Positions 1 through 64,000 of a stretch of DNA of 64,000 nt are shown here, one piece after another. The notes under the pieces are model-generated. The model ran no database searches, was not told where the DNA came from, and saw only the letters and a list, made by a program, of their open reading frames with translations. Numbering within the stretch: position 1 is the first letter of the stretch; the number at the start of each line of letters is the position of its first letter. Origin of the DNA: Oopsacas minuta (taxonomy: Eukaryota > Animalia > Porifera); contig JAKMXF010000111.1 in NCBI GenBank assembly GCA_024704765.1, positions 1,623,627 through 1,687,626 of the forward strand, read 5' to 3'. A program made the translations under genes and the position numbers.

Positions 1-1539
1 CTGCTACGCTTAGAATTTAACGGTCCCAACTGTTACTTAAAGGATCTATCAAATTTTATGATAATTATCATTTACTTCTTAATTATAAGGACTGTCGACT
101 CCAACTCATTGTTATTTCAAAACTATTCAGTAATTTGTTATAAAATGTATTATTGTTGAATAAGAAGTTGTACATGGGGAGTGTGTATTGCACAAATTTT
201 CTGGTTTTTGAGTTTGCGGTTATCACACTTTTACATATGTGAATATACATATATGTGGTATATTGCTTAAAATTCGGAAACAGCTGAAGTTAGACCTGAA
301 ATATGTACTACGATTGAAGGGGAAGTTGTACATGGAGCCTATTGACCCGGTTGGCTTATCCATAACATTTTATATACTAAGACAATGAATATATTGAAAT
401 TTTGGACCGGGGACAGTTTTGGCATTATTGATGACTACGCAATTTTCGAGAGTCAACAATTGTATCGATATATTAATTTTACTCACAAATCTTCATTGAT
501 TCTATTAAAGAATAATTATTCACAGCAGTTAACAGCTATTATAGGAAAGGTTTTAACCACCCCCTTAATTTGTTAAGCAATCCCAGTCCTGAAATATAAT
601 TAAAAAAGGTAAGTAAATACTCAGGAAGACCCAAAATTATATGGGGGGGGGCTCAGCCAGTGGCGTATCTAGGATTTTGAAACTAAGAGGCCTAGACAAA
701 AGAATCATAAAGGCTTAAAATTTGACACAAAAATGCTGAAAACACTGACATTTTTGAATTTTGTTCCTAACTAATTATACAGAAAAAATAATGTATTAAT
801 TCAGTTAACCAGCAAATATCGAATGTAATTCTACTGATATCAACTGCTAGTCTACTACAGATATATTAACTCAAGCATGAATATGTATTACATGATAAAC
901 GAGGACAGTGTTGGGGTTGGTTAACCAAATTAAGTGGGTGGTTAAAACCTGTTAGAAAATATCGATTAACCGGTTAACCGATGCATTGTGCAATTATTCT
1001 AAAATCTAATCATTGAAGTTTGGTAACTAAAATTGAAAAAACAATTCTATATATGCGTTTGCGATGCGATTATAACTTATAAAACAATTGGAATTTGACG
1101 GACGTATAACTTCTCATAAATACCTTATAAGCAGAATTCGTGTACGTATATAGAAATTCGTACGAATATATTAGTGAAAAATGACACCATTCGGTTAAAC
1201 GAATAAATTTTCTGCTAGCAGTTAACTTGATATAGTGGTGGTTAACCGGCTAACCGAATCCAGCCATGATAAGGATATGATACCGGTGGCGAAATATTTG
1301 GCCATACCGGGTCTAAAGATAGCCGGACCACAAATATCTGATATATTTGGTATGGTTAACGTATTAAACTAGAGAGGAGCTCTAGGATCGTGCTACGAAT
1401 CAGGATTATATAAGCCCTACTTACCAAATTCTTTAATTTTTTCGATTCATGGAAAAAACTAAGACAAGCAAAATGCTTTCCTCTTAGATGAATAAATTAA
1501 GGCGCCTTGATTTTTAGCTCAAAAGTACAAATTCACAGA

Positions 1540-2240
1540 TTTATCATATGATTAATTAATCATCATTCCACACCTTTTTGAAATATTTCGAAATAATGCT
1601 AGAAGTTTTGTTTCAACGGCTTTTAGGGGTAATCGCGTATGGCTATTCAAATTTATATCTATATGATTTATCATATGATTAATCTTATTTTCACACCTTT
1701 TGGCATAAATTTCAAGTTTATGCTAGAGATTTCGTTTCAACTGTTAGTCAGGGCTAATCGATTATGAAGATTCCAATTTTGACATTTCAAATCTAAATCT
1801 AAATGATTGATCATATGATTCATCTAATTTTCACACCTTCGTACGTAAACAGTAGTACTCAGTTAAGACGAACTCGCTTGGGAAACAAAAAAAAGTATGT
1901 CTTACCCGAGTATATCTTATTGGGGTACGTATAAACCGAGGTTGTCAGTATCAGTATGATTCTACATACATAGTATGAATACTTACCTCGAAATAATCAA
2001 TACAAGTTTAGTACGTATTATCCCCTATTGTGATTTGAATCAGATTTGATAATATAAAAGATAAATACTGTACTTATCCGAGTATGATTCAATACATTTT
2101 GTTCTTTTGAGAAGAAGAATTTGTACGTCTTAACCGAGTTTTACTGTATTTCAATTTGATGTTAGAAATTTCGTTTGACTGTTTTTCATGCATAATCAAG
2201 TAGTATGTATATTCCAATTTTGACATCTGAAGGTATATAT
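1540..2240. repeat. Three diverged tandem ~130-bp units (ATCATATGATT...CACACCTT...); the third is split by a MITE
   Basis: Unit starts near 1543, 1670 and 1810. Related sequence lies at about 16745-16920 and 41220-41370 (-). Confidence 0.7.
1850..2146. mobile_element. pogo/Tigger-type MITE
   Basis: CAGTAGTACTCAGTTAAGACG ... CGTCTTAACCGAGTTTTACTG|TA. It interrupts a tandem ~130-bp repeat array. Confidence 0.75.
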
Positions 2241-2474
2241 AGTTTTAGACCTGAAATAATTCTCAGACACAGAAGCCAAAATCAGTCCGACCTGGAGCAG
2301 TGCGGTATCTACACGAGAGGGCTATGACCCCCCCAGAAAACTAAAAACTAAAAACTCCGAGCTGCACTACCACTCTGTTGGATGAACATTTTATCCAAGT
2401 AGATTGAGATCACAGAAAGTGAAGCGGGTTAAAAGTTCCCAATTAGGTTATTTAAAAATAAAATCTCTGCTTAC

Positions 2475-4881
2475 CGATTTGTATACAAGCTTAACAGCAT
2501 CCAGTAATAGCTCTAACTTGCGAAGTGGAGAATACATCCCTGCCAGTCGTGTGAAGATTTTGGTAACTTCTCGTCTGGTTCCCTCGTCAGGAGGGATTAG
2601 GTTTTCCTAAAAAAAGATTGTATGCAGTATAACTTCGCTGCCGGGAGTATCAATTTCGAGCCTATCCCTCGTTCTATGTTAACTTATACAAAGGTTTCAG
2701 TTTTAAGGTGGTATCGTATTTAAGCGAGTATAAGATTTTAGAGATTTCTATATGGTTGACTGGTAATCTTATTTGTCCTAAGAAATTATTTAAATTTTAT
2801 AAGTGACATTGGTATATCAACTGATAGGGTATGATGTCATATTTTAACATGTTCATTGGTTTGAGTTGAATTCAAGAAGATGCTCACAAAACACTTTACA
2901 ATGAATACGAAGTAATATAACACAGTTAATAATTATAGAAAGTCTTCAATTTCTGTGCGATTTATCATAGTTAAACTAAGTAGGCGGGATATATACGTAT
3001 TTAATAATAATATTATAATTTATAGAACAATGTTCGTTACTTGGTATTTAACAACACAGCAGTAACAATTAGTATAGTTTGATATCCTGATAAGATCAGA
3101 AAGGCAATGCTCTTCCAAACTGGTGTGTCTCTTATTATTACATTAACCAATCCCGTCAGTAGATTAGCTGCTAGGAAGTAGATCAACTGGTAGCTATTCA
3201 CTGCTTTTAACAATTCGGGCTGGAGTTGTTTGATGCTTAATCTATTCTCACTCTTGGTTTCTTCTATTTTTCGCTCCTTGTTTTGCTCCTGCTGCTGCTG
3301 TGAATGTAGAAGAAAGGCAACGAGGATGTCTACGAGGAGGAATATGACTAAAAAAGAGAGTTGTATGGACAAAGTCCAGAGACAATAAGGTAGATTGGCT
3401 ACACATCTAGAGATAGGCTGTATGTATTCTTGACTAAGCCATGTAACTATCCATGTAAAAGCAGCTAGCAGAGATAATTGGATAATCCTTTTAAAGGATT
3501 GGTAAAATGTAGACATATTGTGGTGGAGCAAATGTCCAATTGAAATGCTAGCTAGGTAGATCCAGGATAATCCAATCGAAGAGAAGATCCCCTCCCTGTT
3601 TGAATTCAAGAATCCTTCTCTGATATCAGTGCAGTTTAAGCATGGCTCAAACCTTCCATATTGTATGTAATGAGTGAGTCCGTTGTTCAGAGCCCACTGG
3701 TAGAGTAGAATGAGTGGAAGAGACCAGAAGAACATCAGTGGAAAGAATGAGAGTGGGAAGAGAGAGGTCACTCCGAATGCTACAAGACGTACAACAGCGA
3801 TAGTTAAAAAGAAGTTCCAATGGACGCCATACTCAGTAACAGGCTGATGATAGGTGAAGAGATGGAGGAGAGCTAGACGTCCTAAGCCTATAAGTATGAT
3901 GAGGGAACATGATTTAACAGTGCATGCTAGCCGTTGAGTAAAAGAGCTCTTGAAGTACTCTCTTGGTTTTGTGATACACTTCAATACTAGGGCACTCATA
4001 CCGATGTAAGTTCCTACTCCAATGTCCATTAGTGTAGCCCCAAACAACTCACTCTTATGGAAGCGGACAGGAAATATAGAAAAGTCGACAGCAAGAATGC
4101 TGATACACGACAGAGCATTCACAAATGAACGAAAATTTGTGAGGAATTGCTTGTTAGTATTTGGATATAACGGGATTTTCCAAATTATTTGGTAGTTAGT
4201 AGCGATAAAATGATGTGTAATCATAAACAAGATCACTGTTGTTACTACTACAGTTATAATAATTTCATATACAAATTCAGACAGTAGGGTGAAGCAGAGG
4301 ACAGATGGGAAAATAAGTAATATTCCATCTACAATATGCCAAGTTAGTGAGGAAGATTGTGGGAGTTGCCGACACCTGTCGTTAATTAGAATCAAACTTC
4401 TAAGGAAGAGCACTAAAGGAGCTACAAGTACCAATAGGAAGACTTCAAGAAGACTCATGGAGTGGGTAAGTTTGTAAGAAACTTGTATCAATTGATTGTT
4501 ATGAATTTTTATCTGATAGCTAATAATATACAGAGGACATAAGAATAGATATGATTAGCAATCCTTACTTTATTGGTTGGTGATTATATTAAGTTACATT
4601 TATGGCAAAACGTTTTAACGCCTTATTTGCTTCTTTAGGTATGCCCCTTTGGAAATATTTTATGCTCTCGAATTCTTCTAAGTAACTTTTTCGAATAACC
4701 TCATAAAAGTTGTATGGGGTTCAGTTATGATTGAATTATTAGGTCCTAGGTTGACTAGCATAGGCCTTGTCGGCTATCCGATAGACTTCTTATGATTTAA
4801 CTTACCCTAACTCCCAAATAAACTGGTGACTTGGATACTCCTTTGTCAATGTTAATAGATATCTTTTCTAGGTCTTTATTC
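2475..4881 (-). CDS. Exons at the start of the VPS9 region (4881-4806 and 2606-2475), flanking the PIGW-containing intron
   Basis: KNKDLEKISINIDKGVSKSPVYLGVR|ENLIPPDEGTRREVTKIFTRLAGMYSPLRKLELLLDAVKLVYKS matches the RIN VPS9 motif MYSPxxKxxLLLxxxKLxY. Donors are AGG|GTAAGT at 4806 and TCG|GTAAGC at 2475. Confidence 0.85.
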
Positions 4882-7800
4882 CTGAAGATAATAAGTATTT
4901 AGTTTAAATAAATTATATAATTAATCATTATCGAGTTTCACACAGGACTGGGGTTGGTTAACAGAAATACGTAATGAGATCAGGGATGGTTCAAAAATCG
5001 GTTAACTGGTTAACCGCTGCAATACAATTACTCGTGTATACAACAAACGATTTTGGCTCAAATTAAAATATCCATCCATAGCTATTATGTGTGCTATGAT
5101 GATACGATTGTATTTGACAAAATGATTGAAATTAGAGGATACCAACTTAAAATGTAACATCGCATAACTACTTAACCTGCAGAATTCGTAAATAAACATC
5201 ATTTTGTCCTCTTAAAACCCTAGGAACAATGAATAAATTGGTGGCAACGACACTGTACTATTCCGTTAACCGATTCCATCTTAAAAGGGGTATTGGATTC
5301 GGGTTCTCGGGTCGGATCGGATCGGGTTTAGGTTCGAGTTCGTGATTTGGGTCAAATCGTGTATAAAATCTTAAATTGCTGGTTATAATCAATGTTCAGT
5401 ACAATAACATCTAAGTGCCTTTCAGTGACCTTATAAAAGGAGATAATATTGTGATCAGATTTGAAAAACTAATTAGGTACAATATATTTTTCTTTAGAAC
5501 GTAGCACGTAGCATGTAGCACGTAGCATGTAGCATGTAGCATGTAGCATGTAGCACGTAGCATGTAGCACGTAGCATGTAGCATGTAGATATTTCACACT
5601 TTTATACAAAACGTTCTATAATATGTATCCAGACACCAGACAAAGGTTTCGGGTCTGGTCGGGTTCTAAATTAGAGCCTAATTCCAACTCTGATCCAACA
5701 CTGATACACATATATTACTAAAATGATAATTTAAGTTCCCACTTTTTGTGAGGTTATTATAATGGTGTAAGCCATGCCACGGTTAGTATTGTTGGTCTTA
5801 AAGTGCTCTCCAATCCCCACTTAGTGGTCTTTCACCATTTATTGAGGCATATTTCTATGGAATATGACTAACATTATTTCTACAATCTATACCTCAATGA
5901 TAGACTTTCTGCTGTTTGCAATTGACATAAACTTGCCAATATGTATATGACCAAACCAGTTGATATTCAAATCCTTAATTTATTAAGACTTATGTGATCA
6001 TAAATTACAGTGGAGGTATACACATCATCTACTATGAGTACCACTGGGTAATAACATCAGAGAATATATATGACATATTTTATTACTTATTTATTTATTA
6101 CGTGTATACTTGCAATACTTCAGTACTCACTTGCTGAGGTAGTATCTGATCTGTTTGATCAGATGCTCGTATATTGGTCTGAGTATAATATTGTAAAGAC
6201 AATTTTCACAAATTGCATCAAGTCTTTCGTTTAGATCATCCTCTGACTAAATACATATATCATCAACATTATATAAATCGCTGACTTCTTGAAATATTCA
6301 ATCAATTAGTTGGAATAAGCGTATAATTATAATATGTTGATCATTTTTACCTATTTTGAATAGGCGATAAAATGGGTCATTTCGTTATATCTGAGTTCAA
6401 TATAACGGAAGTCGACTGTATCTTAAATTTCATACCCTAGTATTTATCTTAAAAGCTATGTAAATTCGTGAACTAACAATTATCTTTCATATTTAAGTAA
6501 CATTTGGAATGATTGCATGACTTACTATCTCAACAGATTCTCCCTTAGTTGCATTCTCCGTTATCTGTCCTCTAAATTTACGTGTCATCACGTCTATCTT
6601 TTCTGTTAACAGATGTTTCTTAACACCATCCAAGAATCTTCGTACCTATATGCATCCACATGGTTAATTATTAATACTTGTAGCTTTCGTAGTTTGATGC
6701 AGACACTAAGCTCTAATAGTGGATAGAAATGAAACCTAACTAGCTCCAATAAATACATGATTGCATAGATGGAGCTTTTATGTATGCAGATTGAAAAAAT
6801 CTAAAATTACAATATGTGCCTACAGCTTAGTCAATTAATTAATCCTGTCTAAATTGACTCAAGAAATTAGAGGCACTAAGTGTATTAGGTTAAATTTAAC
6901 ATTTTTATAGTGCCTCAATTACTAGTGCCAATTTAAACAAATTTAATTAATAGACTAACCCATCGTTTCCGGCTATTTTCACCTCTGGACCGCCTATACC
7001 AATTTTAACAGATTCTGTGGACCCCTGCTGTCTTCCGTGGATCACCAAGGGGTCCATGGACCCCAGATTGGGAACAGCTGGACTAAGCAGTCGATACAGA
7101 TTTTAATTTTAGATTTTTGCTCGCTACGCTCGCAGTTTATGGTAGATATAAAACAAATATTTGTCTATTGTTTAATCTTGCATTTTGACAAATTTTGAAA
7201 ATTTGTTATGTCATAATCAGCCACACTAGTTGCAGAAAAATTCTACCTCTTATAAAAATGGTGTTGGAAGCATTATAGTATTCCGTGACGTCATGTTGAC
7301 TTAGCAAATATATATATAATTTTTGTGAATGTTGCAAACACTAATGTTTCATCTAATTTTTCGAAAATTTTTGAAATTTTCTTTGTCATCACCATATCCA
7401 CTATCGTGATGTCATGATTATTATGGAAATTGTATATCCCATTTAACATACACTTCAGCAATTGTAAGTATTATTCTATATCTTATATAAATTTGTGAAG
7501 TCATATTGACTGAGCCAAAATTTACAAAATTTCTGAGTGTGTCTAAACACTCATGTTTTCGCTACTAGTATTATATTTCGAAAACCTAATGTTTCATCGA
7601 ATTTTTCGAAATCTCGCCTTTGGAAATTTTGCCTTGTCATCACTTGATGACGTCATCGTTTGGTGCCTAATGCGTCCGTCCTGACATGTACTATACATCA
7701 TCAAGCAGAAGTATTATTACTCTGGTACCGATATTTATTATTCCATACCCTAGCGATTGTGTACTTAGTTTGTTGAATTATATCAAAACCATTGTATACT

Positions 7801-10800
7801 AACCTCCTACTACAATTTTGCTCCTAGCATTATATTAACCAAAATCCTAATATAATTCCTATGTGAAAATTTTGAAAGTGGCACAAAAGTGGCCAGTGTG
7901 TCAGATCAAAAATTGTGACGCTCAGTGCACACTGCACGTTAATTGTCCATCTACCCTGAATATTTCAGCTCTTAATATATAATAGTTTTGACTGTGCGCT
8001 AGCGATGGATAAACAATAATTTATGCAATGATTTCAATACTGAGCCTTATTTATGCTAAAGAATAGTCGGCACAGTAATAATCCTAAATACAAAAGTTAA
8101 ATTATTATTCAAAGAAAATAAAGTTGGTTTATTCATAAAATATATGAAAATGACTAAAGTCAAATTTGATAGAGAATATGCTATACGAAAAAGTTATCTC
8201 TATTGTACTATTAGCTAGTTATACGCTATGTAGTTGAATTACACGAACAAACGGTGATATAATGACTAGAAGACAATATTCGTGCGGTGGAACTGAAACA
8301 TGTTCCCAACTAACAGCGGCCTTAACTAATGTAAATACCTATCTAGTAGGTAAAACTAGGAACCTTGAAAGTTGATTGCAATTTGTTATGCTATACTAGG
8401 GATCGACCGGGGGGCACAATTCTCGGCCGGGGCCGGGACTCGGTCGATCCCTAGTTCCTCAAGTCCAACCTAAGTGCTGTTTGATTTGTCTCATTCAAAT
8501 TACTTCAAACACCACCTGACGTAGTTCTTCCTAATCAACCTTTCGAAGAAATTGATGATGATAGCGAAGATTTAGATGGATTATAGAGATACATATATAT
8601 TTTGATTTAGTATCTTGCATAAAATTTCTTCGTTCTAAACCTATCATATTTTGCTTTTTGAAATACTCTTAGCATAAATTTCATTAAACACCCCGGCTGG
8701 CCAGGGGCCGGGTTCTCAACTTTTTAGCCGGGGCCCTGGTCGATCCCTATGCGATACAAGATAAGCATAATAAAGTAGAACTTCGTTAGGACGGACACGA
8801 ATAAGGTGAATTCCGATTAGTGAGTATAGTATTCCATTCTCCATGACAATTACTTGCAGCCAAAAACTTTGGTTAATACAACTTAATAGTTAATACGAAA
8901 TCCGATAAGGAGTACGCATTTTGAAAAAATTACAGTAAAATATGATAATACCGAAGTGATTCTTTACCCCCTATAGCTTTAAAGTTATTGATTTTCTCAG
9001 CTTGCAATGAAATGAAACTGGGGTCTCGAGCACTCAGTTATTATGTGAGTTTACTGTATATTAAATGTTGAATGCAAAATTGCTGCATGAAATAAGGCAG
9101 CATAGACGATATTCAAGATACAACAATGTACCATGAAAAAATTAAAAAATCGAATTTCATACTGTAATAGTGTTGTTTATATTTCCATAAAACATGTCGC
9201 ATGCAAGAAAGTACGTATTGTCTTTGGTGATCTTAAGAAAGCAGGCAAAACCTTTAGTCAGGCAGAACATGACCTAGTTTTTATGTGTAGTTGAAATTTT
9301 TCATTTAAATATTATATTAACCATAGATTGAGGTTGTCATCAAATATTTAGCCGAATACTCATCGAAATTGATGAGCAATTTTAAAGGTCATCAAAAATT
9401 GATGCCCTAAAAATAGTTCATCAATTTCGGTGAGTATTCTTTACACCCAAAATCATGTTCTGCTTGACTAAAGGTCCATTAAATGGAAATTGAATTGACC
9501 ATGGATAATAAAAAATTTAACCTCGAGGGACGTACTACCGAGTATATCCCGTCGCTTAGCGACTTAGTGCTTCAGGTTAGCTTAAGAATATTAATACTTA
9601 AGCTAACCCCGAGGCACTAAGCTGTCGCGGAGCGACCTAGCGAGCGAAGCGCGGTAGTATATATATATATATATATATTTGTAGAATTATAAATCGTTTT
9701 GTTGGGGATAATCCAAATTCTATCAGCAGGAAACTCTGTACATAGTGTCTAAGTATTGTTTGTATTTCCCGGTCACAATGTACTGAGTTCCAAGCTGATA
9801 GTATTTGGATTGTCCCAAACAAAACTATTTAGAATTCGGCAATTATATCAAAGGCGTCGTTACCTGGAAATTCAAATATTATATACATTTTAACATATTC
9901 AAATGTGTCCTAAAGTGGTACTTTCAAGTGGCTAAATATAGAAATTCCATTGCTGGCAAAGGGCCAGAAAATTGAAATGCATTATATACGAGTCATACAA
10001 TGGTAAAATAGTCTCAAAAAAACTATGGACTCGAATGCATACCGTAGCTCAAGTTCTGACGGACTATTAAATTAGGAAATCAAAACAAAAACTTAACATC
10101 GGATATATAGGTGCTTCTTTCCGCCCCAAAATATATATATCAATTTTCGTGAAATAGGACCACAAGAATTCGCACAGCTGCACAGACGTACGTACGTATG
10201 GATGCCGCATAAAGTCCATACCATTAGTCCACCTTCATATAGGAAATATCAGTGGGTCCCAAACCTGCTCTAAAGTCTTTTCAATATTTACTTTTCCATC
10301 ACCTTGTTGACGTTTGAGAATAGCTTTAATAAAACTGTTAATTTTATTACCCATGGGGTGGGTCCAACCGTTTAATCTATAGAGAAAAGAAGAATTTAAA
10401 GAAGAGTTTTAAAAAAGTTGAGTAGAAACAGTACTCAAAATATTCCAATTCTGTAAATACTCCCTAACTCTGTGAAACTATTTCAATTAGCTTTACCCCA
10501 GCCGGGGGCGTGGTGGCTAGGGACGAGACAACGAGAACTCGTTTTGGGCCCCGACATCATGGCCCCCATAAATGTATCTTGCACTACTATATATTGAATA
10601 TTATTTCACCTTATGAGAATGCATGCTCAAGTATAGTCCCTAGAGCTGTCAGGGGGCAATTTTGGTTTCGTGGGACCAAAATTTCAAAGTAGAAACAATT
10701 AATCATTAAATTTTGGGTCTAACGGTAACAATTTTCCAGGGAAACAAAGTTCTCGTGAAAGATCAATATTTTAGCATAGAGCCGTGAGATTTATCCAAGG

Positions 10801-13800
10801 CATATCTTGCATCCGCGACTGGACCCTCAGACTATGCTAGTTTGTAGTCCTTTCTGAAGGACCAGCACACCCTGACCCCAGCGTATTTCTGATGGCAAAT
10901 ATTCACAACTATATATACTGTTTTATCAGGTAAAATTTAACATACTATTATAGTGCCTCCAATTACTTTGCCACGTTAAAACAAATTAAATTAATAGACT
11001 AAGCAGCCGACACAGATTGTAATTTAGATTTGTTGCTAGCTAGGCTAGCAGTTTACGATAAAATCGTTTAGAAACATTCCAATTTTGTTTAAAAAATTCA
11101 AATTTTAGAAATTTGCTATGTTATCACTATCTCCACAATAGTAACGTCATGTTTATGGTGGCCAATGTGTCCGTCCTGACATCAACTACACTTCATCAGT
11201 TGGAAGTATTACTCTAGCAGTTATAGTTAACGAGATATTCGCCTTTCAAATTTTCTGTGGTTAATGACGTTAAGATACCAGTTGGACATACTAGGGAAGA
11301 AAATTTCCCAAATATAGTCATCTGAACACTTAAACAACGGGGAATTCAACGGTGAGTACGAATATGGCGATATAAAATCAGTTAGAGGATTAGAAAATGT
11401 TAGTAGCAGGGGGATTGTGGGGGTTTACTACCGACAAAATGTAAACCGTTATAAAAGTTTTTCCCCAAAACGGATTTTAGCGGATTTTGGATATGTTACT
11501 CTACGAAGGTTTGCGCTTATAATGATGCCATATTCATTTGTACCAATTTTTTCCGGGTTGAACTCTCCAACGACCAGATTGTGTACTAAAGTTTGCTGAA
11601 TTATATCAATACCATCTTATACTGTACATAACCTACTACTACCACTATTTTGCACCCAGTAATATATTAACCAGAAACCTAATACAATTCCTTTGGAAAA
11701 TTATGAAGTGCGCCAAAAGTGGCAAATTGTGTCAGATAAAAAATCGTATATTTTTATTGTGTGAATAATTATTATAGATAAAATACAAGGAATTTATAGT
11801 TCTCAATATAAATGTTTGTTCACAAAGTAAGTTATTCAAAGCAAATATAGATTGGAAATCAGAACAATTAATGTGGAAAAAACGAAATCTCAAATCACCG
11901 CCTGTGTCGACGTAATATCCCCTTAGGCCACCAGATAGGGCGTAATTTGGTAACCACATGTCTGTTGAGAGAAAGTCTCTACTAATATTTAGAAATTTGA
12001 TAATTGGTTTACTATCCATTCCTAATTCGACAAATTTTACATATCATATGCGAATTCGGATTCAGCGTACTCAAATACCCATGTATTGCAGTTAAAAGCA
12101 AGTATCTACGTACATTTTGATATTTCAATTTTGTCTTTATATTCATAAAAAGTTAAAACAAGAATAAAATTACAATACCGATGTCGGTAAATCCGAAGTT
12201 TACTGTAGTACTATTTACAACCCGACGTCTCAATCGTAATTACCTGTTTATGTACATCACAACTCTCTGTGTAGGAGTCCTCTGTTTCTTGAATTTACTC
12301 CCTAAAAGCAAACACAAATAACAATACGTATATAAGTAGGTACGGTGAAACATACTGAAAATGCTGTTAACACCCACTTTAACTGTTGGCTCTACAACTT
12401 ACAATTCTTCAAATAGTGACAGTCAATTGGAGGTATTAATAGCCATTCGCGGTAATAAAGGTAAATAGTTCGATGATAGTAATTATATATTTGAACAATT
12501 TATCTCAAATTTAGTTAATAGAGATAGTAATTTACTAATTATATTTAAATGATAGCTGTTAACAGCCACAATTTACATATTATTAGAAGAGTCAAAATAT
12601 CAGTTTCCGTGACCAACCTCTGGCTAGTAAAATTTGATGGTCTAATTGGTACCTTAGGGTATTTGTTAAAAATAAGCTCCTAGGCAGGTCTGAGAAATGT
12701 GAGCAAATAATTATGTGGAGGGTCCTAAGGCTACCGACAGCCCAAATTGAAAAAATTTATTAATTCATAGATATTGTTGATGACCTCAGGGAGTTCATCA
12801 ATTTTGAGCCATCAAAAGGGAGGTTATCAATTATTAGACTAAATTTATTCATTAAAATATCCAAAATTACAATCTGTACTGACAGCTTAACCAATTAATT
12901 AAATTTGTTTGTCATCATACTCCACTAAAGTCTACGTATAGTGACGTCATTATTATTATGGGAAAGGTATCCCATTAAACATCTACTACACTTCATCAGT
13001 TGCAATTATTATTCTATCTCTTATGAAGACGGAGATATGAGCATTCTAGTGATCCGTCATATATGTCATTTAGCTTGTACACGCCAAAATTCTGGGAACA
13101 CCAAGATTAATCAACTCATCCGCGGCAGCCACACCTCCCACGAAGTTTTATATACGTTAAATTGTGATGTAACTCCTATTTCTGCAACCAACGACTGGGC
13201 ACCTTGATATGCATTTCTACCGCGAGTTATTCCAGTTCATCCATCAAGATTGTACCGTTAATTGGGACTTTGCGTTCCCGGGCATTGCGAAATCATATCA
13301 ATAAAGCTTCATCCAAATTCCATATTTAACAGCTGACTTATTTCGCTTTGGATTTGGTTACATACTAGTATAATCACGGTATTTGTTCTTTCTTTTAATT
13401 TTAGCACAGCACTTTGGGAAATTTTATATTTTTTGCTTCTTCATCTTGACCAATTCTTGTACGAAGATATAGGAAAATATTATAGTTGGATCTCTTTTTG
13501 GTGTGGGATTGGAAATATTATTCCTATATGATACATATTCTTAAATAGTATATTCCGATATAGTGTACCCACTGTATTTCCCCTGGACTACTGAGTATAC
13601 ATGCTTGGATGTTGTCAAGGGTTTTTTGAGGCGGGATTATAGGGTGATTTCTATAAAACATAAAATATACGAATCCACCATCCATGGTTAAATCTAATAA
13701 GCATGTAGGGGACCATTTTTGTCAAAACAGGGTACGTAGATTCTAATTTTTTACTGTGCCGACTATTCTATAGAGTATAGTGGCTCAGTACTAAAATGCT

Positions 13801-16800
13801 GTCTCAATTCATTTTGAGTTGCCAAAAAACTCATTTTTACTGTACTGTTATAGTATAGTATAGTATAGTATAGTATAGTATAGTATAGTGGGCCAGTATT
13901 GAAATGGGAACCTATATTTTGTTTCTTTAACCGTAGACGGTGCACTGCCAAAACCACGAAGTAAGGGCTGAAACTTTCAGGGTACATGGATAATTAATTA
14001 ATTACTGTGCGGTTGACGATCACTTTGCGCCACTTTAAATTTTCCTATAGGAATTGTATATGTATTAGGTTTTAGTTATAATAATAATAGAGGAGCAAAA
14101 TCATAGTAGGAGGTGATATGCAATATACAGTGGTATTAATAGAATTCCAAAAACTTAGTACATATTAGCTAGACTAGGGAAGAATAATTATCGACACGAT
14201 AGACACAATTTGCGTGACGTCATGAACCACATAAATTGGAAACGCGAATAACTCAATAACGATAACAGCTAGACTGCAGAACTCGGCAAACTCCGGCCTG
14301 CGGGCCAGATCTGACCAGCTAGATGAATTTATCCGGTCCTCGAATCTTTCAGAAATTATTATACTTTTCAGGCTTATGAAAATGTTATCCAAAATTGATT
14401 CAGTTATAGCACTAATAATAGCCCTTACGATAATTTGGAGGCAATAATTGAAAGAAAGAAAGAGTGGGAAGATATTGAGTGAATTAGGTATGATGCTACA
14501 TAAATTTGTTCTGACATTATTTGGGTTTGATCTCTCCACAATATAAATTTAACAAAGTTTAGAACTTTAACCGATTACGGCCGAAGTGTTACTTTCGTAA
14601 CGAAAAGGAATACTAAAATTTCACTACTTCGTTTTAACAAATTCCCGCACTCAAATCGAGATTTTAGCACTTTTTGACTTAATAAAATCAAACATTTTCC
14701 CGGCCGAATTCGGTTAAATCAATATTTGAATACAAGTTTAATAAGTAGATCGAATTTCTAAAGCATTTTGATTTACTTAATGGCATTAGCATGTAAAAAC
14801 GAAAAGTAGAACTTGACAATCGCGTATTTAAGCAAAGTTGGTCAGATCAGAATTTATTAATATGCAGGGAAAAATGCCACTTATCTTTTATACGCTGCAT
14901 CTGTTGCTGTGATAAAGGAGTCCAATTTGAAACCACATTACCAGACAAAAAATTCGGAAAATTTCGATTCTCTTACTGGTGCAGCGAGGAGTAAGATTGC
15001 ATATCTGCAAAGGTCTTTAACTGAGCAACAGAGTAAATTCTTACTTTCTACTAATGAGTTAGAGAATACTACACGTGCTGGTTTCGCTATAAGCGTATTC
15101 ATTGGGAAGCGAATGAAAGCTTTCACTGATTGTGAATTTGTGAAGGAGTGTCTTCTAACTGTGGTAGATAATGTATGTCCGGAAAAATTAGATCTTTTTG
15201 CTAAGATTAGTCCCTCAGCAAGAATCGTTACTCGAAGAATTGAAGATTTCATTACACAAACTCGCTCAACAATTTGAATTATATTCAATTGCACTTGATA
15301 AGAGCACTGATTTGATTGATTCCCAGGTTACAATCTTTATAAGAGGAATCAATCCAACATTTTAAATTACACAGGAATTAGCAAGTTTGGTTTCACTAAA
15401 GAACACCACTACAAGTGTAAATATATTCCAAACAATTCTAAGTGTCATAGATAACTTGGACTTAAATAAAATATTTGTGGGGTAACTACAGATGGTGCTC
15501 CAGGTATGGCCGGAAAGGTGAAGGGAGCAGTTTCTCTGATAGAAAAAGAAATGAGAAAGAAAAGAAAAGAGGCAAGAATGCATCGTATCATCCATCTCGA
15601 GGCCATTTGCGCAAGATCTCTGAAGATGCAAGAAATAATGAGTGTAGTCATAAAAATTGTGAACTCTGTGCATGCAAGAGCTTAGATCATCGTCTATTCA
15701 GCAAATGTTAGAAGAGATGGATTATCAATATGACGAGTTATTATATTATTGCGAATAGGCTGGTTAAGTAGAAGTGCAATGTTGCAAAGAGTTTACCAGT
15801 TGAGAGCAGAATCGAACACTTTTTTGAGACAGAAAGGGATCCAAGTTCCAGAGCTCAGTGATGCGAAATGGATTAGAGATTTTGACTTTCTAGCGGACAT
15901 CACAAGTCATCTAAGTATGCTAAATTCGAAATTACAAGGAATGAATCAATTCATCAACGTCTTCTATGAACGCATTTATGCATTTGAAGTTAATTTACAA
16001 CTATGGGAGTTTCAATTAAAAGAGAGTAATTGTATTCATTTTTCTACACTTCGCCCAGTTTCTTGTTACACCGAATTCATAACTGATCTCAAAATCATCC
16101 AACACTCGATTCGCAGATATGGATAAGCATCGGAAGTATTTTAGCTACTTTGTGATCGTATTTGATGTGTCCAAAATTTGTGATGCTCCAGAAATGTCAG
16201 GACGAACGATCACGTTACCATGGTAGAGGTGATGATGAGAAAGCATTTCGAGATTTCGATGAATTTAACCAAATACATATAGTGCTTCCAACTACTAGTG
16301 CCACTTTAAACAAAATTAACCAATACACCAAGCTGTCGGCCCAGGTTGTAATTTTAGATATTTTGTCTACCAATCATTCATTTTAGCGCTACTAACTCAT
16401 TCAACTCATTCAAAATAATGAGTTTATTTACCAACTCATTTTTATAGCCAAGAGTTAAACTCGAAATAATGAGATTGTTACATAATAACTGATGCATTGC
16501 TGTTACGCGGGAGCAAAATACATTGGTACATCAAATCCCTAGATGATTCCAATTCTTGGAGCAGATAATCTACCTACTTTTCATACTTCCAGGTCCGATT
16601 GGCGTTGTCAACTCATTCATTTGATAACTACCAACTCATTCAACTCATTCAAGAAAATGAGTTGATTTTGCCAACTAAAAATTAGTTGATACAGCCCAGC
16701 GAGTAAAATGGTTGACCTTCTTAGCATATATATACATATGTGTTCTCTTTCCTGTTTCACACCTTTAGAGATTAACACACGAAATTTGACATGTATACTC

Positions 16801-19800
16801 GTACTGACATCTAGTTGTGCTTGGCACCTGACATTTGAAAATTTTAATGTTTATATTTTCAAACCTTTTAGGTGATTAATCATATTTCATACATTTCTAT
16901 GCAAATTTTATACGCATGATAGGGATCAGGTTTCAACATGTTATCATGGGCTCAACAGACATACAGGGGTAATCTAGTACGCTGAATCCGAATTTCGCAT
17001 TATCAATTTTCTCATATGTGAATTTACTGTTGATTTTATGAATATTAAGTAAACAAATATTTGTAATATAAATCAGAAATAATGGAAAATTATGTCGGTA
17101 GAGACGGTGGTGTTATCTTTCAAACCTATATCCACCTAAATGATTAAATTTGAACCAACAAATAATGAACGAAATATGAATATAAATTTAGGGCTGTATC
17201 GGATATCCGGCCGGAACCGGATATGAAAAATGTTCTATCTTATATATAAAAGATGAACGAATGCAATTCAAATTCATACTGCTCTATTTGTGGATTCTTT
17301 TGAAGCCTCACTAAATATACAAAAGCCTAGTATTTGTACAATGTAATAGAGAATAAGCAGAACATGTTCTTGATGTAATATTATTGATGGCATAATTTGT
17401 CAAAAGGATATTTAATCGGATAATCAGATATCCGGGATATGCGCGGATCTGGCCGGAGTAGAGAATCTCTAATCTGGTACAGCTTTAAAAATAATAATTT
17501 ATTTAGATAGGCCTAATATCAAATAACCAACTTCTTAATTTGTCTCTGTGTAAATTTTCAGTACCAAAATCATCATCGTTTTTAGGGACTTCACCGTTAT
17601 CAGTTGTGTCCGTGTTGCCTTTACAACTACAAGAATAGATAGATAATCTATGAAATGAGATACATTAGAGGAGACTTATTCACTCGACATTTAATAATTA
17701 TAGGTATACTACATTAATATTTATTATTAAATTGCTATTTATTTGTTGTCTTTATAAATATAAAGTAAACAAATAATTGAAATCATAAAATATACAGTAA
17801 CTTGCTCTGAATAGGTAAATGAGGTAAAAAAAATACGCTGAATCCGAATTTCGCATTTTCAAGTTTCTCACATGTAAATTTATTGTTATTAAATCAAAAA
17901 ATAGTTCCAGGAACTTGATTTCAAGGATTATTCTATGGCAGGGGTGGGCAAACCCGCGGACCAAATGTGGCCCTCCGATAAGTTTCACTTCAGAAGTCAG
18001 AATAAGGAACAACTTCGCCTAGGAAGACTTATTTAAACCCGAAATGTCCTATGCATAACATTGCATTAGACGTTATCAAGGAACACCTGCATATAAGGCA
18101 GGGTTCCGCAGCCTGTGGTCCGTGATCCCAGAAACCACAATGCACAAGTTTGCATTGTGGATTCTGGTAAGGGATCGACTGGTGCAAAAGGTTGTGGAAC
18201 ACTGATATAAGGGACACTTTTTATCTGCCACAAAGTGTTCCTTGTTCAGAGGTTTTTCCGCATATATTCACTTTTCTTTGAACATTTTCGAATATTACGA
18301 ATGAAGAAGATAATTGAGTAATCAAAGTGTTGCTTGATAAACTGGTTATTCTACTCTCGATAAATCGATGTCCACAGGTCATGCCAGATCTGCAGGACCG
18401 ATTGGGCCGGCCTTGCCTAGCATGCTTGTAACCATGGCCATGTTGTAACTTAAGTCATTTGGTTGAGCTACTACATAATGATATATAGAGTCCTAATGGG
18501 TCACTAGATTGGTCATGGGTCAAATGTTTGAAAACCTAGCCGATTAATAATGTGCAAAGTGAGGTGAGAATGGGTTCCAATGAATTTATTGCAATACACA
18601 TAAAAATGTACCCATTAGATTCATATTGTTTCTCCTAGTTCAAAATTAGTTGCTCTTGATAAGCTTAGCCTTAAAAACAAGGCTTGTCACGAAAAAATGG
18701 CCAGGCTTGAGTTCTTTTAGAAGTAGAGTTAAATTCATCCAAAAATTTACGAAGAACTCCAAAACAAGTAGAGATACTGGCAGATAACGCAAGGTATATT
18801 CGCGAATTCGATAACAAACCCATATCCTCTGCCAGGAACGCTTCAATATACACCTGTCAGCAAAGGGTGCCCAAAAAATGTAAGCCAAAAAGAGACCATG
18901 CTGGACACGAATCCAAGCAAGATTTCAAATCCTCGTTTCAAACAGTAAATATATATGATAGATAGGACATGGTAACGCCAGGTTCTTTAGCTAATTCGAT
19001 AAAAATACCATACACTCTGCCAGTAACGCTTAAGGATGGTGCCCAAAAGTTTGGTTCGCCTCTCTAACGAGGTGGACCATGCTGGCGCAAGATTTCAAAT
19101 CCTCGTGTCAAATAATGGAGATAAATGACAGTAAAATGGTCCGGGGACCAAATTTGGAGTATAGGGACCATTTTTGGCTTGACAGGCTCACCATAAACCA
19201 TTTTTTGGACTAAGGAAATCTAGTATAGAAGAGAAGCTCCTAAAGTAGGTACTCTGTGCAAATCGTGATACTAACTTGAAATTTGGCAGAGAGATACTTT
19301 AGGACATTTTAACAGAATACTTTCGGGAAATGTGTGATTTTATGACTTCAAAAGTTGCTAAAATCTCGATTTATGTACGGAAATTGGTTAAAACAAAGTG
19401 GTAAATTTGGGTGTTTCTTTTCTTACGAACGTAACACCTCGGCCGTAATCGGTTAATAGAAGCCACGGGATCTCATCTTTAAGTAATAATTCTGATACAA
19501 TAATGTCCGTCCCTCTGTCGAACAGTTAGGGGACATTTCAAAAATGCATAACTTTCTCAAATGAATTAATCATATTATTATTGAGAAATTCGTAATCAGC
19601 ATTGAATTTTCAGCAATTTGATGGGTCACATGACCAGATTGCGTTGTCAAGGAGAATTTTTTCCAACATGATCATGTGACCCCTTTAATGAAAGGAAATT
19701 TCATGCCAGTGTTGCTTCTGTTTTATATCTATTAAAATGTCCTAATGTACCTCTCCGCCAATTTTCATGTTAGTATCACGATTTGCACATACTTGGTGCT

Positions 19801-22800
19801 TATCCGCTGTACAAATAGTACGTAGTGTAAGGTAAATATTATATTAGCATATACAGTAAAACCTCCAACAAGTGAAAACCTCCAAAATATGAACACTTTT
19901 CTTGGTCCCAAATTTTTTCCCATTATTTTACATAGTGGTCACCCCTTTAGAATGTGAACACCCCTGAAAAGTGAAAGTGAACACTTAATTTGGTCCCAAA
20001 TGTCTAAATTACATAGGATATGACCTCTTAAAAGTGAACATCAGTTTTTCTGCCAGATTTTTGACTAGCTGTCAGCTTTGTTATCACACTAGTTTTGAAA
20101 GCAGGGATGTTTGATGATGTGGCTTCACAATATACTAGAGGCTTCCTACTACAATGGGCAGAAGAGACAACATATTTGACTGTACAATGCTTTCACACAT
20201 TTTACTACTACAGTTTGTTGAAAAACACTTTATGATAAACCATGAAAAATGAACACATCTCAAAAGTGAACATTTTGCCGGTACGCAGGGTGTTCACCTT
20301 TTGGAGGTTTTACTGTAGGATGGTTACATACCACACAAACAGTTCTTTTATGCCCCATGCAATACAAATATGTAAAATATCATGTCTCTAAACTTGAGTT
20401 ATAGTAATGACCATGGATGGCAATTCTTTGTCAATATCCATTTATAAGTCAAAAACCCTCAATGATATAACAACACTCACTATACCCGATTTTCCCATAC
20501 CCTTATAAGTTATAATACATTTTGATATGATAACTACAATTATTGAACAGTGATCAATAATGCCATTTATGGTCATATTCAAGATTGCGTCATTGTCGTA
20601 GGAGATATCATATAAAATTGTATCATAAGGTATGAGAAGTCGGGTCTCTGCTATAAACCGGCAATAGTAAGGATCGTTAGATTATTGAGGGTTTCGACTT
20701 ATAAATGGATATTGACAAATAATTGCCACATCCATATTCATTACTGTAACTTTATCATGGCAATTTTATGTGTTACAAAAGCATCTTTTACATCATTTCG
20801 TACATTAACTCTGAAATAAAAGATGCGATATTTAACGTTTTACATCTCAACAAAGAATGGGCCATTTTCTCCAAATAATGCTTACCAAGCAAAGAAATTG
20901 GCACATTAAAAAAATTTTCTTTTTGGGATACACTGAATCAAATATAAACTATATGTAGAATATGAAATGCTATCATATATGATAGATACAATGACAATAG
21001 ACATTACTTTAAGCGACTCTTCGAATGCAGTAATTGGTTTACGTATATCAAACCATATTCACCCACCTTTGAGGCTTAGAGTGTAACTTTCCATTTCTCC
21101 CTTGCGTGAGGATATTATTATTGTCATAGTGCCCATTCATGGGGTCTGATTTAAAATTTTGAGAATCTTTAAGTGCCCGGATAATCTTGTCACCACTCTC
21201 CTGATTGAACCTTGTCATCTTGCATGCATCGTCCTTTGGAAACTGAGATCTATTAAGGGTTTGCACATGTCTTGGCCATTGATTTGCCTTCCCGTTTGCT
21301 AATGGCTGCATATAAGCAGAAGATGTAATTCCTTGTGAAGAAGTTATGTTGTTGTTAGGACTAGGATGCCATGGTGTATTTCTTACATTACTAAGTACAT
21401 TCATCCCTCGAGGCAGATCAGCAAAGTTTGTTTGGTTAACGTTGACCGAGTGACGCCTGGAAGGTGGAGGCGGTGGGGGCGGACGATTAGGAGCCACAGG
21501 AGACCTGCTCCTTCCTAAACGTTGTTCTCTACTCTGCCTCGTTAATTCTCGTACCTCAGTTGATCCAGAAAAAACTACTTTTCTTGCTTCTCTCTCCCTT
21601 CCAGAGAACTGTTCAGGTGAGTGCTGAGATCCACGTAGAATTGGCTTAGGCAATGTCCTGTCTATTGGTGAGGGAGCAGACCTCTTTCTACTTAACGACT
21701 CTTTAGAAGGTAAGTCTGTCTGAGCATTACGGTTGACGTTATAGCATTCGTGAGAGCTGGAAGAGCGACGGTGTTGTGGTAATTTTTCCCCTATAAATAG
21801 CTTAGGCTTTGGTAACAACGCAGGTTTATCTAGATTTCTATTTGGCGTTTCCAAAAGATCAGCTGAGTTAGAGCGCCTTAAATTATTCAAGATATCATGG
21901 TCAATCGAATTCCGAGGAGATGGCAATGGTTTGTTAAATATATCATCGTATAAGGGTCTCTTAGCCATCCGTTCTCCGAAAGCAAATTTACGAGATATTA
22001 CTGGGTCGTGTTTTAGCCTTAAAGGTGACAATGGTGCAATGGGTGGCATGCTGGGTAAACCTGATAGTTTGTTTACAGGTGTGAATCTGTTATAGTGGTA
22101 GTCTTTATTGTTAGGGTCATGTGAGCTCGAATTGAAATGACTTACTGGAGAATTAAATTTTTCGCGATACAACTTTCCTTGGGCAGATTGAAACCCAACT
22201 TCAAAAGGCTCTTCTAACGGTTTAATCCGTTTCATTGTGGCAATAGTATTGAACATTACATTTACATAGGCAGCAGGTGATTCTTCGTTCGAGCCATTCT
22301 GATGCTTAAGAGTGTGGTGAACCTGAAGTTCTATATCTTTCTCCATCTCTGAACTGGTCTCCCTCGGGTCCATGTCTAGATAGACGTCAGAGTCCCTGTT
22401 GCTCTGTGAGATGGGAACAAATTTGGACAAAGGGGGGGTTTCCTTAGGCCGGATGCAGTTATAGAGAATACCACTGTTAACTTCTTGTGAGGAGTCAAAA
22501 GCATCCTCATCATCCGGCAAGGGGGGAGTTGCTCCCCGTCTCTTGGTCTCAATGAGCATTGAAGCTGTCTTCGGAGGAATTGGAGGCGGTAAGAAGCCAT
22601 GCGAATGGCTAGAGTGGCTCTCTTCAGTGGTACGAACTCTGTGTATCGGAATTGAGTTGCGAAGGATTTCTCCAGGCTCGTCATATTCGTTCATATCTGG
22701 CGAGACTATATGACCTGAGTATTCCATTTCTGCCTGGTTAAGGTAGGTACGAGGAGGGACCATTGGAATGGGCTCCCGAACGTTAGAGTCAGGTGGAGTG

Positions 22801-25383
22801 TCATACTCAACACTAGCGTAATCTATAGGGCCCTCGTCCAGTTCTGGTGTTATGGATCGTTGGTGATAAGGATCCATGTACGGTCTGTGTTTTAAGTCGT
22901 TTGATGGTAAAACATTCAGGTTTGGATGAGATAGATGTACAGGATGTGCAGGATGACAGATAGAAGGAGAGTGAGAGGGTTGGGCAGGCATGTTAACGAG
23001 TGCTTTGGAGGCTGTTACAGGTCGCAAACTAGTCGCAGGTGGAGGAGGGAGAATTCTTGGTGTCTTAGGATTCATATTCGTTTGAACAGGAACGGAGTGA
23101 GTCTGTCTCAGAACTGGTGTATGTACAATTCCTCTTCCTCTAGGAGGGCATAATATTTCGTTGTTTTCTCCCTCTCCTGGGCCGGGGGGTGGGAAGTAGC
23201 CTATAAAAATATATGTACAATAATATCAGATCCTGACGAAGCCCTGTAAAAGCATTTTGAACAAATTTGTTTCATGCCAGTGAATTTTAGTGGCACAGTT
23301 AACAATGTTCTGAGACACACCTATTGATAAACATGTACAACTCCCCTAGACCTTGCCTATAGGCTCATTTCCTTAGTAACGTCCAGCAGTGCTTCATATT
23401 GCATATTTCGAGTATATATGAATCTATCTCGTTTGGAGCAAAATTTTAGTAAATTTTTCGTTAGATGATTCAGCCTGTTTAAGCGATACAACGATGCTTT
23501 TCTTAAAATTTACACTATAATATAATAATACCATCCAAATTGATTATTCAGCTAAAGTAGTCATGAATCAACATATACCTTGTATTGGGGAACAATTGTC
23601 CGCTTTCTTCTTAGGGGGTCTCAGTAAGCATGGCATACCACCACTAAAGTAGGAGAGGAAGTGAAATTAATATTCTACGAGATATGATTGACAAAAGCAT
23701 TATATTTGCTATTACCTCTGATAAGAGCAGAAATGGGCCAGTAGAGACGGTAGAGTTGGAAAGTATAAGTTAGAACCCTGAGCCTCAAAACCTAACAATC
23801 GTTTAAAATCACAACAGAACACAAATAATTATTTGTTTAATTATTCTAACGCTTCTAAGACCCTTTACGACGTGACGTACCAGCCAAGGAGACTTCCATC
23901 ATATTCAATACGGACAATACCCCACATTATGCATCATACCCGAATTCTCCCTTCTCACAATTCATAAGGGTCTTCAAACCTGATATGGTAATGATTTATT
24001 CCCTACTAGTGGGATTCAGGGCGTGATCTATCTGGTCAACTACCGCTTCGCGATTGTTTAGCATTTAGAATAGATTTTAATTAGGACTAATCATTCTCTA
24101 GGCGTGTTGACATAACTCGCTTATGACACTATATATATTGTTGGGATCTTATAGTACATTGTAAAACTTACCCAAATCAGATTTAAGCAAGAGATAATGA
24201 TTAACTGGTTTAGAAAGATTATCAGGAACTCGTATTGAGAGTGCAAAGGTGTTATCCTGGCTGGATTCCCGGACAATAAATTGCTAAATAGAAAAGCATC
24301 CAATAAAATGAGGTTAGAATTAGGTACATATAAGAGAGAAACATAATTAAGCAGTGTTATGAAATTGAATAGACTTACGCCTGCTTGGTTATTAAATAAC
24401 ATCTCGGTGGCTAGAAGAGAAATACAACTGAAATTGTAATGCTCGTGTTACGCGAGGTTTATTTAATACCAAACGCGAGTTTTAATCTCTTTTTGCAAGT
24501 ATCAGTGTATAATTAGAGATTTCGATCATTTGTTACATTATATTAAAATATTAATAAAAACAACAAGAATTTTACATAAGAGATTTGAAGGCAGCAAATT
24601 TAGGCAGCATCTCTGCTATAATTCCTTATATAAATATCCTATATTGTTTTAGACTGTGGTTTCAAGGAACGCATTTGCGTTCAACAAAGGAAACCTGTAC
24701 ACATTATTAATAAAGAAGCATTTATAATTACCTTCCTCCCTTTTTGCGCGAGCCTTCATCCATAAATTTGGGTGAACAGTGAGATATCTTTTTATTTCCT
24801 CTTCATTCTCGATGTGAGCCAAATCATTATCCTAGAACATGTCTACTCAATTCAGATAGCTCTAGCCAGTGATATGTTGACCAAAAGCCAATGTTCAGCC
24901 GGGAGAGCCGCAATATAATAAAGAATGCGAAATTTTTTGAAATTTTGTCTAAATAGCTTCAAAATAAAAAGCCTTTAAATATATCAAATAATATATCTTA
25001 CTTATATTTGCAAGACTTGATGAATCTTAACATGCTGCATAACAAACCGTTAGAACATTATTTTTTGATATCCAATCATACAATATAGTATTTATACTGA
25101 AGTAGATATTCGATTTGTATATCTTAATATCATTTTTTCACTACTTTATACTATGATTGAAATCGGACCATAACCTGCTTCATTTCTATAATCACTGATA
25201 TGAAATATTCCTGAGCAAAGAGAACCAAAAAGATTTGCGAGACAGTAACTGAAGCGCTCTTTGGCTTTTCATATAATATAATATTAATGTAGAGATGATA
25301 GTACATAGCAGGTACTAATAATATGAGTGTAGAGTGTAGATAGATACTTACCAATACTTCATAAATGTCATCATCATCATCTA
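2475..25383 (-). CDS. RIN: Multi-exon RIN/Sprint-like Ras and Rab interactor (SH2, Pro-rich region, RIN-homology region, VPS9); 5' and 3' ends incomplete
   Basis: Manually assembled exons (minus strand, GT-AG, splice phases match throughout): 25383-25352, 24831-24732, 24410-24379, 24283-24172, 23791-23716, 23643-23579, 23200-21067, 17626-17565, 12301-12244, 10376-10265, 6645-6526, 6246-6131, 4881-4806, 2606-2475. The spliced translation gives an SH2 domain, a Pro-rich segment, a RIN-homology segment and the start of a VPS9 domain, which is the RIN1-3/Sprint domain order. The paralogue cannot be assigned. The remaining VPS9/RA exons were not found and probably lie left of position 1. Confidence 0.85.
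3037..4491 (-). CDS. PIGW: GPI inositol acyltransferase PIG-W/GWT1, single coding exon; start uncertain (first ATG at 4458)
   Basis: 484-aa multi-pass hydrophobic ORF with the GWT1 motifs ILAVDF..FP.RF.K.E.FG.TLMD.GVG, TEYGVHWNFF, NREGIFSSIG and ISR..ANLPY.LW. Confidence 0.95.
   Translation of the reverse strand: MIQVSYKLTHSMSLLEVFLLVLVAPLVLFLRSLILINDRCRQLPQSSSLTWHIVDGILLIFPSVLCFTLLSEFVYEIIITVVVTTVILFMITHHFIATNYQIIWKIPLYPNTNKQFLTNFRSFVNALSCISILAVDFSIFPVRFHKSELFGATLMDIGVGTYIGMSALVLKCITKPREYFKSSFTQRLACTVKSCSLIILIGLGRLALLHLFTYHQPVTEYGVHWNFFLTIAVVRLVAFGVTSLFPLSFFPLMFFWSLPLILLYQWALNNGLTHYIQYGRFEPCLNCTDIREGFLNSNREGIFSSIGLSWIYLASISIGHLLHHNMSTFYQSFKRIIQLSLLAAFTWIVTWLSQEYIQPISRCVANLPYCLWTLSIQLSFLVIFLLVDILVAFLLHSQQQQEQNKERKIEETKSENRLSIKQLQPELLKAVNSYQLIYFLAANLLTGLVNVIIRDTPVWKSIAFLILSGYQTILIVTAVLLNTK
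5500..5588. repeat. 7-bp minisatellite (YGTAGCA)n, about 12 copies
   Basis: Direct reading of the sequence. Confidence 0.95.
6131..12301 (-). CDS. RIN-homology region exons (12301-12244, 10376-10265, 6645-6526, 6246-6131)
   Basis: Spliced translation: KKQRTPTQRVVMYINRLNGWTHPMGNKINSFIKAILKRQQGDGKVNIEKTLEQVRRFLDGVKKHLL...LDAICENCLYNIILRPIYEHLIKQI. This parallels the recalled RIN2 segment TPEKR...FG.LVQDY...LQTIRQFMTQVKNYL...LEKAMHKCILKPL. Confidence 0.8.
6900..7950 (+). repeat. Unclassified dispersed repeat, TGACGTCA-rich; other copies about 10945-11750 (+), 12900-13050 (+, partial) and 14015-14165 (-)
   Basis: Shared blocks such as ATAGTGCCTC...AATAGACTAAGCAG.CGA.ACAGATT, TGCGTCCGTCCTGACAT and CCTAATA.AATTCCT...AAAGTGGC...GTGTCAGAT. 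Confidence 0.75.
8397..8749 (+). mobile_element. Non-autonomous hAT element with an extra internal TIR
   Basis: TIR TAGGGATCGACC at 8397 and reverse copies at 8442-8453 and 8738-8749. The 8-bp flanks TGCTATAC / TGCGATAC differ at one base. An internal FLKSNL remnant resembles the end of a hAT dimerization domain. Confidence 0.75.
8933..9056. mobile_element. Small pogo-type MITE
   Basis: TA|CAGTAAAAT...GAGTTTACTG|TA with imperfect TIRs. Confidence 0.5.
13050..13480 (-). mobile_element. pogo/Tigger (CENP-B HTH) transposase relic
   Basis: The minus strand reads NLDEALLI*FRNARERKVPINGTILM...SRWLQK*...HNLTYIKLRG, the CENP-B-type HTH signature, with in-frame stops. Confidence 0.75.
13849..13889. 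repeat. (TATAG)n microsatellite
   Basis: Direct reading of the sequence. Confidence 0.95.
14277..16126 (+). mobile_element. Decayed hAT transposon (Buster/SPIN/GTF2IRD2-EPM2AIP1-like transposase), frameshifted
   Basis: Left end CAGAACTCGGCAAACTCCGGCCTGCGGGCC at 14277. Coding remnants from the ATG at 14780: KRKV...RVF...W, VIKESNLKPHYQTK, FTDCEFVKECLL, ALDKSTD, TTDGAPGM, RIGWLSRSAMLQRVYQLR, FLADITSHLSMLNSKLQG. No right end was identified. Confidence 0.9.
14560..14720 (+). repeat. Dispersed repeat starting TTAACCGATTACGGCCGAAGTGTTA; copies about 19320-19456 (-), 29318-29560 (+), 43165-43215 (-, partial) and 45143-45290 (+)
   Basis: Direct visual identity of about 130-150-bp heads in five places. 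Confidence 0.8.
17189..17487. mobile_element. hAT-like MITE with ATCCGG/CCGGAT subterminal motifs
   Basis: TAGGGCTGTATCGGAT ... ATCTGGTACAGCTTTA; no clean TSD. Confidence 0.55.
19854..20315. mobile_element. pogo/Tigger-type MITE
   Basis: TA|CAGTAAAACCTCCAA ... TTGGAGGTTTTACTG|TA, with internal AAAAGTGAACA repeats. Confidence 0.9.
20397..20751. repeat. Inverted repeat with ~70-bp arms (MITE relic)
   Basis: TTTGTCAATATCCATTTATAAGTC (about 20427-20450) matches GACTTATAAATGGATATTGACAAA (about 20696-20719) in reverse. Confidence 0.7.
21067..23200 (-). CDS. 2134-nt internal exon of the RIN-like gene, proline-rich and low-complexity (ORF track 21048..23075)
   Basis: The frame is open from the acceptor TATAG|G at 23200 to the donor CAAAG|GTGGGT at 21067. 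Phases match the flanking exons 23643-23579 and 17626-17565. It carries many PxxP and Tyr motifs. Confidence 0.85.
23579..24831 (-). CDS. SH2 domain of the RIN-like gene, split over five small exons
   Basis: Spliced translation: HPNLWMKARAKREEATEMLFNNQAGQFIVRESSQDNTFALSIRVPDNLSKPVNHYLLLKSDLGFEAQGSNLYFPTLPSLLAHFCSYQSGGMPCLLRPP. It contains the FIVRES (FLVRES-type) motif, and the HPxW start and closing segment resemble RIN-family SH2 domains. Confidence 0.9.
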
Positions 25384-26431
25384 CTTTGGGATTAATTAAT
25401 AAATTCTGAACATCTATGCTAGTAGTACTCTAGGGGTTCGAATAAATGGCCCCATGCTTATTAATTTATAGATTTCTCACACTCCCCACGTTTATTCCAA
25501 CCCAATCCCCCAACCTTGATTTAATTTCGAATATTTACTCTAAATTCTATGAATAGATGAACATCTATCGTATGCAACTTTTCCAACCCACAGATTATTC
25601 AAACCCCTCGAGTATTTACCCAATTAAATAAAGTATCCACACATTCAAGTGGAAAGATCAATTTGCAAATAAAAATAGAAATCTTGTTAATATTTTACGC
25701 CTTAGCTATAGTATATATTAAACTCAATGTTTGTCCAAGTTTATTGAGGAACTGGTAAGAGCTACAAGCTTGAAAATGGTATGAGTGTATAATATGTACT
25801 ATATCTAAATGTCATTCAAATGTCTAAGAGAAATCTCCAACATCTCTGAGATAGGTGATAAAATACCTCGACATATATTTGAGTCTATCCAGTACATTTA
25901 GGCTGATAATTATAATCTATTTGGTGTATTTTGAATGTATAAGGAACGTAGTGATTTATATACATTATTAATACATATCAGAGATTGAAATTGATTGGCT
26001 TAGGGGCAATACATGTTTACATTCGAATCTGAAAACGAAATATAAGTCAGTGCGGGTGATGATTGTATAATTGAAAGAGCTGTCCGGAGTGCATTCGGCG
26101 GACACGAAGTGTTGCCAAGCAAGCTAAGTGGGTTTGTACTTTGGTTATAATACGTTATACGTTATCTATTTTAAAGTATTATACGTCTAGGTTAACCACG
26201 AAATATGAGATTTCGACATTGTTAGACTTGATAAGTCACATTATTATAAGTAATACATATTTTGGTAAACTATGTTGAGATTTCTCATTAACAATTCGAG
26301 AACTACTGTTTTCATGCAAATTATTTATTGCAGAAATCACCTTAATAGAAAGTTACGTCACCGAAAATTGTAGATTGAACGTATTATACGTAATACGTCT
26401 TCATTGAAAGACGTATTAAATAACTTATTTT

Positions 26432-27066
26432 CTGTCAGAGAACGTTTACATAGTATCCTAAAATTATAATTACACTCACAACGGTCTAACACTTACGAGT
26501 ACGTATATTTCGTTACAATTTATAAGGCATAAAAGGAATTTACAATACAAACATAAAATTTGGATTTTGAATCTAGAAGTAAAGAAGCATGTATAGGGTA
26601 TACATCTATTACTGGAGAAATATGTAATTCCAAAGAAGTGGTTTCTTTATGAAATTGCACTGATGAATAGCCTTGCCGATGTTTCTTGTCATTTTCAGAT
26701 GAGTTCGATGTTCTTGAGCCTGCTATAGGCCGCCTGTTTCTTCTCTTATTTATGTGTTTCTGAAGACGATTATATTTGCTGTTATGATACTTGTCTCTGG
26801 AAGATTTTTTCCACCACTTAGTTTTATATTGTTGTTTCTAGCAATATTTACGAGCCCTCTACATTCTACAAAATCTAGTTGTTTGAATGAGACAAGAAGT
26901 TCTCCAGTAATAGTTGTATATCCTGTACCTGCTTCCTTACTTCAAGATTCAAAATACAATTCTTTTTTTGCTTCATAAATTGTAACGAAATATACGTACT
27001 CAAAAGTATTAGACCGTTGTGAGTGTACTTATAATTTTAGAATATTATGTAAATGCACTCTGACAG
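26432..27066. mobile_element. Foldback element with imperfect arms of about 170-190 bp
   Basis: 26432-26620 is an imperfect reverse complement of 26898-27066 (e.g. CACTCACAACGGTCTAA / TTAGACCGTTGTGAGTG). Confidence 0.75.
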
Positions 27067-27907
27067 TATCAACATATAATTTAATTAAAATTCAATATAA
27101 AACGCACTTTGACTGCAACATATATTTATTATATCAAATCCACTAACCTGACTCCATCTCGACAGATTCGAATAAATTTGAGTATTTCTTGATATGGCTA
27201 TAAAGATAATAATAATAATAATAAATAATAGAGAGGATAGTAATGACAGTAAATTTAGCTAGAAATAGCTACAATTGCCATATAACTGAGGTTGTCTAGT
27301 TCATGCAAGATATTGCCTTCCAACTGCTTATATACCCACGTATATATGATTGTAATTGTAAAGAGAGTCGAATCATTTAATGAGGGAATAGATGTTATTA
27401 ATGGATACCGATTGAATGCATAATTGTTAGAAATAAATGTGAATAAGTTATTGAATAAAGAAAGCAAGAATATTAGAGGCTTCTCCTATATCATAGGTTA
27501 ATACACAATTGAATCTATGTGAAGTAGGGATACCAGAGTAAATTTGGTTGATCTACTTTGCCATGTAGGAACAACTGAGATAGGCAACTCAACTAAAGCA
27601 AGCATGAAGCCCTGGGGCAAGCTCGCGATAATACCGAGTAACATACATCAACAAGTGAATCATTGTTTTCTAATATAATTGTTTGTGTCGGAACTCTAAT
27701 TGTATTTTAACTTTACCTTAGATCAAGTAGAAGTACTATATCAAGAAAAATAATGACTTCAAGGTTAAGAAAGATTTGAGGAATTCTATTATATTTATGG
27801 TACACTAAGACGGTTTCATTGCCAGGTTGCTTCAAATCACTGCAGGGTTGATAAAATTATGAATTAAACCCCCCCCTTTTGTATTTAAATCAGATCTTTT
27901 ACTATAA

Positions 27908-28449
27908 TCTATATTATTAAATCTCAATGATTGTCTGTTTGTTTGTTTGTTTGTTTGTTTGTCCCTTGTCAAGGAAGGGATTTACGGTATGCAATTTTGA
28001 AATTGTCGCACAACTATGTATTTATCTTGTTTATCAAGGAAGTAAAAGAATTCAATAAAACTTCACTAAATATATCGAACATGCTGAATCCGATTTTCAC
28101 ACTTTTGGATTAATCATATGTAAATTTATTGTTGTTTTTATGAATATAAAGTAAACAAATTTCAATATTGTGGTGGAATCATACTTTCAACGACTATACT
28201 GTGTCCGAATATGATATTGTAAACAATATACTGTGAATATTTGTTTACTTTTAGGTACATAAAGTAAACAAATTTGAAAATTGAGGTAGAATCATACATC
28301 ATGGGTTCAACGACTATACTGGGGTAATCGAGTATGCTGAGTTTGAATATTGTAAACAACATCAATATTATTAAATCTCAATTGTTGTTTGTCTGTTTGT
28401 TTGTCCGTTGAATACTTCGAGGCGCAATGCGAAAGGGCTAAAGGCTCGT
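27908..28449 (+). mobile_element. Helitron-like non-autonomous repeat with a (GTTT)n microsatellite
   Basis: 5' TCTATATTATTAAATCTCAAT followed by (GTTT)n, internal GCTGAATCCGA...AATATAAAGTAAACAAAT modules, and a 3' GC-rich segment ending CTCGT. Confidence 0.55.
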
Positions 28450-31400
28450 TATTACTTAAAATCTATTACTAGGTTCTTAGGCCATGTAAAATAAATTACT
28501 TGTTTCTCATCCGGATTTCTTCGGAAACTGGAACGGCGGGCGGTAATATATACTTAAATTTTTATGCCAGTTAATGTGTAAAATAATTTGACCCTTCGAT
28601 TATTATCTCATCACATTCTGTCTGGGCATAAAAATATTCAATTTTTCCACTAAAATGTGAATTGCACAATCTGTGACCAAAGAATTATCCATAAATTTGG
28701 AAAAATACAAATAAAAACTTTCCGGACTGAGGACAAAATTTGGGACGGGCGAGGATGAGAACGCTTTATTGAAGCTATCTAACGAGCAAACGAAGTACAC
28801 TATCAAACTAAAAATTTAAAACATGATTTTATTAATAAAATTCATTGAGTTAAAATAGGAATTAATAGATATCAGCGCATCCAGCGGCTACTTCTGAGAT
28901 TGTTCATAAATATAAGAGTAAGTAATCGTAACCTAAATTGAAACAAATAAATTTCTGACTTAAAAGACAAAATGAACATTGTATTAATGTCATCAATGCA
29001 AATGACTCAATCTGGTACGGTAGTGGAAAATGGTGAAAAACGGCTGAACCCACTATTAAACAATGGAAATTGCTTAATGGTGGATCCTGGCGGAATTTGA
29101 TAAGGGCACCAAAACATACACAAATGAATAACATCAAATGTTTAACATTGACCATAAATCTCTGATAGGGATCTATTCGTCGGATTAGCGTTCATTTGCC
29201 CCTCCAACGACGCAAATTGACAATCTCCCCAATTTCTCTCATGGCTGTTATTGACTTGAGAGAAGCATACTAATATGTATATACTGAGCCGCGTATATCA
29301 AGTCTATAAACTTCATGTTAACTGATTACTGCCGAAGTGTTAAGTTCATAACAAAAAGTAACACAAAAAATTACCACTTCCCTTTAACCTATTCCCGCAC
29401 CAAAATCGAGATTTTAGCACCTTTTTGGCGTCATAAAATGACACATTTTGACGGCAGTATTCATTTAAATGAACTAAGCTAAATGTTCCGGGATATATTT
29501 TATAGAGGGATATCCATATTACACGGTCCCTACTGAATATATACCATCCTTCATCAAGTTTAGGCGCCATAATGCAATGACGTCATATGTATACATCTTG
29601 AGTATTTTTCTACTTTTATACCAAAAAAATTAAATAATTTCCAGATTGATATTGGTTGATTGAATTTGTCGTTTACTTCACAATCAAGATAAATACAAGA
29701 TCGAAGATAGCTTATTGGAAGAAAGATTACACAATTTATGCCTATGACATGAAATAATAAATTATCAAAAATCTATTTATAAGTTAAACAAAAAACATGA
29801 AAATGAGGGAAGAAATGAATTTTAAAGCAAATGTGCGGAATATTTATACAGTATGGATGAATAGAAGACATTATTCCAAGGAAATATTAGTAATTTTATT
29901 AGTTATTTTTACAATATGATGCCATATTTGAATTGAGCCTAGACTTGATGAAGGATGGCCGTTTGAACTTTTCAGTAGTCGTAATTGATTTCGTGAATAT
30001 ATTTTACCTAAAAAGGTTCAATTCGCAAGCATTGGAGGCTTAATTTTCATTTATGAAAATTATAAAACTGGACTCCTATTTTTACTATGATTCGGCAGCA
30101 TGTATTTCCGTATTTTAGTAGGCCATGGGTCAGCATAAATTCATCAAACTGCTGGAATTTATGCTGAACTAATCTGATGAAAAGATGATCTGAAAGCAAT
30201 TGAATTAGCTAGCATACATTGACAGCATCTGCGATTTCGAAACCGGACTATATTTATAATAGCAGGCAAAGGTTGACAAAGGGCATATCTAGATTGCCTC
30301 TAGTCCTTAAAATGTTCTCCATGAGGCCCCAAGATCAGTTTCTTCATGCTTTTATCACAATTAGCACGATATGCTAAGTGCCCTGACTATTAATACAGCC
30401 GAGAGAATATAATATAGGGACCGTAAAGAATGATACCGAAACTCATTTTGGCAGTTTGGCTCTTGGACTATATAAATATAACCTATAATTAATACCTAGG
30501 GCATTACAGGGGCGGCGCAACGGTCAGGCCCATATTCTGATCACTTTTTGCCATGGCCTGTTCTATTGTATGGCCGGGCCTGACAACCGCTATTTTTCAC
30601 CTTTCGCCGCCCTTGCATTTGTATCGTGCGATCAATCACGATCGTGATCAATTTTTAACGATCGAAGGATGATCGCAGATCATTTTATAAATACTGATCG
30701 AATGGAAGATTGCGATCACATTTTCGATTATTTAGGCAGACAAAATTTGAAAATTTGCGAATCTAGACCCCAAAAATGTAGATCAAAACGTATGTATTAA
30801 TTTTTTCATGGCAATCGACAGATTTCACACGGCCGCGGGAACGGATGGAGGGACGGAAGTAATAGAGCATCTCTATATGAGTGCTTATAAATTTCAGAAA
30901 AGTGATCGGAACACAATCGTGAATGTGATCGCGATCCTTGTTGGAGCAAGAATAAGGATCACGATAATAAATTTGGCGATCGACCAATAACCTATTAATA
31001 TCTTGTTTGGTCTTCAATTTTGACCATCTATTAAGTGTTTTAACAGGTTCTATGTCAAATTATGCGAAAGCTTTTTGCAAGAGTTTGGTAAATTGGTGAG
31101 TATATCTAAGAATGCAATTTTGGAGGTGGCTGTTTTGGCAATATAATCAGGGTGCGGTTGGGGAGAACTTTGAAAGCTTAGCTTAACATGCAAGTCATTT
31201 GTAATGTGAATAAAAATCTCTCATCTGAGCTATTCCCTGAATGATTTCCCGCACGATATGTAATGAAGCCAAATTCAGTTATACAAAGAGTTAAATACTG
31301 ATAGTCTTTGACTGTAGAAATGTACTTTAAAGTGTTTATTAGTATTTATGCATTAAAATAATGATTAGTCTTTGGCTCGTCGCTTTGTGCCTTGGTATAC

Positions 31401-32047
31401 TTTTGTTCCAAATTTATGGCCTAGTTGGGGCCGTACTCAGGTAACTTATATCAAATGAACTAAATTTTATTATAAGATTATTATATATTTTCATATGTGG
31501 AACTTGAAATGTGAATCTCAAATTGTAGCCGTTGAGAGCATAAAACAACAATTAAACACCAACCCTGTACATTAATTTGTAAAGAAGAAAAAGCACACAT
31601 CATTTGAATTGAAGAATGCGAAGACAGATTCTGCTGCTTAATTAACTAACAGATGGTGACCTTGAAAGTAAACAAATAATTATGAGGGATAAGTCTCATA
31701 GTTAGTAGCATACCATGGTTATGTATCACGAATAGTATTTGTTGTCCATGTGTGTACCTACCAAGGATAGATTAGTCCAATGCCTTGATTCTACATATTG
31801 AACCCAGCGAAACAATGAATGCTATTGTATATTTAAGTGAGCTTGTGCTCAGATAAATACACTGGTTTGGGCTAATTGCCCCCAAATCAGTCCTGAACCT
31901 GTGCGATCGCACGATCCACAAGTGCCGTAATTACATACAATTTGATTTTATGAATTATCGAATTAAGAAATTACATGTCAGTTCGGCTTGTAGAACAGAA
32001 TTCTCAGAGAAATATAACCTTTTCATTGGGATTAGTGTAATTATCAA

Positions 32048-32731
32048 TTAGAGCTCTCGGTTTTCTTGTAAAGAGAGACGGGTTGGTATCTGTAAGTCAA
32101 TATCTGTACTTAAATCAACTCTCCTACATTTTATTTCTCTTTTACTACGGTTACATTTATTATGTTCCATTCTAATTAATTTAATTTCCTTCATTAGTTT
32201 GCAAACAGTCTTCACAACCTCTCTGTTTATTCTATTCTGCTCGAGGGGCGTTCGTTCTTGCCTGAGACCAACAAAAGATTGATAACATTCAGAAAATATG
32301 TTACTTACTTTACTTCCAGTGAAAGGTGTACGGGTATTCTCACTAATACTTTCACCATTCTTATTGTCAATGACTCCACTATCAGGAAAGTCGAAGAACC
32401 CCAGCTGAGAAGCGGGGGCTAAAGGTTTAGGAATCTTTAGCATTGATAGAACAGGCCTCAAGAATTTGAGTTTTTTCCGATGAGGATGATGAGAACCGTT
32501 TTTATTCATTATCCCAAAACCAGAATTTCTTTGATCGGTTCGTTTAACTAAGAAGCGCGAATCTGTGTCTACTCGAGAGACACAAAGAGGCGAGTTCAAC
32601 TGGGAGGGCAAATTTATTTCACGAGAACTGGATTCGTCTTGCGAAGAGAAGCTGAGGTTAACATTAATGAGTTTAATAGACATATATTTTACTTTAGAAA
32701 AAAATATCATAGATGTAGGTTTGAATGTCAT
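32048..32731 (-). CDS. Hypothetical basic protein, possibly a terminal exon
   Basis: 227 open codons in AT-rich DNA with no recognisable domain. A possible acceptor CGCAAG|A lies at 32637 after the AT-rich N-terminal part. Confidence 0.5.
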   Translation of the reverse strand: MTFKPTSMIFFSKVKYMSIKLINVNLSFSSQDESSSREINLPSQLNSPLCVSRVDTDSRFLVKRTDQRNSGFGIMNKNGSHHPHRKKLKFLRPVLSMLKIPKPLAPASQLGFFDFPDSGVIDNKNGESISENTRTPFTGSKVSNIFSECYQSFVGLRQERTPLEQNRINREVVKTVCKLMKEIKLIRMEHNKCNRSKREIKCRRVDLSTDIDLQIPTRLSLQENREL

Positions 32732-33619
32732 ATTTCAACAAGAATTCCAGCGGTTGGCATTACTCTTTATCATTAGATAGGATTAAAGGTTCTACTACTA
32801 CTAGTATATCTCTAAGGAATTAGATGAAATTCGTTTACAGGATTTCAGATAACATTAAAATCATCAATTCAAAAGGAAATGTATGTTTGATATACTTTAG
32901 CCGAATAATAATACAAAGAAATATTCCACAATAATTAACAAATAAAAGGTCCAAGGAGCACTGCTTTTCCACCCCTAACCTGGATAATCTAAAGAATATT
33001 ATCAAAAGATAGAGTAATGTGAGGCTTTGATTTGCATTCTTCAATATATGTATTGTGCTGAGAGTGTTGCATATTTTATAATTAACACTTCACAATCTGC
33101 TAATTAATGGTATTCAGGATCAATCTTTATATTGCGTCGTATTCACAAATGTAAAAGTAGTACATTGCTCGTATATTTGCCTTGCGGAATCTAATTATTG
33201 GAGATATATAGTTTTCCCTATGAAAAAAGTTCAGCATTATCCAAAACTTTCACCCCAGAGTTGCATGCGAGCCGAAAATTGTAACCGCGGCCGGTAGAAC
33301 CCGCAGATATCTTAGACTCTCTTTGTATACTACTTACTATAAAATATAAGTGTGTATCAAAATGTGATAAGTCCTGCTAGATGAGCAGCAGCTATAAACA
33401 ATGTACTTGATTTTATGAAAGAGAATTATTTACCAAATTAAGAGCGGAATAAACACTTCCTTTTGCCATATATATATGTGCTTGGTTCCAAACGAAGGAC
33501 ACCTGGTCACCCTGATTAATATGGAAGAGAGGCTTAAAATAACCACAGGGTGATGTCTATTAGGCTTATGTGTGTGTATATCCAGGACAATCTTAATATA
33601 CAATTATTAAAACTCAATT

Positions 33620-33621
<2 letters not shown>

Positions 33622-33682
<61 letters not shown>
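33622..33682. repeat. (TG)30 microsatellite
   Basis: Direct reading of the sequence. Confidence 0.97.
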
Positions 33683-33690
<8 letters not shown>

Positions 33691-33856
33691 GTGTTTGTCC
33701 GCTTTGTATTATAATAATATGGGAAGGCGATGTGCGTATATAATATAGGGAATAACATATCCTTCTATTGACGATATAGGAAAATAAAACAATTGCACTG
33801 GAGTAATCGAGTACGCGAGTATGCTGATTCCTATTTCACACTATCGAATTCATGTA

Positions 33857-34311
33857 CAGTGGAGTTCGCTTATTTACACGAAAAATTTGCTCATAAGCGA
33901 ACTTACTATAGAGCAACTCAATCAATTTGCTAAATACTATTGTTGTGTGTATTTGTACATACTTATATGTGATAATATATTACGTATAATGTTATTGTAG
34001 TACAATTACGAGAAAGCTTCTACTTAATTCAAAAGCAACCACAATTTCCTCTAAAATGAAGAATGTAAATTAGCTTTATAGCAAGTTCTTGCAAATAAAC
34101 GAACTAAAGGTTCCCTTATTAAGTTATTAGCAAGTAGTGTTTTTATGAGAAAACTTGCTTATAGGCGAACTTGCTAATAAGGGAACATAATTAATGCAAT
34201 TTGGGCCAGTGTGACCCTAAAACATGTGCTAATAAGCGAACTTGTTTATACATAAATCCCTATACCTTTGTTCCGTGCACTGAAAATCTTGCTAATAGAC
34301 GAACTCTACTG
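33857..34311. mobile_element. pogo/Tigger-type MITE nested in a Helitron-like repeat
   Basis: TA|CAGTGGAGTTCGCTTATT ... AATAGACGAACTCTACTG|TA. Confidence 0.85.
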
Positions 34312-34901
34312 TAAATGTATTTGTTGTCCTTATGAATATAAAGTAAACAAATAGTTGATCTCGAAATATACTTAGAGACCTGATCTCAACAGAAATATAA
34401 GGGTAATCAAGTATGCTGAATCCGAATTTGGCATGTTCAAGTTTTCATATGTAATTATTGTTTTTATGAATATAAAGTAAATATAGTTGAAATATTAATT
34501 TATTAATCAATTTTCAATTTTCAATTTTATAATTTTGCTAAATTCGAAGTACGAAGTGCCAGTAATGTGAACACAAAGTGTTCACAAGCGAAGCGGCTCG
34601 TATAGAATAATTTGGCTCTCTAATTGTCCATCAGTGCGCAATGGGGTCCGAGGGGAACATTTACAGAATTCGAAGTAGATAACGACTACTAGATTTGTGT
34701 AATTTTAAGTGGACAATTAGAGAGGACCCACTGTTATTGAAAAGAGATTATTCTGAAATATTGTCGGACTGTATTAGAAATACATACTTGTGGTAGGTAA
34801 GTTTTTCTAAATAATTTAAATGAAAAAGAGTTATGTTATATAATCTACTTAATTCATCATTATTTTTGATATAGCTATTATCGGTTAGCGCAAACACTGA
34901 A

Positions 34902-36491
34902 ATGAGTAGCATAAGCATACTATCCGAATTAGATATTGGCAGAAGGTGTTGCTGTGGGGAGGATTATGGGGTCATTCGTTTCATTGGAGATGTAGAAGAT
35001 TCGAAAGGAACATGGGTGGGTATAGAATGGGATAAAGTGGAAAGGGGAAAACACAACGGAAGCTTGAAAGGAAAGCAATATTTCATTTGTAAGAAGGAAG
35101 AAAACTGCGCTTCATTCCTAAGGCCTAAAAAGTTGTCTTTAGGAATGAGTCTACCTGAAGCGTTATTGCATCGCTACACAAACGTAGATCCTGAGGGTTA
35201 TATGGAAGAGAGCGAAAGACTAATTGTAGGAAACAAGGGAGGGGCAGTAAAAGTAGAGTTGGTTGGTATGGACAGTGTTTTTGAAGAGAGATCAAAATTA
35301 TGCGAGCTTAAAATCGTTTCTCTTATTAACATGAAGATCTCAAATGCTGGGTCTCCAGGAGAACTAGCACAGTTAGCCCCTAATATTGCCACATTGGAAT
35401 TAGTCGGAAATAAGATGCTACCAGACTGGAAAACCATATCTCTCATTGCGCAGCAACTGAATTCACTCACATCTCTAGATCTTAGTGATACAAATCTAGA
35501 GCTTCCAGAAGACCCCCTCGTTCTAACTCCACGCCTTTCTCAACTCACAGAACTCTATTTGTGTTCAACTGGAATTTCATGGGATCGCGTGTGTGAAGTT
35601 TCCCATATGGTACCATTTTTGAGTAAACTCCACTTATGCTTTAACAATATTTCCATAATCACTACTCAACTGAAGTGTTTCACTAGCCTAGAACTGTTAA
35701 ACCTAGAGGAGAATGACCTGTGTGATTGGGAGCATATATTCTCACTGAAAACATATCCAAATCTTTCTACGTTGATACTAAATAATAATCAGTTGCCTGA
35801 TATACCTTATCACCTTGTAACAGGACATGAATCTATTCAATTTTCCTCTCTCTCTTCACTGTCCCTCAGAGATAATATGATAGGAAGTTGGTACACAGTA
35901 GACTTTATCAACTCTTACTTTAAACTGAAGGAGCTGAGAATTAAGAACAACCCAGTACTTAGCAATGTTTCTTCTCAACAGGCTCGTCAGTTCGTGATAG
36001 CTAGAATCGCAACTCTCACAATTCTCAATAATAGTCCAGTACCTCTTGCAGAAAGAATTGATGCAGAACGCTATTACCTATCTGCATTCTCAAGACAGTG
36101 GGTAGAGTCCTGTGATGAGAGTGGGTGTGTACCAGCTTCACATCCCTTTAGAAGAGAACACCCTCGATATCTTCTCTTGGTGAATGAGATAGGAGCTCCT
36201 GCGGATGCCAAGGCAGACGTACTTAAGGCTAATAGGTTCTATGACGTCACAATTTCAGCACCTAACTATCCAAATCTGAACACGCTTAAGAAGAAATTGC
36301 CGCACACGTTGACTATCCAGAAGCTTAAAGGTGTACTGCATAGACTCTACAAGATCGATCCAGCTGATCAGATGTTAAGTTATGTGCGAGAAGAATTTAA
36401 TTGTCCTGAAATAGAGATGGATGATACCTTGCGACCTCTCTCCTACTATGGCATGCAGTCGGGATACATAATACTTGTAAGGAGTAAGTAA
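34902..36491 (+). CDS. TBCE: Tubulin-specific chaperone E, intronless
   Basis: 529 aa. N-terminal CAP-Gly domain (GVIRFIG...WVGIEWDKVERGKHNG), central leucine-rich repeats, AERYYL motif and a C-terminal ubiquitin-like domain. Confidence 0.95.
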   Translation: MSSISILSELDIGRRCCCGEDYGVIRFIGDVEDSKGTWVGIEWDKVERGKHNGSLKGKQYFICKKEENCASFLRPKKLSLGMSLPEALLHRYTNVDPEGYMEESERLIVGNKGGAVKVELVGMDSVFEERSKLCELKIVSLINMKISNAGSPGELAQLAPNIATLELVGNKMLPDWKTISLIAQQLNSLTSLDLSDTNLELPEDPLVLTPRLSQLTELYLCSTGISWDRVCEVSHMVPFLSKLHLCFNNISIITTQLKCFTSLELLNLEENDLCDWEHIFSLKTYPNLSTLILNNNQLPDIPYHLVTGHESIQFSSLSSLSLRDNMIGSWYTVDFINSYFKLKELRIKNNPVLSNVSSQQARQFVIARIATLTILNNSPVPLAERIDAERYYLSAFSRQWVESCDESGCVPASHPFRREHPRYLLLVNEIGAPADAKADVLKANRFYDVTISAPNYPNLNTLKKKLPHTLTIQKLKGVLHRLYKIDPADQMLSYVREEFNCPEIEMDDTLRPLSYYGMQSGYIILVRSK

Positions 36492-36644
36492 CTTAAAAAG
36501 GAAATTGGGGTTTGATAAATTAATTATGGATTTAAAGCATTAGATGTCTGACCTTCTATTATACATTTACTGTTAATCAATTCCATAATTGTGGTTAGAC
36601 TTTGATTGAGAGTATTTCATATTAAATATAAAAAAGTATATTAA

Positions 36645-37325
36645 GGCCATGTAAAATAAATTACTATTTCTCATCCATTGTTTTCTGCGAAATAGGGCGG
36701 GGGGGCATTTTATTTTATTTTTTGCTTAGCGTAATTTTACTAATTTATTTAAACTATCTCGTTAATACGAATTTCTGATAAGACGAACAATATTCGTACA
36801 TAATCAGGTCCCTACAACCGTACTTCAATGGATATTACTCCGGTTTATGAACTCCGGAAAGGCGAATAAATTTTAACCGTACGGTACGTTGGTGCTCATA
36901 TTAAGCTTACACTGTATATGGGAGAACTAATATTCACTTCCTCTCTATAATCTGAATTATTGTACAATTTAAATAATAATAATAAAACTTTAGTGCAGAC
37001 CCCAGGGCTGATTTTTGCTATCCAGGGAGGGGTATTTGGGCCTGACTCGGACAGGTTTGAGTCTTGGACGAAAATTCACACCTGACGAAATTATGATGCC
37101 ATTGCCACCTTTTTGGATTTTCGAAAAATCACATGGTTATCCACACTGCTCAGCGACCTAGCAAGCGAAGGGCGCTAGTGTTAAATAATTAGCTTGTTTC
37201 GAAGATGCTCATCTGCGAATATAAGTATTAAATAAAGATATGTATTAAAATAAAAAAAATTGCCAAGGAGGGAGATTAAATGGGGCGGGCGGGGATGATA
37301 AATAAGTATATTATTTTATATGGCC
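36645..37325. mobile_element. PIF/Harbinger-like MITE; a partial second copy starts at 28480
   Basis: TAA|GGCCATGTAAAATAA ... TTATTTTATATGGCC|TAA (3-bp TAA duplication). The copy at 28480 is preceded by TTA. Confidence 0.7.
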
Positions 37326-38100
37326 TAAACGTGTTTTACACTTGTAGCCGTATCAATATAAATTACAAGTGTATGGGAAACGGGATGTAGTACATAAGCC
37401 CTGGAATTATTTGACAAAAACTCTCGCGACAATCGAGCTTTAAGTAATTATTGGCCAAAATGTGGCATCCATGGTGTCTAACATACATCAATAACGTCAC
37501 TAGTGTATAATTACTAAAATATTATATTTCGTATAATACATTCCTAGAAACACACTAGTGTTTGTTTATCAGAGCTTTAAAATTTAACCAAACAAATGAC
37601 GTCATTTCATTTCAACTGGAAATAGTTGGATGGCATGACATGGCCTGTGTCTTGTGATAATTATGACCTATCAATAATACATTCATTCGAGCAAAAATCT
37701 CCAATTAGATATTATCTATATTCTAGGACAATAAGATTGCCTATCATATTATTAGAAAATGACTCCGGTTAATCGGACCAACACCTTAAAATGGCCTGGT
37801 CCCGATGTGACCTCTGTGACGTAGTTTATACAGCACGAAGGAGTCGAGTTTATCGTGAAGCGACGAGCATTTGACTAGGACAAGTAATTAGGTAGCCATC
37901 AAAGATCTTATATTATCCAATATTGAAATACAAAGTAAAGAACCTGTTTAACGGCCACTACAGGATAAAGGCCATCTAATAATAAAAGTATAGTGAGGAG
38001 ATTTCAATACCAATCGACCTCGTATAGGGGCCACCTGCACTTGTACGTAGCGCCTGGCTGTTATAGACAAGTTTGACAATAAGTGATAATTACAGACTTA

Positions 38101-38206
38101 CAGTGGAACCTCGTTAATATGAATACCAACAGTACGAACACCAATAGTCAAAATTTTTCGTGTTATCAGGAAATTCTTATGAACCTTGATTAAAGAGGTT
38201 CCACTG
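38101..38206. mobile_element. 106-bp pogo-type MITE
   Basis: TA|CAGTGGAACCTC ... GAGGTTCCACTG|TG. Confidence 0.8.
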
Positions 38207-41200
38207 TGTGAATATTAAATAAATATAGTTATACATACGCATTGTAATAAATCACACACATACTATGTAGTATTGTTAGCATTGAGGACTTTAGACAAAT
38301 ATGTTGGATCCTCATATAGCTTGGTTATCTTTACTTGAAGATCCTATAAGTATGTTAGCAATTAAGTAATATATTAGAAATACAACATCACATAAAAATA
38401 GGGAATATGACGTAAAGTAATAAATCTAATCATTATCTAAGTAAATATATTATATGTAATAGAATGTTTCAAAGAATTTCGGTCAAATGAATGTCAGCTA
38501 GGAGTCTACTCCCACCTGATCATTCATAGTAGTGCCCCTAAGAGAATTATGAAGTACGTATATATCTGAAAATAGGATCAATCCACAGCCTACTATTATT
38601 TACCATAAAGATTTTAATATTCAGGATTGTTTCGTAAGAGATATCATACCAAAATATTATAAATTAAGTATTGGAAATCGGGGTATATACTATGTATAAA
38701 TCAATTCGGCCATATAATGATTTTTGTTTATCATTGATAGGATAAGATTTCGACATAAATGAAGTTTGTCAATAATAGCCATCCATGGTCAATATTAGAA
38801 CTCAAGAATGTGCCAACTTTATCATGGATTCTTGATATTTTTGTATATATTTTATGCAAAAGCACCCTGAGATCATTTCATATATTAACTTTGAAATTAA
38901 AGATGCGATATTTAACTTCAAAGATTGAGCACACCATTTCCTATAAATCCTCTAATTTTGGACTAGGGATCAGTTAGTGCAATGTACAGAAATATTATAT
39001 GAATATACGGAATTGTTTTCCATCTCAAAAATAGTACATTTATGCCCAAGTTCACGTTGTTAGGGGGAACAGATGGGACAATGCTCCACCTGACAAAAAC
39101 TTGTACCCCGTAGAATTCCCCCTGGTAAACGGTAAACTCGTGCCCCGGGGCATGCTCATGCCCCTTGGCTCAAATTGCAACTAGTAATATGTTAAAATTT
39201 AGTTATGAACTTGTGGAGGCAGCTCCTCTGCCATAGGATTTTTCCTGGATCCGTTTCTGATTTAGGCCAAACACAAATTCATGAGCGTTAATGTGAGTAT
39301 TGACATTATAAATCTTGACTCAAAGTGAAATATGCGGAATTGAACAAACAAGATCAAATTCCACATTTAGATTTCTGGTTTTGGATTGTATTCGAGGAGA
39401 GTTGATATGACAGATTCGCATAGGTACGTAGTTGGGGATGAAAATATTATTTTCAGCACATATAATTAGCAATTCGTGGGTAGGAAGAATACTGCACCAA
39501 GCGATTAATATGTCTTCCTTTTCGAAAGTAGTTTTGACTGTTGAGTTATTGAAGTCAATAAACTCTCTTCTTACAACTCTAATGGAAGATTTCCTTGTTT
39601 AATATGAAAAGTATTCTAACCATATAAAATTCTTATCTTTTCTAAATGAATATTAAATGTTGAGGTATAATTGGAAGTGTAACATGTGAAATATCAAAAT
39701 TATCAGGGTAGTTAAACTATCATAGATTTTAAGTATCCATGGTTCTAGAAATATAGGTAGTTAATCTGTCACACAACATAACAAAATAAGTCGAAAAGAT
39801 CATCAATTGTTTCGTTGACGGAAAGTTGGTCGCGGATTAATAGTATCAGGAAAATCTGTCACGAATAATAATTGCCGTTGTTCCAGGTCATTTGGGGCTC
39901 TCATATCTTGGTTGGAGTGGGGATTTTACCCTCGATTAGTGTTTATACTTGATTCGATGTTTCAGCGACTAATTTCCCAAGACCAATTTCCCCACGACCA
40001 ACTCTTGGCCATTCCAATTGTTTACATCCTTAGAGAGTAAAAATAACTCGATAAGACAAAATACAAAATATACTATTACCTTATAAGGGTATTACGAAAA
40101 ACAATGTGTACAAAGACCTCAGGACAAAAATAACTGATAAATTACAAACCAGATATCGAGCCTAATAAAATTGCATGGTATTGAAAACGATCGATCAGTT
40201 TAACTCCTATAAATAACTCGCAATTAATCGAAAAATATAATCGGATATATAGAAGGAAATTCAACAATGGATATACTTCAGTGGTTTTCGGCGACGTGTA
40301 TTTCAGCAAGATGTTCTAGCAACGACGACACTGTTCATTTGATAATCTGATTAGTTCAGAATTGTATTCCACAGAGTTAGTTACTCCTGACAATTTCATG
40401 TCAATGAGAATTTAGATTACACACTTTAGGACAGGATAGACTTCGCGAAAATGTCTTGATTTCGCCAAAAATCGCTCAAGAGTAATTGAAATAAAAATCG
40501 AAATACTTTCCCTAATACCAAGTACACTAACAAAACACAAATAATTCAAAACCATTAAAAAAGTCATTTTCTGTTAGAGCCTACCTTGGTGTAGTGTGTA
40601 TTCTGTAACATTTTGAATTAGAGTGATTGAAGACCTAAAGATCAGAAAATAAAGCTTAAGGTCATCATTTTAATAACCTTTTTTACTATAAGAGACCTGT
40701 TGAATGAGATATTGACCTTTCTATTAAAGGAACCATGGATGCATTCTACTTTAATCTCAGTGAGATATTTACCCACTTATCACATGACGTTATTGTCATC
40801 AATGGATGACATCTACAAAATATATCGCTCATTAAACCACAACAAGCACCGAATGTTCAATGTATATTTCATTATTAATTTGATGATCAACGAGTATTTG
40901 ATTGGATCCTATTATCATTGTCAATATCACTACAGTAAGTATATAATGAATATACTGTTGGATGAAAACTCTGCATTTATCTAATGTAACAAATTTATGA
41001 CTACAGTGAGAAATGGTCATTATTATAGGGGGTCAATATCTCATGCAACAGCTCTAATTATGTAAGCGGGGGCGCCATTTAATCCATTTAACTTTTACCC
41101 CCATGGCGCTTAACCTAGAAGGGCGCCTGAATTAGAGCGAATAGGGTATATATCAGTTGAAAGCAAGTCTATACCTATATTTAGAGATTTGGATTTTATA

Positions 41201-44200
41201 GAAATGTATGGACATATAGATCTCTTGAATTTTACATGTATGAAAATATGATTAATCACCAAAGGTGTGAAAATATATAAATATCAGATGCACAACTAGA
41301 TGCCGCTACGAGTATACATGCAAATTTGGTGTCTTAATCTCTAAAGGTGTGAACAGGAGAGTGAAAACATATATATATACCACAGGCTACGTAACCATAG
41401 CCTGTGTTCACTGACCATATATTTCATGTACCATGGACTACTTCAAGTCTATTATATTTGGTAAGCAATTTTAATAGACTTGAAGTAATGCATGGTTATA
41501 ACCAGTGAGATGTCTATAGTTACGATGTCTGTGTATATATACCCAGTGTTGCAGCGATCCGGGAATTTCATGGACCAGACCGATAGCATAAACCTGGTCA
41601 ATTCGTGTTCAGCCACCCTAATGCTTTTGGCAAAAAACTTAGGGTAAGCAACATTTAAGAAAATATCATGATATCTAGGAATAGTGTCTACCTCTATCGC
41701 GGTAGATGTTAACATGTTCCAAGTGTCAACATCTACCCTAGCATATATACCAAGTGAACAGTATTAGCACTGAGACACTATACTATAAAGTATAGTCGGC
41801 ACAGTAAATATCCCGGCGGTACAGGAAAATATCCTGGGATCATACATTTTTAAGCGAAATTCCAGGGGGGAGGGGCGCTAGAGTCTAAAATGATAAATTC
41901 CTGGGAGATTCTTCTCCCGGATTCCTTATAGGCAACATTGATCTATTGTGTTGATTCAATGTAAATAAATTTAAGAATGGATAAACTTGAGCAATGATAC
42001 AAATTCTCCCCCTTGGAGAATTTGTAGCTTTGATGTATAGGTACCTCCCTGTCGCCAAGAAAGAAGAAAATTGTATTCTAGGCGAAATAACTTTAATATT
42101 GTAAAAATGGATACAAATTTAAAATATTAACTACCATCGAAGTGAAATGTCATAACAAATGTATGACAACGATTGTTCTACACTATTCGGTGATTTTCAA
42201 AGTCTAATATGTGTCAAACAACAAATTTGAAATTTCTTTATTAGTTCCGTTCAGTGAGTAAGGAAGCCCAGAATTTTACAATATTGTATGTGTTGTTATG
42301 TGCTTATATAATTTCTCTATACGACGTTTTCTATATTGCAAGGAATCCGAATACAGTAAATCATAATTAAATACTCGAATATTATCAGTAATCAGTATTC
42401 GCTAAGCTATTCACGAATACTGATATTCGGTTTGAGCTGTTTCAACTTTGCTATAACCCCATTTTTAGAATATTACTATTTTCGTTGACGTTTGTCAAAC
42501 ATCTTAGGTTTATAGTGGTGGTTGGATTCTTTAGGCTCAGTAACTCAGATAAATCTGATGGAAATGTGAATAAGAATTATTTTGATTATCAAATCATGTT
42601 GTTTAGCCGAGAGTTAGTTAAAGTCAGACAAATCAGATGTACCATAATATAATATCTATACAAATAGGTAGCATAATCGTGTAATATGAACTAAATAGTG
42701 AATAAGTCAGCAGTTCCCAATTAGTGGTCCCCGGACGACAGCAGCATATTCACAGGATATCATTGCAGTATGTGGGAAGGGGCAACACTTTACAGATTGA
42801 TTCAGTAGATAACATTAACGAGATTCTATAGAGCTCTATCATTTGTCTTCGCATAAAATTTCTTTTCTTGCAAATATATACCAAATACATATTGTAAATG
42901 AATAATGCGTTAAGAGATAAAACAATGTCACCACTCCATACTGGATAATATAGTTCATATAAGTATGATCGGCGGGGGCCCCGCGCTCTGCCACCTAAGA
43001 GTGTCTAGGTGTTGCGCTACTGCCTGTTATATCAGTTCAACTCCGTACCTTGACGGAACAACTACATCTATTACTACAACCATGGATTCAATTTAGCTAT
43101 AGCAAATACTTTCAATACTTGCTTTATAATTAATTACCAGTGGAGCCCTATAACAAAACACGTACTGAAATCTCGATTTGGGTGCGGGAGTCGGTTAAAA
43201 CAAAGTGGTAAAATTATCGAAAAAATCCTGGTTGTATTAAAATCGAAAAATCACATTGATATTCACCCATTTAGCTATTTAGAAACTAAAATTAATAGCA
43301 ATTTTTTGATTTTTGACCTAAAATACTAGTTGAGTCCCAAAATTTGACGAATTAAATTCAAATTAGATACAGAGAGTATCCTAGGATCAAAACTGGGAAC
43401 AATACCGGTGTTCCGCCCGTATTTTCTCACTTTTTCAAAATTCATTTTGAATTAGCCAGCCCCTTAGTGACAAATATCAACAGAAAAATTCGAATAAAAA
43501 TATAGCACACTGAAAATAAAATTTTGTTGAATTTCCAACCAAATTCAACAAAAAAAGTCCCAATTAGCTCCATACAGGGATAGGACAAATAGGTTTGCAC
43601 TTGGAAGGTATGTATATCACTAAAAATATTGAATATACGCATCAAGGTTTGTATTGATTATATAAACGCTTTTGAAAAGGTCCAGAATGTCTGACAAGTA
43701 TCTAGTAAAGAGAGGGTCATAATTTAGTGAACAAAGGCACAGGGGATTTTGCCCCCCTCTCGACACTAATGAGTTAACATGTAGGTTATTATCATAAATA
43801 CTAGTATCATATTACCTGTGGACCTGGCCATATGGGCAGGTTATGGCCTGGTCGGAAAATTTCTGCCCAGATTTGGCCTGGTCAGTTTACATTACTGGCA
43901 CGGCCCTCCTAATAAGAAAACAAATCAAATATTATACATAGCAGTAACAAGCAGAACCGAGAGAGAATTACAACTAATAATATTCGACTAATTATATATA
44001 TATATATACAAATAATAGCCCACGCGGCAACGCCTAGGGTAGTCTTATTGTATCACCAAATCATAATTAATTGGTGAATACATTATTGAAAACAGTACAA
44101 AAAGACTCAAACGTCATAAATGTAATCTTGACTCTACTCAGATCTTAAAGTGTCAATCGATTCTTCAACATTGATTTCTATACCGACTATATGTATGTAG

Positions 44201-44319
44201 ATAAATCATGTGAATTGCACCAGACCCAAAATAATAGCCATTCGCGAGCTGCCACGTTTGCAATTGTCTTTCAGGGCTACCCTACTCGTATCTTGGTTCT
44301 GACATCCCTGTTTTAGATA

Positions 44320-44792
44320 CAGTCAACTCCGCTTAATCGGGACACATCGGTTCCAGGCAATTTGTCCCGAATAAGCGGAGAATTTCTATTAATGACACTA
44401 TGTATATAGTAGTGGTTCTTTTTTTTGAGTGAAAGGCCTCAAAAACCAATTTCTCTATTGTAAGGTGTAGGCATAATGGCCCAAAGTACAAAATTTGAAA
44501 TTTGAGGATCGTTGACGTCTTCCGTAAAACAATATTGATAATAATCACTAGCATATCAAATTAGAATTGTACCAATTAAGGGGAAATTTGTCCCAATTAA
44601 ATTATTTAGCTATTAGAAATTGCTCAGATCAAAAGGAATTTCGTCTTAATCAAGTTACTAATTTCCCTCGATTAGCGGAATTTATCCTGATTAACCGAAA
44701 GTTTTTGAATTAACATTGATGTAGGTAATCCGTTCCTGGAGATTTGTCCCACCTCCCGATTAACCGATGTCCCAATTAAGCCCAGGTGACTG
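44320..44792. mobile_element. pogo-type MITE
   Basis: TA|CAGTCAACTCCGCTTAATCGGGACA ... TGTCCCAATTAAGCCCAGGTGACTG|TA. Confidence 0.8.
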
Positions 44793-45759
44793 TATTGTAA
44801 CTTTAAGATAGCAATGAACTTACTAAAATATTTGGCAGTGAGTTGAAGTGCGATAAGATATAGACCAGAATAAGTGTATTTTGTTGCCTTGAATAGTAGC
44901 TGATTGGGTATAAAGCTAGAACAAGTAAGAGCCATAATATTAGTACAATGGATTCATTCACATATAATAGAAGAGTAGTACAGGGGAGTTAGGTGGAGCG
45001 GTGCTCCCTCATTAATTTCCAAGGGCGACATGTTCCCCATAATTCACCTGAGGAAGCTGCTATCCCAGGATTTATGTGAAGAACGTTAATTAAACCTAGT
45101 AGATTAACCATAAACCACGTGTCTTCATTGATTGGTATTCATTTAACCGATTACGGCCGAAGTGTTATGTTCATAATGGAAAGGAACACTAAAAATTTAT
45201 CACTTCGTTTTAACCAATTTCCACACCAAAACGAGAGTTAGCACCTTTTTGACGTCATGAAGTCGCCCATTTTCCCGGCAGTATTCGGAGAATTATGCTC
45301 CACTAGCTAAATGGAAGTATGGAACCCTATAAATACTAAATATCTTGAATAAGCTAATAAATTCATAATAATTCTCATAAAAATTATCATGTGAATGAAA
45401 TAACAATGGTACTTTATCTATGTTAAGAGTATACGAGTCGCTTCGCTTGCTCGCGCTCTGGGATTGCGAACACTCTGTTTTCGCATATAACTCGGCACTT
45501 CGTGCATGGATATTTCGAAAATGTTTTGAAAAAAACTCAATCACAAGATTTTTTGTAAGTGTGATCTTATAATTTGGTGTCATAACTTTATATTCCAAAA
45601 TTCTTATATAATTGATAATATTATTGGCATTTACCATAACAAGTTCACAAAATCACGAATAAGTTTGGCTGTGTTATGGAGTGTTTGTGAAATTGGCCTC
45701 ACAAACTAAATTATATATACATTTAGGAAAACCTTCAACATCTTCATTGCATTTATATC

Positions 45760-46534
45760 TATTCCAGACCTTCAAAAAGCCAGAGTGAGATGATTTAACA
45801 ATTTGTTCTGAGACATACCCAGACACTTTCCCGTAAGAAGGTAGTGTTGATCAAAAAGTACAATGTGGCGGCAAACAACATGGACTTTGGTTGAACATGG
45901 TAGCCCTGTTCTTTTCAAAGCCTCTTCGAATTGATGATTTTGATCAATGTATTCAGTTTCAATATTTTGTCCGAAGCATGATGCATCCACATCACTAAAT
46001 CTCTTCAGGGCAATGAAGGCAGAGTTTGAAGGGGAAAAGCCAGTCCATTACACATCCTGAGCAGTTTACGTATTGCATTTCTAAGTAGAGATAAGTACGT
46101 GAGTATCTCTTCCTCAGACATTGCTGTTAGTATGGCATCATACAAATTTTGTCCCACTCTTAACATCAAATTCAACTCTGGAATATTGAATCTATCCATT
46201 GTATTTGACGTCCAGATGCATAGATACCGCCCTGACATCTCTCTATTAATGTGTTGATGTCATTACATATTACCCTAAAAGTTTCCTTAAATATCTCCTG
46301 TTGCAAATGATGACGAAAGCCACATCCTATAACAGTATACAAATAAATTAGTGAATAAATACAAAATCTCGTTATAATTAAAGGTTTCACATTCAAAACT
46401 CCTGAAATCGTAACTAAAGAGTTGACAGCTAATTTAGATATGACACCAAATTTTAAATCACATTTGCAAAAAGTTTTGTGATGGAACAATTTTTTCAAAA
46501 CAGTATTGAAATCTACATAAAATTCTGTTTCCAA
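45760..46534 (-). mobile_element. Transib/Chapaev-like DDE transposase relic
   Basis: Frameshifted fragments DRFNIPELNLMLRVGQNLYDAI, RKLL, STKVHVVCRHIV and LG..SEQIVKSSHSGF follow the recalled PELH..G / KVH / SEQ..ES.H motif order. Confidence 0.6.
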
Positions 46535-46994
46535 CTTGTAAATTCGTAGGGTACGTATTTTTTTTTACCGAGATCACGATTTCAGAGACCCGTGAATTAG
46601 GGGATTCAACAGTTCGTGGCTATGCACTGTAAATATTATTTGACCTTTCAATTGTTATTTTGTTAATTTCAATATGGAGCTATGTTCAACGCTCTCTCAG
46701 ACTTTAGTTTGGCAAAAATTTATCTATTATTTTTAGGTTTCAGCTATTTTGCCATTGCCATTTAAGACCAAAGGTTTTTATGGCTTCCAAATTTCATTAA
46801 ATTATCTACTGAAATATATAAAGCCTAAAAACAGATTATTACTCAACGATATTTCAATATATGTTCTCAACAATTTTAACACTAATAAATTTACTGAAGT
46901 AAGTTTGAAATCAACAATCAAGAACTGAATTCTTCGATTTGGTGAAGGCAGAGCGTCGATTGGACATGACCTTAGGAAAGGGGCACGAATATTA

Positions 46995-49900
46995 TGTAAC
47001 AGAGTTGATTGAGTAAATTAACTGACATAAGTTATTCTCTATTGGAGATTATGAAATAATAGCTATATATTCATGTGGTAAATTGTTATGAGCTTTTCTG
47101 GTTATATGTATCAATTATTTTAGTTCTTTAACTTTAAGTAACTTGGGTACATAACATTGGTAGCAGAGAGTGGTTATTTAGAAATGGCTGAGAATCAGTC
47201 AGCAATGCCCAGCATCTTCGAGTCAGGGGATTTTAACGAATGGTTGGAACACTTCGAAATATGTTCAATGGCTAATTGGTGAACACAGGAACAAAGGTCA
47301 CTCAAATTAGCAACCAGGCTTCAAGGTGAAGTATTAATTGCGTATAAGGACGTTCCAATGGATGATAGAAAGGATTACGGATTAATTACTGTTGCTCTTC
47401 AAAAAGCTCTAGTGCCAGAAGAAGAGAAATTCATTGCAATGGACTCGTTTCACAAGAGATTCCCAGAGAGTCAGTACAAGTATACGCTTATGAATTGAAA
47501 AAATTGATTAATCGGGCACTCCCTGATTTAGCATCAGAAGCCAAAGAACAACTCTTATTCCATCGATTTATCACGGGATTGCCGGCACAAATGTCCAGAA
47601 AAATTCAGTTAAAACCTCGATAAAGACTCTTGAAGATGCAGTTAGAAAAGCGAAAGTGTTAATTACTTACGAGAGCAAACAATTAGAATATACACTCAAA
47701 AATTCAGGAAGGACAGTTAAAGCAAGAAACATTAGAAATATAGAGTCCTGAGACACGACTTGCCAATTTAGAACAATCTATTTCAGAATTATATTATCAA
47801 ATAGTAACTCTAAAGCCCGAATGGTTGTCTACAGTCACAAGGCCAATGTGCACAGCAGCTGTAACCGAATCAAATAACAGGAAATCAATCGTATGTTTCA
47901 ATTGTGGAAGGAAGGGTCATATCGCACGCAACTGTAGAAAAAGGTAATGCAAGGTGCTAAACACATATTCTACATGCTTAACATGCGGTAGTTCTTCTCA
48001 TCTAGTCAAAGATTGCCCACACATTCCTTTAAATATGAATGATCGAAATGTTAAGCCGGCATTCCGATCCGTAATCAATATCTTCGGTTAAGAAAGAAAT
48101 GCAAGGGCGATTGGGGAAGAAGTTTCATCAATCGCTGTAGAAATATTAGCTGCAAAAACGGTTCTGGTTTCTGGTAAACTCAACTCAATCAATACTACTC
48201 TTATGCTAGATCCTGGATCATCAGTTAGTTTGATAACGATGAATCTAGCATTGTTAGCAAGAAGTGGCAAATTTACTCACAAAACATTTCCTAGTCTTGT
48301 CATAGCAAATGGCTTCAAGGAAGAGTCAAGCTTCAAGTAACCATGGGATTACTGGAGTTTATCAAGATTTTTCATAACTCCAACTTTAATTTGTGACGTA
48401 TTATTATTGGGAGTAGATTTTATAATGAAAAACAAATTGGAATTGGACTTCAAAAGAGCTGCATACAGAATCACCAACTGGGCAGGGTCAAGATGCTCGG
48501 AGCATGTGAGAGGGATAGAGAACTTGTATGCGTTTCTACGGAAGAGGATCAGGACACTATAATTGTCTATCAAACTACCGATGACGATCAACTAGAGGAG
48601 GGTTGCACGGTTCCGATGTATACCAAGGTGGCAACTAATGAGATACCGCCCCACCTGTTCTGAAGATTACAGTGACATATTGTCCTACTATAAGGAGTTA
48701 TTTTCATCCCTTCCAGGAACTACACAAGTTACTACTCACAGATTTCCTGTCACCGACAAGTTACCCGTAAGATAACCTGCTCGATTCATTCCTCAGAATT
48801 ATAGAGCCGAGATAAGGAACAAATTTTCTGAAATGTTGGAGAGAGAGGTATCATAACAGAATCGAGCAGCCCATATTGTTCCCCTGCTGTATTTGTAAAG
48901 AAAATAGTGGAGATTTGAGAATCTGCATCGATTATCGTCGACTAAATGCCAAAACCTAGGATTCTTATCCTTTACCACTACCAGACGAAGTACAAGAAAG
49001 AATCGAGGGTAGTGAAGTATTCTCAAAATTGGATCTTATTAGCGGATACTGGCAGGTTCCACTACATTGTAATGATCGTGAAATGTCAGCGTTCTCTCCA
49101 GGAATGGGATTGTATCAGTTTATTGTAATGCCATTTGGACTTACCAATGCTCCTGGAACATTTCAAAGAATGATGGATTCTGTTTTACGAGGACTGGAAG
49201 AATTTAGTTTTCTATTTGTTGACGATATTTAATATTTTCGCCTGATGGTGCATAACATCGAAATCATTTGTCGAGAGCTTACGAAGAATTCAAAAAGTTG
49301 GTTTAACACTGCGAGGATATAAATGTGAGGTTGAATATTTGGGTCACGTATTTCAATAAGTGGTATGGCTCCAAACCCTTCCCGAATGTCGACAATCAGA
49401 GAATAGCTTCGTCCTCAAAATCCAAGGATGTTCGTCTATTTCTTAGACTAGCCAACTATTACCGTCGTTTTGTGAGGAATTTTTCAAATATTGTGAGTCC
49501 ATCGAATCAACTATTTCAGAAAAATACATCATTTGATTGGCATTCAGATGCGAGAACTCGTTCAAAGACCTTAAGTATTGTTTAGAGAAGCTCCCGTTCT
49601 AAGATGTCCATCTATTGATAAATAATACTCATTGTATACAGATGCTTCAGGGGTTGGTATTGGAGCCGTTTTGGAACAGGATGATAGAGTTATTGTATAT
49701 TCGAGTAAACTTTGAATGCTGCAGAAAAGAAGTGTTTAACGATTGAAAGAGAATGGTTTGCACTTGTGAATGCGTTGAAGAAATTCAGACAGTACCTATT
49801 GGGAAAACACTTTACGGTATACTGTGACCATAAACCCTTGGAATGGTTATCGGAACAAAGAAATGTTGCAAAGCTCAGCAGGTAGGCACTAGCAATCCAA

Positions 49901-50010
49901 GAATATGATTTTCCTATTCGGTATCGTCCCGGTAGAACAAATTCTAATGCAGATGCGCTTTCTCGGAGGGAAAGCACATCTGCATTAGAATTTGTTATTT
50001 CACATTGGCA
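46995..50010 (+). mobile_element. Truncated Gypsy/Ty3-type LTR retrotransposon (5' LTR, PBS, gag, protease, RT, RNase H; no integrase or 3' LTR seen)
   Basis: TGT...ACA LTR candidate 46995-47156 and PBS 47158-47168. gag starts at the ATG at 47184, with two CCHC knuckles (47894, 47975). Protease LDPG at 48206. RT motifs LDLISGYWQV, MPFGLTNAPGTFQR and FVDDI. RNase H motifs YTDASGVGIGAVLEQ, DHKPLEWL and NADALSR. Many stops and frameshifts. Confidence 0.92.
47158..47168 (+). promoter_or_regulatory. Primer-binding site complementary to the 3' end of initiator tRNA-Met
   Basis: TGGTAGCAGAG begins one base after the LTR end and is the reverse complement of the animal tRNA-iMet 3' end (...CUCUGCUACCA). 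Confidence 0.8.
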
Positions 50011-50063
50011 TTAACCTTATTAAAACCCAAAATATTTGCATAATTATACATTCTGATTATATA

Positions 50064-50975
50064 CAGTCAGGGGACAAAAGTATTCGAACACAAATATATT
50101 GTCATAAATTGTATACTCTTTCCCGCTCCTATATATTGTGTAGTCTATATTCGTAGCTGCTATCTAGTAATTTGTATAGAATAACATATGTTTTTCAAGA
50201 ATTTCAAAAAAATATTTTCGATTTACACTTTTTGAAGGTGTTAATTATAATAATTATTAGATAATTATTGATAATCAAAATATGTGGTAATTCAAAGCCT
50301 ATTAAGAATCTATAATTTCTGACTTGATATTTGAATTCTACGTAGGCGAGTTACCCCAGATTGAAATTTCCAATCGGATTGAACAATTTTTACCAGAGTT
50401 ATAGGTGAAGTTCAATTTGTGCCATTTGTGCCACCTTTTGCCCAAGGTGGCACAAGTGGCCGCTACCAAGAGGTTATTTTGGAATTCAAGGGTTAGCATA
50501 GTCATATTATTCGAAAATATTACTTCGACTTATTCCTCCTAACTCTAGTTGATTTCCTTGTAGTGACGCTTTTTCCTGCCACCTGTGCCACTTTTTCAAA
50601 AAGTGGCACAAGTGGGACAAATTGAAATTCTTTTATAACTTTGGTAAAAATTGTTCAATCCGATTGGAAATTTCAATCTGGGGTAACTCGCCTACGTAGA
50701 ATTCAAATATCAAGTCAGAAATTATAGATTCTTAATAGGCTTTGAATTACCACATATTTTGATTATCAATAATTATCTAATAATTATTATAATTAACACC
50801 TTCAAAAAGTGTAAATCGAAAATATTTTTTTGAAATTCTTGAAAAACATATGTTATTCTATACAAATTACTAGATAGCAGCTACGAATATAGACTACACA
50901 ATATATAGGAGCGGGAAAGAGTATACAATTTATGACAATATATTTGTGTGTTCGAATACTTTTGTCCCCTGACTG
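50064..50975. mobile_element. 912-bp foldback MITE, Tc1/mariner type, with about 340-370-bp near-perfect TIRs
   Basis: TA|CAGTCAGGGGACAAAAGTATTCG...CGAATACTTTTGTCCCCTGACTG|TA. Arms 50064-50403 and about 50634-50975 are almost identical reverse complements. Confidence 0.95.
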
Positions 50976-51742
50976 TATAGTATCACTTATTGTTTGTCAC
51001 TTTGTAATCTAGGAACGTATCCCAACTATTCTCATTCAACTAATGTCTTGCCGTTCGCGATTTGGCCATTCACGCAATTCTCAGGAACGTAACCCCCGCG
51101 AACGGCGAGGGCTGCATGCATACGTTATACATCTTAGGTTTGGAGAATATTTATTAAACTCATGGGTTGGTCTTAACATATTTCAAGCTATAATCTAATC
51201 TTTCCAATTTCTTCCCAAATCAAGCTTAACTATCTATATTAAAGAGTACTCTTACTTAAATTTGAATGTAAACAATCCATTTTCAGCATCGATTTACTAT
51301 AAACAAATAATGTCATATGACTAGATAGTGACTACATGTCTATTTCCCATGAAGTGTTCATTTAAGCCAGTGTGGCATGATATTTCGAAAACCACGCACC
51401 TCCCCGGGTGCGTACTGCACCGCAAACCCAGATAAAGCCCTACTCCATTGTTTTGAGATATGGGCAGGAAAAATTTCCATTAAAGAAATCTTCCTCAAAA
51501 GGAGATCAACTTTTCTGAAATATTCCAAACATCCTACACACATGAAACATGAATTACATATCATTCATGTCTCAATATTTATTATAGGATAAGTAGATCA
51601 ATGAACATTATTAACGAAATTAAGAAGTCTGATATAGGTGCGGCGTCATCCTGTAATGCATAATGCATATATGGACACTTTCAGAATGGCTAGAAAATAA
51701 CAAAATACCTAAATACACTAAAGCTTTAACAATAATCAAATA

Positions 51743-54700
51743 TTACTGGATAATTAGAGTAAATTCGTATTCTTGATCAGTTCCCAAATAAGAATCAGAC
51801 ATTAAATAAAGAGTGAATGGATATTTTCCTGGTGTCGATGGGGAATCAAATTCTAGCCTAATCTTAGATTTCATTGTTAAATTAACTCTCTTGATAACTT
51901 TAATAATATTCTTGGCAATATCTCCTACTACCAACCACCAACCTTCTTCGCGTTTCTTGGGAAAGAAGGGTGCAATTACATTTAACCCAATAAACTCAGC
52001 TCTCTCTAAACTGACTTGTAATAGAATCATATCGCCAGCGAATATTTCTGATGGATTTGAAATAGTAAATTGTAGTTCAATATTGGGGTAGTGGTTACAA
52101 AATAATGCGACCTCTGCAAGATGGCTTTCTTCCATCTGCAATAATTTAAATCTACGATCTTCTTCCAATTCAATCAAATCGTAAATACTTTCAATGCCTA
52201 CTGACTTGCACTCCTGTATGACACTCGGAGAAAAGAATGGTAATTGTTTCAATAAGCTCTCCTTGTTCCACTGAGCTTGAGTAATCATTTGAGATAGTTC
52301 CATGGTATTAAGTACAGGAGAAAGCCAGCCGAAACTACTAAGTACATCCACACTAGAATAAATGAGACGTAGAGCTATCTGAACAACCTCCTCGCAGTCT
52401 TGTTGCAATTCAAGTGGGAGGGTGAATCTACTTATGTGAGCCTGGAGTAATAAGTTTGCTTTGATGTGGGGATCTGAATAGGATGTGTCGTCAGTTAACT
52501 TGAGAGGAATCTTAGTAGAAAGTTGGCTCAAATATTTATCCTCATTATGCCTCACTGGGAGGTTAGAAAATTCACCTGCAGATGCTATTATTTCAATTAA
52601 ACCCCTAATTTTTGTATTCTCTTTCAAAGAATTGGCAAACATCTCTAACGAAACGCAGCTCACATAAAAATAAGCACCGATTATTCCAAGATTAGTAGGA
52701 TTTACAGTAATCTCGTTTTCAATTGTAAGACAACTACATTGTTGTAAATGTGAAAGACATGACTCAATCAATTCAGATAAAAAGTCGCATAAGTGATGAT
52801 GGCTCGTACCTTGGAGGCCATAAAAATTTGGATTTAATGTAAGCCTCCGATAAAGGAATGTCCATGTGATATAGTCCACAGCGTCTTGTTTGTTTTCAAT
52901 ATTCTTGGTTACAATCTCTGCATTAAGATGGTCATTGAGATATTGCACTAGTCGAGATTCTACCACTAAAGGCTCAGATAAAAACTTCTGAAGGAACTTC
53001 TTTTTACTATTTTGACAAAAGATAATGGATTTCGATACATTTTGTATGTAAGGCAGATTCGCTCTGCCAATCATGTGCAAGATGTGAGTTATTGGGAGGT
53101 CAATGTAGCTATGAGTTCTTCCATCATAGTAAACTGTATCAACAAGAATAACAAGGTTGGCATATGATTTAACATAGAAGCAGAACGAAAAGGAAGCAAT
53201 AAGAAGTTTTATTTTTCCAATAAGAAAGAGGCTCTCCACAATGTTTCTTTCACATTTAGACATCCCTTCATGAATATAACCGACGCCATGTCCTAATGTT
53301 TGTGTAAGAGTATAATCTCCTACTCCTTCTAACCTCGAAATTATATCTGTTTCGCTACCTACTAAAAATTTCAGAGGATTGTTTTCTGAAGCAAGAAATG
53401 AAAGAATATCTATAGCTGTTAGCTTTGCTAGTGTTTTAGACGGTACAAATATAAGAACTGAAGTGCCTTTAGGTTGATATGATATACAATGATACAATGG
53501 CTTTGTCATTGCTAACAGACGAGAAGGCACATTATTATAATTAAATGTTTCAAAGTTAAGCTCAAGAGGTATCGGCCTCACTGAATTACCAAAAGCAAAA
53601 ATTCCTCTACTAGATATGCCCAACCACTGAGCAAGATCCTTAGCATTAGATACAGAACCACTCAAACCAATAATACGAATTTCTTTCATCAATTGATTAG
53701 ACATAAATCTCATACGAGATGCTATTATCTCAATTATTGGACCAGTCTCATAGTCTATGAGGTGTAGATGATCAATTATAAACATTGATATATTTTGAAC
53801 ATATTTCCGCTGTCTCCATCTTCTAGAAAGGTTATCCCATTGAAAAGGAGTACTAACAATCAGGTTAGCTTCTCGAATAAGCTTAAGATCAATATTAGTA
53901 TCTCCAGTTAAGCGAACTAGATTGATATTTAACAAGTTGGTAAATATGGGGTGCCATTTCTCATACATAATATCGGCCAGATGATCATTTGGTGTTACAA
54001 ACAAACACCTGCCTTTAGGTTCCTTTGTAAACATACGTAATAAAGCTAGCTCAGCACAAACAGTTTTCCCACTTCCAGAAGGTGCCCCAATTAAAATACT
54101 CTCATCAGTATTGTAAAGATGATTGAAAGTCTGTGTTTGTATTGAATTAAATGTTGAAAACTGATTAGAATAAATACTCTCAAACTCAGGACGTCTAAGA
54201 GCAGAGATTGGGAGAGGTTGGAGATCTAAAAGAGTGGTGGCTGGAAGAGACTTTACTGGGAGAATAAGATGTCGGAAGGAAATGGGTAGAAGTGTTTCTG
54301 ATCCAATCCATGTATCAGATATAACTCTAATAAAGTATTGTGGGGGAATTGGTTCGATAATATTTACGAAAAAGTTAATACGATGTTCTTGTTGAACTTT
54401 ATACTTCTTTAAAATAAAGTATTCATAGTGGAGCAGTAACTCTCCATCAACATCTTCGACTAATATCCAGAATCCTTGAAATTCGCCATGGATTTTTTCA
54501 TCCCATTGGAAATCAGGCATGATGATAAGTTCAACGAGCAAAGAAGACCTTGTAACCGGTTGAATTTGAGTTGAGAGCTCAAGTTTTGGAAATTTGTGAA
54601 TAAGTTTGTGCAAAACCTTTCCAAGCCTAGGATTCCTCACTAATTCGCCAATTTCATGATGAGATAGATCTTGTAATCGATCCCATGAAAAATCCTTTGA

Positions 54701-57700
54701 TTCTATCTTGCGTAGAACATCTGGCGAAAGTTTAGCAAATTGCCGAAATGGTGTCATTGACTTCCACATGCGCTTTTCTACCATTTTACAAAGTGTCAAA
54801 CATCGTTCAGCAAGAAGAGTCCATCCTTTGAATAGTGATACTTCAAATAATGCTCGTAATAGCCTACCCGCAGATTGAGTGACATACACCATGTCAGACA
54901 TCAGAGCGAATCCGTCCAACTGTATTTGAGAAATATAGACCTGGAGGAGAACATTTATTTTAGCAGTTGGTTCTTCATATCCTTCCTTTATTGGAACTGG
55001 CACAATTTCTGTAAGCTTTTTAATTTCAACTTTTTCCTCATCACGTACTGCAACAAAACGGAATTCAGTGGATAAAGAAAAGATTCGAAAAATCTCTATT
55101 TCAGTGAGATTTGACTTGAGCAATTTGTTATAGATGGCAGTAGTTTCATTAGTAAGGTAAAAATAACTTGCTATTCTTCCATATTCAGTGGAGTAAAAAG
55201 TTCCAGTTTTCTTTTCATATCTAATAAGATTATTCTTCTCAAGTTGAAGGGCTGCGGTATGAATTAGACTTGAGCGATGTTGTTCTAACAAATGGTCATT
55301 CTCAATTGTTTCAGAAGAGATGTTGTAAAGAGAAGGATTACGAAGCATTCTGATAAAGAGATAAGTGTAGCTTAACCAGTGAACTCCTTCTTGAATAGTA
55401 GAAACATTATTTAACACTATTTCAGCATTAAGATTATCTACTAAATTTTTAATGAAATGGCTTTCAATAGGTAGTTGTTGATTCATGAGTGAGAGGTAAT
55501 ATTGAAGTTCTCCATGATTTGTGATCAATATACCATGTCCCTTTTTATCATGCTGTGGCCTACCGGCTCTCCCAAGCATCTGTAGACAATTTAACAAGCC
55601 AAGTTCGATCCAACGGCCCTTTTCGGGGGAATACACTTGTGTTCCTTTAATAATAACAGCATGTGCTGGGAGGTTGACACCCCATGCAAGAGTTGCAGTT
55701 GAAAACAATATTTGAATATGTCTATCTTCGAACAAATCTTCAACTAGAGTTCTATCTAACTTAGTAAGTCCTGCATGGTGGATAGCAAACCCATAGGGTA
55801 ACAGATCTTTGAGTTTAGAATCCAAAACTTGCATAGCTTCTGAACGCAGGACCTCTGTGCTAGCCGATCCCTCCTTAAGGAATTTACCTATAGTGTCTCG
55901 TTGAAGAGCCATGTCGAGAATTTCTTTAGCAGTTTTCCAAGTCTCCTTTCGTGAATGAACGAATACCAACACTTGATGCCTCCCAGCAAACTCCAATACT
56001 TTGTCATAAACTACATCATTCATCAGCTGGTAACGTTTCAGGCCTTTTTTTTCAGTGATTCCTATATAGTGCTGCTCTAGAGGGACAGGCCGATAAGAAT
56101 TATTAAAATTAAATAAACCTTTCTTTGGGTCAACTTTCAGAAAGATTGCTATGTCCTCAAAGTTGGGAAGAGTGGCAGATAATCCGACTATCCTAACATG
56201 CTCTTGAGTGGAATCTATCTGTATGTTGGTGCGAGCTACAATGGACTCCAACACGGGACCACGCTCATCATGCAAGAGGTGTACTTCGTCAATAATGATA
56301 AGGCGGACGAATTGGGTAAAAGACTTCTCATGACCTTTTCTTGTAATAATGTCCCATTTTTCAGGAGTACAAACAATGATATTTGTTTCTCTAGCATTTT
56401 CTTTGCTTAATTGATTATCTCCTGTCATTTCGTCTACAATGATACCATAGTGTCCTAATCTCTTTTTAAAATTCAATACAACCTCATGAACTAGAGATTT
56501 CATAGGTGCAATATAGATGATTTTCATGTTATCGAAGCTATATGAACCTGATTCACTCAAATGTTTACTTACCTCTCGTAGAATACACAAAAGTGCCACG
56601 TTAGTCTTACCAGCTCCAGTAGGAGCACATAACAACAAATTGTCATCACTATTAATAGCTATATCCGCAAGTCTACTCTGTATCCTATTCAGAGATTTAT
56701 AGCCTACTAATGAAAATGCAGGTTGTGCCCAGGTAGGGAGAGATGATATCGCTACGAGAGATTCACCTGGGTTAACTGCTTTCTTAACACCTGGTACATG
56801 AACCTCTTCATATCCTTTCTTAGATTGTCTGTAGGATCCATCTGGTAATTCACAACGTTTGTTGACCATGAGTTGTGAACAGTGTGGAAATGAGAATTGA
56901 GTGAGATTTAAAGCTGTATATGCAGCAACTGAGTCCTCTCTCTGGTTATAATCCTTAGTGGCTAATCTTTTTTCCCTGCTTCTACCATCAATAGTTGCTT
57001 GTAATCCTTTATTACTCTGTTTAATCAAGTCTAACACATGTGAATGTGATGGGTTCTCTTGGATAGAAGCTTCAATCTGCTTCCTTTCTGAATCTGTAGA
57101 AGCTCGCTGCAGTAAGGTACAGTATAGAATTATAAGTCGGTGAGAAGAGAGAAGTTTTATGAATGAGAAACAATCAGAGCCCAACAGTAGCACTAACTTA
57201 TTTTCGCATTCACCTTCATCTCTAGCTTCCCGCAGAATAGAAAGGATATCCTCAGTTATACGGAGGGAGTTTTCAGCATCACGACAAAATGTATTAACTT
57301 TACGCTGCAGCCAGTATGCGTCAATAGCAACCGGATCTAGCTCTTTCAACTCTAAAGAGGGATCAGTTAAGTCGGCAGCGTAAGAGCTGCTGTGTAGATG
57401 AGACTCTTCTTCAGAGTCATGTTCAGAATCAATTTCTTCTCTTACTTCATGACCATCATGAATTTCATCTCCCGAATCTTCAAAGAAGACCACGTTAATG
57501 TTTGAATTAGTCTCCATCTCCTCTTTCTCAGGTGCTGCACCTGCTACCCCGAATCCTTTGTCTGAGAAAGAGACGAGCGTGGTAATCAAGTTATAAAGTT
57601 CTGTATATTGCTTGGGAGTGACATCACCCAGTAGCGAAAGTATTTCATTGTGTTTATCAGATGCAGATATTTTAGGGTCATTAATAGTCATAATTATCTC

Positions 57701-58087
57701 TTCAGCAGCTCCTACTAGGACATCATTTGGTTGATCTCCAATAAATCGCTTAATAAAATTTAAAAGAAACTCAAAATGAGTTCTAGACTGAGGTAGAGAG
57801 TGAAAAGATGAAATCGGATCTTCAGAAAAGAGTGATTCTCTTAGGTGAACTGAAGTATTCTCAATAGAATCAAGCTTATGACGCTTTGAAGCTATTTCTT
57901 CAGGTGGTTTACTTCTTTGACTTTTATCCCCCATCCGAATGCCAGATAGGTTCCCAGTAAGTGATTTTACTTCTCCTGTCGACTCATCGCGTCTCCTAAC
58001 ATCAATCAAAGAACGATCGGCAGTAAGCACGAGGTTACTATTATATTTGTATTCATATTGAGATTCTCTAGCCTTGGTATTAGCCAT
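51743..58087 (-). CDS. SNRNP200: U5 snRNP 200-kDa helicase Brr2, intronless
   Basis: 2114-aa uninterrupted ORF. Conserved N-terminus (QYEYKYNSNLVLTADRSLID), PWI-like region and two Ski2-like helicase plus Sec63 cassettes (APTGAGKT with DEVH; APSGSGKT). Conserved C-terminus KREEGWWLVVGD...LYLMSDSYLGTDQEYEF. Confidence 0.98.
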   Translation of the reverse strand: MANTKARESQYEYKYNSNLVLTADRSLIDVRRRDESTGEVKSLTGNLSGIRMGDKSQRSKPPEEIASKRHKLDSIENTSVHLRESLFSEDPISSFHSLPQSRTHFEFLLNFIKRFIGDQPNDVLVGAAEEIIMTINDPKISASDKHNEILSLLGDVTPKQYTELYNLITTLVSFSDKGFGVAGAAPEKEEMETNSNINVVFFEDSGDEIHDGHEVREEIDSEHDSEEESHLHSSSYAADLTDPSLELKELDPVAIDAYWLQRKVNTFCRDAENSLRITEDILSILREARDEGECENKLVLLLGSDCFSFIKLLSSHRLIILYCTLLQRASTDSERKQIEASIQENPSHSHVLDLIKQSNKGLQATIDGRSREKRLATKDYNQREDSVAAYTALNLTQFSFPHCSQLMVNKRCELPDGSYRQSKKGYEEVHVPGVKKAVNPGESLVAISSLPTWAQPAFSLVGYKSLNRIQSRLADIAINSDDNLLLCAPTGAGKTNVALLCILREVSKHLSESGSYSFDNMKIIYIAPMKSLVHEVVLNFKKRLGHYGIIVDEMTGDNQLSKENARETNIIVCTPEKWDIITRKGHEKSFTQFVRLIIIDEVHLLHDERGPVLESIVARTNIQIDSTQEHVRIVGLSATLPNFEDIAIFLKVDPKKGLFNFNNSYRPVPLEQHYIGITEKKGLKRYQLMNDVVYDKVLEFAGRHQVLVFVHSRKETWKTAKEILDMALQRDTIGKFLKEGSASTEVLRSEAMQVLDSKLKDLLPYGFAIHHAGLTKLDRTLVEDLFEDRHIQILFSTATLAWGVNLPAHAVIIKGTQVYSPEKGRWIELGLLNCLQMLGRAGRPQHDKKGHGILITNHGELQYYLSLMNQQLPIESHFIKNLVDNLNAEIVLNNVSTIQEGVHWLSYTYLFIRMLRNPSLYNISSETIENDHLLEQHRSSLIHTAALQLEKNNLIRYEKKTGTFYSTEYGRIASYFYLTNETTAIYNKLLKSNLTEIEIFRIFSLSTEFRFVAVRDEEKVEIKKLTEIVPVPIKEGYEEPTAKINVLLQVYISQIQLDGFALMSDMVYVTQSAGRLLRALFEVSLFKGWTLLAERCLTLCKMVEKRMWKSMTPFRQFAKLSPDVLRKIESKDFSWDRLQDLSHHEIGELVRNPRLGKVLHKLIHKFPKLELSTQIQPVTRSSLLVELIIMPDFQWDEKIHGEFQGFWILVEDVDGELLLHYEYFILKKYKVQQEHRINFFVNIIEPIPPQYFIRVISDTWIGSETLLPISFRHLILPVKSLPATTLLDLQPLPISALRRPEFESIYSNQFSTFNSIQTQTFNHLYNTDESILIGAPSGSGKTVCAELALLRMFTKEPKGRCLFVTPNDHLADIMYEKWHPIFTNLLNINLVRLTGDTNIDLKLIREANLIVSTPFQWDNLSRRWRQRKYVQNISMFIIDHLHLIDYETGPIIEIIASRMRFMSNQLMKEIRIIGLSGSVSNAKDLAQWLGISSRGIFAFGNSVRPIPLELNFETFNYNNVPSRLLAMTKPLYHCISYQPKGTSVLIFVPSKTLAKLTAIDILSFLASENNPLKFLVGSETDIISRLEGVGDYTLTQTLGHGVGYIHEGMSKCERNIVESLFLIGKIKLLIASFSFCFYVKSYANLVILVDTVYYDGRTHSYIDLPITHILHMIGRANLPYIQNVSKSIIFCQNSKKKFLQKFLSEPLVVESRLVQYLNDHLNAEIVTKNIENKQDAVDYITWTFLYRRLTLNPNFYGLQGTSHHHLCDFLSELIESCLSHLQQCSCLTIENEITVNPTNLGIIGAYFYVSCVSLEMFANSLKENTKIRGLIEIIASAGEFSNLPVRHNEDKYLSQLSTKIPLKLTDDTSYSDPHIKANLLLQAHISRFTLPLELQQDCEEVVQIALRLIYSSVDVLSSFGWLSPVLNTMELSQMITQAQWNKESLLKQLPFFSPSVIQECKSVGIESIYDLIELEEDRRFKLLQMEESHLAEVALFCNHYPNIELQFTISNPSEIFAGDMILLQVSLERAEFIGLNVIAPFFPKKREEGWWLVVGDIAKNIIKVIKRVNLTMKSKIRLEFDSPSTPGKYPFTLYLMSDSYLGTDQEYEFTLIIQ

Positions 58088-58735
58088 TCAAATGAAAACT
58101 GCTAAATAATGAAAAAATAAATGTAGTGAATACAGCATAAGGAATTAGGGAAATTTGGCCAAATATTCCCAGCCTATATTATCATCACCGTGCCGACAAT
58201 GCTATATATAGTATAGTAGCCCAATAAATGAGGTGGCCGTTAAGCAGTTTTGGTTCGGCTGTATATGTAAATTTAATATAATTGAACAAAATTTTAGTTT
58301 AAAAGAATCTCGAATCACCAACTGTGCCAACTTAAATTTCACCAAATTATTTCGAAGTGCCGATATTACTAACCAAAAGCGACACAGCATTTCCAGTGTC
58401 ACCAGAGGAGGCCATTGAATGCAATTTGGATAGACCATGGATAATAAAAGCTTAAAATTTTAACTATCCTGTGAATTAGAGGCACGTAGTGCCGAGTTTA
58501 TTCTGTCGTTTAGAGACCAATATCGATATAAAGTTTAGCTGTTCAGTAAAGCAAAACTGGAGCAGAAAACTGTTGCGCAGCGACCTAGCAAGCGAAGCGC
58601 GCTAGTATTCATTAATCCTTTAATAGAACGATAAAATATCATTATTTATTATGTTTGAATATCTACGATTATGATACCCCTAATTGTATTGTTTTCCCTC
58701 TACTTTCTCCCTCATACCCTCGTATGGTCACAATA

Positions 58736-60047
58736 ACGAGTGAGCACTAAAATTTTAGACATATTTTATAGTTCACCATAACAACGAGATATTTCCAAAT
58801 TCATAAATCTTTGTTCACCAATGCATTATTTGTATATAGATTTCAAATTCAATCCATTTTCGATTATTTTAGAACATAGCATCTGGAGATGGATCATTTG
58901 AAAGTGACACAACGGCGACACATTATTGGACAATTTTTTCGTAAAAATTATGAGCATGGGATTTCTTATACAGTTAAGCATTTTTTGGCGTTTGGAATCG
59001 CAAGATCTACTATCAAGAATAGAGGAACCCTAAACAGGAAGTTGGGTAGCGGTCGCAAGTCTGTCAAAATGCCCAAGAGGCTCCGGCGATCTCTATTGTA
59101 TAAAATTAGCAATAAAATAGGAGTCTCCACCAGAAAAATCGCTCGAAAATTCGATATCTCTCAATCATATGTTCGTAAGATTATCAAAGAGAATGGTGTT
59201 ACATATCGTAAACGTAAGCGAGTCCCAGATAGCAAACCCGAACAAGAATTGAGGGCTAAGTCCAGGTGTCTAAAATTACGGAGAGACTTTTTCCCCTATC
59301 AAGCACAATTCAAATTGTAATGGATGACGAATCGTATTTCGGACTAAAGGATGACAATATCAATGTCAATAAGGGTTATTATACTTCAGAATCTCTCTCA
59401 GCCAAGTCTCTGAATCCTAGAATCAGTTATATTCGTAAATCCAAGTACCCACCTAAACTTTTAATTTGGTTAGCAATTTCGAAAGAAGGCATATCGGAGC
59501 CATACTTTTGTCCTCGGAATCTTTCAGTTACTGGCGAAATTTACCGAAATCAATGCATAAAAAGCATCTAATTCCTTTCTTAGAAAAGTTTCATGATGAG
59601 GGCGAATATTACTTCTGGCCTGATCTAGCAAGTAGCCATTATGCGAAAGATACGCTTAAACTTCTTGAAGATCTAAATATCCCATATATTCCAAAATCTG
59701 CTACCCTCCTAATACACCTCAATTAAGGCCAATTGAGGATTTCTGGGGTTATTTGAAATCCAAAGTTTATGAAGGTGGGTGGGAAGCTAAATCCTTCAGA
59801 AGGTTGAAGCAAAGGATTCGGAAATCAATCAGGCAAGTGGAATTTTCAATTGTCTAAAGGCTATTTTCAAGTGTCAAGACGAATATCCGAAAATCTGCAG
59901 ACAATGGTCCATTAGCAGCGATCCATTGAGTTCTAGCTAAATTAAAATGTAATTAAACAGATATAATCGAAATATACAATACTCTGTTGATAATTGATAC
60001 ATGCTCAAACAGGATGAAATTTGTCTAATTTTTTAGTGCTCACCCGT
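58736..60047 (+). mobile_element. Full-length but frameshifted DD37E (ITmD37E-like) Tc1/mariner-superfamily element
   Basis: TA-flanked TIRs ACGAGTGAGCACTAAAATTTTAGACA / TGTCTAATTTTTTAGTGCTCACCCGT. Transposase pieces 58889-59900 include GSGRK, IVMDDESYF and FWPDLASSHYAK...PQLRPIEDFWG. The D-to-E spacing is 37 if one deleted base is restored. Confidence 0.9.
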
Positions 60048-60620
60048 TACAACAAAAACGAAATAGCTAGATTTAAAATTAATTAGTTTTCTTTGCTAAT
60101 GTTTACAAGGAATGTTTTTTGTTGTAAATAGATGTCGCTGACTTGGTTCATAATCAAAGCATGGCTCAATATCATCTTCGATTATTCAATGATAAAAGAA
60201 AAAATATTTGAACTCAATTTAGGCTGCGGAACCGGTCAGGCAGGTCATGCAATTGCCTGACCACTTTTTGGCTTGTCATATACATTTGTATGGGAGCCAT
60301 GAACACTAGCATTTTTTGCCTGACCACTGTTAATTTGCTTCCGTCGGGCCTGTAAATAAATAGGAAATAAAAATATTAAGAATAATGGAACAAAGAATCA
60401 TAACTATATTACAAGAGAAGTGTAGAATGAATTTTAGAATAATATTAGTACAGTATAGCCAGACTCATTTGAGTGGTCACAAGTCTGAATAATTTGGTTG
60501 AGATGCACTCGAAATTTCAAGTAATATTAGTAAAAAATCTATTATTTTCTACCTCAATGCCATCAAATCTAGATATAGAACAATTCGTGTCCTCTAAGAA
60601 TTACCACTATTTCGGGAGTA

Positions 60621-61950
60621 TCAGGGCGTTCAATAAATCTAGTGGGTTATGATATGTCTCAGGGATTAGTCAAGTAATATATCTAACTTTCATATATTAT
60701 AAGCCCATATAGTTAAACTCCATATACTGAAAGTTTCAAGCATATTCAATACAAATTATGAATTTTTGAGATAGTTACGTGTAGTCAATTTATACCCACT
60801 GTTGAATTTATGGCTCCAAAGGATGATAATTTCAACCTCAAATGGCGAGCTTACATAGAGTTTCGCACAATACTCAAGATCCAGCCCGTACAGATCTTCA
60901 GTGAGTTACAGGAGATATTGTACGTGATTGTCCTTCCAGATTTACTGTAGAGCGATGGGCTGCCAGTTTTAGATCTGGTGATGCTGATGTCACAGATTTG
61001 CCTCGATCTGGAAAACCGGTATCCGCCACCACTTCAGAGAATATCGCACTCATTGAAAGTATGGTCATGGAAGACAAGTGCATTACTGTCAATCAGTTAG
61101 AACAAAGAATGGAGATTTCATCGGGAGCTATTCATACAATTCTGACGACTGAGCTTGGCTACCGATCGATTTGTGGGAAATGGGTCCCGCATAAGCTGAG
61201 TGAGAATCAAAGGTTGGCACGATTGAATATTGCCAAGAAACTCTTGGAAACTTATGAGAACTGCGATTCTAGGCGCCTAACAGAGATTATTACTGGTGAC
61301 GAGACGTGGGTATACTATTCAACACCATATAGCAAGTATAAGAAGCGATCATGGGTGAGGGGCGACGAACAACCGGCGAAAATTCCTAGGCTCGACTTCA
61401 GAACCTAAGATTATGTATACCATCTTCTTCAGTAGTCATGGAATTGTCTTGCAATTACCTTGTGAGAGTGGCAAAGCTGTTACTGCTACTTTCTTTACAG
61501 AGCAAGTGCTTCCAAATTTGATAAAATATAGAAAAGTACCTCCCGAAAACCGGAACTCGAGGAATGAAGATTTTAATTGATAACGCCAGTTCCCATACAG
61601 CTAAGCTTACCAAAAATTTCTTGGATGTAGAAGGGTTAGAATTACTTCCCCATCCACCATACTCACCAGACCTAGCCCCGTGTGATTTTTGGCTATTCCC
61701 CAAGCTTAAAATCTACCTTCAAGGCAAAGATTTTAACACATTACAAGCACTCGGAACGGGCCTGTACCAGTACTCCAAATCCATCCCCGGAGGAGAGTAC
61801 AGAAATGTGTTTTACACGTGGGTGGAAAGGTTAAAACTTTGTGTATCTGCAGGAGGGGATTACTTTGAATAAATAATATAGTGAATTAGTGTGTATAGTG
61901 TTTGTATCATATTCTATGATATCACCCGCAAAACTTATTGAACGCCCTAG
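60621..61950 (+). mobile_element. Full-length, frameshifted mariner (DD34D) element
   Basis: TA-flanked TIRs (AGGGCGTTCAATAA / TTATTGAACGCCCT). Transposase 60810-61872 has WVPHKL, IITGDETWVYY and DNASSH...HPPYSPDLAPCD, with 34 residues between the last two Asp. Confidence 0.93.
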
Positions 61951-62627
61951 TACCATCACGATGGAATGAGGAAGAAAAAGATACAATTTGAAGAAAGTTC
62001 AAATCAGCCACAAAATAGTAAAGTCAACTTTGTAGTCTACATACTTATCCCATGTTAGTTGACTTTTAGCTTAGGCATTGTAGTCATTTTGTACGTAGCG
62101 AATGAAAATTATTAAAAATACATAGGAAAACAATTTGCATTGTAGAGTCAGATTTTATCTACATAAATGGGCGAAGTTAGGGGAGGGCTAATTATGAACA
62201 GTTTGACCTCCAGAATCAAGTTCGAAGAAGAACACCAGTCAGGATGATTACTACGTCTGGTGCCACTTGTATCTAAGTGGAAGATACAGTATATCCTGAG
62301 GGTGATAACTCATTATTATGCGTAAGAAGCCATATACTAGTTAACGCTAAACTGCAATAATACACAACTTAAGTCATAGATTGTAAATCGCCAACATTTC
62401 CCAATTGACAACATCCCGCACAACAAACACGCTGATATTTGTGGCTCCTATCACGTCTTGATCTATTTGGACCTCTCTAAGTGATCCAAGTCTCGCCTTT
62501 TGTTCCTCAAGACGATATCCCGCTCTTCAGCTGTATTATTCCCACGTCTCAAGCGGTTCCGCTATGCTACATTGAGAAACATACGTGGAATATTCTCTTT
62601 CGAGATATCAAATCAATAAATAATATA

Positions 62628-62662
62628 CAGTCAAGGTACAAAAGTATTCGACCACACAAATA
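62628..62662. mobile_element. TIR fragment of a second Tc1-type element, interrupted by the 62663 insertion
   Basis: TA|CAGTCAAGGTACAAAAGTATTCGACCACACAAATA is close to the terminus of the 50064-50975 MITE. Confidence 0.8.
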
Positions 62663-64000
62663 CAGGGTGTAACAAAAGTGTTGTCCCCTTCGATTGCCAG
62701 AAGCATCTATGAGAAATAACTACACACTATCAACTTTCATTTGTTTATATAATCACCTCCCATTTCCAAAACAACTTTAACTCTGTTTGGCATGCTGACT
62801 ACTAAATTTTCCAAAATATCGGGAGTAATGGCTTGCCATGCTAATTTCACGGTTTCAATTAACTGATTTCGATTTGTCATCTGACCCTTCTCATTAACTC
62901 TCTCTTTCAATATAGCCCAAAGGTTTTCAATTGGGTTCAGGTCCGGTGAATTCCCTGGCCAGTCACCTTTCTCCCAAAACCCGTTTAGACTATCTCGGCA
63001 CCACTTCTGAGTCATTTTGGCCGTGTGGGCAGGAGCACCATCTTGCATAAAGATGAAATCGGACATGTTTCCCAACTTTGGCCGCTCTGACATAAGTCCC
63101 ATATTTTCTGTACGGTTGATGGCATCTCTACAAGTTTTGGCTAATATTTCATCCCTGTAATATAGCGAGTTTACAGTCTGTCCTTGTGGAATTATATGGA
63201 GCTCAGATAGTGCTTGATGCGACATAAGTCCCCAGACATGAATTTTTTGAGGAAATTTCACCGACAAAATGCGAAGAACATCTTTAGTTGTTTTAGCCCA
63301 AACACGATCATTATGCCGATTGGGTGTTGCATACAGTTCAAAGGGAGACTCATCAGACCAAAGAACTTTTTTCCAATCTTCCACGCCCCAATTTTGATGT
63401 TTCTTGGCAAAATTCAGTCTGTCCTGGATGTTTTTTGCCAATAAACGGGGGGTCTTTTGCCTCTTGAACGCTGATGCACCAATTGAATTGGTCAAATAGC
63501 GATAAACTGTCATGTGAGAGACAGGGTCGTTACTTGAATTCAATCTCTTTGCGATCTTGCGAGTTGATTGCCTTCTTTTAGTCAAAGTTTTGGAGATAAT
63601 GATTTTATTGACCCGATTAAAAATCGGCGGTCTGCCAGAACGGGTCTTGGTTTCCAGGCTCATTCCTTTTTTATACGCACTCCACCACCTCTTGACAGAT
63701 CTCACTGAAACGTCTAGTTCGAGAGTTACGTTTTGCTGTGAAAGACCACTCCTTAACATACCTACTGCTTGAGAACGAACCTCTAACCCGTGGTCGCGGA
63801 CATCCATTCCGAACAGAGGAAATGATTTACGAAATCCAAGTAAAAAGAAAGAGATAAAATTAGTATTAATCAAACTGCGATAGAAATAGTCAAAAACTAT
63901 TATGGTAATAGCTAGAAAGAGTAAGTCAGATGCAATAGTCAAGGTTCAGTTTTATATACCCAATCAATGACAAAAAAGAAAGAGGACAACACTTTTGCTA
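62663..64000 (-). mobile_element. Tc1-like DD37E transposon; right TIR runs off the window edge
   Basis: TIR TA|CAGGGTGTAACAAAAGTGTTGTCC at 62663. Its partial reverse complement GGACAACACTTTTGCTA ends the window. Confidence 0.92.
62737..63807 (-). CDS. Intact Tc1-like transposase, about 356 aa from the ATG at 63807
   Basis: Uninterrupted ORF with a paired-like HTH (RSGRPP), VLWSDESPF and QDGAPAHTAK...WPGNSPDLNPIENLW. There are 37 residues between the second D and the E. Confidence 0.92.
   Translation of the reverse strand: MDVRDHGLEVRSQAVGMLRSGLSQQNVTLELDVSVRSVKRWWSAYKKGMSLETKTRSGRPPIFNRVNKIIISKTLTKRRQSTRKIAKRLNSSNDPVSHMTVYRYLTNSIGASAFKRQKTPRLLAKNIQDRLNFAKKHQNWGVEDWKKVLWSDESPFELYATPNRHNDRVWAKTTKDVLRILSVKFPQKIHVWGLMSHQALSELHIIPQGQTVNSLYYRDEILAKTCRDAINRTENMGLMSERPKLGNMSDFIFMQDGAPAHTAKMTQKWCRDSLNGFWEKGDWPGNSPDLNPIENLWAILKERVNEKGQMTNRNQLIETVKLAWQAITPDILENLVVSMPNRVKVVLEMGGDYINK

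Follow-up and report, generated by a model that had tools for sequence, protein, structure and literature searches.

The window analysed here is the whole 64,000-nt stretch of DNA from the hexactinellid (glass) sponge Oopsacas minuta found at C111:1623627-1687626 in a 61.46-Mb assembly of 365 contigs. Its minus strand carries part of a RIN-like gene and, inside one intron of that gene, a PIGW/GWT1 gene read in the same direction (Table 1). The two host exons that border this intron are exon 9, bounded by ...tcttcag/G and AGG/gtaagt, and exon 10, bounded by ttttttag/G and TCG/gtaagc. They translate to NKDLEKISINIDKGVSKSPVYLGVR and ENLIPPDEGTRREVTKIFTRLAGMYSPLRKLELLLDAVKLVYKS, respectively, and the junction between them is in phase 0 and reads ...VYLGVR/ENLIPP.... 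The longest ORF in the intron (4491-3037, minus) is that of PIGW, and there is no other long ORF inside the intron. The guest coding sequence lies wholly within a single host intron and on the host strand, which is the arrangement that defines a same-strand nested gene. An earlier note on this DNA had placed the PIGW ORF between RIN exons 4881-4806 and 2606-2475 on the same strand, and these coordinates are correct. The interspersed repeat inserted between the host donor and PIGW recurs on another five contigs, with 76-83% identity.

Table 1. Features of the RIN-like/PIGW locus, in window coordinates and in the order of transcription.
Feature	Position	Strand	Remarks
First host coding exon	24730..24822	minus	TTG in O. 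minuta, ATG start in the Vazella ortholog
Host SH2-domain exon	24152..24283	minus	Exon searched by itself matches Pfam SH2, E 6.5e-4; exon also delimited as 24170..24283
Two small host exons (SH2 end and linker)	23577..23807	minus	Short intron between them; P0121 alignment
Large proline-rich host exon	21069..23201	minus	Bounds approximate
Host exon 5	12249..12299	minus	P0121 alignment; bounds approximate
Host exon 6	10262..10387	minus	P0121 alignment
Host exon 7	6526..6645	minus	tblastn of P0121 residues 905-944
Host exon 8	6130..6246	minus	End of RIN1-like (RH) domain; exon searched by itself matches Pfam RIN1, E 0.003
Host (RIN-like) exon 9	4806..4881	minus	Encodes ..NKDLEKISINIDKGVSKSPVYLGVR; GTAAGT donor at 4805
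Host intron	4805-2607	minus	2199 nt, GT..AG ends, phase 0; encloses the entire PIGW gene
Interspersed repeat	4666..4790	minus	~125 nt
Stop-free stretch before PIGW ATG	4459..4554	minus	32 codons; P0001 enters via acceptor ctatcag/ATA, modelled exon from near 4512
TATTAGCTAT block	4516..4525	minus	Starts 67 nt before ATG, behind a pyrimidine-rich stretch; candidate SL acceptor or core-promoter element
PIGW/GWT1 paralog A	3037..4458	minus	473 codons and TAA stop, no intron
ATTAAA, candidate poly(A) signal	3000..3005	minus	32 nt after the PIGW stop codon
Host exon 10	2475..2606	minus	ENLIPP...VYKS; contains the start of the VPS9 domain

The RIN-like host gene

The O. minuta host exons were searched one by one, and the full-length comparison rests on P0121, a complete 1141-aa ORF from the Trinity transcriptome of another glass sponge, Vazella pourtalesii (EukProt EP00800). 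This protein was found when the RIN portion of the public O. minuta protein P0001 served as query in a word search; it is 82% identical to P0001 over the queried region, and was mapped onto the window and 20 kb of upstream genome. According to tblastn of P0121, the host comprises ~14 coding exons over ~31 kb, from window position 24822 to ~6760 bases before the window start, and the last conserved O. minuta host exon matches the P0121 C-terminus.

P0121 contains an SH2 domain (residues 21-99; E 9.7e-9, 35.7 bits), a RIN1-like domain (873-973) and a VPS9 domain (1022-1124; 72.9 bits). In O. minuta, the RIN1-like (RH) domain PF23268 scores 32.8 bits on P0001:1-235, and VPS9 is detected with 44.7 bits on an exon ~6.2 kb before the window start (L005:3661-3861). 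The order of SH2 domain, proline-rich region, RIN1-like (RH) domain and VPS9 domain is that of RIN1-3 (Ras and Rab interactor). Unlike RIN1-3, the sponge host is without an RA (Ras-association) domain: the Pfam scan of P0121 gave no RA match, and the Vazella protein ends 17 residues after VPS9. The gene is therefore described here as RIN-like, since it has the SH2, RIN1-like and VPS9 domains of a RIN protein but is not a full RIN. Its predicted product would be a Rab5-GEF-type protein. Three ORFs in large host introns (14177-15697, 11735-12043 and 18649-18924) gave no Pfam family.

The intron that bears PIGW is located 13 codons ahead of the VPS9 domain. Exon 9 corresponds to residues 986-1008 of the Vazella transcript and exon 10 to residues 1009-1052, with the Pfam VPS9 match starting at residue 1022. 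Both Vazella isoforms, P0121 and P0122, have the SH2, RIN1-like and VPS9 domains and read ...KSPAYLGIR/ENLIPPDKETR... at this point, which corresponds to the two exons that flank PIGW; in Vazella pourtalesii the host mRNA is thus spliced across the corresponding intron. The earlier proposal that the flanking exons join in frame is supported by phase-0 canonical sites in O. minuta and by transcripts of a relative that make exactly that join. In O. minuta, splicing of the host pre-mRNA from 4806 to 2606 would remove PIGW along with the intron.

The nested PIGW gene and a second paralog

In the synthesis of GPI anchors, PIGW acts as the inositol acyltransferase, an activity that for the nested copy (paralog A, hereafter PIGW-A) is predicted from sequence. 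The nested ORF matches the Pfam GWT1 family (PF06423) with E 1.8e-98; the score is 330.8 bits, where the gathering cut-off is 29.6, and the match extends from position 15 to position 437 of the 437-position profile. The earlier note gave the ORF as 3037-4491, but 4491 is a TTG, a product of the bacterial-code ORF list, and the real start is probably the ATG at 4458, because the sequence MSL(L/F/C)E is conserved across relatives and the profile match begins at 4458. An exact look-up of the 473-aa product gave no recorded protein, and no Vazella PIGW-A protein was among the top matches listed for the PIGW-A protein search. Amino acid identity is 63-66% to P0002-P0005, from four ENA holobiont assemblies, 48% to P0008, from a Logan contig, and 33% to Branchiostoma PIGW over 455 residues. 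Like PIGW/GWT1 (glucosaminyl-phosphatidylinositol inositol acyltransferase) in general, the nested gene encodes a full-length GWT1 domain in a single coding exon. In the sea anemone Actinia tenebrosa, by contrast, PIGW is flanked by REX1B-like and Iml2/TPR39-like genes instead of being housed in a RIN gene.

A second GWT1 gene, paralog B, is present in O. minuta on contig C365 as an intact single ORF of 522 aa (GWT1 E 1.8e-103) that is 34% identical to the nested copy. Its ortholog P0046 comes from the same ENA sample as one of the nested loci (L008), where it lies between kinesin-like and ANAPC11-like genes. A maximum-likelihood tree of 27 sequences, from which other sponge classes are absent, unites the six nested copies (SH-aLRT 99) as the sister group of the C365 and P0046 copies (98). 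The placement of this combined clade relative to other animals and fungi is weakly supported (SH-aLRT 83). A further candidate for a sponge PIGW paralog, P0103, was rejected as a malawimonad sequence. Judging from the tree, glass sponges keep two PIGW paralogs, one of them nested, and the nested copy differs from PIGW/GWT1 elsewhere in belonging to a lineage-specific pair of sponge paralogs.

The second paralog bears on two suggestions of the earlier note. The first, that the nesting ties an essential GPI-anchor enzyme to a signalling gene, is weakened, since an intact GWT1 paralog exists both on C365 and in another glass-sponge assembly, so that the nested gene is not the only copy. The second, that an intronless ORF would fit retroposition, loses its force: paralog B is also a single ORF, and 9872 of the 16340 O. 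minuta genes are given as single-exon in a table of PMC10282587.

Conservation of the nesting in other glass sponges

The arrangement was examined in five contigs from relatives, L006-L010, which represent four ENA samples (holobiont assemblies) and one Logan run (SRR2064712, the source of L010). The last is treated as genomic because the contig contains unspliced host introns. Host exon 9, PIGW and host exon 10 follow one another on one strand in L006, L008 and L009, while L007 and L010 contain PIGW and the downstream flank (exon 10) only. The proportions of the locus vary. Exon 9 is separated from the PIGW ATG by 347 nt in O. minuta, 168 nt in L006, 1593 nt in L008 and 1505 nt in L009; it is not found within 10 kb in L007, and L010 begins 10 nt before the ATG. 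The distance from the PIGW stop codon to exon 10 is 430 nt in O. minuta and 85, 97, 772, 1849 and 336 nt in L006 to L010, respectively. The orthologous introns measure 1669 nt (L006), 3781 nt (L008) and 4773 nt (L009), and in L006 PIGW coding sequence makes up 1416 of the 1669 nt (85%).

The host exons themselves are recognizable in these contigs. Exon 9 has 68-78% amino acid identity to L006 9764-9832, L008 8333-8407 and L009 8421-8495, and exon 10 has 73-80% in L006-L009 and 59% in L010. Further upstream, exon 8 is 87% identical in L008 and L009, and the large proline-rich exon shows 54.5% identity to P0121 residues 126-822 and 51-53% to L008 and L009.

Because the same layout occurs in five independent glass-sponge-like assemblies, mis-assembly is excluded, and the comparison indicates that the exon/PIGW/exon arrangement is due neither to chance nor to an error of assembly, which the earlier note had named as a possible refutation. 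The same note had asked whether PIGW lies in the same RIN intron in related species, and it does, with both flanks in three contigs and the downstream flank in two. The PIGW ORF is intact in all six loci (O. minuta and the five relatives). Values of dN/dS for the nested copy are 0.28 for the pair L006/L007 and 0.26 for L008/L009, while comparisons of O. minuta with the other loci give 0.13-0.16, and dS exceeds 1; these figures indicate that the nested PIGW is under purifying selection, and hence that it is functional and that the nesting is old.

Signals flanking PIGW and the origin of its mRNA

Taken together, the locus is a conserved same-strand nested gene, in which an intact PIGW-A is housed in an intron of a RIN-like host, ahead of VPS9, and very probably has its own ATG and a separate mRNA. 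PIGW would be translated from the ATG at 4458, and reading from this ATG requires an mRNA that does not carry the long RIN ORF ahead of it. The 5' end of such an mRNA would have to be formed within the last ~85-170 nt before the ATG, and its 3' end at a poly(A) signal 30-55 nt past the stop codon.

The sequences in question are short. The earlier view that the nested gene has little space for a promoter and signals of its own is upheld by the 347 nt upstream in O. minuta, the 168 nt in L006 and the ~85 nt conserved between L006 and L007, whose collinear homology begins only 85 nt before the ATG. An alignment of O. minuta, L006 and L007 reveals a common block consisting of a pyrimidine-rich stretch, TATTAGCTAT, and then ..ACAATCA... 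As a general motif, TATTAGCTAT is not enriched in the window (15 matches, 10.9 expected). In L008 and L009, the sequences ...tcttgttag and ...tttctctcag, respectively, are found 22-24 nt before the ATG, so that each of the five species for which upstream sequence exists has a TAG or CAG behind a pyrimidine-rich stretch, at 22-62 nt before the ATG. All of these resemble 3' splice sites. In DNA of 34% GC, however, a YAG within 60 nt would be expected from chance alone, and what speaks for an acceptor is therefore only the short block conserved in three species.

Downstream of the PIGW stop codon, poly(A) hexamers other than that of O. minuta are AATAAA at +41 (L006) and +53 (L007) and ATTAAA at +39 (L010); neither AATAAA nor ATTAAA occurs within 450 nt of the stop in L008 or L009. 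The AATAAA of L006 is ~38 nt before the host acceptor, and with a poly(A) signal this close, guest polyadenylation and host splicing must compete over a few dozen bases. An Rfam scan of 2300-5100 identified no RNA family.

Hexactinellids have a trans-spliced leader (PMC7986045, PMC10282587). It is about an even question whether the 5' end of the PIGW mRNA is made by spliced-leader (SL) trans-splicing at the acceptor-like TAG/CAG 55-62 nt before the ATG, on a precursor that might start from a short promoter of its own or from that of the host.

A more extreme arrangement deserves consideration, in which PIGW-A has no promoter at all, is transcribed only within the RIN-like pre-mRNA, and is freed from it by SL trans-splicing and by polyadenylation just ahead of exon 10. 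The compactness of L006 would fit this arrangement, with the host donor 168 nt ahead of the ATG, the host acceptor 85 nt past the stop codon and an AATAAA close to that acceptor, as would the mere 85 nt of upstream sequence shared by L006 and L007, the pyrimidine-rich stretch and TAG/CAG before the ATG in five species, and the existence of SL trans-splicing in the lineage. Against it, the leader was found on only 4% of the long reads of A. vastus (PMC10282587), and operons are unreported in hexactinellids (PMC7986045). Moreover, a core promoter of 85 nt is possible, and the 1.5-kb gaps in L008 and L009 leave space for a normal promoter. A promoterless guest is thus a tentative reading, and clearly the less probable one. 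If it were true, each host transcript would give either the mRNA of a Rab5-GEF or that of a GPI-anchor enzyme, the two genes would be co-regulated, and the intron would contain an operon-like unit retained from before the divergence of the glass sponges sampled.

The public gene model

The separate PIGW mRNA favoured here is at odds with the public O. minuta protein P0001 of NCBI, a 721-aa model named PIGW-like in which RIN exons are joined in frame to the PIGW ORF at ...VYLGVR/IKIHNNQ.... Taken at face value, this model describes a RIN-PIGW fusion isoform, formed by splicing from the donor at 4806 to an acceptor near 4512, in which an SH2/RIN1-domain protein would be fused to an acyltransferase. 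In O. minuta the 32 codons ahead of the ATG are indeed free of stops, the acceptor ctatcag/ATA is compatible with the phase-0 donor, and the Braker model may have used RNA-seq hints. In the relatives, the stop-free stretch before the ATG amounts to only 10, 4, 7, 1 and 1 codons (L006 to L010), and in-frame stops thus lie 1-10 codons before the ATG in five of five, so that a fusion has not been kept by selection and there is no conserved frame link between PIGW and the host.

P0001 is, in addition, a patchwork. Its first ~70 residues come from 14941-15327 and are missing in the Vazella transcript, and the SH2 and proline-rich exons are omitted. The O. minuta annotation was made with Braker 1.9 / Augustus 3.2.3 and TopHat -I 5000, and the genome paper is silent on both nested genes and trans-splicing (PMC10280926); Augustus by default predicts no nested genes (PMC10282587). 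Given the stops in the relatives, the RIN-PIGW fusion of P0001 is most likely a gene-prediction artefact, and a genuine fusion isoform is very improbable. With P0001 a chimera and the RIN-like gene split and partly missing in the public annotation, the public models could mislead inventories of GPI-anchor or Rab5-GEF genes in sponges.

That the locus is an assembly artefact, or a decaying PIGW retrocopy that merely sits in an intron, has a negligible probability: the ORF is without introns and the second GWT1 gene could be the working copy, but the layout recurs in five further assemblies of independent origin, none of the six loci has a broken ORF, dN/dS is 0.13-0.28 despite saturated synonymous sites, the GWT1 match spans the full profile, and four sequencing runs, which may be the source sample, contain 0.62-0.93 of the sampled words of the stretch.

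Relation to known nested genes and operons

Nested genes have already been reported as a hallmark of glass-sponge genomes, and the PIGW/RIN-like locus is a well-kept ordinary example of them. PMC10282587 describes 2432 nested genes in the curated annotation of Aphrocallistes vastus (12.4% of genes), many of them conserved, and lists only 83 for O. minuta; Augustus-type automatic annotations, that of O. minuta included, are stated to miss such genes. The emphasis of the earlier note on same-strand nesting as unusual thus does not hold in this clade, where nested genes account for ~12% of a curated gene set and are often conserved. Like the nested genes of A. vastus, PIGW-A has a single exon, lies wholly within one intron of a longer gene and shows conservation among glass sponges, and the automatic O. 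minuta annotation models it wrongly; its orientation can be stated, whereas the passages of PMC10282587 consulted give no breakdown by strand. The RIN-like/PIGW pair of host and guest was not found named in the glass-sponge literature searched. The new results are a correction to the public gene models, the duplication of PIGW, a RIN-like host without an RA domain and a very compact locus.

The nearest parallels outside sponges come from nematodes and tunicates, with their same-strand intronic genes and their SL-resolved operons. Differences from the operons are that the guest is inside an intron and not between genes, and that operons are unreported in hexactinellids (PMC7986045). The likenesses are a same-strand gene with an acceptor-like site just before its ATG, a poly(A) site close to the next processing signal, and a lineage that has SL trans-splicing. 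The locus is not a new kind of system; it is a deeply conserved and compact test case for how a same-strand guest acquires its 5' and 3' ends within a host intron, in an animal lineage with SL trans-splicing.

Host gene start and public model

At window positions 24820-24835 (minus strand), the ATG that starts the Vazella pourtalesii RIN-like transcript (MANIENEE) is matched in Oopsacas minuta by a TTG (LAHIENEE). Three codons upstream of this TTG is a TAG, immediately 3' of an acceptor-like ttctag; downstream of the TTG, the frame first reaches an ATG after 21 codons. The host gene could thus begin at a non-AUG codon or in an exon further upstream, or its N-terminus could be shortened.

The public 721-aa RIN-PIGW model (P0001) omits the host SH2 and proline-rich exons. 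Its residues 1 to ~70 derive from an ORF at window 14941-15327 (minus strand), inside an 8.8-kb host intron; this ORF matches no Pfam family, and the Vazella transcript has nothing corresponding to it.

Surroundings of the nested PIGW gene and its paralog

Two repeats were located in the host introns (see table), and the interspersed one has copies on contigs C325, C177, C302, C6 and C307 at 76-83% identity. Between the loci of the two closest relatives (L006 and L007), the conserved PIGW/exon-10 block, running from 85 nt upstream of PIGW to exon 10, inclusive, is 89% identical; directly at its edges the two loci differ by kilobase-scale insertions.

In the host intron that follows the PIGW-bearing one, bounded by exon 10 and a small exon (IRDKKHPNKTDLSLGAD), there is a leucine-rich-repeat gene antisense to the host. 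Among the loci from five glass-sponge-like assemblies, this gene is kept in four (L006-L009) and is missing from L010, where the orthologous intron is only 196 nt long. Further on, the 3' end of the host gene faces a convergent dynein-heavy-chain-like ORF, which occupies the same position in L007-L009.

Features of the host locus and the second PIGW paralog
Feature	Location	Strand	Remarks
Short tandem-repeat stretch	window 5414-5615		host intron upstream of exon 9
Interspersed repeat, ~125 nt	window 4666-4790		immediately 3' of host donor
Leucine-rich-repeat gene, 188 aa	L005:4568-5131 (4869-5432 bases before window start)	+	LRR_4, E 7e-15
Dynein-heavy-chain-like, single ORF of ~1556 aa	L004/L005, 8939-13615 bases before window start	+	Pfam MT and AAA_9 on orthologs
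Insertion differences, L006 and L007	L006:11637-13971; L007 upstream of 9916
Second GWT1/PIGW paralog	G000:C365:717956-719371 (L012:1456-3021)	minus	intact, 522 aa

Oopsacas minuta also has a second GWT1/PIGW paralog, with 34% identity to the nested copy. Its ortholog in another glass-sponge assembly (P0046) has a kinesin-like gene on one side and an ANAPC11-like gene on the other.
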